Positions 1 to 41,051 of a DNA stretch of 41,051 bases are shown one piece after another. Under the pieces are notes generated by a model, which did not search any database, had not been told where the DNA came from, and was given only the letters and a program-made list of their open reading frames with translations. The stretch lies in the IMG/VR virus record IMGVR_UViG_2526164667_000035; one strand, given 5' to 3'. A program made the position numbers and the translations under genes. Position 1 is the first letter of the stretch; every line of letters begins with the position of its first letter. The DNA is from a virus (Duplodnaviria > Heunggongvirae > Uroviricota > Caudoviricetes).

Positions 1-286
1 TGGGAAGCGTTGCCTGCGCTTTTATCCGGATTTACAGCAGGGAAAGCCTCCAGTGCGCAAGTCAATAAGGTTATTCGGCAGGCCAGCTTTATTGCTGCAG
101 CTCTGGCCCAGTTTGTAAGTGATAAAACGCAACGGGATGTGCTTGATAATGGTGATCTGCCCGGTTTTGTTGAATTGCTGGGATCGGGGTTTGCTGTTGA
201 ATACCTGAGCCGCAAGAATCCGTTTGGCGATATCAAATCGGATGGCACGGTGAAAACGGCTCTCGAAAACCTTGGTTTGGGAGAAG
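1..286. repeat. Right copy of a long inverted repeat; exact reverse complement of 1878..2163 (runs to the window edge, so true length may be greater)
   Basis: Direct comparison: bases 1..286 equal the reverse complement of 2163..1878 with no mismatch; identity ends at 287/1877. Confidence 0.9.
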
Positions 287-354
287 CCAGATATGTCATT
301 CAGCGAGAGCTAATGCCAATGGTGCGTGGATACGCTGGTCAGATGGTGCAATAG
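10..354 (+). CDS. Partial (5' truncated by window edge) duplicate of the tail-fibre N-terminal constant region carried in the inverted repeat, followed by a 22-codon unrelated tail; probably not an independent gene
   Basis: Translation is identical to residues ~32-119 of the 1387..2247 tail fibre up to GLGE, then diverges (ARYVIQ...) and stops after 22 codons. Confidence 0.45.
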
Positions 355-614
355 AAGTCTTTGGAACGGGGGGTTCTAATGATAATGGACTGGCTAAAGT
401 CGTTTATCCAATTGCGCTACCTAAGCTTTCACGTTTTATCAGCATAGCGGAAAGAATAGGAACGGATTATGGGGGCACATCTAATAACGTTCACGTTTCA
501 ATGATCGTGGATGACCAGGTCACTAATACCGGTTTTTATGTCCGCTGCCAGATGTACGACGGAACACCATCAACAAGTGCTTTTTCCTGGAGGGTTTATT
601 GTGCGCCTGTTTAA
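201..614 (+). pseudogene. Cryptic alternative tail-fibre tip domain (Sv-prime-like), open in a frame offset by one base from the constant region; no ATG start
   Basis: Stop-free frame from 201 to TAA at 612-614 encodes ...[34 protein letters not shown]...QMYDGTPSTSAFSWRVYCAPV, a pattern typical of receptor-binding fibre tips; missing from the ORF track because it has no long M-initiated segment. Confidence 0.4.
260..285. other. Candidate 26-bp DNA-invertase crossover site (hix/gix/cix/pix-like), right copy
   Basis: ctctcgaaaacc-tt-ggtttgggagaa: two imperfect inverted 12-bp half-sites around a 2-bp core, resembling Hin/Gin-family sites as I recall them (half-site ending AAAACC). Sits at the inner end of the inverted repeat. 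Confidence 0.6.
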
Positions 615-798
615 TCCTGTTACTTTGACTGAAGTAATCCCCGGTCTTCATGACGTGACCGGGGCTGTTGAATTACCAGAAGATAACTGGTTTTTTACTG
701 CATCTGAAATCCCTGAAGGAATGGAAATATCTGTTAACGAGAAGGGAGAACCCATTCTGATTGAGATTAAACCGTCTCAGGAGGAACTGGCCAGATGA
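601..798 (+). CDS. Small putative alternative tail-fibre chaperone-like protein (U-prime position), 65 aa from a GTG start
   Basis: GGAGGG Shine-Dalgarno about 7 nt upstream of GTG at 601; convergent with the tfa gene and overlapping its 3' end by 32 bp, as at the centre of Mu G / P1 C segments. Short for a Tfa, so function is uncertain. Confidence 0.35.
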   Translation: MRLFNPVTLTEVIPGLHDVTGAVELPEDNWFFTASEIPEGMEISVNEKGEPILIEIKPSQEELAR

Positions 799-1372
799 CA
801 TCTGGCGCGGTGCTGGTATCTGTTGCCATCACCGCGTCAGTGTAATCCAGCACGGCGTTAAGTCGGGTGTTTTCTGCCTGCGTCAGCTTCCGTCCGGCCT
901 GTAATTTCAGTTGAATCAGACTGATGGAAGCCATTGCTGCATCAATCAGTGACTGGCGCTGTGCTTCTGCCGCTTCTACTGCGGCGCTATGCTGTGCCTC
1001 AGTATTCGTCCCCCATTTCTCACCATCCCATTTATCATATGGCGTTAACGGGGCGATAGTGGTTGTATTTTCAGGGTAATCACCCAGAGCTGTGATTTCT
1101 TTCGATTCTCCTGTTTCAGTGCTATAGATGATTTCACCGCGATGGTCTGGCACATATTCCCATGAGTTAAAATCTGCAGAACGGCAGATTGCATAACCAG
1201 CTTTATGTGTAACTGGTGCATCTAAACAAGAACATGCCGGGATGCCGACGCCAACCGCAAGATATTCAGTTGATGTGGAAAGATATTCCCGCGTCTTGCT
1301 GTCGTAGTTGTATATGACGACTTCACCCGCGACAGTCGCCAGTAGGGCCTCATTCAGTGTGACTGTATTCAT
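767..1372 (-). CDS. tfa: Tail fibre assembly protein (lambda Tfa / Mu U family)
   Basis: C-terminus ...DTSTAPDVIWPVPPETV matches the conserved Tfa C-terminal motif; immediately downstream of the tail fibre gene. Start moved to the internal ATG (MNTVTL...) preceded by GAGGA. Confidence 0.8.
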   Translation of the reverse strand: MNTVTLNEALLATVAGEVVIYNYDSKTREYLSTSTEYLAVGVGIPACSCLDAPVTHKAGYAICRSADFNSWEYVPDHRGEIIYSTETGESKEITALGDYPENTTTIAPLTPYDKWDGEKWGTNTEAQHSAAVEAAEAQRQSLIDAAMASISLIQLKLQAGRKLTQAENTRLNAVLDYTDAVMATDTSTAPDVIWPVPPETV

Positions 1373-1386
1373 GGTATCCTCGCGCA

Positions 1387-2247
1387 TTATGCCGCCCTCA
1401 CGATGTAGTTGAATGCAATATTACGAGGTCTGTTTTCTGTCGCTGTAGGAACAACTCTTGAGACATCCAAATTAGCGTAAATATGACGATCTGTCATAGA
1501 AACTGATGACTTACCAGTAGATTCAGCTTTTATCACAACGGAATCATACATTCCCTCATCATTCCCAAAAAATGCACCAGAGCCATTGCCAAAAAAATAC
1601 AGTGCTGATATTTCATGCCTTGCACCAATTGTCCCCGTGATATTTCTGATTGCATCTCCCTGAGAGTTCAATATAGTTCGGCCCGAATCAACCCCACGCC
1701 CGTCATCCCAGCCGCGAATAAATTCACCGCGTAAATCAGGCAATTTATTTGTCGGGTAAGCCTTTGCCAGTTCCGGGTATTCTTCAGCAGAAAAAGCCGC
1801 ACCATTGCATTTCAGCCAGCCTGTTGGCGGAGTGGCTGAAGGCCACGGAACAGGCACCCCAACAGGTAATGCTGAGCCTTCTCCCAAACCAAGGTTTTCG
1901 AGAGCCGTTTTCACCGTGCCATCCGATTTGATATCGCCAAACGGATTCTTGCGGCTCAGGTATTCAACAGCAAACCCCGATCCCAGCAATTCAACAAAAC
2001 CGGGCAGATCACCATTATCAAGCACATCCCGTTGCGTTTTATCACTTACAAACTGGGCCAGAGCTGCAGCAATAAAGCTGGCCTGCCGAATAACCTTATT
2101 GACTTGCGCACTGGAGGCTTTCCCTGCTGTAAATCCGGATAAAAGCGCAGGCAACGCTTCCCATTCCTCCTGCGACATAACATTGGCATTTTTACCCGTT
2201 GCGAATGCTTTAAAGTCATTTTTTGCCATCAGAGTAATACTCCCCAT
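1387..2247 (-). CDS. Tail fibre protein (constant N-terminal part within the inverted repeat, variable C-terminal tip 1387..1877)
   Basis: 286-aa ORF last in the baseplate operon; C-terminal region ([31 protein letters not shown]...) resembles phage tail-collar / fibre tip domains; followed by tfa. Confidence 0.8.
1878..2163. repeat. Left copy of the inverted repeat, inside the 5' part of the tail fibre gene
   Basis: Perfect reverse-complement match to 1..286. Confidence 0.9.
1879..1904. other. Candidate DNA-invertase crossover site, left copy
   Basis: Reverse complement of the 260..285 site, located within the tail fibre coding sequence at the constant/variable junction (after GLGE). Confidence 0.6.
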
Positions 2248-2251
2248 GCCC

Positions 2252-2908
2252 CTACATCAAAACCACTGATGAATTCGTTATCCATATCAAAACCAAAAAT
2301 TTTGAACCTTCCGATGGGGTTTCCACCGAAGGTGTTTCAATGCCACCCGCCCACACCCCGGCGGCTTTTACTGTGAGATATCCCTGTTTAATTGCAGCAA
2401 TTAACTCACGCGATACATCTGAAATATCAGTATCAGGAAAGACCCAGACCGATATCGTCATGTCCTGGTTATCGACTATCTGCATTCGCAGCCTGGATCC
2501 TGCTGTTGCCGCGTCAAGAATTACCGGAAGCGAATCATTCCGTCCGTCCCAGTTATTAATCGCAATCTTCGCTTTAAGAATGACACGATAAGTTTCATCG
2601 CTGAGATACATGTATCCAGAATCAGGATCATATGGCCCCTGCCATACACCCTGATCATATCCAAGCCCGTCGGTATCCCAGCTGAAATAGACACCTGAAA
2701 TAGGCTGGCTGACAACACGGCTACGTCCGATCCACAATCCCAGAATGTCAAGTTGCACACCAACCGCAGAGTCAATATCAAATGCAGTAATCAGCCCTCT
2801 GGTGGCCGCCGCAACATCAATAAGCGGCCGGGTCATCAGATCAACATGTGCAAGAAATTTAGGTTTGGTGGCGTGGTAGTTCGTGATTAGTTCGGTGTAT
2901 TTGCTCAT
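2252..2908 (-). CDS. Baseplate/tail protein, Mu gp48 / YmfQ (DUF2313)-like
   Basis: 218-aa ORF between the baseplate J-like gene and the tail fibre, the position of Mu gp48; tight packing with neighbours. Confidence 0.55.
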
Positions 2909-4104
2909 GACTCCACCGTTATAACGATATTTTCCGGGGTACAGGACGCAGATTCGTTATATCTGATATCAATGTTTGATGATGACAAAGCCCCCGGGGA
3001 TTTCCCAATCGTCAGTTCCTGAATATCGTAATAGCGTGCATTCCCGCCACTCACCACGCCAAGATTCGCCGGTGAGTAAATGCGACTTAAAAGGACCGAA
3101 TCACCAATCATCAGACTATTGATATAGTCGGAAATAGCCTGCTGGATCTGCTGCCCTATCTGTGAGGTATAACCCGTAAAAACTTTTAATTTAATCCGGG
3201 CATAAACAGGCACATCACTGGAACGCGAGAATTTGATTACATGGGGATTGCCGTATTTATCCGGAACCGTAACGGATGTTGTACCGTGAGTGGCTGTCCC
3301 CTGGCCTTTATTTCCTCTGATAGCCTGAGCAATATCCGTTACATCACCGCCATCCACAATTACAGCAACAGAGTGTGGCGGTAACCCGTTACCGTCCTCC
3401 GAACCAGTATCGTTTTCATAGAGTTTGTGGCGGGTTACACCGGTAACATTAGAAACAGCACCATCCAGTGCTTCAAATGGGGTTATTGATGGCAACGCAA
3501 CACTTTGCGACTGGCGGATACGTAACTCAGCGTCAGTTTCTGCCGGAGTGCCCACAGTAGCCGCAGCAGGATTAGTTACCGAAACCCAGCCACGGGTTGG
3601 CGTATTAATTTCAGTGATAGTTCCAGCCAGCGCCGCCACTGCACCTCTGACGGAACATTTTGCGGTCACCATCACTGTACCATCCACGCCGACCACCACT
3701 GAAGCAGGCAAACGCCATATCACATTATTACTGTCTTTCACGCTGCCATTAATGATGGTTGTTCCGGCAGTTCCTGTAAGAAGCAAATCAACCGTAGAAT
3801 TCGTCGCGCCTTTACGTGAAATACCATTTATTTTCACGTTACTGGTCAATGCAGCCCCATAGCCGGTTGCCGGTGAAAAACAGTTGTAGACAGTTATCGC
3901 CATATTATTGGCATCATGAATCGCCAGCGCCATCAGAGCCACCATCTGGCCGTCTTTGCTGTCCGGTTCGAGGTAGGCATCACTGCCATAAATCTGCTGA
4001 AAATAGCTAATCAGGGTGCTGAGTATCGTCTGATAATCAGGCGCACTGATCCCCTCCGCGGTTACCTTTGCAGATAAACCGAGAGAATCAAGGTTCAGAG
4101 CCAT
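2905..4104 (-). CDS. Baseplate J-like protein (Mu gp47 / P2 J family)
   Basis: 399-aa ORF, 4-bp overlap with downstream gene, conserved position upstream of the fibre genes. Confidence 0.7.
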   Translation of the reverse strand: MALNLDSLGLSAKVTAEGISAPDYQTILSTLISYFQQIYGSDAYLEPDSKDGQMVALMALAIHDANNMAITVYNCFSPATGYGAALTSNVKINGISRKGATNSTVDLLLTGTAGTTIINGSVKDSNNVIWRLPASVVVGVDGTVMVTAKCSVRGAVAALAGTITEINTPTRGWVSVTNPAAATVGTPAETDAELRIRQSQSVALPSITPFEALDGAVSNVTGVTRHKLYENDTGSEDGNGLPPHSVAVIVDGGDVTDIAQAIRGNKGQGTATHGTTSVTVPDKYGNPHVIKFSRSSDVPVYARIKLKVFTGYTSQIGQQIQQAISDYINSLMIGDSVLLSRIYSPANLGVVSGGNARYYDIQELTIGKSPGALSSSNIDIRYNESASCTPENIVITVES

Positions 4105-4457
4105 TACGCCTCCGATGTAACAGTCGTTATTCCATAGAGAGTGTCGATTTCAGCGGAAAACATGACACGTCGGGTCGTGGTATCCACCGTCGTATTGAAA
4201 GAGAGGATTGATTTAACGCCCCGCGTTTCGAGGATGCGCTTACGGATCGCCAGGTTGTAGGTTTCCGGCTTCTGCTTACCGAGTACGGACTGGATCCACG
4301 GAGTCCCCTCGGTGGTGTCGAGAAACCATTGCCCATACCACAATTCGAATCGCGTTTTTACCGCCTGCGCCACGGCCTCCGGCGAGTTAATCAGCCAGGT
4401 GTCATCACCGCTGCCAAAGGTGTAATCGCCATCGGCGTCTTCACGTCTGTATCGCAT
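4104..4457 (-). CDS. Baseplate wedge protein (gp25 / GPW-like, Mu gp46 position)
   Basis: 117-aa ORF between spike-like and J-like genes; start overlaps upstream stop (ATGA). Confidence 0.55.
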   Translation of the reverse strand: MRYRREDADGDYTFGSGDDTWLINSPEAVAQAVKTRFELWYGQWFLDTTEGTPWIQSVLGKQKPETYNLAIRKRILETRGVKSILSFNTTVDTTTRRVMFSAEIDTLYGITTVTSEA

Positions 4458-5209
4458 CAGTTTACCCCATCGGTATTGCTTCCACCGCGCTGAACACCGC
4501 CATGAGTGTGCGTATCATCGATTGGCTTGCCGTTAGCCTTCACGCTACCCAAAAACTCAACAGCACCAGTGATTTTTGAAGCCACACCAGAAACAACAGA
4601 CCCCACCATGCCACCCATCCAGGTTAACAGGCCATGAATGGTTACTTTCTCAGAAAAATCAGCCAGGGGGGCAACCACATCAAGCCCCCCCGGAGCGACA
4701 ATTTTAATTTTCCTGGTATCAGGATTAAGCTCAAAATAGGTGCTGCCGTCGTCACTACGCAACTGTGTGGCACTGGTATTAATACCGCTAATCTTCCTAG
4801 CCTGCGACTGGGGACCGACAATACAAAACGCATCCGATAAATCATGCATTCTGTCATCAACAGGCTCCTGTATCCCGCCGCTCTGCCACCAGAAATCAAT
4901 ACAACGATCGGCAAAAACGACAAGACACTCATCCCCGGCTTTTACCGGAAAAGTCAACGTACAGCCTCCGCCGCGCGGGAATACCACTGGCACATCCGCC
5001 AGCAATGGGTAATTTTTGGTAATGCGGTTACCGTAGTTATCCTTTTCAACCGAACGGATAGCTGGCTGCACAACCGCCGTCACCGCGTCAGGAGCGAATG
5101 ACTGAATAATGCCAGGCAAGGCGACGCGGATCTGGTTCTTTGTTGTTTCCCGCTCGGACTTGAATGTTTCGGCAAGGTCACCGCTACGAGTCTGGTCTGA
5201 TATGGCCAT
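4457..5209 (-). CDS. Baseplate spike / assembly protein V-like (Mu gp45 position)
   Basis: Start placed at internal ATG (MAISDQ...) with AGGAG about 7 nt upstream; the longer ORF start would overlap the terminator hairpin. Confidence 0.6.
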   Translation of the reverse strand: MAISDQTRSGDLAETFKSERETTKNQIRVALPGIIQSFAPDAVTAVVQPAIRSVEKDNYGNRITKNYPLLADVPVVFPRGGGCTLTFPVKAGDECLVVFADRCIDFWWQSGGIQEPVDDRMHDLSDAFCIVGPQSQARKISGINTSATQLRSDDGSTYFELNPDTRKIKIVAPGGLDVVAPLADFSEKVTIHGLLTWMGGMVGSVVSGVASKITGAVEFLGSVKANGKPIDDTHTHGGVQRGGSNTDGVN

Positions 5210-5225
5210 TTGATAAACTCCTGAA

Positions 5226-5250
5226 AACAAAAAACCCGCCAAGTGGCGGG
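5226..5250 (-). terminator. Rho-independent terminator closing the AT-rich island
   Basis: On the - strand: CCCGCCACUUGGCGGG hairpin (6-bp GC stem, 4-nt loop) followed by UUUUUUGUUUU. Confidence 0.6.
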
Positions 5251-5271
5251 TCTACAGGAACAACTCTAAGT

Positions 5272-5442
5272 TTATTTTTTCTGTTTAAAATTGTCCAACT
5301 CAGGTTCTTTAACGCTTTCTGTCATGTAATCCAATCCATCAAAAGGTACTTCAAGCATTATACTGCTTTCATAATCAGCCATGGATTGCTCTGCTTGCGT
5401 TGGCTTACTTTGCTGTGAGTTGTCATTATTTGATGTTGTCAT
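5272..5442 (-). CDS. Small acidic hypothetical protein (56 aa), last gene of the AT-rich island
   Basis: ATG..TAA ORF below the ORF-track size cutoff (MTTSNNDNSQQSKPTQAEQSMADYESSIMLEVPFDGLDYMTESVKEPELDNFKQKK); 3 nt downstream of the preceding stop; weak SD. Confidence 0.35.
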   Translation of the reverse strand: MTTSNNDNSQQSKPTQAEQSMADYESSIMLEVPFDGLDYMTESVKEPELDNFKQKK

Positions 5443-5445
5443 CAA

Positions 5446-6001
5446 CTATGCCTTATTTATCAAAAGAAAAGTAACCGATAATATGAAAAAACCGAAAGAT
5501 AACGCAATTCCTTCAAAAAGATAACGAGCATAAACTGCCTTTTCTTTATGAAGACTTTCGATCAATTCAACAGCTTTACCATACTGAAACATATGGTATC
5601 TAAGCGTTTTAATTTTATCACCGTAAAGTAAAAAATCATGCTCTTCTTTTCGCTTATGAGTAGGCATTTTTGGTATATCTTTCAGTCCCCAAGTACGCCA
5701 TAGGAAAAAAAAAGCACATAACAATACAAACAAAGCACAGATATGCACAAAGTATAGATAATGTTAAAAACCAATTACTCTTTAGCCCACTTTTGAAATC
5801 AACAGTCCCAAATACAGCCAGTAGAGCAGAGGTTTCTACAGCTAAAATAGCAAGAAGGTAGTTAACTTTGTCCTCAAGACGACGATATGTTGATTTTGCT
5901 TCCTCATATCTATCTTTATAATATGACGAAATAAAATCAGCGCCTATAGTCTCAATTGCCTTTTGTTCTTCTGTTGTATCTATTGGCGAACGCTTGCTCA
6001 T
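5446..6001 (-). CDS. Hypothetical multi-pass membrane protein, split into two overlapping frames at a T9 homopolymer (frameshifted pseudogene or phase-variable gene)
   Basis: ORFs 5654..6001 and 5446..5748 overlap by 95 nt; both are hydrophobic across the overlap; a run of 9 T (- strand) at 5705..5713 sits at the junction; loss of one T would fuse them into about 184 aa. About 33% GC. Confidence 0.45.
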
Positions 6002-6008
6002 TTCTTAA

Positions 6009-6356
6009 TCAACCAACAACTTTCTTACACGGGAAAGAGCCAATAATTTTCGGAGCATCCATGCTGTTCTGCAACAACTGGACGTTCAGGAAACGCGTTT
6101 TAGTGCCCGGTCGATGGATATACTCGAACCCATAATTGTTGCCATCTTTGGCAGGCATCAGCTCCATTTTGATCTGCATGCCTGTACCGTCTTTACCCAA
6201 CATTTTTACTTTTTGGGACGTTACTGTTTCGCCATTGATTTTAAATAATGAGTCAGGGATCGCATCCATACGAAAGTTGCCGCATTGCATCGTTATGGTG
6301 TTTGCACTTACACCAACAGACACTAACGCCAGCAATGAAAATATCCATCGTTTCAT
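6009..6356 (-). CDS. Secreted/periplasmic hypothetical protein with Sec-type signal peptide (115 aa)
   Basis: Start at internal ATG (MKRWIFSLLALVSVGVSA-NT...) with GGAGAGG upstream; classic n-h-c signal peptide with AxA-like cleavage site; two Cys in mature part; lower GC than flanking tail genes. Confidence 0.55.
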   Translation of the reverse strand: MKRWIFSLLALVSVGVSANTITMQCGNFRMDAIPDSLFKINGETVTSQKVKMLGKDGTGMQIKMELMPAKDGNNYGFEYIHRPGTKTRFLNVQLLQNSMDAPKIIGSFPCKKVVG

Positions 6357-6358
6357 TT

Positions 6359-7423
6359 CTATAATCCTCTCCGCAAAGCAGTGCTGGATGGCATATCCTG
6401 CGCACCGCGCGCTTCGCACATCATATCCATGTACCACGCCTGGCCCCTTGTGTCGCCAGTGTACATAATCCCGCGCACAATATAAACGCCATCCGTTGCG
6501 ATGCTGGCAGGCTGCGCGGTGGTACCGCTGAGCGTGATATTTCCGTCCGTGTTCTGGTCGGTGATCTGCCCGCCGGCCATCGCGATATCGTTGTTCGACA
6601 GCGCGGTGCGGAATACTGAAGCCTGATCCAGCTGAATGAGCCCGTTAACCCGGATGTTCGGGTTAATCAGCGCGCGGACGTTTACGCCGTTGCCGATAGT
6701 CTGCTGTGGCATACCGATAAGCCCCGTGGCACTGTTGAGCACAATCGCGTCGTGAACATATTCGTTATTCGCTACCATCTGGCGCTGACCATCCACAAAC
6801 TGCCATGTTGCGCCACATTGTCCGGCCACGTTATCCATAAGATGACGTGTCATGCCGAATAGCACCTGGCCCCGGGGGAAAACGGTAGCAGGCATTTCAG
6901 GCGTCAGACCTTCAGTCGCGCCTTTGGCCTCGAAGTCTTTCATCAGCGCGCGATTCACGTCTGCGACCGTATAACCGGCCGCCAGCGTCTGCGAAGTTAT
7001 GCTGGTGGCAAAAGCCAGATCAGTATCTGCTGCCTGAATCAGGACGTAGGAATCAACCGGACTGTCTTTTCCTGTGACCGAGTAGCGAATTTCACCGCTG
7101 AAAATTAGTCCGTAGTTGCGGCCATCACTCTGGCCCACGTCCGCCGCGTCAACTTCCCGCACAGTCCCGACGTCGCTTGCCGACACCTCCGGCGCGATAC
7201 CGTCGTAACCCGCAATCAGACGCACTTTCGAAAATTCCTGCCCGGTGATTCGGTTCACAGTATCTGCCGAGAGGTTATAAATTTTGATAGTCCCTACCCG
7301 GGACGCACTGCTGATGTTGAACCAGTCGATCGTAAAGGTGACTTTAAAATCACTTAGCTCAATTCCCTGACCGTTCCCGTCCACAAGCTGCAGCTCGAAA
7401 TGTCTCATCCAGTTCTGTGACAT
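6359..7423 (-). CDS. Baseplate hub-like protein (Mu gp44 / P2 D-like position)
   Basis: 354-aa ORF downstream of tape measure and two small tail genes; assignment by size and synteny only. Confidence 0.5.
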   Translation of the reverse strand: MSQNWMRHFELQLVDGNGQGIELSDFKVTFTIDWFNISSASRVGTIKIYNLSADTVNRITGQEFSKVRLIAGYDGIAPEVSASDVGTVREVDAADVGQSDGRNYGLIFSGEIRYSVTGKDSPVDSYVLIQAADTDLAFATSITSQTLAAGYTVADVNRALMKDFEAKGATEGLTPEMPATVFPRGQVLFGMTRHLMDNVAGQCGATWQFVDGQRQMVANNEYVHDAIVLNSATGLIGMPQQTIGNGVNVRALINPNIRVNGLIQLDQASVFRTALSNNDIAMAGGQITDQNTDGNITLSGTTAQPASIATDGVYIVRGIMYTGDTRGQAWYMDMMCEARGAQDMPSSTALRRGL

Positions 7424-7425
7424 GC

Positions 7426-7728
7426 TTACTCCGTTGATACCAGTAAATGGCTGCGACTGCCCAGGTCAGTTTTCGTGGGATAATCCTGTGTGTTGTCATC
7501 GCAGACCACCAACAGCTTAAAACCAAGCCCCATACAGGCGTACTGCGCCAGCAGATCAGCGCCAGTGACGAGAGGAATACCGGAGATTACTGGCTCCCCT
7601 CTGTCATTCTGCAGGTCCATAATCCAGTACAGATCGCGCCATATGATGCTAATCCGCCAGGTGACACCGCCCAGGACGATGCTGAACTGCTGGTTGTCCG
7701 CTGTCAGCGGAATTTCCTGAATTGTCAT
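7426..7728 (-). CDS. Hypothetical tail protein
   Basis: 100-aa ORF tightly packed in the tail operon. Confidence 0.4.
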   Translation of the reverse strand: MTIQEIPLTADNQQFSIVLGGVTWRISIIWRDLYWIMDLQNDRGEPVISGIPLVTGADLLAQYACMGLGFKLLVVCDDNTQDYPTKTDLGSRSHLLVSTE

Positions 7729-8315
7729 TAGCCGCCTCCCAGTAATGACGCCACGTTACCCGTAATGCTTTTCAGCAGTGAAGTATCTGGAGGCTTTGTG
7801 GTTTTGTTGCCGCTATTCTGTACCGCCGACGTGCTGGCCCCTTCCTTCATGTTGGTTTTATCCGCGACGGTAATCTGCTGTGTCCGGGAGATAAGGACCT
7901 CCCTCAGGGTAAGGACGGCGGACAGGACATTTTCGGTTGTCTTGTCCGTCGTCACTTCCAGCGCCCGGATCAACATGTTGCTGTACAGCCGTTTACCGGT
8001 TACCACATCGAAGGGGATACGGCTTTCCTGCAGATCCAGTAGCTCCTGATACGTCTGCTGAGGACTCAGGCCGAGCAGGCTGGTAGCCGTCAGGTTACTG
8101 GCAAAATCCAGCAATGTGCCGCCACCGGCGAAACCAACCTCCATCACCACTTCTGACGGTTTTTTATAGGCATGATCAGCGACAGCAGCCCCGACCTCTA
8201 CCGGATGCTCGGTTATTTCAAGCATATCTGTATGCTTCTCTGAAATAACAACACTGGGAACAATCATTCCTATTTTTCTGCTCTGCTGATGAAAAAGTGT
8301 AGAGAGAATATCCAC
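7728..8315 (-). CDS. Hypothetical tail protein (position of Mu DNA-circulation / P2 U-like protein)
   Basis: 195-aa ORF immediately after tape measure; start overlaps upstream stop. Confidence 0.4.
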   Translation of the reverse strand: MDILSTLFHQQSRKIGMIVPSVVISEKHTDMLEITEHPVEVGAAVADHAYKKPSEVVMEVGFAGGGTLLDFASNLTATSLLGLSPQQTYQELLDLQESRIPFDVVTGKRLYSNMLIRALEVTTDKTTENVLSAVLTLREVLISRTQQITVADKTNMKEGASTSAVQNSGNKTTKPPDTSLLKSITGNVASLLGGG

Positions 8316-10303
8316 TAACCCACCCTCACCTGATTACTTCGCATGACCTGAGCATTTGCAGACTGTTGCCGACGTGCAATCTCATTACCGACAGCGTGCG
8401 GATCTCCGCCACCGTAAATGTGGTAGGTATTTTGCTGGTTAACCTCTGTCATTTTGCCACTAATTCCCGCCACGGCAGCCTTATTAATCAGCTCTCGAGA
8501 ATAGATATTTCTTCCATTTTCATGCTGGATAATGCTGCTCATCAATGCTGACATGGTTTTCGGATCGCTCATATTCAGGGCAGCCCGGGGATCCACTCCC
8601 AGTCGTTGCGATACAGCCCTGATATACGCAGTTGTGTTGTTATTATCAGAGGCAGGTGCCCAGGTAGAGATAATTTTTTCCACACTGTTTATTCCTCGCC
8701 CGGCGTACAACATTAACTGACGAGCAAGAGCCCGTAATCCATCAAAGGCAGTTTCAAATCTGGCAAATCGCCCGCCCGGGTGTTCAAGAGAAGCCCCCGC
8801 CTGACCAGCAAAATTAAGGTTTCCCGGATTGTTATTCCGCTCTCCTCGTTTCGTAGCCTGTGCATGTTGTTCCGGCTCATCATCACCAAACCAGCCGCGT
8901 ACCGTCCGGCCCACACTGCGGGGATCGAATCCCCAGTGCTCTTTAATCCAGTCGGCAGTACTGTTAGCGCTGTCTGTAACCATCGGCATCGCTGACGGAT
9001 TTTCGCTGCCCTGATTAAGTATCTGTTTGCCGATGCTGACGGCATCAGCCCAGCGTCCATCTTTGATAGCATTGAGCAGGTCGGCGATCATGTTCAGCAT
9101 TTTGCTGAATTCGCCCATCTGGTCGATGAAGTTGCTGAAATCCCACTTCAGGGACCATGATTTGGGGTCAATATTGAGTAGTTTCGCCAGCGCTTTCGCC
9201 AGATCGTTAACGGTCGTTTTAAGGTCACGAACCATCTTCAGCGCGGCATCGACCTCCGGTTTCCACTTGCCCCAGTCAATCAGGCTGTCGCCGCCTTCCT
9301 TCCAGGTCTGATAGTCCTCCCACAGGAGGGCAATCCCCGCCGCCAGCGCGGTAATGAGGCCAACCGGCGACATCCAGAACGTACTGTTCAGAATGCGCAG
9401 CGCAATCGTCAGTGCGCCAAACAGCGAGATCAACTCCCGCGTTTGCTTATCCAGCGATTGCCACCAGGTGATAAGGCCTGATGTCCCCTCAATCAGTCTG
9501 AAGAACAGCCGCCCGATAATATCCCCGAGCGCCAGAATGCCTTTTATGGCTTTCGTCAGGGTCTGCTCGATACGAGGGAAGTTGTCCAGGATATGGCGGC
9601 GCAGGGTGTCCAGCGAACCTGCAAGCCCACCCGCAAGATTAGAGCCGATTTTGTCACGGGCCATGCCTGCCATCGCGCTAAACTCACGCAAGGAGGTCAT
9701 AAATTTGTTGGAGCTTCTGGCCGCCTCGTCAGCATTGAAGCCGATAGCTTTCGCCATTGCGCTGTACTGCCCGGAGAAGCCACCCACACCCCGGCGCATC
9801 GCCATAAGGGTATTTTCGTCAATGCCCAGCATCTGCGCATACTGGTTAGCCCGGTAATACGGCATGCCGCTGAGCTTCTGGCCTACACCTGTAAAAATAG
9901 CGGCCATGTCACGCATGTTACCGCTGGCATCCCGTGTCTGTACCCCCAGGCGATTCAGAAATCCCTCTGCACCGGGATTATTACGAATAAACCGGGAGAG
10001 GCTTTCCAGAGAAGATCGCGCAGCGTCCACGCTGCCGCCAACCTGCGAAACCGCATAGCCAATAGACTGAATTCCCTGGACTGTCGCTCCAGTGCGCTGT
10101 GACGCCCAGTAAAGATTATCCAGACCGGAGGCGATCTTAGCCGTGAAGGCCACCACGGACAGCGCGGCTCCTTCAACGGCCAGCCCCATTTTGATGACAT
10201 TTGCAGTTGTACCGGCGAGGACAGAACCGAACTTTTTCGCTCCTGCATCATCCACACTGAAGCCAAGCGAGACGAGGAAATCTTTAATAGTTTCAGCGTT
10301 CAT
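8315..10303 (-). CDS. Tail tape measure protein
   Basis: 662 aa, largest tail gene, Ala/Gly-rich with predicted helical stretches, downstream of the chaperone. Start set at ATG (MNAETIK...) preceded by GGAGAGAGGA; the ORF-track start is an upstream TTG. Confidence 0.8.
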   Translation of the reverse strand: MNAETIKDFLVSLGFSVDDAGAKKFGSVLAGTTANVIKMGLAVEGAALSVVAFTAKIASGLDNLYWASQRTGATVQGIQSIGYAVSQVGGSVDAARSSLESLSRFIRNNPGAEGFLNRLGVQTRDASGNMRDMAAIFTGVGQKLSGMPYYRANQYAQMLGIDENTLMAMRRGVGGFSGQYSAMAKAIGFNADEAARSSNKFMTSLREFSAMAGMARDKIGSNLAGGLAGSLDTLRRHILDNFPRIEQTLTKAIKGILALGDIIGRLFFRLIEGTSGLITWWQSLDKQTRELISLFGALTIALRILNSTFWMSPVGLITALAAGIALLWEDYQTWKEGGDSLIDWGKWKPEVDAALKMVRDLKTTVNDLAKALAKLLNIDPKSWSLKWDFSNFIDQMGEFSKMLNMIADLLNAIKDGRWADAVSIGKQILNQGSENPSAMPMVTDSANSTADWIKEHWGFDPRSVGRTVRGWFGDDEPEQHAQATKRGERNNNPGNLNFAGQAGASLEHPGGRFARFETAFDGLRALARQLMLYAGRGINSVEKIISTWAPASDNNNTTAYIRAVSQRLGVDPRAALNMSDPKTMSALMSSIIQHENGRNIYSRELINKAAVAGISGKMTEVNQQNTYHIYGGGDPHAVGNEIARRQQSANAQVMRSNQVRVG

Positions 10304-10532
10304 TATCCTCTCTCCATTTCTCAATGCGCCGCTGGTTATCCGCTTTTACCGCCAGATGGTCATTCAAAAGAGCAATATCGTACAAATCGACAGAGCCATC
10401 TTTAAGTGCTGTATAAGGAATTAACCCGGCGTCAACCGGATTGAGAAGGTAGGACAGCCCGTCCGGCAGGCTGTTAAACGTCAGCCCTGTTGCAGGCTCT
10501 GCGTCGTGCTGGTAAGGGGTGTAGGCAAAAAA
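10293..10532 (-). other. -1 frame extension of the tail assembly chaperone (G/GT-type programmed frameshift product)
   Basis: Slippery run AAATTTTTTG at 10526..10535 (- strand, fits X XXY YYZ as A AAU UUU); the -1 frame is then open for 80 codons with no start codon, filling the gap up to the tape measure start. Confidence 0.55.
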
Positions 10533-10933
10533 TTTCCCAGCGAATCGGCGACCACCCGCGCCACCAGCTGCAGCATGACCAGCAAGTCAATATCATCAAA
10601 CATCAGTTCGCCCTGGGTAAATACCGGAACCCATCCGTCCATATGACGCCGCGATACCACCGCAAGACAGGGATGAATAATCGCACTGGTGTCATCTTCG
10701 GTCAGGGAAGACAGTTCCTCAGCGATACGCGGGAGCATGGTTTCAAACACCGGTTTTAACTGCTCGAATTTCACGGTGTCGATTTTGCCATCAGCAGGCA
10801 AACGGGAGCGAATGCTCCCGAAATCTGACATCATTCCTGCCAGCACCGGCAGAAGTTTGCGGGTCACTTTCAGTTGGTCAAAAACGCTGAGTTTTGCCAC
10901 GCGATATTTCACGCCTTTGATTTCGAATTCCAT
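10481..10933 (-). CDS. Tail assembly chaperone (zero-frame product)
   Basis: 150-aa ORF between tube and tape measure genes; contains the slippery site near its 3' end. Confidence 0.6.
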   Translation of the reverse strand: MEFEIKGVKYRVAKLSVFDQLKVTRKLLPVLAGMMSDFGSIRSRLPADGKIDTVKFEQLKPVFETMLPRIAEELSSLTEDDTSAIIHPCLAVVSRRHMDGWVPVFTQGELMFDDIDLLVMLQLVARVVADSLGNFLPTPLTSTTQSLQQG

Positions 10934-10936
10934 GTA

Positions 10937-11377
10937 TTAAAACTCCCCGAGAACCTGGTCAATCTTGCCGCAGTCAAACACCCACGGCATCGTATTACCG
11001 GTTTTAGCGTTGGCGTTATCCGGTTGTTTCTGGAACGCAACACTGCGTGCCGTGATGATGTCGCCGCTGACCTTGTTGCGGATCACGATAACGTTATTCC
11101 CCCATGTGGCAGAAGACTGGCTCTGTGCGTTATACGCCAGCGACAATTTTTTATTTGTCGATGATGTCTTCAGAAGGTTAACGGTAATCGTCCCGCTTTT
11201 ATCTGCATGGAGACTGTGCATCACTTCGCCATCAGCACCGATGGTCATGGTGTTTTTAGGACCGCCCATCGCAACCACAATCCCCTCTTCAGAACTTGCC
11301 GAACCGTACCCGAGGTCAATCGAACCGGTCGGCCCGGTCAGCGTCGCAGTGACATCCATAAAAGAATAGGTAGACAT
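10937..11377 (-). CDS. Tail tube protein
   Basis: 146-aa ORF directly downstream of the sheath gene. Confidence 0.55.
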   Translation of the reverse strand: MSTYSFMDVTATLTGPTGSIDLGYGSASSEEGIVVAMGGPKNTMTIGADGEVMHSLHADKSGTITVNLLKTSSTNKKLSLAYNAQSQSSATWGNNVIVIRNKVSGDIITARSVAFQKQPDNANAKTGNTMPWVFDCGKIDQVLGEF

Positions 11378-11387
11378 TCACTTCCCC

Positions 11388-12533
11388 TTAGCGAACAACG
11401 TTAATCTGTACGTCAGCGTAATGAACCGCGCCTGCAAGTTTTATTGCAGCCTGAATCACCGGAGCCTTACGGGCTTCACGTTCTGATTGTGCCTGTTCAT
11501 CCAGTGGCTGGGCGTATACGTAATAACCTTTGGGCAGCGTGTCACCTGATGACAACTGACCCAGGTCGCCACCGTTCCATACGCCCGGAGCAATCAGTCC
11601 ATTCTGAACGGCCTGATCCAGTGATTTTTCAACACTTGATAACAGTCTGGTAATACCGGCTTCAGTCTGGGGTACTTTCGTGGTGCTGGTATAAAGCAGG
11701 TTATAGAGGTTGGTCTGCACATAATTCTGTAACCAGTCCAGGCCGTGGCGTTCATCAAAGAAATCGCCGTTAGCCATCACTCCCTGCTGGAGGATAGCCG
11801 TATCATTCTGGTAGTACACGAATACATTGCAGTTTTTTGCATCAAGTGCCGATGCTTGGCTGACTGTCAGTGTTTCATACCCGACGCCCGGCTCCTGCTT
11901 AAACTTGAGCGTAATCGCGGTATTACTGCCATTGAAATTAACCGTGAATGCCCGGCCAAATGCAGATAACGCAGCGTATTTATTACCCGATGAATACTGA
12001 ATAAAACTGCGTGAATATCCGGCGGTTTTCAGTTTTGATGCCAAATCATCGCTGGATGCAGTCTGCAGGCATTTCTCATCGCTTGTCGTAATCGCCAGAA
12101 TACGGCTTACAGAAGAGGATTCGATCGCCGCAGCCACTTTCAGCCAGTCTGCATCCGGAATATCTGCATCGTCTGCAATCCCCAGCCCATACCATGAAGT
12201 ATAATCGAGCATGGTATTCACAGCCTGCTCCAGCGTCTCAGGCGTGGCCTGTTCGCTGTCTCCCTTCGTTTTCACCCAACGACCAACAAAAACCTCCTGA
12301 GGTTTCGGTGATTGAGAGAAAAACACCTGCGCAGCCTTATATTCTGGTGACTCCACGCCAAAATCTTTTCCAATATCTTCCGCGGCAGAATAACGGCGAA
12401 TGCGCTCACTTACCGGAATGATTGTGGACGGGCCGAGAATGAGTAATGCACCAAAATTTCGCCCTGATGCTGCACGCGGCGACATGATCACATCAACATT
12501 AACAACGTTTGATACAGGCAAGCCCTGTGCCAT
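11388..12533 (-). CDS. Tail sheath protein (Mu-like, DUF3383-type)
   Basis: 381-aa ORF at the start of the tail module, followed by tube/chaperone/tape measure. Confidence 0.6.
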
Positions 12534-12536
12534 AGC

Positions 12537-13145
12537 TTAATCTCCGAAAAAGATGACTGGTGCTTCCACCAGCGATTTAATACCGTACTCGCGCACAACC
12601 TTCCGGCGCAGACGCACCGTCATATCGTAGCGGCGGACCCATTGCTGATTAATAAGTTCAGGGAAGGGAGTCAGACCTGTGTAATCGCCAAGAGACAGCC
12701 CCAGCACATTCAGTGCTGCGTTGTTCTGCGGTACAGATATACCGTCACGAAACCGGGACGCATACACCATCCCCGCCGGACCATAAAACGAAGCCATACA
12801 CTCAATCGTTTCATGCCGCCAGAGCTGAGAGCCATCATCAGTCTGTCTGGTGAATGCCGGACTGTCATCACCTGACCATCCGATAACCCCAAACGCACAC
12901 CAGTTCGTTTCAGCCGGTAGCAGTGGCGGCTGCTCTTTCTGCCAGCGCGGGCGAACCATCCCGGCAGACAGACCGGAAACGTTACGCATCCACTGGCTTA
13001 ACAGCCTGTCGAGCGCTTCGTCATAATCCGGATCGCCACTGGTTGGTATCAGCCATCCGCGCTCTGTGCTGGTGTTATTGCTCAACCGGAATTCCCCCAT
13101 CAAACGGCAGCAACTCACAATGCGCCTGAACGAATCCGGCACCAT
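12537..13145 (-). CDS. Hypothetical neck / tail completion protein (start uncertain)
   Basis: ORF in the head-tail joining block; the longest start overlaps the upstream gene by 70 nt, so the true start is probably internal. Confidence 0.35.
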   Translation of the reverse strand: MVPDSFRRIVSCCRLMGEFRLSNNTSTERGWLIPTSGDPDYDEALDRLLSQWMRNVSGLSAGMVRPRWQKEQPPLLPAETNWCAFGVIGWSGDDSPAFTRQTDDGSQLWRHETIECMASFYGPAGMVYASRFRDGISVPQNNAALNVLGLSLGDYTGLTPFPELINQQWVRRYDMTVRLRRKVVREYGIKSLVEAPVIFFGD

Positions 13146-13464
13146 ACGCTGTATACGGGTCGACGAAAGTCACACGATAATCACGGCCCTGATACGTCAC
13201 GATATCGGCATCACGGCCAGTCTGTCCCTGCGTCAGTCGCTCAGTCGTCACAATCAGAATTGCACCACTGATTACCTGCCCGGCCTGCATACGACGGTTT
13301 TCCAGAGAGCGATCAACAGTTACGACTCCGGCAAACTGCTTTTTAACTTCGCTGTCGCTGCCGATCCCGTCCGCATCCACCGTTTGCACACGGCGTGTTA
13401 CCCACAAATTGAAGTCGCAAAAATCGGGGTCAAAAAGCACATCTGTTACATCAAGAGTCGGCAT
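13075..13464 (-). CDS. Hypothetical head-tail joining protein
   Basis: 129-aa ORF, tightly packed between head and tail modules. Confidence 0.35.
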   Translation of the reverse strand: MPTLDVTDVLFDPDFCDFNLWVTRRVQTVDADGIGSDSEVKKQFAGVVTVDRSLENRRMQAGQVISGAILIVTTERLTQGQTGRDADIVTYQGRDYRVTFVDPYTAYGAGFVQAHCELLPFDGGIPVEQ

Positions 13465-14005
13465 TTTTATCCCTCACAACATGGGTAATCGCTCTGCGAT
13501 ATTGCCCGGTGTCAATTAATGGTTTCGCCAGTTCGGTTCCCGGGGATTCGCCAGCAGCACGCCGGGCAAGTTCCAGTGTTGCCCCCTTGCGCCCCCGACG
13601 AGCCCGGGCTTCAACAGTACTGTCAGCAAGCGGCGTAAAGCCGGTAATGGTCATGTAACGCCTGACGCCATTAGCGGCCAGTGTTCCGGCACGGTTGAGT
13701 GCGCTTTCTGCTCCCGCAGCATTACCATCAAGTGCAGCCTGCGCCGCGGCTTTGAGCTGCGGCACCGTCTGCTCTTCTGCCGATTTAACGCCGGGGACCA
13801 GGTGAGGTCGTGGCGGGATGTTCTGCTCTGGTGAGCCGTATTCGTTGAGGTAACCGATGCCCGCATTACCAAACGGAACATCATCCCGCTCGCTGTCTTC
13901 CGAAGGGATGCCGACCAGCACATCTTTTTTGGTTAACGACCTGAGCGCATCCAGAATAGCCTTAGCGTTATCCACCCTCGTTGTTACACCGCTTTTGAAA
14001 CTCAT
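13451..14005 (-). CDS. Hypothetical head completion / adaptor protein
   Basis: 184-aa ORF in the same block. Confidence 0.35.
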
Positions 14006-14409
14006 AGCTGGCGACCACCTGCACCGAACATCGTGATCAACTGATAAAATTCAGCGCCATATCGGGTGTTATTCCAGAAACCTGCATCAGGATTCAGCGT
14101 CGCGCTGGTGTCATAACTGACGCTTACCTTATCCACGGACTTTGAGGACTGAACACCATTGGTTGAACCGCCCGGCTCGCCAGCCAGCATCGCCCGGCTG
14201 TCTGCCGCCCAGAGCGTCATGTAGTGCGCAACGAACAACCCGGCAAAGTACGGAAACAACTTTTTGCCGGTGACGTTTTCGCTCAGCAGTTCATCGGCCA
14301 GATTCAGACGAAACTGGATTTGCGCTTCGGGATATTTGGCAGGGTCAGCAAACTGCGGGAAGTCGCGGCGAAAATCACTTACCGCTGGCAGACTTTGATT
14401 CTTTGGCAT
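14002..14409 (-). CDS. Hypothetical head-tail connector protein (DUF4054-like position)
   Basis: 135-aa ORF downstream of the capsid gene. Confidence 0.35.
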
Positions 14410-14596
14410 TTTTTACCTCGTTACGCGCGTCTGTGGCTTTGCCAACGGATACTTCCACGTGCGCACGAGTGAACCAGTGCGTGGCAACGTCTTCCTCCAC
14501 AGCATGACGGCCTTTAACAAACTCGCGCCGTGAACCGTCGGGAAGCGTGAGCACAAACGGGGTATGTACGTGTATTACTGCATTATTTTTTGCCAT
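14375..14596 (-). CDS. Small hypothetical head protein
   Basis: 73-aa ORF right after the major capsid gene. Confidence 0.3.
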
Positions 14597-14637
14597 CGGG
14601 TCATCCTTAATGGCCCCGCCAGGGGGCCATGTGGCTG

Positions 14638-15579
14638 TTAAATGCCATCAACGTACGAAATGGTTTCTTTGTACACTGGCTCGACTGCACCCAGCTTGCC
14701 GTAGTAAGTGACGATCTGATACAGACCGCGATACTGCACCGGCACGCTCTGAAGCGGAACCAGCGGGTAGCGGACGTATTTTTTATCGTTGGTGTACGCA
14801 ACCATGCGATCCTTATTCCCCACACCACGGCCTTTCAGCCATTTAACCGCGCGGATATTCAGCGGAACACCGTTCTGGTGATAGCTGATGGTGTTGGTCT
14901 GAAGGTACGTCAACAGGGACTGGTTACCCGCAGATGAAACGATGATGCTGGACAACAGAGCAAACTGCTCAGGCGGGATCAGCAAATCACGCGGAACCAC
15001 AGAGTAACCGGAAGCGGCCCACGCATCAGACAGCACCTGGTTAATGCTTGCGCGGATTTCGTCCGGTGTTGAGGTTGCCCACGTTTTGGCAGCGTTGTTG
15101 ACAGGCACGCCGTCCAGGGTAACAAGGCCTTTCAGGTTTAATGCAGAATCGCCAACATATACCTGTTCATCGTTATCCATCTGCCATTTCAGTTGCATAC
15201 CGTCATACTTCTGCGTATCAATCGGGCGGCCGACCTGCTGAGCAGCCTGCAATTCTATGACCGTCCAGCCAAGTTCCATCCCCCACAGGTTCAGCGGGTT
15301 ACCAGATTTGCCGATATCCACGTTCACGCCAGCAATAGCGGTTGAGTCTTTGCCTACCCAGTTTTTGCCATTCGGATTTGCACCAGTACCCGCAGCGGCG
15401 AAGCTGGTATTCGTCCAGCTGGAAATGTCATCTGCGATGGAGACATCTTCACGCAGTTGGATATCGCGGGTCCAGGTGTACCCCACCAGTGGCAGGTTCA
15501 GCGTCTGGTCGAGTCGCTCCAGCTCCCCGATGAGAAAGGCACCAGAGCTGTCAACGGTTGCCTGATCAAAAGTAATCAT
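14638..15579 (-). CDS. Major capsid protein (DUF2184-type)
   Basis: 313-aa ORF after scaffold-like and decoration-like genes; sequence (MITFDQATVDSSGAFLIGELERLDQ...) resembles DUF2184 capsid proteins by recollection. Confidence 0.65.
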   Translation of the reverse strand: MITFDQATVDSSGAFLIGELERLDQTLNLPLVGYTWTRDIQLREDVSIADDISSWTNTSFAAAGTGANPNGKNWVGKDSTAIAGVNVDIGKSGNPLNLWGMELGWTVIELQAAQQVGRPIDTQKYDGMQLKWQMDNDEQVYVGDSALNLKGLVTLDGVPVNNAAKTWATSTPDEIRASINQVLSDAWAASGYSVVPRDLLIPPEQFALLSSIIVSSAGNQSLLTYLQTNTISYHQNGVPLNIRAVKWLKGRGVGNKDRMVAYTNDKKYVRYPLVPLQSVPVQYRGLYQIVTYYGKLGAVEPVYKETISYVDGI

Positions 15580-15590
15580 TCGTCTGTTCC

Positions 15591-16097
15591 TTAAATCTTC
15601 CAGGAAATTTCTGCATTGCCGTTAGCATCACCGGCACCTGTGAATTCAGCGTTGGTCAGCACCACGTTTTTGCCACTGACTGACGTGGCCATGAATCCAC
15701 CCAGCGGCACTTTGATGGATTCATCAGTGGAGACGACAACGTATACCGGATCGCCTTTTTTGATGGTGCTGGTATCAAAATCAGAACCGAGATTAACGGT
15801 CACGTAGCCACGCTTCATTGCGTCGCCCGGGAAGTTCTTGCCACTCCCCACCTGGCGAACCATGTCCGGCTGCGAAGTGGTCGGATAAGGGCGCACATAG
15901 ATCCCCTTCACCTTGTCTGCGGTATCACCATCTGCCAGCGGCACGAAAAAACCGTCATCATCGTATTTACCAGCCAGCCCATAGGCAGCGAAGGCGTTAT
16001 CGGATTTAAGGACCACCGGTTCGACGGTTAAGTCCTGCGGGCGAGAGACAGCCCCGGCAATGCCAACAGGCATCCGGTACAGAAATACATTATTCAT
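15591..16097 (-). CDS. Structural / head decoration-like protein (DUF2190-like)
   Basis: 168-aa ORF immediately upstream of the capsid gene, the usual DUF2190 position. Confidence 0.5.
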   Translation of the reverse strand: MNNVFLYRMPVGIAGAVSRPQDLTVEPVVLKSDNAFAAYGLAGKYDDDGFFVPLADGDTADKVKGIYVRPYPTTSQPDMVRQVGSGKNFPGDAMKRGYVTVNLGSDFDTSTIKKGDPVYVVVSTDESIKVPLGGFMATSVSGKNVVLTNAEFTGAGDANGNAEISWKI

Positions 16098-16100
16098 TTT

Positions 16101-17321
16101 TTACCCTTTACGGTTTGCCCAGAATTCAGCGTTTTGTTTGTTCAGGGAAGCGATACTGGTCATGCCCATGTTTGGGCGCTGTGCATCGCCGGTGGTGGCG
16201 CGGGTGTTTCGCCCTTTGGCAATCTCAGACACGGCATTAAACGCCATGTCGACCGATTGTTTCGGCAATTTGCGGATATCCGCATCACCGACGATCTGGC
16301 GAACCAGCGTTTTATCTGCGGAAGCCAGAACCTCGCGTTTGAACTCGGTCGGTTTCATCTTACGGCTCAGATCGATACCCGGAACAATAACTTCGGCACG
16401 CCAGGCTGAGTCACCAGTAATCGTGGTTTCCTCTTCATCGTCCTCGCCGTCACCGGTCGGATTATCGTCAGGCTTATTGTCGTTATCGCCCGTGGCATTT
16501 CCTTCCAGCTTAGCCAGCAGGGCTTTCAGTAATGTTTTGAGGTCATCATCACTGTCGCCGGTTGGACCTCCGCCCATCTCTGGTGCTTTGTCCGGTAGCG
16601 GTTGCTGCGGGGACAGGTTGATGTTGAGATTAACGCCCTGCGGCAAATCCCCCTCATCTCCTGTAACCGATGCGGGAGCCGACTCCACCAGTTCGTTCAT
16701 GGTGTCAGCGTCCCCCGTTTTGATGGCCGTGCGCATGCGGGTCCACCAGCTTTTCTTTTGATTTGCCATTGTGTCTCTGTCTCCAATTGCACAACGATTT
16801 CCGGCTCTGCCTTTAGGAACAAGAGCCACATGGTTTCCGGTAATATCGACCTGCTCGGCTTTACCTGGCTCGGTCTGCTCATACTCCGCGTCATATCCGC
16901 ACGACACTTCGCGCAGGCCATCTTCGATAAGCTGAATGGCGCTTTCGTCTTTGACGATAAGGTCAGCCAGCATCAAATCAGACTGCTCACCCGTCCCGCG
17001 CCGGACATTCTGGAGGTGCCCGACAGCAAGCTCTTTCCAGTTCTCGGGATTTACCAGCCGCACATTCCCGTTTTCATCTTCAGGATGCAGGATCGTGATG
17101 CTCATCCCTTCGAATGAGGCAAGCGTGGCCGGATGGAATACCTGCTCAGGAGAACGCGTGACGACTATTTCACCGAACTTATCGGGTTTCAGTTTTGGCA
17201 GGTCATCAGCACCATAGAGCTGCTTACCTGTTCGTCCTATCGGCACGTCTTTGCACAGCAACGAGCCGTCAGCCAGCTGGTAGCGGGTTTCTCCCAGCCG
17301 GGTATTGAAAAAATATTTCAT
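16101..17321 (-). CDS. Head scaffold / prohead protease-like protein (DUF2213-like) with acidic low-complexity linker
   Basis: 406-aa ORF between the Mu F-like gene and the decoration gene; central Asp/Gly-rich low-complexity segment. Confidence 0.5.
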   Translation of the reverse strand: MKYFFNTRLGETRYQLADGSLLCKDVPIGRTGKQLYGADDLPKLKPDKFGEIVVTRSPEQVFHPATLASFEGMSITILHPEDENGNVRLVNPENWKELAVGHLQNVRRGTGEQSDLMLADLIVKDESAIQLIEDGLREVSCGYDAEYEQTEPGKAEQVDITGNHVALVPKGRAGNRCAIGDRDTMANQKKSWWTRMRTAIKTGDADTMNELVESAPASVTGDEGDLPQGVNLNINLSPQQPLPDKAPEMGGGPTGDSDDDLKTLLKALLAKLEGNATGDNDNKPDDNPTGDGEDDEEETTITGDSAWRAEVIVPGIDLSRKMKPTEFKREVLASADKTLVRQIVGDADIRKLPKQSVDMAFNAVSEIAKGRNTRATTGDAQRPNMGMTSIASLNKQNAEFWANRKG

Positions 17322-17335
17322 GGGTTACCTGCGAT

Positions 17336-18109
17336 TCAGGCGGGATAAGATTGGGAAGTGGGAAAAACGATTTCTTTATAACAGCGACAATTCGGGAGCT
17401 CGCCAGCGTGACCGGTCATGCCGTCAAGCGTAGGAGGTTTGCCCCATTCGACAAATTTACCTTCCATTTCCTGATGAGAATGCCTGACGTCACCATCTTC
17501 GGCTGTACGCCAGATATAACCATTCGAACCAATTGACAGCGCACGCGCCTGATCCAGCGCTCCGGTTGCACGTCCAAGTTCAGTACGGGCAATCAGGTCA
17601 GCTCTGGACTTTGCTATATCACCCGATGCGGCTATTTCTTTAGCAAAATGTTCCGCTCTCCCACCGGTAACAACAGCTTCTATCGCCCGATTCTGGATGT
17701 CGTACACCCTGTCAGCCGCCTCGAGGGGTAGCGATTTGATGTACTTAACCTGTTCAGCAACGATGGATTTCATCACCTGCCCTGGAGGGGCACTGTTTAC
17801 CAGATTGCGTAGCTCACGGCTGATGGTTTTGCTGTGTTTACGCCACTGCTCATCATTCTTGCGCACAATGTCGGCGGTAAAGTTTTCCGCGACCTTTGTC
17901 GCCCAGGGGGTGATGATTTCACTGTAGCGTTCCAGCGCCTCAATAATTTCCGTGATACTGTCATTTGAACCATCGTAGCGACCATTTACGATGTCCCCGA
18001 CCGCCCGCGCTATCCTGCGTAGACTGGTTCGATACCGGATTTCCGCCTGACGGTTCCTGCGGTTCGTCATCAGGTTCGCCGATGCCGGGCGGCGCTTCGT
18101 CTTCGGCAT
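17336..18109 (-). CDS. Head morphogenesis protein (Mu gpF / SPP1 gp7 family); start uncertain
   Basis: Follows the portal gene as in Mu F-like genes; the annotated ORF overlaps the portal 3' end by about 150 nt. Confidence 0.65.
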   Translation of the reverse strand: MPKTKRRPASANLMTNRRNRQAEIRYRTSLRRIARAVGDIVNGRYDGSNDSITEIIEALERYSEIITPWATKVAENFTADIVRKNDEQWRKHSKTISRELRNLVNSAPPGQVMKSIVAEQVKYIKSLPLEAADRVYDIQNRAIEAVVTGGRAEHFAKEIAASGDIAKSRADLIARTELGRATGALDQARALSIGSNGYIWRTAEDGDVRHSHQEMEGKFVEWGKPPTLDGMTGHAGELPNCRCYKEIVFPTSQSYPA

Positions 18110-19427
18110 TCTCTATGTCCTCGTCGGTAATGGATGCCCCGATGCCGGTTACGTCAGAATTTTCGCGCAAATCAGTCATAGCGGCTTTCAGTGTCATCAG
18201 ACCATCACCCAGCGCTGTACTGATTGCGTTGGTGGTATTTAACGCCACCGTTGAACGATCGACATCAGACATTTGCCAGAGCGGGTTAAACTCAAACGTG
18301 AAATCATCCGGGAGCGGCTTGCCAAGTTCCGAACGATGCATGATGTCCAGTATCCGCCGCACCGGAAGACGTAAACGCCTCTCCTGCAACGAGCTTACCC
18401 GGTCGTAATAGTTGGCAAGGTCTGCATCGCCGGTAGAAAATCCTTTCGGGGACTGTCCGAACAACCGCACCAGTGGGATACCAACAGCGCCACTAATCTG
18501 TTCTGCAAACTGCGACAGGATGTCATCCAGACCACTGAAGCTGTACTGATGCGTTTCAAACTTATCCCGCGAGTCCATGAGCGTCATACCTTCATTGCTC
18601 TGGAACTGTCGAATCAGGTCGATATTCTTCAGCAACGCTTCATACGCAGGACCACCAAGTGCGATAAGCTCGCGTAGCTTCTCCACGCTGTAGGTGCGCA
18701 GATGCGCCTTGTAGACCAGCTGCGCCGCGCCGACAGTAGCGCTGTCGAACGCGGTAAGACGATCCCAGATACGCTCTACAACCGACATTCCCCATTCGTT
18801 CTCGGTCATCTTCTGCTGAAATGGCAGCGTGACGCCATCAAAGCGAATCAGGCGACTGTGATGAATGCGCCAGGCAGGAATTCCCGTTGCTGTGGTCACC
18901 ACATCGTAAAACTCAGGTTTACCCAGGTCCGGCCCCATATCTTTAATGCGGCGGGTCAGTACCGGGTCAATCATCCAGCGGTCGAGCGGGAGAATCCCCT
19001 TAAACTTGCCCTTACCGATGGTTTCGGGTCGCAGCGGGGTCATTGGTGCCTGCCCCTCAATCATGATGAAACCCACCGCGCCGCCGTAGAGGCGCGACCA
19101 TTTCAGCACGTCATTCAGCGCATCCCAGATTTGCAACTCATCCAGTTGTGATTCGAGAATGCCGCGATCTTTTGCATCAATTTCCGAAGTGATGCGAATG
19201 CCTTTGCGGGTCATATCATCCGGGATAGCATCGACCGCTTCGCCGATGATCCAGGACGAACGATAGGACCATTCCACCAGCATGCGGTTACGACTGGTGA
19301 AATTAGCCCGGTAGGTGGATGCTGAGTGCTGGTTAGGTGTCTGCATCCCTACGCGGGCAATAAAATTCTCATAACCATCAGCTGTGGCCTGCGCAGTTCG
19401 CCGCAGGGCTTGTTTGTTTCGTGCCAT
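17961..19427 (-). CDS. Portal protein
   Basis: 488-aa ORF directly after the large terminase (start overlaps terminase stop); acidic C-terminal tail. Confidence 0.75.
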   Translation of the reverse strand: MARNKQALRRTAQATADGYENFIARVGMQTPNQHSASTYRANFTSRNRMLVEWSYRSSWIIGEAVDAIPDDMTRKGIRITSEIDAKDRGILESQLDELQIWDALNDVLKWSRLYGGAVGFIMIEGQAPMTPLRPETIGKGKFKGILPLDRWMIDPVLTRRIKDMGPDLGKPEFYDVVTTATGIPAWRIHHSRLIRFDGVTLPFQQKMTENEWGMSVVERIWDRLTAFDSATVGAAQLVYKAHLRTYSVEKLRELIALGGPAYEALLKNIDLIRQFQSNEGMTLMDSRDKFETHQYSFSGLDDILSQFAEQISGAVGIPLVRLFGQSPKGFSTGDADLANYYDRVSSLQERRLRLPVRRILDIMHRSELGKPLPDDFTFEFNPLWQMSDVDRSTVALNTTNAISTALGDGLMTLKAAMTDLRENSDVTGIGASITDEDIENAEDEAPPGIGEPDDEPQEPSGGNPVSNQSTQDSAGGRGHRKWSLRWFK

Positions 19428-21049
19428 CAGGCCTGTCTCCCTAGCAGCTCCCAGATGTTCAGGGCTGAATTCATTGGGGCATAGTTGATCATCACCGAGT
19501 CGGCAAGGTTTGGCGATCGGGTTCCATCAGGCTGTTTATCAATAACTATTTTTCCCACACCATTAATGGAATAGGTCGGCTGCGAAAGCTCGATGATGAG
19601 TTTATCTTTGAGTGCCATGCTACTGCTGATTGAGATGATCTCGTCCGGGTTGTAAGCCATACCTTCAGCCACGGCGCGCCAGGTATTCTGAAAAAGTTTA
19701 CGTAACCGCCACCAGCTCTGGGCTTTGGCGTTAGCGAAGAAGTCCTTGTTCAGACGTGCGGCTTGCCCGTTGTCCCCGCGAACAGCTTCATCATCTGGAT
19801 CAAATACCGCGCCACTACCTCGAAACGGTGTGGCGAGTATTGACGGTCGACGCGCAACGTTACGCAGTTCGTTGATAGCGCGTGCATCGCCGCGAACGCC
19901 AGCGCCCAGCCCGTCCTCGTCAAAGCGAAACTCTTCGAGGTTGTCCTGTTCGCAAAAACCGAAAACCTTCTCGACGGACTGATAAATGTCACTGCCCACA
20001 CCGGACCATTCCCGCACATTTTCCAGGAGGAAGCCATGACGGGTGGAAAATGCATTTTTGTCCCTGCCTTCGTCGGCGACATCCATCGCGCCAAGTCGTT
20101 TGCCTGTTGGCTGGATACCCAGTTTGATATGTGCATCAACGGCAGCCTGTACCCATTCGGATGGAATCAGGACGCCTTCCGCTGATGCGCTGTAGTTCAG
20201 ATCAAGTTCCTGTGCCACCACCACCGGATTATCGATTTTCTCGCATTCCCTGCGATACCACTCTTCATCCTTGCGAGGATCATCCCGCCAGTGGAATGTG
20301 AATACCGGTATCTTCCCGCCATGACGCTTCTGAGCGAACGGGTTCGCCATGCCGTTAACTGAACTCAGGTCAATACGGCAACGCGTCGTTTGTGACAACG
20401 CCGCATCAATCAGCAGAGGACGCTGAAGGAATGCAGCCTCATCAACCAGATAAAGCGTGGTACGGTCACCACGACCAATATTATCGCCAGCCTCGCCTTT
20501 GATAACGGCACCAGTTTCAGGAAACTCAACACGCATATATGGCGCGTGCTTCTTCTCGCTCCACGAACCGCGAAACTCTACAGGTAGCGTTTCCACAAAC
20601 TTGCGCGCCTTCCAGAACAATGCTTTCGGGTCACCAGTGCTGTCGACGTATTCCTCTTTACGGGAGCCGAAACCGATAACCATTTCTTTGTTGAAGAGAC
20701 AAAGCGAGCAGGCCAGTCCGATCGCGGTCCAACTGAGCCCCATTTCACGGGATTTTTCGGTAATACCATTCTCCCTATTGCCCCAGCGTTCCATAATCCA
20801 GTGGATCCACTCCTCCTGCTTAGGGAAGAGTAAAAACGGAATGGTCACCGGCAGGCCATAATCAATATTACGCGGGTCCGTTGTCATGCCCCAGTCGATG
20901 ATGAACTGAGCCGGATTGGTTCGGTAAAACTGCTTCAATACGGGCAATATTTCAGGATTCTGGCGAATGCGCTGTAGGCGTTCCATCCGCCATTCAAAAA
21001 CCATCTGGTAATCAGGATGTTTAAAATCGAAGGGGAATGGTAACGGCAT
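19427..21049 (-). CDS. Terminase large subunit
   Basis: 540-aa ORF after the small terminase; N-terminal ATPase-like region then nuclease-like C-terminus; size and position are canonical. Confidence 0.85.
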
Positions 21050-21051
21050 AC

Positions 21052-21624
21052 TTAGCCCATCATTTTTCTATACGCCTCTGCAGCCTGCTCCGGCGTTAAG
21101 TTGGTAATTTCTGTTCTGACGGGTCCTCCATCAGCGCCAGTCACTTCATTTTTGACGTTGTCTTTAAACGCCTGAACAGAAACATGACGCCCAAGCAACT
21201 CAAGGTTTTTTACCTTATCAGGCCACTTAATCTTTTTAAGGATCCCGACCATTTCTCTGTCATCTCCTCGCCCTTCAAACATTTCAGCGAGGTTAAATCC
21301 ACTCAGGTACCGACGCCACGATTCCGGCCACGCAGACAGAGGCTTAATACTTAAATCGTCCTCCAGGATGTCAGCCACATCGAGCCTGTCGATCTCAACC
21401 AGTCGCATCAGCACATAATTCGCATCAATGCCCAGTTGATCAATACGCTCCTGCTTTAGCTCGTTGATGCGGGCACGTATCTCAGGTTTACCGTATAGTT
21501 CAGCCCCCGTAACATGTGCTCGCCTGGAGGCGTAGCCTGCGCGAATAGCTGCTTGTGTAGCATTAAGATCGACAAGAAACTCGCGACAAAACACCTCGTG
21601 TTTTGCTTTCAGCTCCTTAGTCAT
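21052..21624 (-). CDS. Terminase small subunit (P27-type)
   Basis: 190-aa ORF; N-terminus [31 protein letters not shown] resembles P27-family small terminase. Confidence 0.7.
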
Positions 21625-21685
21625 TTTATTTTCCAGTTATCAGGTCATTATCGAAGCCCCTCCAGGAAGAGCTTCTGTAATGCTA

Positions 21686-22210
21686 TTACCGGGATTGTTC
21701 TATTTGTCGGACACCAGCCAACTGGTTATTCGCCTTCTCGATGGCTGCCAACAATGGGTTAATCCACAGAACAGCCTGGCAATATGTCAACGTTCTGGTG
21801 GTAGTGGCACGATCACCGGCTGAGTCAATGTCCCCAGAATCGGCGTGCAATGCGCTGGCGCGTAAACGGTTCGCGTAGTTGAGCAACCCGACAGCAATAT
21901 CAACAGGAACAGGGAAATCACAGTTCTTTTCACGGAGCAGAACCTCACGGTATTTGATGACTGTCTTCTCGTTACCGATGTCGACCAGAGAATTTAATCG
22001 GCTTGCGTTTTCTGCTATCTGGTTAAAACGATTGAAGTTTAATGCCTGATTAGCTATCACTTTCCCTTGATATTCAGCTTCACCTTCCGCTTTATCAGCC
22101 CGCAACTTTTCTGCCTGATACTTGCTGTGGTAATGGTTTGCAGACCAGACGAGCGCCCCAAAGACAGAGAAGAAAAATGCCGCGATGACAATCTTATAAG
22201 TCAGCTTCAT
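21686..22210 (-). CDS. Rz-like i-spanin
   Basis: N-terminal signal-anchor TM segment then charged coiled-coil-like region; overlaps endolysin 3' end; contains the embedded Rz1 ORF. Confidence 0.6.
   Translation of the reverse strand: MKLTYKIVIAAFFFSVFGALVWSANHYHSKYQAEKLRADKAEGEAEYQGKVIANQALNFNRFNQIAENASRLNSLVDIGNEKTVIKYREVLLREKNCDFPVPVDIAVGLLNYANRLRASALHADSGDIDSAGDRATTTRTLTYCQAVLWINPLLAAIEKANNQLAGVRQIEQSR
21787..21933 (-). CDS. Rz1-like o-spanin lipoprotein embedded in Rz in a different frame (48 aa, GTG start)
   Basis: Translation VKRTVISLFLLILLSGCSTTRTVYAPAHCTPILGTLTQPVIVPLPPER: lipobox LSGC and Pro-rich C-terminus; GAGGT upstream of the GTG. Confidence 0.55.
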   Translation of the reverse strand: MKRTVISLFLLILLSGCSTTRTVYAPAHCTPILGTLTQPVIVPLPPER

Positions 22211-22670
22211 TTACCACCCCACCAGCATCTTTAAACCTGGAAATCAGGTCACCGATTTTATGTTCATACTGACCGTAACCAGCGCCCGGCAGTGAAGCCC
22301 AGATATTGCTGCAACGGTCGATTGCCTGACGAATATCGCCGCGATCAATCATCGGCAAAGCGCCACGCTCTTTTATCTGTTGCAGTGCCACAGCGTCCTG
22401 GCTTTTAGGAGAGAAGTCTGTCAGCCCTAACTGCTTGCGGTAAGCATCCCACCAGCGTGAAAGAAGTTGATAACGGCCTGCGGCTGTTGATTTGAGTTTC
22501 GGGTTTAGCGTGACAAGTTTTCGAGGGTGATCGGAGTAATCAGTGAAGAGTTCGCCACCGACAATAACGTCATAACCGTGGTTACGTGTCGGTTGTCGCC
22601 CGTTATCCGTTCCTTCTGACCATGCCAACATATCCAGGAAAGCTTTACGTTGGGAATTTAGTGTCTGCAT
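22194..22670 (-). CDS. R: Endolysin, lambda R-like lytic transglycosylase
   Basis: 158 aa; by recollection near-identical to lambda R over most of its length (NSQRKAFLDMLAWSEGTDNGRQ...RNHGYDVIVGGELFTDYSDHPRKL...). Confidence 0.9.
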   Translation of the reverse strand: MQTLNSQRKAFLDMLAWSEGTDNGRQPTRNHGYDVIVGGELFTDYSDHPRKLVTLNPKLKSTAAGRYQLLSRWWDAYRKQLGLTDFSPKSQDAVALQQIKERGALPMIDRGDIRQAIDRCSNIWASLPGAGYGQYEHKIGDLISRFKDAGGVVNEADL

Positions 22671-22673
22671 GAA

Positions 22674-23015
22674 TTACTCCTTAGAGCCACCAAACTTGTT
22701 ACCGATTACTCGCATTGCAGCCCCACGAATAGCATCGACACCGATCAGCCCAACACCACCACCAATGGCAACAGAAAGAGATTTAGGCCATCCAACATAC
22801 TCAAGAGCGGATGCAAAGGTCAGCGTCAGAGCACCACAGAGCAAAATCTCAAGCGTTTTTCGTTTCCAGCCGCCGCCACCGCCAAAATAGGCAATGCGCA
22901 AGCCAGCCATAACAATTGACATAACCACTGCGCCCAACGGCGTATCTCCACGCCACCAACTTTGTAAGAGTTCCAGTAAGTCAGGCCAGGAATGAGGAGC
23001 ATTGTGCATTTTCAT
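22674..23015 (-). CDS. Holin with lambda S-like dual-start motif (Met-Lys-Met)
   Basis: Three hydrophobic segments; start placed at MKM with GGAGGTG about 8 nt upstream; immediately upstream of the endolysin. Confidence 0.65.
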   Translation of the reverse strand: MKMHNAPHSWPDLLELLQSWWRGDTPLGAVVMSIVMAGLRIAYFGGGGGWKRKTLEILLCGALTLTFASALEYVGWPKSLSVAIGGGVGLIGVDAIRGAAMRVIGNKFGGSKE

Positions 23016-23113
23016 ACTTCCCACCTCCGCCATTACGGGGTGTTGTTGAAAGGCGGGCCCTGCGTATACGCCCGTAGGATTGGGTTATGAGCCGTCCTTC
23101 GGTGGGCCCTGAA

Positions 23114-23139
23114 TACAAAAAAAGTTCGCCATAGCGAAC
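23114..23139 (-). terminator. Rho-independent terminator upstream of the holin (tR-prime-like)
   Basis: - strand GGUUCGCUAUGGCGAAC hairpin (6-bp stem) followed by UUUUUUU. Confidence 0.6.
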
Positions 23140-23368
23140 CTTGTTAAATTTGTTAAAAAAGGAAGTTATTTAACATAATGTACGTTATAGGAACCACACG
23201 ATCACCGCTCGCAATAGATTTGCGATGAAAGGCCTATTTAATCAACTTAAGTGGTCCAGAATGACGAAATTCGAGTGAATAAAAGGTGCATAAAAAAGGG
23301 CAAAAACTGCATAGCGTTTTTTCGCGACGAAAACCCTGTTTTATTAACTTTTCCCCAGAATGGGGCAA

Positions 23369-23392
23369 TAAAAAAGGCCCCTTGCGGAAGCC
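23369..23392 (-). terminator. Possible weak terminator about 70 nt downstream of the 113-aa ORF
   Basis: - strand GGCUUCCGCAAGGGGCC hairpin (includes G-U pairs) followed by UUUUUUAUU. Confidence 0.35.
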
Positions 23393-23459
23393 TCTTCGTG
23401 ATGAACTGTTTTCAACAGATATCAGGCTAATCGGCTTTTTGGAATTCCACAACTATTTT

Positions 23460-23801
23460 TTATCTTACCTTGATGCCTGATGCCGTCAGATGTTTACGAC
23501 AGTCCTGAATACCTTCGTTATAACCCGCATCGTAGAAGCTATCCGGCTTTGCCTTCAGCGCAGGAAGCGTAACGCTGGTAGCTCTTCGTTCGGCCAGAAC
23601 ACCTGCCTGAAAGAGTGTCCACATCAACTGAACTGCTGAATCACAGTAAGTAAAATCTTCACTGTACAATTCTCGTTCAATCCTGATGCCAAGTTGAGCC
23701 TTCATTGATGCGCCAATATTACCTTTGACCTGCAACGACAGATCTGGGTACCTCTGTTCCATGAAGCTTTCAAATCTGTTGCGAACGCTGATCAGAGCCA
23801 T
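23460..23801 (-). CDS. Hypothetical protein between Q and the late regulatory region
   Basis: 113-aa ORF with normal composition; no motif recognised. Confidence 0.4.
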   Translation of the reverse strand: MALISVRNRFESFMEQRYPDLSLQVKGNIGASMKAQLGIRIERELYSEDFTYCDSAVQLMWTLFQAGVLAERRATSVTLPALKAKPDSFYDAGYNEGIQDCRKHLTASGIKVR

Positions 23802-23832
23802 CTGGTTCCCTTACGTGATTGATTGCTGGATA

Positions 23833-24255
23833 TTATGCCGCCGAGCAGCTCCTACGCAAAGTCCTGATAGCCTGAGGCTTTGACTGAACCGACTGATCCA
23901 TTTCGAGCACCACATCCAGCATGGCTAAGCAACCGTCAATAAATCCCTCTGCCGCCTGAAGCCTCTTCAGAACGTGGGTGTGAGATACGCCGAGCTTCTC
24001 ACCCATCGCCCGCACGGGCATGGCCTGGACGTAATGCCACTCAAGGAGCGTGCACAGATACGGATCTTTTTTCTTCAGGCAGCTCATAGCGGAGTTGATG
24101 ATAAGACCGTCATTGTCACTGCATTTCAGCCTTCCAGACTGCGTCGCGGGTAGCAGATTCTTAAACCCAGCTGCAACAGGAGGAAAGTAGACGCTACCAC
24201 CTTCACTCGCTGCCCAGCCACCCCAGCGCTCTAAAACCTGTTGAATATTACGCAT
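23833..24255 (-). CDS. Late-gene antiterminator Q (QuuD-like family)
   Basis: 140 aa; N-terminus MRNIQQVLERWGGWAA...AAGFK and ...KRLQAAEGFIDG... resemble small Q proteins of lambdoid prophages by recollection; canonical position upstream of lysis genes. Confidence 0.65.
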   Translation of the reverse strand: MRNIQQVLERWGGWAASEGGSVYFPPVAAGFKNLLPATQSGRLKCSDNDGLIINSAMSCLKKKDPYLCTLLEWHYVQAMPVRAMGEKLGVSHTHVLKRLQAAEGFIDGCLAMLDVVLEMDQSVQSKPQAIRTLRRSCSAA

Positions 24256-24384
24256 AGCTCTGACCTCTACGTTTTGCTACGAAAAAATTTTCTGAGAACC
24301 ACGTTTGTTTATCCGTGGGTGTGGATAACGCAGTTCCGATTCGCTTATTACACGCTGTTATGTGCAAAAAATTCCTTGTTCGGC

Positions 24385-24565
24385 CTGTACCAACCTGTAC
24401 CCACCTGTACCAGCTCTTTTCAAACCTTTTCCCCAAGCGACTTATATATATATATGGGGTTCTTAGTAATTAGGTTGGTACAGATGGTACAGTTGGTACT
24501 GGCCTTTAAATTCAATTAGTTAAAATGTACCAACCTCTATTTTGAGGTTGGTACAGGTTGGGACA
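24385..24565. repeat. Iteron array and AT-rich tract: putative replication origin
   Basis: Three tandem CTGTACC(A/C)(A/G)C repeats at 24385..24414; (TA)6 tract at 24443..24455; three inverted-orientation copies at 24473..24502; perfect 13-bp inverted pair ATGTACCAACCTC / GAGGTTGGTACAG at 24525..24556 over the primase stop codon. Confidence 0.55.
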
Positions 24566-26729
24566 CCGCCTCAAAAATTCGAGTCATTTTCCCCCCAATT
24601 CGCCTTTGGGCACGCTTATACCCGCAATTTTGCAAAACATTACTAATTCGCATTTCTTCGCGTTTTCCGATGCGGTCAGGATTTAGCCCAATCGCATCAC
24701 GCAAAACATCACTTGCGCGTAAAAATTCGCAATTTCGCGGAAGTTCATTAGTCATCAGGTCTGGCGTGTCGAGCCATTTCTCTACCGTTTCAAGCCAAGC
24801 ATCCTTGATGGTGTACTGTTCATGGACACTCGCTGCCAGTTGTTCAGCCTCACGGAACTGGATACCCCCCAGACGCTGAAACACCTCACGAGCCTCAGCC
24901 CAAAGTAAAAGGAGATCTCTTTTTATCGCTTTCACGTCGACTTTCGACACTTCCACGGGGAGCCAGCGACGGTTACCAGTCTTGTCCGCAAGGAATTCGT
25001 CCTCATTGGTGGTACCAACGAACACCAGGCGACGAGGAAACTGGGTGGCGAACTCCCGGTATTTCGGGATCCAGTTTTCGTGAGTACGCGTCACAAACGC
25101 TTTGATTGACTCCAGCTCTTTGGTATTAAGTCCGCGCAGTTCACCAATCTCTGCCACCAGCCGACCACGCATTTTTCGAGCGAGATCATCGTCTTTTTCG
25201 GCAAAAGAGATTTCAGTAAAAAACGCAGGATCAGGGCTCAGTGCCTCCACTCCGGAAGACTTACCGCAGCCCTGCGGACCAACGAGGATCGGCACCATAT
25301 CCGCTTTGATGCCTGGCTCCAGTACTCGCCCCGCCAACGCGGTCCACATGTACATAGACACCGCACGGGTATAAGGCGTGTCGGCGGTACCGAAGTGCGT
25401 ATGGTAGAAACATTCGATGCGCGGCACGCCATCCCACTCCAGTCCGTTCAGCCAGGTGATCGCTGAATCGAATGGTTGTTCATCGGCTGCAAGTAACACC
25501 ACATCGCGAATAAGTTCACGACCAACAGGTTTAAATCCCCGCTTTTCCATCGTGATGCGCAGGCGCGCATAATCCGCATCGGTGAAGGCCTGCCACTGGC
25601 CGGAGCCTGCCTGGGCGAACATGATTTCGTCACGGAACTGGTCAAAGCGAATATCGATGTCCACGAAGTCAGGACGCACAACGGCTTTTGCCGCGTTGCT
25701 GATGGTGGCCTCGATGCGGCCCCATTTGTCGCGCTCGAACGCCGGCAGCGGTAACGGCTCGGCCACTTCGGTGCTGGTCAGGTCTTCGAAATCGTCGTTG
25801 CGGATCCCGATGGCATTAAGGAAATCGCCGTCGTCGCGGTGCGCGCAGCTAGCGTGCAGGCACTTAAAATGCCCCTGCTCAAAGCCCGCGGTACCGCCCG
25901 GGAAGTAAACCGTGCTCGTCGGGTCGCCGCCGGTGCTGTGGCCGTCTTCGAACGGGCAACGGATATAGCGCTCGCCGTTCGCGCCGTCCAGCAGCGTCCA
26001 GCCATTGGCATCGAGATATTCCGCCGTATCATCCGTGGCGCCGGGCGTGAAGGTTGAACGGTCGCGCATCTTCGTGCTGCCCGCTTCGGTGGTGACCGAC
26101 ACAGGTAACTGTTCCGCCAGTCGCTGCCACAGCGTTTCAAGCTGCTCACCAGTAATAGCCGGAGGTTCATCCGGCAAACCGCCGTCCCATTCGATACGCG
26201 CGCCGCTGCTGTGCGTACCGCAGGCAACAAACTGCTGCCCGTTCGCCAGCAGCTCGATAATCCCCATATCGCCCGCCAGACGGTGGATGCGCTTACGGAA
26301 ATCGCCGTCAACGGCCAGCAGGTACAGGCATTTGTTACTGTTGGCGCGCCAGCGACGCGGCGGCAGCTCACCAAGCAGCTGCACCAGCGTTTTGCGAATA
26401 TCGGCCTGGATATCTTCGTCTTCGCTGTCGCAGTCCAGCGCCAGCCAGCCATGGCCTGTACGCACGCAGATGCCATAATCCGGTTCATTCGACCAGCGGG
26501 CAAAATCATGCTCAGTAACAACATGACCGGTCCATTGAGCAATACCGGTGACCTGACGGTCCCGGTTATAGCGACTTGGCGTCTTACCCAGCGCTTTCAG
26601 TTTACTGTCAGGGGATATAGTCGCACCGGGGTTACATACAACTGGGAGAAGATGAGCAGTTCGCCCCAATACCAGGTCGAAATGAAACCACTCATCAGGC
26701 GTAGCTCCCCATGGTTTGCTATCAGACAT
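24537..26729 (-). CDS. Replication protein: primase-polymerase-like N-terminal region fused to P-loop NTPase/helicase
   Basis: 730 aa; acidic DxD-type motif (LALDCDSEDED), Cys/His cluster (CLHASCAH), Walker A GPQGCGKSS in the C-terminal half; ends within the iteron array. Confidence 0.65.
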   Translation of the reverse strand: MSDSKPWGATPDEWFHFDLVLGRTAHLLPVVCNPGATISPDSKLKALGKTPSRYNRDRQVTGIAQWTGHVVTEHDFARWSNEPDYGICVRTGHGWLALDCDSEDEDIQADIRKTLVQLLGELPPRRWRANSNKCLYLLAVDGDFRKRIHRLAGDMGIIELLANGQQFVACGTHSSGARIEWDGGLPDEPPAITGEQLETLWQRLAEQLPVSVTTEAGSTKMRDRSTFTPGATDDTAEYLDANGWTLLDGANGERYIRCPFEDGHSTGGDPTSTVYFPGGTAGFEQGHFKCLHASCAHRDDGDFLNAIGIRNDDFEDLTSTEVAEPLPLPAFERDKWGRIEATISNAAKAVVRPDFVDIDIRFDQFRDEIMFAQAGSGQWQAFTDADYARLRITMEKRGFKPVGRELIRDVVLLAADEQPFDSAITWLNGLEWDGVPRIECFYHTHFGTADTPYTRAVSMYMWTALAGRVLEPGIKADMVPILVGPQGCGKSSGVEALSPDPAFFTEISFAEKDDDLARKMRGRLVAEIGELRGLNTKELESIKAFVTRTHENWIPKYREFATQFPRRLVFVGTTNEDEFLADKTGNRRWLPVEVSKVDVKAIKRDLLLLWAEAREVFQRLGGIQFREAEQLAASVHEQYTIKDAWLETVEKWLDTPDLMTNELPRNCEFLRASDVLRDAIGLNPDRIGKREEMRISNVLQNCGYKRAQRRIGGKMTRIFEAVSQPVPTSK

Positions 26730-26904
26730 GGGTTAAGCCTTTTTGTTTGACTACATTTTTTTGCTCCAAAATCTTTTCAAGTTGAAGAGCTCTTAGCTCT
26801 GGGATTTCCTCCCCCCATTGAGATACGGCTCCTTTGGAAACCTTCAATAGTCTCGCTAGTTTCGCTTTACTTCCTGCAAGCTCAATTGCTTCTGCTTTTT
26901 TCAT
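26722..26904 (-). CDS. Cro-like HTH regulator (YdaS-like)
   Basis: 60 aa from the ATG (MKKAEAIELAGSKAKLARLLKVSKGAVSQWG...); divergent from the repressor gene. Confidence 0.6.
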   Translation of the reverse strand: MKKAEAIELAGSKAKLARLLKVSKGAVSQWGEEIPELRALQLEKILEQKNVVKQKGLTHV

Positions 26905-26913
26905 ACCCGTCAC

Positions 26914-27017
26914 CCAGGAAATATATGGTTATATGAGGTTAAGAAAACTAAACCTACAAGTCAAGAAAGCGATACCCTGATTAAGTTAAGCTAACTAAAC
27001 TATATGAGGGTAAAACC
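26914..27017. promoter_or_regulatory. Divergent promoter/operator region between cro-like and cI-like genes
   Basis: 104-bp AT-rich intergenic region with repeated TATATGAGG motif (about 26930 and 27001) and near-palindrome AGTTAAGCTAACT; operators not resolved. Confidence 0.4.
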
Positions 27018-27710
27018 ATGATTAATGATCGTATTCGCGAGGCTCGTCGCAATGTCCACCTAACGCAGGATGCGCTTGCTAAACGTATTGGTCTAACTAA
27101 AGCCACGATTTCACAATGGGAATCCGGAAACACCACACCTAACGGGAAAAATCTTATAAATCTGGCCGAAGCATTGAACGTTTCTCCAGAGTGGCTACTT
27201 TCAGGCAAAACAAGCGATACCAAAGAAATACATTCTAATGCACAAGTTGAGGGGGGGTTTTCTGTATGGGACTCATCAACGCCATTAGAGGATGATGAAG
27301 TGGAAATACCGTTCTATCAGGAAATTGAACTATCTGCCGGTAATGGTACTTATGTTGATATAGATCGAATGGGATGTAAGTTAAGATTCGCCCGTTCAAC
27401 GTTGCGCAAAGCAGGTGTTGACGTAAATTGTGCGGCTTGTGTCAGCATCCACGGCAACAGCATGGAACCGGTATTACCAGATGGCGCTGTCGTCGGCATA
27501 GATACATCAAAAACAGGTGTAAAAGATGGTCAAATGTACGCTATAGACCAAGACGGATTACTTCGTGTCAAACTATTGTACCGTCTCCCAAGCGGACTCC
27601 GGATACGCTCTTTCAATAGGGATGAATACGCAGACGAAGAGTATTTTAATCAAGAGGCTAATAAAATCAGGATTATAGGCCAAGTATTTTGGTACTCCGT
27701 TCTGCTCTGA
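27018..27710 (+). CDS. CI-like prophage repressor (N-terminal HTH, C-terminal S24 LexA-like peptidase domain)
   Basis: N-terminal HTH (LTQDALAKRIGLTKATISQWESG) and C-terminal GNSMEP serine motif with downstream Lys; GAGGG SD 7 nt upstream. Confidence 0.85.
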   Translation: MINDRIREARRNVHLTQDALAKRIGLTKATISQWESGNTTPNGKNLINLAEALNVSPEWLLSGKTSDTKEIHSNAQVEGGFSVWDSSTPLEDDEVEIPFYQEIELSAGNGTYVDIDRMGCKLRFARSTLRKAGVDVNCAACVSIHGNSMEPVLPDGAVVGIDTSKTGVKDGQMYAIDQDGLLRVKLLYRLPSGLRIRSFNRDEYADEEYFNQEANKIRIIGQVFWYSVLL

Positions 27711-27734
27711 GCGTAAATTCACTCTATACCACAT

Positions 27735-27761
27735 GCCCGCTTCCTAAGCGGGCTTTTCTTT
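27735..27761 (+). terminator. Rho-independent terminator after the repressor gene
   Basis: GCCCGC-TTCCTAA-GCGGGC hairpin followed by TTTTCTTT. Confidence 0.7.
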
Positions 27762-27798
27762 ACCTATCCGAAAAAGTTCACTTTTCTTAACTACAACA

Positions 27799-27834
27799 CT
27801 TGACTTTGTGAGTTTAGAGGTCTTAACTATATGC
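27799..27834 (+). promoter_or_regulatory. Candidate early promoter (PL analogue)
   Basis: TTGACT, 17-nt spacer, TTAACT; the -10 is weak, so this is tentative. Confidence 0.3.
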
Positions 27835-28022
27835 GTGAAGTTAAGATATCTATACACAGATATTTAAACTACAAGTCGAACGGCGCGACTCTAAACCATG
27901 CGTCGGGACCGTGGCGGGACAGGATGTCGGCAATACGGGTCAGTAAGTTCCCTTTGGGGTGCGGCGAAGCACTGGGTCGAAGCCGCCGAACCACCAAAGT
28001 GAACTGAATGAGGAATCACAAG

Positions 28023-28217
28023 ATGCCTAAATATAAACTGGTTAATGACCTGGCTATCGGCGACAAAATTGAATTCAGTGGAAAACGGATAATGGAGGTT
28101 ACCCAAAAAACTGACCGCGACCAGCATAACGTTAGCCTGACTCTAGTTAACAAACATACAGGTTCTGCGACTAATACTTGTTTTAACCGAATGGATACCG
28201 TCGTCCTTCCCCCATAA
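28023..28217 (+). CDS. Small hypothetical protein (64 aa)
   Basis: ATG with upstream TGAGGA; followed by a terminator. Confidence 0.4.
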   Translation: MPKYKLVNDLAIGDKIEFSGKRIMEVTQKTDRDQHNVSLTLVNKHTGSATNTCFNRMDTVVLPP

Positions 28218-28259
28218 CAATCCTCTGAATCCTCCATGTAATTGCTGTGTGTAGTCTTT

Positions 28260-28287
28260 GCCCGCCTCAAGTGACGGGCTTTTTTAT
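28260..28287 (+). terminator. Rho-independent terminator
   Basis: GCCCG...CGGGC stem followed by TTTTTT. Confidence 0.5.
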
Positions 28288-28344
28288 GTCTGAAAGCGCA
28301 CTCGCAACAGCGTGCTCCCCGATATGAAAAAAGGAATACAACCG

Positions 28345-28494
28345 ATGAAACCTGAACACATCCATCGACTGACGGGGCGCGATGTTCTCCGTTATCGCCG
28401 TAAAAACTTCGATTTGATGACCGGTCTGGCCGTTGCCACTGCGCTCGGTCTGATCATCACTTTCATTCTCCTTGTAGCGAGGCCCACAGTATGA
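28345..28494 (+). CDS. Small single-pass membrane protein (49 aa)
   Basis: Internal ATG with AAAGGA SD; C-terminal hydrophobic helix (LAVATALGLIITFILLVA); stop overlaps the next start. Confidence 0.35.
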   Translation: MKPEHIHRLTGRDVLRYRRKNFDLMTGLAVATALGLIITFILLVARPTV

Positions 28495-29393
28495 GTTTAG
28501 AAACCAATCTAGAACTTAATAATCAACTTCTGGCACAACATAATGCGCTGCTTGAACGTCTTATCCGCACAATGGCATCAGGCATTGTTATGCATCCTGA
28601 CACGATTTCACGAGTGCAGGAATGTCGGGATACAGCAACTGAAACTGAAAATATGTCAGCGGCAATGACACTGGATGATCTGGAGTTCAGCGACGTTATC
28701 GCACTGGCTGGTTTCTACCCGGTAGCCACCCCTATCACAGAAGACATGCTGCAACGTGCTGTTGCCTACCGTGATGCTGAAGGCGATAAACGAGTAGTTC
28801 AGATTGATGCTCTCGACAGCGCATTGCAGGGCGTCAAACGAGCCAGGGCGCTGCTTAAACCTGCTCTCCTGGACCTGTCCCGTAACATCCTTAAGTTCTG
28901 GGACGACCTGCCAACCATCGGCGAGCGACGTGCTTTTGCCGAGCAGCTACTTGATGCACCTGCGGATGGGCGTGATGAAGTTAAGCCGAAAAAGGCCAGT
29001 AACAAGGATGGAGAACGCACGGGGCCGTTTTACGTCAAAAATGTATCCGGCACAGCAGCCAGTGAACTCCACACCTTACGCAAGTTGAACGAGATGCTGA
29101 AAAAAGGCCATATCGAGATCAACCGTGTTGAGTACCTTCAGCTGCAGGAAGAATTTGCACGCAGAGACGCAGCAAATTCCAGCCAGAATAATGACGCCAA
29201 AGATGACCATACAATTGATTTCGCGGCACTACGCAAACAAGCTGAAGGGTTGATCCTCCAGTTAGCAAAAGGGGGTTACCGGGCAGAAGCTATTGCAATT
29301 CTGGAAAAACAGGGAGCCAGGAAACTTGGTGAAGTAACGGATGAAAATCTCGCTGAAGTAATCACCCTGGCTGAAAAAGCACTGGAGGGTTAA
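28491..29393 (+). CDS. Hypothetical protein (300 aa)
   Basis: ATGA start overlap with the upstream gene; no motif recognised; mixed charged / helical composition. Confidence 0.5.
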
Positions 29394-29395
29394 TC

Positions 29396-30697
29396 ATGCC
29401 AGACGTTCATGCACAACTTTCTCCATCATCAGCGCATCGATGGATGCTCTGCCCAGGAAGTCTGGCGCTGGAGGCCACACAACCGGATAAAGAAACAACT
29501 TTTGCAATCGAGGGCACTGCAGCGCACGCGCTTGCTGAAAAAGTTCTACGAAACAGGCAAAGCCACCCGGAACACTACGCCGGATGCAATGTTTCTATGT
29601 TTCTCGGCTCATACCCCCTTCGCGAAAATCCTGATGATACATCTGGCCCACAGGTGGATGATGAAATGGTCGAAGCCGTTGGCCGGTATGTTGATACGGT
29701 CTGGACTCTTGCACAGAATAATGAACTATTGGTTGAACAACGTGTTGATTTCTCACATATAACGGGTGTGGAAGAATCTTTCGGAACTGCCGACGGCATA
29801 ATCATCGCTGGTAACGAATTACAAATCCACGACCTGAAATATGGCAAAGGCGTCCGCATTGATGCAGAACAAAATGAGCAACTACAACTGTATGCTCTGG
29901 GTGCGCTTGAACAATTCAGCATGCTGTATGACTTTGAAACTGTAAGATTATTTATTCACCAACCAAGGCTCAACCACGTTTCAGAATGGTCGTTAACCGT
30001 ACAGGAACTTCAGTCTTTCGGTGAACGGGCGCTGGAGGCCGCAACCAGTGCGATCCTTGTTCTCAATATTGCTGAATGCGAAGGCATTGAGACACTACCG
30101 CTGGAAAACTTCATACCTGGAGAAAAACAGTGCCGCTTCTGTAAAGCAAAAGCTATTTGCACTGCCCAGAAAATGCAGCATTTACAAACAGCGGCCAGCG
30201 ATTTTGAAGATCTGACAAAGCCTGTCAGCGAAATAATCACCAATGCCAGCGCACGTGTACCTCTGTTAACCATTGAGCAGCTTGCAGAGATCTATAGCCA
30301 GGCCAACTTTATTGAATCCTGGCTAAAGGCAGTACGGGACCGGGTTCACAATGAACTCAATGCCGGACATCCGGTACCGGGGTTTAAACTGGTAACAGGA
30401 AAACAAGGTAACCGGGCCTGGAGTGACGAAGAGGCAGCTCGCGCACTTCTGAAGGACCAGTTCAGGTACAAAACTGAAGAAGTATTCGACTTTAAACTTA
30501 TTAGTCCCACAAAAGCCGAAAAACTTATCAAAAAGGCCAGTCCGCGCCGTTGGTCAAAAGTCGAGGCACTGATAACACGAGCTGATGGTAAACCCACCGT
30601 CGTTCCCGAGTCAGACCCACGCCCCGCACTCAATATCAACCCTGTAAATGATTTCGACGACGTATCCGACGATACGCTAACCGCAGACCTTATCTGA
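29396..30697 (+). CDS. PD-(D/E)XK-type nuclease, DUF2800-like (Cas4/RecB-like with C-terminal Cys cluster)
   Basis: N-terminal [15 protein letters not shown] and Cys cluster [10 protein letters not shown], matching DUF2800 hallmarks as I recall them. Confidence 0.6.
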
Positions 30698-30712
30698 TTT
30701 AAGGAAATCCCC

Positions 30713-31261
30713 ATGAAACTGAAGCTGAACAATGTTCGTCTGGCCTTCCCGTCTCTGTTTGAAGCTAAAACTGTAAACGGCGAAGGCGATCCGCGTTTCT
30801 CCGCAGTATTTTTAATGTCTCCCAAACACCCACAACTGGAAGAAATCCGTAAAGCTATGAAGCAGGTAGCGAAGGAAAAATGGGGGGAGAAGTGGGAGTC
30901 CATTTATAACCAGCTGGAGAAAAAACTCAATCTGTGCCTGCATGATGGTGATGAAAAAGCAGAGTATGAAGGCTTTCCCGGCAATTTCTTCCTGAACGCT
31001 GCTAACAAAGCGCGCCCAGCTGTTCTTGATCGCGATCGTTCGCCACTAATTCAGGCTGATGGACGTCCCTATGCAGGGTGCTATGTAAACGCCGTTATCG
31101 ATATCTGGGCACAGGACAATAATTTCGGTAAACGCATTAATGCCTCACTCGGCGGAGTCCAGTTCCTGCGAGACGGCGATGCATTCGCTGGCGGCGGAGT
31201 GGCAAGCGCTGACGATTTCGACGATATCAGCGAAGGTGCTGATGCTGAAGCACTAATTTAA
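30713..31261 (+). CDS. DUF2815-like protein (phage single-strand DNA-binding-like)
   Basis: N-terminus MKLKLNNVRLAFPSLFE resembles DUF2815; sits between DUF2800 and the DNA polymerase as in known phage replication modules. Confidence 0.55.
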   Translation: MKLKLNNVRLAFPSLFEAKTVNGEGDPRFSAVFLMSPKHPQLEEIRKAMKQVAKEKWGEKWESIYNQLEKKLNLCLHDGDEKAEYEGFPGNFFLNAANKARPAVLDRDRSPLIQADGRPYAGCYVNAVIDIWAQDNNFGKRINASLGGVQFLRDGDAFAGGGVASADDFDDISEGADAEALI

Positions 31262-31312
31262 AAATATTCATCCCCCAGCTACGTGCTGGGGTATCTCATG
31301 AGGGAAAGGATA

Positions 31313-31954
31313 ATGTCACAGCCCGTATTAACTAATCACCTTAAAACTCAAATCATCAATAACGCACTTGAGAAAGCGGGTATCCCCAAACGTAAATCAG
31401 CACTACGAGCTGCTCGTGTTGAATGGGCCGAACGTGTTCGGCTTGCAGCTATCGGGGGCGTAGAGAAAGACGCTGAAATATTAAAAAATATAAAAAAGAT
31501 TGAATCCATGGTAACAAAAATCCCTGATTCATTAAAAACCAATAGTTCTTTAATTCGAAAAGATTGCTGCATATATCTCAATCTGGCTGGAGCCAGAGCA
31601 AACATTTATTTCAATGGCAACTACAGAGGTTATGAATCAGGAGCCCCCGAGCATATTAATAAAATAGCACCTGCAGAATTTACTCTACTTGGCGAAGATC
31701 CTCTGGTAACGGAGTTTTATAGCTTTGATGCTCTCTACACACAAATTAAAAGTGATGAAACCGAAATCATACAGAACGTCAGCGCGGCTCTAAATAAAGT
31801 TCGGACAGTAAAACGATTACTGGATGTATGGCCCGAAGCTAAAGAACTGCTTCCAACAGACGCACCGCCAGTCCCTTTAGCACCAGCAGTACATCGAGAG
31901 ACATTAAATGAAATGATAGGCCTTCCTACCAATACAGTGTCTGATACTCAATAA
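31313..31954 (+). CDS. Hypothetical protein, AT-rich (213 aa)
   Basis: Start at ATG with GAAAGGA SD; markedly lower GC than flanking genes; no motif recognised. Confidence 0.5.
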   Translation: MSQPVLTNHLKTQIINNALEKAGIPKRKSALRAARVEWAERVRLAAIGGVEKDAEILKNIKKIESMVTKIPDSLKTNSSLIRKDCCIYLNLAGARANIYFNGNYRGYESGAPEHINKIAPAEFTLLGEDPLVTEFYSFDALYTQIKSDETEIIQNVSAALNKVRTVKRLLDVWPEAKELLPTDAPPVPLAPAVHRETLNEMIGLPTNTVSDTQ

Positions 31955-32637
31955 CAAGGGGGATGCTTATTATATGATTTTGAACGTTTTACAATCTCGT
32001 TAAGAGGCGTGAAATCAAAATCTCTGAATAACACATCAGGATACTTCGCTCTTGCTTTATCCAGCAGGCCAGTTAAAGTATTTTTTGTGTTACCCAACAT
32101 TGTATTAACCGCCACTACATGTCTAATTTCTGGAGGTTTATCTATACCACCAGAAATTGCTTCATTAAGAACCGACGCCAGTGGGGTTTGTCCCTTACTT
32201 GTTGAATCCCACAGCGTCATTAACAGACGAGCTGCGTCTATAAATAGCTTTTTGTCAGCATTTGGCTTGACAGTAATACCGGAACTACCAGAGCCAGAAC
32301 CGGAACGTTCTATTGCTGCACTGGTATCCGATTTCATAGGATTAAATAACGGCAGCTCTGTACAACCGATACGCCGAATGAAATCCTTTGCAACATCTCT
32401 ACCACAGAAAAAAGCCCCTGTACAATTTTCATCAGAGCGTTTTTTAAATGAAAAACAATAGTACTGATCGGTTAACGGATAACCGGAATAACTGGTTTTA
32501 GTTTGTCCAGTAATAAGTTTCAGGTGTGCAACAGGCTGAATAATAAAATCCCGAACTATCGCATCTTTTATGTCGTTACCACGGTGACAATAATATTCAG
32601 GTAATCCATTAGGCTGTCTCTTATTACCCACAGTCAT
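31948..32637 (-). CDS. Hypothetical Cys-rich two-domain protein on the opposite strand, AT-rich (229 aa)
   Basis: Strong AAGGAGG SD; N-terminal region with Cys/His positions (CH...C...C...C...C), SGSGSGSSG linker, then a C-terminal domain; 7-bp convergent overlap with 31313..31954. Confidence 0.55.
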   Translation of the reverse strand: MTVGNKRQPNGLPEYYCHRGNDIKDAIVRDFIIQPVAHLKLITGQTKTSYSGYPLTDQYYCFSFKKRSDENCTGAFFCGRDVAKDFIRRIGCTELPLFNPMKSDTSAAIERSGSGSGSSGITVKPNADKKLFIDAARLLMTLWDSTSKGQTPLASVLNEAISGGIDKPPEIRHVVAVNTMLGNTKNTLTGLLDKARAKYPDVLFRDFDFTPLNEIVKRSKSYNKHPPCY

Positions 32638-32698
32638 TAGTTGCCTCCTTTAATTCATGATATCTAGCATTTAACCATATACCATATGAGGATATTTT

Positions 32699-34762
32699 AT
32701 GTCCAATATACTATGGGGCGACCTGGAAACCTATTGTGACATTCCGATCAACAACGGTACCCATGCGTATGCCGAAGGCGTTGAAGTGATGCTTTTCGCA
32801 TGGGCTATCAACGACGGGCCAGTAAATGTGTGGGATATCACTGCCGGTGGTGGTATTCCACACGGCTTATACGAAGCAATCGCAGACCCTGAAACCCTGC
32901 TTTATTTCCATAACTCTCACTTCGACCGCACCGTTCTGCGTTATGCAATGCCGCGACTGGCACCGCCAGTCGAACGTTGGCGCGACACGATGGTGCAGGC
33001 GCTGGCGCACGGTCTCCCGGGGTCTCTGGGGGAACTCTGCGAAATACTAGGCGTCCCGCAAGACAAAGCGAAGGACAAAGAAGGTAAAGCGCTGATCCAG
33101 CTGTTCTGTAAGCCACGCCCGAAAAACAGCAAACTGCGTCGGGCCACCAGTAAAACCCACCCGGAAGAATGGCGGCGCTTTGTTGATTACGCCGGACTGG
33201 ATATCGAGGCAATGCGCGAAGTCTATAAACGTCTGCCGAAGTGGAATTATCAGGGGACAGAGCTGGCGCTCTGGCATCGTGATCAGCAGATCAACGACCG
33301 GGGCGCCTGCATGGACATGCAACTCGCGCGCGCTGCGATCGAAGCGGTAGACCAGGAGCAAAAGCGCTTGGCAAAGCGTACACAGGAAATGACTGATGGC
33401 GAAGTGCAGGCAGCCACACAACGGGACGCGTTGATTAAGCACATCGTTGAATCCTACGGTGTGGAGCTACCAGACATGCAACGCAGTACCCTGGAACGTC
33501 GTATAGCCGACCCCGATTTACCATCTGCCGTGAAAGAACTGCTGGCTATCCGCCTGCAAGCCAGTACTACCAGCACCAGTAAATACAAGGCACTGATGAA
33601 AGGCGTAAGCCACGACGGGCGCTTACGCGGTACGCTACAGTTCTGCGGGGCGTCACGTACCGGTCGTTGGGCCGGACGGCTATTCCAGCCCCAGAACCTT
33701 CCCCGCCCTTCACTAAAACAGGAACAAATAGACGAAGGCATCGAAGCACTGAAAGCCGGATGTGCAGACCTGCTGTTTGACAATATCATGGAACTAACCA
33801 GTTCAGCGTTACGTGGCTGCATTATCGCGCCAACAGGCAAAAAACTGGTGGTAAGTGACTTGTCAAACATTGAAGGCCGTATGCTGGCATGGCTGGCGGG
33901 AGAAGAATGGAAACTGAATGCATTCAGAGAGTACGACGCCGGAACGGGTCCGGACTTATATAAACTGGCGTATGCAAAAGCTTTCGATATTGCACCAGAT
34001 GATGTTGATAAACACATGCGTCAGATCGGTAAAGTCATGGAACTCGGTCTGGGTTATGGAGGTGGTGTATCGGCTTTCATCACTTTTGCTCTGGTTTACG
34101 GTCTCGATCTCGACGAGCTGGCGAACGCCGCGCTGCCAAACATTCCCCGCGATGTTATCCGCGAGGCGAAAAGCTGGTACGACGAATCGGTTAAACGTAA
34201 GTCGACCTTTGGCCTGTCCGAGCGTGTATTCATCGCATGTGACTCGCTCAAGCGCCTGTGGCGCAGGGCGCACCCGGCGACCTGCGATTTCTGGTACGAG
34301 CTGGAGCGCACTGTCCGCACAGCAATCGCCACACCGCAAAAAACATTGTATTGCGGTTATCTTAAAATCCGCCGCGATGGCGCGTGGCTGCGCATACAGC
34401 TACCATCCGGACGCGCTGTATGCTACCCGTCTCCGGTTATCGAACAAGGGAATATCACCTACATGGGTGTTAACTCTTATTCGCGTAAATGGCAACGACT
34501 CAAAACCTACGGCGGAAAGCTGGTGGAGAACGTCACCCAGGCGGCCGCCCGCGACGTTCTGGCCGGAAACATGCCGCTTATCGAAGATGCCGGTTACAGC
34601 ATTGTGCTGACGGTACACGACGAGGTGATCACCGAATCACCTGACACAGAAGATTTCAACGATAAAGCGCTTTCCGCGCTTCTCTCCACTAACCCCGAAT
34701 GGGCGCCCGATATCCCACTGAACGCTGGCGGTTTTGAGGCGTACCACTACCGTAAGGATTAA
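32699..34762 (+). CDS. Family A DNA polymerase with N-terminal 3'-5' exonuclease domain
   Basis: 687 aa; exonuclease-type motifs ([15 protein letters not shown]) and polymerase motifs ([16 protein letters not shown]; VHDEV). Confidence 0.85.
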
Positions 34763-34767
34763 CTCCT

Positions 34768-34983
34768 ATGTCATTTAAATACCGGGATAATCCACTTTAT
34801 TACAGGGCTGCAAGGGAGGCTTTGCGACTTGAACAATCCGGCGAATATGACCGGGCAGCGAAGGTCTGGGCAAAAGCCAACCGCGAATCACATCACGAAC
34901 TGAATCAGGAATGGAGTGAACGCAGATCTGATTTTTGCCTGATGCAGAATATGCGTGAAAAGCGTAAGGCGGTCGAAGAATGA
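34768..34983 (+). CDS. Small hypothetical protein (possibly ANR-like small regulator)
   Basis: 71 aa; vague resemblance to small prophage regulators by memory only. Confidence 0.35.
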   Translation: MSFKYRDNPLYYRAAREALRLEQSGEYDRAAKVWAKANRESHHELNQEWSERRSDFCLMQNMREKRKAVEE

Positions 34984-35279
34984 TCGTTTACGTTGCCGGG
35001 CCGATGAGCGGTTACGAGCAATTTAACCGCCCGGCCTTTCATTCCGCAGCAAAGAGGCTAACGGACAAGGGATATGTTGTGCTTAACCCCGCAACTTTAC
35101 CCGATGGTTTGACACAGGCTCAGTACATGGACATCTGCCTCGCAATGCTTCGCTGTGCCGATACGATTTATATGCTCAAAGAGTGGGAGTACTCTGCCGG
35201 CGCACGTGCAGAAAACGCGTTGGCAGAGAAACTGGAATTGAATGTGCTTTTTGAAGAGTGGGATTCAGATGGCCTATGA
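34980..35279 (+). CDS. DUF4406-like protein (nucleoside 2-deoxyribosyltransferase-like fold)
   Basis: 99 aa; N-terminal MIVYVAGPMSG...VLNPA pattern typical of DUF4406 as I recall it. Confidence 0.5.
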   Translation: MIVYVAGPMSGYEQFNRPAFHSAAKRLTDKGYVVLNPATLPDGLTQAQYMDICLAMLRCADTIYMLKEWEYSAGARAENALAEKLELNVLFEEWDSDGL

Positions 35280-35562
35280 ACGTGAGAGCCTTATCGAAAA
35301 GCACCTCGTCGCTGAAGTGAAAAAGGCTGGCGGTGTGGCCTTTAAGTTCGTATCTCCCGGTCGCCGCTCGGTACCGGATCGCATTGTTCTGCTACCCGGC
35401 GGCCGTCTTGTTTTCGTTGAATGCAAAGCACCCGGCAAAGCACCACGCGCCGACCAGTTGCGCGAGCACGAGCGGCTGCGCGAGCTGGGCTTTACCGTGG
35501 TGGTGCTGGATAGCAAAAATCTGGAGGGGATATTGTGCGGGGAGCCTATTACAACGAAATAG
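35269..35562 (+). CDS. VRR-NUC domain nuclease
   Basis: 97 aa from the internal ATG; PDRIVLLPGGRLVFVECKAPGK motif; typically paired with an SNF2-like helicase in phage genomes. Confidence 0.6.
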   Translation: MAYERESLIEKHLVAEVKKAGGVAFKFVSPGRRSVPDRIVLLPGGRLVFVECKAPGKAPRADQLREHERLRELGFTVVVLDSKNLEGILCGEPITTK

Positions 35563-36548
35563 ACCCTAACGCAGCACAATGGCTGCGTAACCTTATTGCT
35601 GCGGGTCATATCGCCCCGGGTGAAGTTGATGAAAGGAGTATCGAAGATGTCGCACCAGACGACTTGCGCGGATTCACACAGTGCCATTTCTTCGCCGGGA
35701 TCGGCGTCTGGTCTTATGCTCTGCGTCTGGCCGGACGGCCGGATAACAAACCGGTCTGGACAGGAAGTTGCCCGTGCCAGCCTTTCAGCTCGGCTGGTAA
35801 AAGCGCTGGGTTTGATGACGAGCGGCACCTATGGCCAGCACTATTCCACCTCATCAGCGAGCGACGCCCTAAGCTGGTATTTGGCGAACAGGTTGCGGGA
35901 GTCAATGCCTGGTTCGATCTTGTACAAACTGACGTGGAAGCAGTGGACTACGCCTTTGGGCTTGTCCCGTTTCCGGCTGCGGGCGTCGGTGCCCCGCATA
36001 TCCGAGATAGAGCGTATTGGGTGGCCGACGCCAGCGGCGAGCGACCACAGCGGTGGCGAAAGCGCCTCAATAGCATTGAGGAAGATGTCTGGAGATCGTC
36101 GACCGTCCGGCAACACGCTACACAGCTCCCTGCGGGATTTTGCTCACCTGGCGGGGTGGTACACCCCAACCTGCAACACAAACCCACAGCCGGAGACAAA
36201 ACGCGGTCTAGAAACCTTAGCGGGGCTATCCAGATTAGCGGGATGGCCGACAGTGACGACGGTCGACAACAACCAAGTTCGTGGCGAGGGCCCAGCAGCC
36301 AATCATACCAAACGGGGAACGCCCCTCGGCGGCCCAATACGATTAACAGCTGCTGGGATGATGCTGACTGGCTCCTCTGCCGGGATGGTCGCTGGCGGCC
36401 AGTTGAATCCGGCACATTCCCGTTGGCTCATGGGATTACCTCCAGAGTGGGACGACTGCGCGCCTACGGCAACGCGATAGTCGCACCAGCTGCCGCAACA
36501 TTCATCCGCTCGTTTATGGAATGCGCAGGATACGACCTCATCTGTTGA
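35535..36548 (+). CDS. DNA (cytosine-5) methyltransferase
   Basis: Motif I FAGIGVWS (FxGxG), motif IV PCQPFS, ENV-like GEQV, RxR-type HIRDRAYWV; GTG start with GGAGGGG SD. Confidence 0.75.
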
Positions 36549-36550
36549 TA

Positions 36551-37480
36551 TTATGGGTTAGGTAATGCACGATTATTAAAATTATCAATAATTTGCAACG
36601 CCGCCGTTTGTCCGCCAGCCAATAGCCCTGCTTTACTCAGAAGGTATTTAGGGAATTTGGTTGGTAAATAAACCGCACGAAGCCAGTGCCTGAATACAGC
36701 TAAAGCATTATCAGGGTATGCATAGACCATTTGGGGATTACTTGCGGATTGGTTGAATTCTTCAGGGTAATAGTGCTGGCAGCGTTGTCTTGGGCCAATC
36801 GTCGCATCGTAGTTGGAAGAAGACCAGTAGCGAGCCCAGTGCTGGCCCACACTGATATCCGGTACAGTGTACTGGTTTACTGCTAATCCAGCATGGATGA
36901 GGTCTACCATTAAACCGGCAATTTCATTGAATACAATGAAATGTCCAGCAGGAACCGAGTTTGCCCCATGCATGATTGACACACGAGAGTGGTAATGACG
37001 CCAAGGGTCATCAGGTATGTAGCCAAGCGCTGTATAGATGTAACCACGCATACCCGCACGGGATAGCTCACGGAAAAACTGTAGCGCAGTAGGAGTTGCA
37101 GCACTTTGAGATACAAATGCGTAGAACTCCAGAATAGCCATACAGACTACTTCTGGGTACGCATAATGGACTGACCCATCTTTGTTGATTGGGATATAAA
37201 GAGTCGGCTCATTATATTGCTCACGCTGTAAATATGAGCTGATAAACTCCATACGCCCTCGAGCGAAAACTCCGTGGCGGAAGCTCTCTTCCCACTCTCG
37301 AGAAATATCCGCGATATTACTACGATGCACCCCGCAAATCCTGGCCAGCCCATTTTGCGTAAGGTAGGAGATCCCGTTCTGAAGAACCCCCATTTCTATT
37401 TCGTTAAAAACCCCCTCAGTACTAACACCTAAGTCCAGTATTTGTTGGGGTGCGGGTTGCTGACCACCAAATTCACTCAT
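36551..37480 (-). CDS. Hypothetical protein with putative N-terminal HTH, opposite strand to neighbours (309 aa)
   Basis: Segment ISYLTQNGLARICGVHRSNIADISREW looks like a helix-turn-helix; convergent with the methyltransferase and divergent from the helicase. Confidence 0.5.
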   Translation of the reverse strand: MSEFGGQQPAPQQILDLGVSTEGVFNEIEMGVLQNGISYLTQNGLARICGVHRSNIADISREWEESFRHGVFARGRMEFISSYLQREQYNEPTLYIPINKDGSVHYAYPEVVCMAILEFYAFVSQSAATPTALQFFRELSRAGMRGYIYTALGYIPDDPWRHYHSRVSIMHGANSVPAGHFIVFNEIAGLMVDLIHAGLAVNQYTVPDISVGQHWARYWSSSNYDATIGPRQRCQHYYPEEFNQSASNPQMVYAYPDNALAVFRHWLRAVYLPTKFPKYLLSKAGLLAGGQTAALQIIDNFNNRALPNP

Positions 37481-37590
37481 TTTATTGTTTATCCTTACAT
37501 TTAACCCTGTGGGTTACCTTCGCTGTGAATAGTAAAAATTGCCAGGCCAACTGGTGCGACCTCTAACTAGCAAAAATTTGCGAGATTATA

Positions 37591-38985
37591 ATGCCTCAAA
37601 ACTTTATCCCTCGCCCCTACCAAGATCTCATTATCAACCACGAAATCGACATCATGCGCTGCAACATCTGGGCAGGTATGGGAATGGGTAAAACCGTAGC
37701 GACACTCACCACGCTGGAAGATCTTTTCATGGCTGGAGCAGAAACACGCCCCGCGCTGGTCCTCGCGCCGCTACGCGTTGCAGCAAGCACCTGGCCTGAT
37801 GAAGCTGTTAAATGGGGGCATCTGCGTAATATTGAGGTGCAGCCGATTGTTGGTAACGCCAAAGCGCGCTCTGCAGCGCTGGCGAACAGCAACGCAAGCG
37901 TGTTCACCATCAACTACGATAACCTTGTCTGGCTGGTTGAGGAATTGGGAGAACGATGGCCGTTCGGTACTGTCATTCCAGATGAAAGCACCCGGCTAAA
38001 ATCCTTCCGGCTGCGAGGTGGTGGTAAGCGCGCGGCGGCGCTGGGCAAAGTGGCGCATAAGTATGTCCGGCGCTGGATAAATCTCACCGGTACGCCAGCA
38101 CCGAACGGCCTGGTAGATTTGTGGGGACAAGCGTGGTTTGTGGACCAGGGGCAACGTCTCGGACGCACTTACGGCGCGTTTACCTCACGCTGGTTCAACT
38201 CGATACAGTTTCCGGGGCAGAGCTGGACCAAACTGGAACCGTTTGCTCACTCACAGGGTGAAATACAGCGAGCGTTAGCCGATGTGACCCTATCGCTGAA
38301 TGCGGCCGACTGGTTCGATATCAAAGACCCCATCCATAACGTAATCCGCGTGGATATGCCGCCGAAGGCCCGTCAGCAGTATCGTGAAATGGAAAAGGAA
38401 ATGTTCCTCGAGCTGAATGGCGAAGGCATCGAAGCACCGAACGCCGCGGCAAAGACACTGAAGTGTCTGCAAATCGCCAGTGGCGCAGTATACACAGACG
38501 ACACCGGAAGTTGGTCAGAACTGCATGACACCAAACTGCAGGCGCTGGACAGCATACTGACCGAAGCAGCTGGCGCACCTGTGCTGGTTGCTTATCACTG
38601 GAAACACGATCTTGAACGCTTGCTTAAAGCATTCCCTCGCGGTCGTCACCTCGACCAAGATCCACAGACACTGCGCGACTGGAATTCCGGAAAGATTCCT
38701 GTTCTCTTTGCACAGCCAGCCAGCGCGGGCCACGGTCTGAACATGCAGGACGGCGGAAACATACTGGTATTTTTCTCACACTGGTGGGACCTGGAGCAGT
38801 ATCAGCAAATTATTGAACGTATCGGCCCCACCAGGCAGATACAGGCCGGACACAATCGTCCGGTATTTATTCACCACATTATTGCGGCCGACACTATGGA
38901 CGAAATGGTGATGGAGCGGCGCAACTCAAAACGAACAGTGCAGGACATCCTGCTCGATGCCATGAAAAAGAGAGGTATAGCATGA
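37591..38985 (+). CDS. SNF2/DEAD-like superfamily 2 helicase
   Basis: Walker A GMGKT, DExx-type box IPDESTRLK, C-terminal helicase domain. Confidence 0.7.
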   Translation: MPQNFIPRPYQDLIINHEIDIMRCNIWAGMGMGKTVATLTTLEDLFMAGAETRPALVLAPLRVAASTWPDEAVKWGHLRNIEVQPIVGNAKARSAALANSNASVFTINYDNLVWLVEELGERWPFGTVIPDESTRLKSFRLRGGGKRAAALGKVAHKYVRRWINLTGTPAPNGLVDLWGQAWFVDQGQRLGRTYGAFTSRWFNSIQFPGQSWTKLEPFAHSQGEIQRALADVTLSLNAADWFDIKDPIHNVIRVDMPPKARQQYREMEKEMFLELNGEGIEAPNAAAKTLKCLQIASGAVYTDDTGSWSELHDTKLQALDSILTEAAGAPVLVAYHWKHDLERLLKAFPRGRHLDQDPQTLRDWNSGKIPVLFAQPASAGHGLNMQDGGNILVFFSHWWDLEQYQQIIERIGPTRQIQAGHNRPVFIHHIIAADTMDEMVMERRNSKRTVQDILLDAMKKRGIA

Positions 38986-39182
38986 GCGAGAAACCCGACG
39001 ATTTACTCACCCCAGATGAAGTATGCCAAAAGTTAGGTATTACACAGAAAACGCTATGTGAGTGGAATATTAAGCATCGTCATCGGGCTATCCTGGCACC
39101 AATTCGTTTCAGTGCAAAAGTAGTTCGTTATGAGCGCCGAAATGTCGACGCTTTTATTCAAAAGTGTCGCAGCCAGTATTAA
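38982..39182 (+). CDS. Excisionase / AlpA-like HTH protein
   Basis: 66-aa ORF with HTH-like segment (LTPDEVCQKLGITQKTLCEW); ATGA overlap with the helicase stop; adjacent to the integrase. Confidence 0.5.
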   Translation: MSEKPDDLLTPDEVCQKLGITQKTLCEWNIKHRHRAILAPIRFSAKVVRYERRNVDAFIQKCRSQY

Positions 39183-40582
39183 CCTCGCCGCCGTAGCAAT
39201 GCAACCTGCGCAAGTATGCTCCGCTCGTGAGCCTCGAAAGCTTCGCGCTTTAACGCAATCTCTTCCTGTAAAATCTCATCAGAAAAGTCGTAATGTTCTG
39301 CCATCGGGTCATCTGACTTGCTGGAGTGGTGAAGGCAAAGGAGGCTGATTTCCCTTCGGTCTGATCGGGAATAGCCTCTTTCCTTCATTAAGGCAATAAC
39401 ATTGCTCTTAAAGAATTTACGGCACATCGTATTAAATGCACCGTCTTTCCCTTTAACAGTCCCATCATGTTTTATTCCTTTTACAGCCCCGTCCGGGCTG
39501 TATGTTTTCACCAGCTTATCCAGTGATCGTTTTGAAAATGGCTGCATTGGATCACGTGGCTGCAAAAATACATAATCCCTGTTGCACTCAGGAACTGAAT
39601 CACGCCAGGCTTTCTGCTCGTCGATAATCCGCCGGATCTCAGGCGTTATCGGCAGGCGGAAAGCCTTTTGTGTTTTCATAGCCCCTCGCATGCCGATAAC
39701 CCCTTCCGGATAAACAATTTCACCAGCCTCCTCGTGAACGTAGTCCCAGCGCAGGTTATGGACATTAATCGGACGAACGCCAGTGATGATCATGAAGCGA
39801 ACAGCATTCTTCTGGTGTACAGAGGTGCAGGCAGCAACATTGAGCCAGAGTCGGGCGATTGATTCAATATCGGTAAAAAGCCGTGTGGGGGTAGGTTTCT
39901 GTACGCGGGAGGAAACATAATCATCTGGCAGACTGGCGGCAACATTGCGGCCGTTGCAAAGAGTAGGTGCGCAGAACTTCCAGAACCGACGGAGCTCGGC
40001 AAACAACTCCAGGGCGTTATTGTTCGAGCGAGTGGCGATCCACTCGTCCAGCACTTCCACCAGCCGATTGTATGTTACGTCGCTGAACACCTCACGCTCG
40101 CCGAACGTTGCTTTAATCCGGTTGATACGCACCCCGTAGGTTGTGAAACTGTCCGGGCTCAGCTTCTGCCGGGCGACTTTGGCTTTGAGGTCATCCCGGT
40201 ACATTTCCAGCGCTGCATGTACGGACTCTGCCCGCAAGCCACAGTCAGCCATACCTAGCGCTTTTTCGCGCGCCAGCTGGATAGCGAGCTCCGGCCACTC
40301 GCCGAGCTTTTTACCCTTGAGGCCCATCTTTTTTGGAAACTCGGCGTAAAATGTAACCTTACCGGCTTTGCTGAAATCGATACGGAGATAGTTCTCTTTT
40401 TCGTATTTGGAACGGCGAGCCACGCCGGAAGCAGCGAGGATGATTTTGGCGGCAGCAACACAGATTTTCATGTGTGCGCTGGTATAGGGGGGTTTACAGG
40501 CGTCCCATTTTTCAGATGCGGCTAAAACATCGTCATTATTGGGGCTATCCGGATTATGTGTTACAGTGCGCGGCATTCTCAA
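39179..40582 (-). CDS. int: Tyrosine-type site-specific integrase
   Basis: C-terminal catalytic region with TGVRP (Arg box) and LCLHHSSKSDDPMAEHY, resembling the lambda Int LLGHKSDTMASQY segment with the catalytic Tyr; at the prophage edge beside a host gene. Confidence 0.7.
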   Translation of the reverse strand: MRMPRTVTHNPDSPNNDDVLAASEKWDACKPPYTSAHMKICVAAAKIILAASGVARRSKYEKENYLRIDFSKAGKVTFYAEFPKKMGLKGKKLGEWPELAIQLAREKALGMADCGLRAESVHAALEMYRDDLKAKVARQKLSPDSFTTYGVRINRIKATFGEREVFSDVTYNRLVEVLDEWIATRSNNNALELFAELRRFWKFCAPTLCNGRNVAASLPDDYVSSRVQKPTPTRLFTDIESIARLWLNVAACTSVHQKNAVRFMIITGVRPINVHNLRWDYVHEEAGEIVYPEGVIGMRGAMKTQKAFRLPITPEIRRIIDEQKAWRDSVPECNRDYVFLQPRDPMQPFSKRSLDKLVKTYSPDGAVKGIKHDGTVKGKDGAFNTMCRKFFKSNVIALMKERGYSRSDRREISLLCLHHSSKSDDPMAEHYDFSDEILQEEIALKREAFEAHERSILAQVALLRRRG

Positions 40583-40781
40583 TCCTTATCTGCGTAGGCG
40601 CAGAAAACAAGCTCACACATACAAGTCTTTTCTACGGGACAAAATGCAATGTGTTGCGGTTTTGTGTTGCTGGACTGAGTTTATCAAGGTTAAATACACT
40701 GGATCAACATACAGTAAGTTAATGACGGTAAAGCATACAAACTCGATACAACTTACTGATTTTAAAATGATTTAACGGTAA

Positions 40782-41051
<270 letters not shown>

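What the first reader, a model, noticed from the sequence alone, without database searches (positions are those of the whole stretch)
31283..32698. AT-rich convergent gene pair inserted in the replication module, one gene antisense to the operon
Two genes of about 40% GC sit between the DUF2815-like gene and the DNA polymerase, which are usually adjacent. One (31313..31954, +) follows operon polarity; the other (31948..32637, -) is antisense, has a strong AAGGAGG site, and encodes a Cys/His-rich N-terminal domain joined by an SGSGSGSSG linker to a second domain. They overlap tail-to-tail by 7 bp. I recognise neither. Composition, orientation and placement mark it as acquired cargo: a candidate defence, anti-defence or nucleic-acid-targeting function.
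Basis: partly seen in the sequence, partly recalled or inferred. Interest (0 to 1): 0.7.

Follow-up and report, generated by a model that had tools for sequence, protein, structure and literature searches.

The report
Prophage cargo slot, uncharacterised antisense gene
Between two replication genes of an E. coli prophage lies a slot where cargo is swapped in and out; here it holds a known phage accessory gene (Nmad5) and, on the opposite strand, a self-contained gene of an uncharacterised family that looks like a prophage-carried host-protection gene, although its function is untested.

Summary
In detail: two AT-rich genes (41% and 40% GC against 51%) sit between the DUF2815 ssDNA-binding gene and the family-A DNA polymerase, converging with a 7-bp overlap. 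The window is an E. coli prophage.

Gene 1 is a clear Nmad5 (PF18757) protein, a widespread phage early accessory family.

Gene 2 belongs to PF27729 "UCP028583", which is catalogued but uncharacterised (429 clusters at 50% identity). It matches no defence, PHROG or PDB family and has no convincing structural relative.

The interval is a recombination hotspot. In 159 related E. coli prophages the flanks stay about 98% identical while the cargo varies: Nmad5 + gene 2 (27 genomes), Nmad5 + a small membrane protein, single membrane proteins, AntA/BRO, or a SIR2 defence candidate (PDC-S25).

Nmad5 and gene 2 assort independently, so they are not a two-gene system.

Gene 2 works alone. It recurs antisense to polA in a diverged lineage. 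It also survives intact (dN/dS about 0.1-0.16) in Dickeya, Enterobacter and Morganella chromosomes, flanked only by decayed polA and Nmad5 relics.

Another antisense gene in the same operon is BstA.

Best reading: a lysogeny-expressed, single-gene host-protective factor, probably acting on nucleic acid. An obligatory zinc site is not supported.

The parts
30713..31261 (+). DUF2815 / Enc34-type ssDNA-binding protein; conserved left boundary of the cargo slot
   Evidence: Pfam PF10991 E=2.4e-44. Sequence identity among prophage variants stops right after its stop codon.
31262..32698 (.). Variable cargo slot (1437 bp, 40.2% GC) of the early replication operon
   Evidence: Lowest-GC stretch of the window. 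It is replaced by at least 7 unrelated cargos in 159 related E. coli prophages whose flanks are about 97-98% identical.
31313..31954 (+). Nmad5 family gene (213 aa), sense to the operon
   Evidence: PF18757 E=2.1e-54, full-length match; phrog_1965 E=2.9e-57. RefSeq names it an Nmad5 family protein. Homologues occur in 154 phage records in varied early or accessory positions.
31948..32637 (-). Gene 2: PF27729/UCP028583 family protein (229 aa), antisense to the operon, soluble, two domains
   Evidence: Homologues carry the precomputed tag PF27729 'UCP028583'. There are 429 family representatives. No hit in local Pfam, PHROGs, NCBIfam, PADLOC or PDB. dN/dS is 0.10-0.16. No TM segment.
32326..32637 (-). 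Gene 2 N-terminal alpha/beta domain (aa 1-104; helices 14-17, 21-30 and 80-90; strands 31-40, 58-66 and 73-79), with conserved C17, R19, H38, D57, Y59, Y60, F62, C78, G79 and the LPLFNP motif
32269..32325 (-). Low-complexity Ser/Gly linker (aa 105-123, includes SGSGSGSSG)
   Evidence: pLDDT below 50 over residues 105-123. Variable in length and sequence across the family.
31951..32268 (-). Gene 2 C-terminal all-helical domain (aa 124-229), with near-invariant N178, W143 and F209
32644..32650 (-). Ribosome-binding site AAGGAGG of gene 2
   Evidence: Read directly from the sequence.
32670..32706 (-). Conserved promoter-like block of gene 2: -35-like TGGACA (the reverse complement of polA codons 1-2, ATGTCCA), an 18-nt spacer, and extended -10-like TGGTATATG followed by GTTAAA. 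It overlaps the polA RBS and start codon.
   Evidence: The block is kept in all orphan and phage copies (alignment A4). The promoter assignment is inferred: the simple consensus scan did not call it.
32699..34762 (+). Family-A DNA polymerase; conserved right boundary of the slot, head-to-head with gene 2
   Evidence: PF00476 and phrog_17 E=1e-125. Identity among variants resumes at its ATG.
36551..37480 (-). BstA abortive-infection defence gene. This is context: a second antisense gene in the same operon.
   Evidence: PADLOC BstA E=3.3e-110. BstA was characterised in PMC8585504.

Best explanation
The DUF2815-polA interval of this temperate E. coli phage is a recombinational cargo hotspot with two sub-slots.

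The sense sub-slot holds Nmad5, an early-expressed phage accessory protein of a known but biochemically uncharacterised family.

The antisense sub-slot holds an autonomous single-gene cassette, a PF27729/UCP028583 protein with its own RBS and promoter. The -35 of that promoter overlaps the polA start codon.

Because gene 2 points against the repressible early operon, it is most likely transcribed in the lysogen and shut down by convergent early transcription on induction.

Its product most likely protects the lysogen, by superinfection exclusion or abortive infection against other phages. It would probably act on or bind nucleic acid through its N-terminal alpha/beta domain, with the helical C-domain as partner or regulatory module.

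Shown: the hotspot structure, the gene identities, the independence of the two genes, purifying selection, and survival of gene 2 after prophage decay.

Inferred: expression in lysogeny, the promoter assignment, the protective role, and the nucleic-acid target.

Confidence by layer: hotspot about 0.9; Nmad5 identity and independence about 0.9; autonomous host-retained gene about 0.8; defence function about 0.4.
For: Hotspot:
- 159 of 5426 complete E. coli genomes carry the module. The cargo differs while the flanks stay 97-98% identical, and the boundaries fall exactly at the DUF2815 stop and the polA ATG.
- Alternative cargos include a SIR2 protein matching PADLOC PDC-S25 (E=4e-157) and four unrelated small membrane proteins on the antisense strand.
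- In the same operon, a second antisense gene is BstA (E=3e-110), a proven lysogeny-expressed prophage Abi protein (PMC8585504). The sister phage carries a TIR PDC-S35 gene after polA.

Autonomy of gene 2:
- No partner is conserved across about 20 contexts. These include sites inside a type I R-M locus next to HigB, next to SIR2 genes in Dickeya and on a Pectobacterium plasmid that also carries ToxN, beside TA modules, in P2-like prophages, on a pneumococcal ICE, and beside serine recombinases.
- Orphan copies in Dickeya, Enterobacter and Morganella retain the intergenic block plus 20-50 bp of polA (z=5-25). Two also retain a decayed Nmad5 C-terminus (z=5.3 and 8.7). Gene 2 itself stays intact, with dN/dS of 0.11-0.16.

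Nucleic-acid hint:
- One family member is fused to a cold-shock domain.
Against: - No experimental or homology link to any known defence protein. PADLOC v2 gives nothing for 55 diverse members.
- There is no convincing structural relative, so the biochemical mechanism is guesswork.
- Defence-island association is anecdotal (about 20 loci), not statistical.
- The consensus promoter scan found no sigma-70 site upstream of gene 2.
- Gene 2 keeps the same head-to-head position with polA in a lineage with only 56-73% protein identity. That could instead mean a function tied to the replication module.
- Presence on conjugative plasmids and ICEs also fits an anti-defence or DNA-transfer role.
Confidence: 0.45

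Rival explanations
1. Gene 2 is a counter-defence (anti-defence) or DNA-entry-protection factor that serves the mobile element, not the host. It would be made early by phages, ICEs and plasmids to neutralise a host immune system.
For: Family members sit on a pneumococcal ICE near the relaxase, UmuC and TA region, on mobilisable and conjugative plasmids, and in phages. Nmad5 next door has been linked to escape from Tmn defence in Dhillonvirus (PMC11846954).
Against: It is antisense to the early operon, whereas anti-defence genes are normally co-transcribed with early genes. Intact copies persist under purifying selection in chromosomes after the phage has decayed, which favours a host-beneficial role. 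Alternative cargos in the same sub-slot are membrane proteins, and other hotspot cargo is SIR2, TIR or BstA, that is, defence and not anti-defence.
Confidence: 0.15
2. Gene 2 is functionally tied to the replication module. It could be a regulator or inhibitor of the phage polymerase. Alternatively its divergent, overlapping promoter and its full-length antisense RNA could gate polA expression between lysogeny and lytic growth.
For: The same head-to-head placement next to polA occurs in E. coli, in a Pantoea prophage and in IMG/VR phages with co-diverged backbones. The -35-like element overlaps the polA start codon and RBS. The operon mRNA must read through 690 nt of antisense gene 2 to reach polA.
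Against: 132 of 159 related E. coli prophages lack gene 2 and use unrelated cargo without losing the module. Inducible phages of the family (vB_EcoM-606R2) lack it. Most family members, including P2-like phages, ICEs, plasmids and Firmicutes elements, have no PolA neighbour. The orphans retain the coding sequence under selection without any polA.
Confidence: 0.15
3. Nmad5 and gene 2 form a two-component system (toxin/antitoxin, or sensor/effector with self-immunity), and the convergent 7-bp overlap couples their expression.
For: At least 26 of the 27 gene 2-positive E. coli genomes have Nmad5 adjacent. Relics of Nmad5 flank two orphan copies. Cloning of a Dhillonvirus Nmad5 was reported to be toxic.
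Against: Nmad5 occurs without gene 2 in about 26 E. coli prophages, paired with an 89-aa membrane protein, and in 154 phage records, none of which has gene 2. Gene 2 pairs with DUF2303 in another lineage. It is alone elsewhere, with Nmad5 decayed while gene 2 stays intact.
Confidence: 0.07
4. Gene 2 is a selfish or neutral moron with no benefit to phage or host, maintained only by hitch-hiking in a recombination hotspot.
For: No function can be assigned. The family is patchy: 27 of 5426 E. coli genomes.
Against: Strong purifying selection (dN/dS 0.10-0.16), including among orphan copies whose flanking phage genes have decayed. The family spans Proteobacteria, Firmicutes and Actinobacteria with near-invariant residues.
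Confidence: 0.08

Closest known systems
BstA (prophage-encoded abortive-infection protein; Owen et al. 2021, PMC8585504)
   Same: A single-gene, two-domain, soluble protein of about 230-310 aa carried by temperate phages. Its distribution is split between prophages, 'prophage-independent' chromosomal copies and plasmids. A BstA gene occupies another antisense position in this very operon.
   Different: No sequence similarity: gene 2 gives no PADLOC BstA hit. BstA typically lies downstream of the repressor. No aba-like self-immunity element has been looked for or found. Gene 2 has no demonstrated phenotype.
Defence/moron hotspots of temperate phages and satellites (P2 old/tin/fun and P4 hotspots, lambda rexAB/sieB region). 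Recalled from established literature; the cI-N hotspot is mentioned in PMC8585504.
   Same: Conserved core genes flank a short interval in which unrelated, AT-rich, often antisense genes are exchanged. Some cargos are recognisable defence genes: SIR2 PDC-S25, and TIR PDC-S35 in the neighbouring slot.
   Different: This hotspot lies inside a DUF2800-DUF2815-PolA replication operon. To my knowledge it has not been described, and my literature searches found nothing on it. Most of its cargos are unknown.
Nmad5 family (PF18757; Iyer et al. 2013, cited in PMC11846954)
   Same: Gene 1 is a full-length member (E=2e-54). Like other members, it sits among early or replication genes of phages.
   Different: Nothing distinguishes it from the family. 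Its biochemical role is still unknown: 'nucleotide modification associated' is a context-based name. In Dhillonvirus a point mutation gives escape from Tmn, but deletion does not.
PF27729 / UCP028583 (uncharacterised conserved protein family)
   Same: Gene 2 and all its homologues carry this precomputed assignment. They share the same length and two-domain layout.
   Different: The family has no assigned function and no literature. The Enterobacterales subfamily has a roughly 15-residue N-terminal extension and extra, non-conserved cysteines.
DUF151/BFN bifunctional nuclease fold (TM0160, PDB 1sj5) and small zinc-binding folds (zf-PARP, C1, RING)
   Different: The scores are below a convincing level, with 11% identity. 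There is no CxxC knuckle. The ligand-like residues are lost in 8-25% of members.

Membership tests
Nmad5 (PF18757), gene 1 | Full-length match to the family HMM above the gathering threshold | tested here: met
   185.2 bits against a cutoff of 27, residues 6-205 on profile positions 3-206 of 206. phrog_1965 E=2.9e-57.
Nmad5 (PF18757), gene 1 | Phage or prophage context among DNA replication or modification genes | tested here: met
   Here it lies between DUF2815 and PolA. Homologues lie in an N4-like replication module, lambdoid N-cIII and nin regions, and next to the eiAU primase.
PF27729 / UCP028583, gene 2 | Significant sequence membership across the full length | tested here: met
   The exact protein (P0001) and all homologues carry precomputed PF27729. 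A profile search returns 429 representatives aligned end to end. The model itself is absent from the local Pfam copy.
Classical zinc-finger / structural Zn domain, gene 2 N-domain | Four conserved Cys/His ligands in a fixed spacing across the family | tested here: not met
   Only C17 (92%), H38 (83%) and C78 (86%) are conserved, plus D57 (75%). 113 of 224 members have all four. C61, C72 and C92 are lineage-specific.
Known anti-phage defence families (PADLOC-DB v2), gene 2 | HMM match to a catalogued defence or candidate defence protein | tested here: not met
   Only IetA at E=0.032 for one of 55 members, which is noise.
Prophage cargo/defence hotspot, the interval | Conserved flanking core genes with sharp homology breakpoints | tested here: met
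   Breakpoints fall at the DUF2815 stop and the polA ATG in 7 variants. The flanks are 97-98% identical.
Prophage cargo/defence hotspot, the interval | Multiple unrelated alternative cargos, some of them recognisable defence genes | tested here: met
   At least 7 cargo types, mutually non-homologous. SIR2 = PDC-S25, E=4e-157. PDC-S25 is itself a candidate system, not a validated one.
Prophage cargo/defence hotspot, the interval | Cargo confers protection against phage infection | not testable with these tools
   Requires plaque and growth assays.
Two-gene toxin-antitoxin or sensor-effector system (Nmad5 + gene 2) | Conserved co-occurrence of both partners | tested here: not met
   Each gene occurs without the other.
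BstA family, gene 2 | Sequence similarity to BstA | tested here: not met
   Gene 2 gives no BstA hit. The window's real BstA is at 36551-37480.

The most novel reading that the evidence does not exclude
PF27729/UCP028583 is a new, widespread, single-gene anti-phage defence family (429 clusters at 50% identity across Proteobacteria, Firmicutes and Actinobacteria). Its N-terminal domain has a fold without solved relatives and senses or attacks phage nucleic acid. The DUF2815-polA interval of this E. coli prophage family would then be an undescribed defence hotspot, whose other cargos (four unrelated small membrane proteins) are also new exclusion or Abi genes.
Probability: 0.35. Interest if true: 0.7.

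Novelty: new member of a known kind. Interest (0 to 1): 0.5.

Why it matters
Prophage hotspots have been one of the most productive places to find new bacterial immune systems. This interval has everything needed for a quick experimental test:
- sharply defined borders;
- about 160 natural allelic variants in sequenced E. coli;
- recognisable defence cargo (SIR2, with TIR and BstA in neighbouring slots);
- at least five cargo genes with no known function.

The antisense gene studied here is the best of these leads. It belongs to a broadly distributed family with no annotation, no structural relatives and no partner gene. It has also been kept intact by bacteria after the surrounding phage decayed, which is a signature of domestication. 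Assigning it a function would annotate hundreds of protein clusters on phages, ICEs and plasmids.

The work also corrects two tempting misreadings. The two genes are not a functional pair, and the domain is not an obligatory zinc-binding domain.

Tried and rejected
Searches on gene 2 that found nothing useful:
- Local Pfam, PHROGs, NCBIfam, PADLOC and PDB sequence searches on the protein: no hits.
- Profile searches with A2 and A3 against PDB: no hits.
- Scans of 55 diverse members against Pfam and PADLOC at E<=1: only scattered noise.
- tblastn of gene 2 against 50,697 GenBank phage records: no match.

Structure:
- BFVD gave nothing.
- afdb50 was unavailable.

Ideas tested and rejected:
- That the alternative antisense cargos (89, 166, 199 and 209 aa) are diverged gene 2 homologues. 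hhalign probability was <=1%, and they are membrane proteins.
- That the orphan chromosomal copies are independent of phages. Rejected, because they carry polA and Nmad5 relics.
- A PD-(D/E)xK reading of the H38-x-K40 / D57 pattern. Considered from the topology and dropped: the motif order is wrong and there was no fold support.

Other negative or unavailable results:
- Rfam scan of the slot: nothing.
- Consensus promoter scan: no call upstream of gene 2.
- Literature searches for PF27729, UCP028583 and WP_000215799: nothing.
- The Iyer et al. 2013 Nmad paper is not held.
- The broad alignments A2 and A3 were too diverse for locus scanning.
Full report
OBSERVATION. They converge and overlap by 7 bp. 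Gene 2 has AAGGAGG 6 nt before its ATG. GC is 41.0% and 39.7% (GC3 30% and 29%), against 50.6% for the window, 49% for the upstream DUF2815 gene and 54.5% for the polymerase. The 1437-bp interval is the lowest-GC stretch of its size in the window. The Ser/Gly linker coincides with the only internal low-confidence segment of the AlphaFold model (residues 105-123), which separates an alpha/beta N-domain from a helical C-domain.

WHAT THE WINDOW IS. The window is 100% identical to a prophage of E. coli EC20017429 that is integrated beside yfhL. One arm runs cro-like, VapE primase, Q, lysis and structural genes. The other arm runs CI-like repressor (27018-27710), DUF2800 nuclease, DUF2815 SSB, the slot, family-A polymerase, ANR, DUF4406, VRR-NUC, Dcm, SNF2 helicase and integrase. 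Induced phages of the same family exist, for example vB_EcoM-606R2.

GENE 1. Gene 1 is a full-length Nmad5 protein (PF18757, E=2e-54; phrog_1965), and RefSeq annotates it as such. Nmad5 homologues occur in 154 GenBank phage records in many early or accessory positions:
- the lambdoid N-cIII interval (mEp235);
- the nin region (SPN3UB, 63% identity);
- next to the eiAU primase;
- inside the N4-like replication module (Pollock);
- in Vibrio myoviruses.

The only functional data I found concern Dhillonvirus. There a point mutation in nmad5 allows escape from the Tmn defence, deletion does not, and the gene was toxic to clone (PMC11846954). Gene 1 is therefore a known kind of phage accessory gene with an unknown biochemical role.

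THE INTERVAL IS A CARGO HOTSPOT. The DUF2815-PolA block is found in 159 of 5426 complete E. coli genomes. The flanks stay about 97-98% identical while the content between them changes:
- Nmad5 + gene 2: 27 genomes, all >=99% identical;
- Nmad5 + an 89-aa antisense gene;
- single antisense genes of 209, 199 or 166 aa;
- AntA/BRO-N plus a 199-aa antisense gene;
- a sense-strand SIR2 protein.

Homology between variants stops immediately after the DUF2815 stop codon and resumes at the polA ATG, and every cargo is AT-rich at 29-46% GC. The SIR2 allele matches the PADLOC candidate defence system PDC-S25 (E=4e-157). The alternative antisense genes are not homologous to gene 2, and all of them are predicted membrane proteins.

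Two further observations about the same operon matter. The antisense gene at 36551-37480 is BstA (E=3e-110), a characterised lysogeny-expressed prophage abortive-infection protein (PMC8585504). The sister phage carries a TIR PDC-S35 gene directly after polA. This operon is therefore repeatedly used to carry defence-type cargo.

GENE 2: FAMILY AND CONTEXTS. Close homologues are rare: 17 clusters among 5.8 billion proteins, all from Enterobacterales. An exhaustive profile search finds 429 representatives at 50% identity, nearly all standalone proteins of 200-230 aa. They come from E. coli, Dickeya, Morganella, Enterobacter, Pantoea, Xanthomonas, Streptococcus pneumoniae, Fannyhessea, Eubacterium, Staphylococcus and Clostridium, among others. 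All carry the precomputed Pfam tag PF27729 'UCP028583', which has no function and no literature.

No neighbour is conserved. The gene appears:
- inside a type I R-M locus next to HigB/HTH;
- beside large SIR2 genes in Dickeya, and on a Pectobacterium plasmid that also has ToxN;
- beside RelB/ParE, epsilon/zeta and YefM/YoeB modules;
- on a pneumococcal ICE;
- between gpS and baseplate J of P2-like phages in two lineages;
- next to serine recombinases.

It is thus a single-gene cassette that lives in accessory regions of mobile elements.

GENE 2: HISTORY. A diverged phage lineage (two IMG/VR contigs and a Pantoea stewartii prophage) has the order DUF2800, DUF2815, a 125-aa ORF, DUF2303, [gene 2 homologue, antisense], PolA. 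Protein identities to the window are PolA 73%, DUF2815 61%, DUF2800 59% and gene 2 56%. Gene 2 is therefore a long-standing resident of this position in some lineages. Its sense-strand neighbour there is DUF2303, not Nmad5.

More telling are the 'orphan' copies in Dickeya, Enterobacter, Morganella and an unnamed metagenome contig. Upstream they keep the gene 2-polA intergenic block plus the first 20-50 bp of polA (Smith-Waterman z=5-25 against shuffles; alignment A4). Two of them also keep a decayed Nmad5 C-terminus just past the stop codon (z=5.3 and 8.7, one with in-frame stops). These are relics of the same Nmad5-gene 2-polA arrangement in which only gene 2 has remained intact.

dN/dS is 0.10-0.16 wherever dS is unsaturated, including among the orphans.

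The conserved upstream block reads TGGACA, an 18-nt spacer, then TGnTATATGGTTAAA. The TGGACA is the reverse complement of the polA start, ATGTCCA. I take this block to be the gene 2 promoter. That is an inference, and the simple consensus scan did not call it.

STRUCTURE AND RESIDUES. The models are of moderate confidence: pLDDT 78 with pTM 0.76 for the whole protein, and pLDDT 79 for the N-domain modelled alone.
- The viral structure library gives nothing.

Conservation across 224 members is as follows:

| Residues | Conservation |
|---|---|
| Y59, F62, G79, N178 | about 99% |
| C17 | 92% |
| H38 | 83% |
| D57 | 75% |
| C78 | 86% |
| All four of C17/H38/D57/C78 together | 113 of 224 members |

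C78V and H38Y/R substitutions are common. From the strand topology these four residues should converge at one edge of the sheet, but I could not measure distances. An obligatory structural zinc site is therefore not a family feature. A dispensable metal or catalytic site remains possible.

One family member carries an N-terminal cold-shock domain (TmCsp E=4e-4 over the full length), which is a weak pointer to single-stranded nucleic acid.

MECHANISM. The best-supported account is that gene 2 is an autonomous moron with its own promoter and RBS, oriented against the repressible early operon. It would be expressed in the lysogen and silenced by convergent early transcription on induction, and it would benefit the host, most plausibly as a single-gene exclusion or abortive-infection factor acting on nucleic acid. 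The hotspot, the autonomy of the gene and the selection on it are shown. The timing of expression, the protective role and the target are inferred.

The rivals are:
- an anti-defence factor of mobile elements;
- a replication-linked regulator, because of the conserved head-to-head placement and the promoter/start-codon overlap with polA;
- a two-gene Nmad5-gene 2 system, which independent assortment contradicts;
- a neutral hitch-hiker, which purifying selection contradicts.

COMPARISON AND NOVELTY. Functionally and ecologically the closest analogue is BstA, and the interval resembles the known cargo hotspots of P2/P4 and lambdoid phages. Gene 2 is not a member of any catalogued defence family. 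The family is catalogued (PF27729) but uncharacterised. I found no description of this hotspot or of the protein.

I rate the finding a new member of a known kind: a candidate new defence-type cargo gene in a previously undescribed but conventional prophage hotspot. Interest is moderate, at 0.5. It is a well-defined and easily testable lead, not a surprise in principle.

Noticed in passing
window 36551-37480 (-): A 309-aa antisense gene between the Dcm methyltransferase and the SNF2 helicase is BstA (PADLOC E=3.3e-110), a characterised prophage abortive-infection defence protein. RefSeq calls it 'hypothetical protein'.
   Followed up: partly
L001 6406-7167 (phage vB_EcoM-606R2), equivalent to window ~34763-36550: The region after polA is a second variable slot. 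The sister phage has a TIR protein matching PDC-S35 (E=1e-108) where the window has ANR, DUF4406, VRR-NUC and a C5 cytosine methyltransferase.
   Followed up: partly
L007 1307-1576, L008 602-1231, L009 576-1175, L010 565-1065, L011 2234-2833: The alternative antisense cargos of the same slot (89, 209, 199, 166 and 199 aa) are all predicted membrane proteins with no Pfam or PADLOC hit. They are candidate superinfection-exclusion or Abi genes.
   Followed up: partly
window 5401-6000: A second AT-rich patch (34% GC) in the structural-gene arm holds small minus-strand ORFs (5446-5748 and 5654-6001) with no family hit. It may be another moron.
   Followed up: partly
L038 6219-6998, L030 8923-9675: In the diverged phage lineage, the sense sub-slot next to the gene 2 homologue holds a DUF2303 (YfdQ-like) protein instead of Nmad5. 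This suggests Nmad5 and DUF2303 are alternative occupants of one position.
   Followed up: no
L006 7840-8000, L040 6840-7000, L041 6840-7000, L042 ~3560-3672: The orphan gene 2 copies in Dickeya, Enterobacter and Morganella chromosomes share about 165 bp of upstream sequence, including a roughly 11-codon decayed polA N-terminus. The copies are 87-94% identical across genera, which implies recent horizontal spread of a minimal cassette of about 0.9 kb.
   Followed up: partly
protein P0057 (residues 1-64); protein P0111 (C-terminal ~45 residues): P0057 is a natural fusion of a cold-shock domain to the UCP028583 module. P0111 has a C-terminal 'AKWD...KWWYIP' tail that, from memory, resembles the DUF5710 motif of plasmid primases. 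That resemblance is untested, and there was no PDB hit.
   Followed up: partly
L019 7001-7786; L049 and L050 ~5878-6615: Family members occupy the same gpS / baseplate-J interval in P2-like phages of two lineages. In L049 an antisense 442-aa gene sits alongside. This looks like another cargo slot.
   Followed up: no
NZ_CP034784.1 (hit H14), slot region: E. coli ECZP248 has an IS1A element inserted within the Nmad5-gene 2 interval.
   Followed up: no
window 25801-26400: A GC-rich patch (62.7%) lies inside the VapE primase gene, well above the window mean.
   Followed up: no
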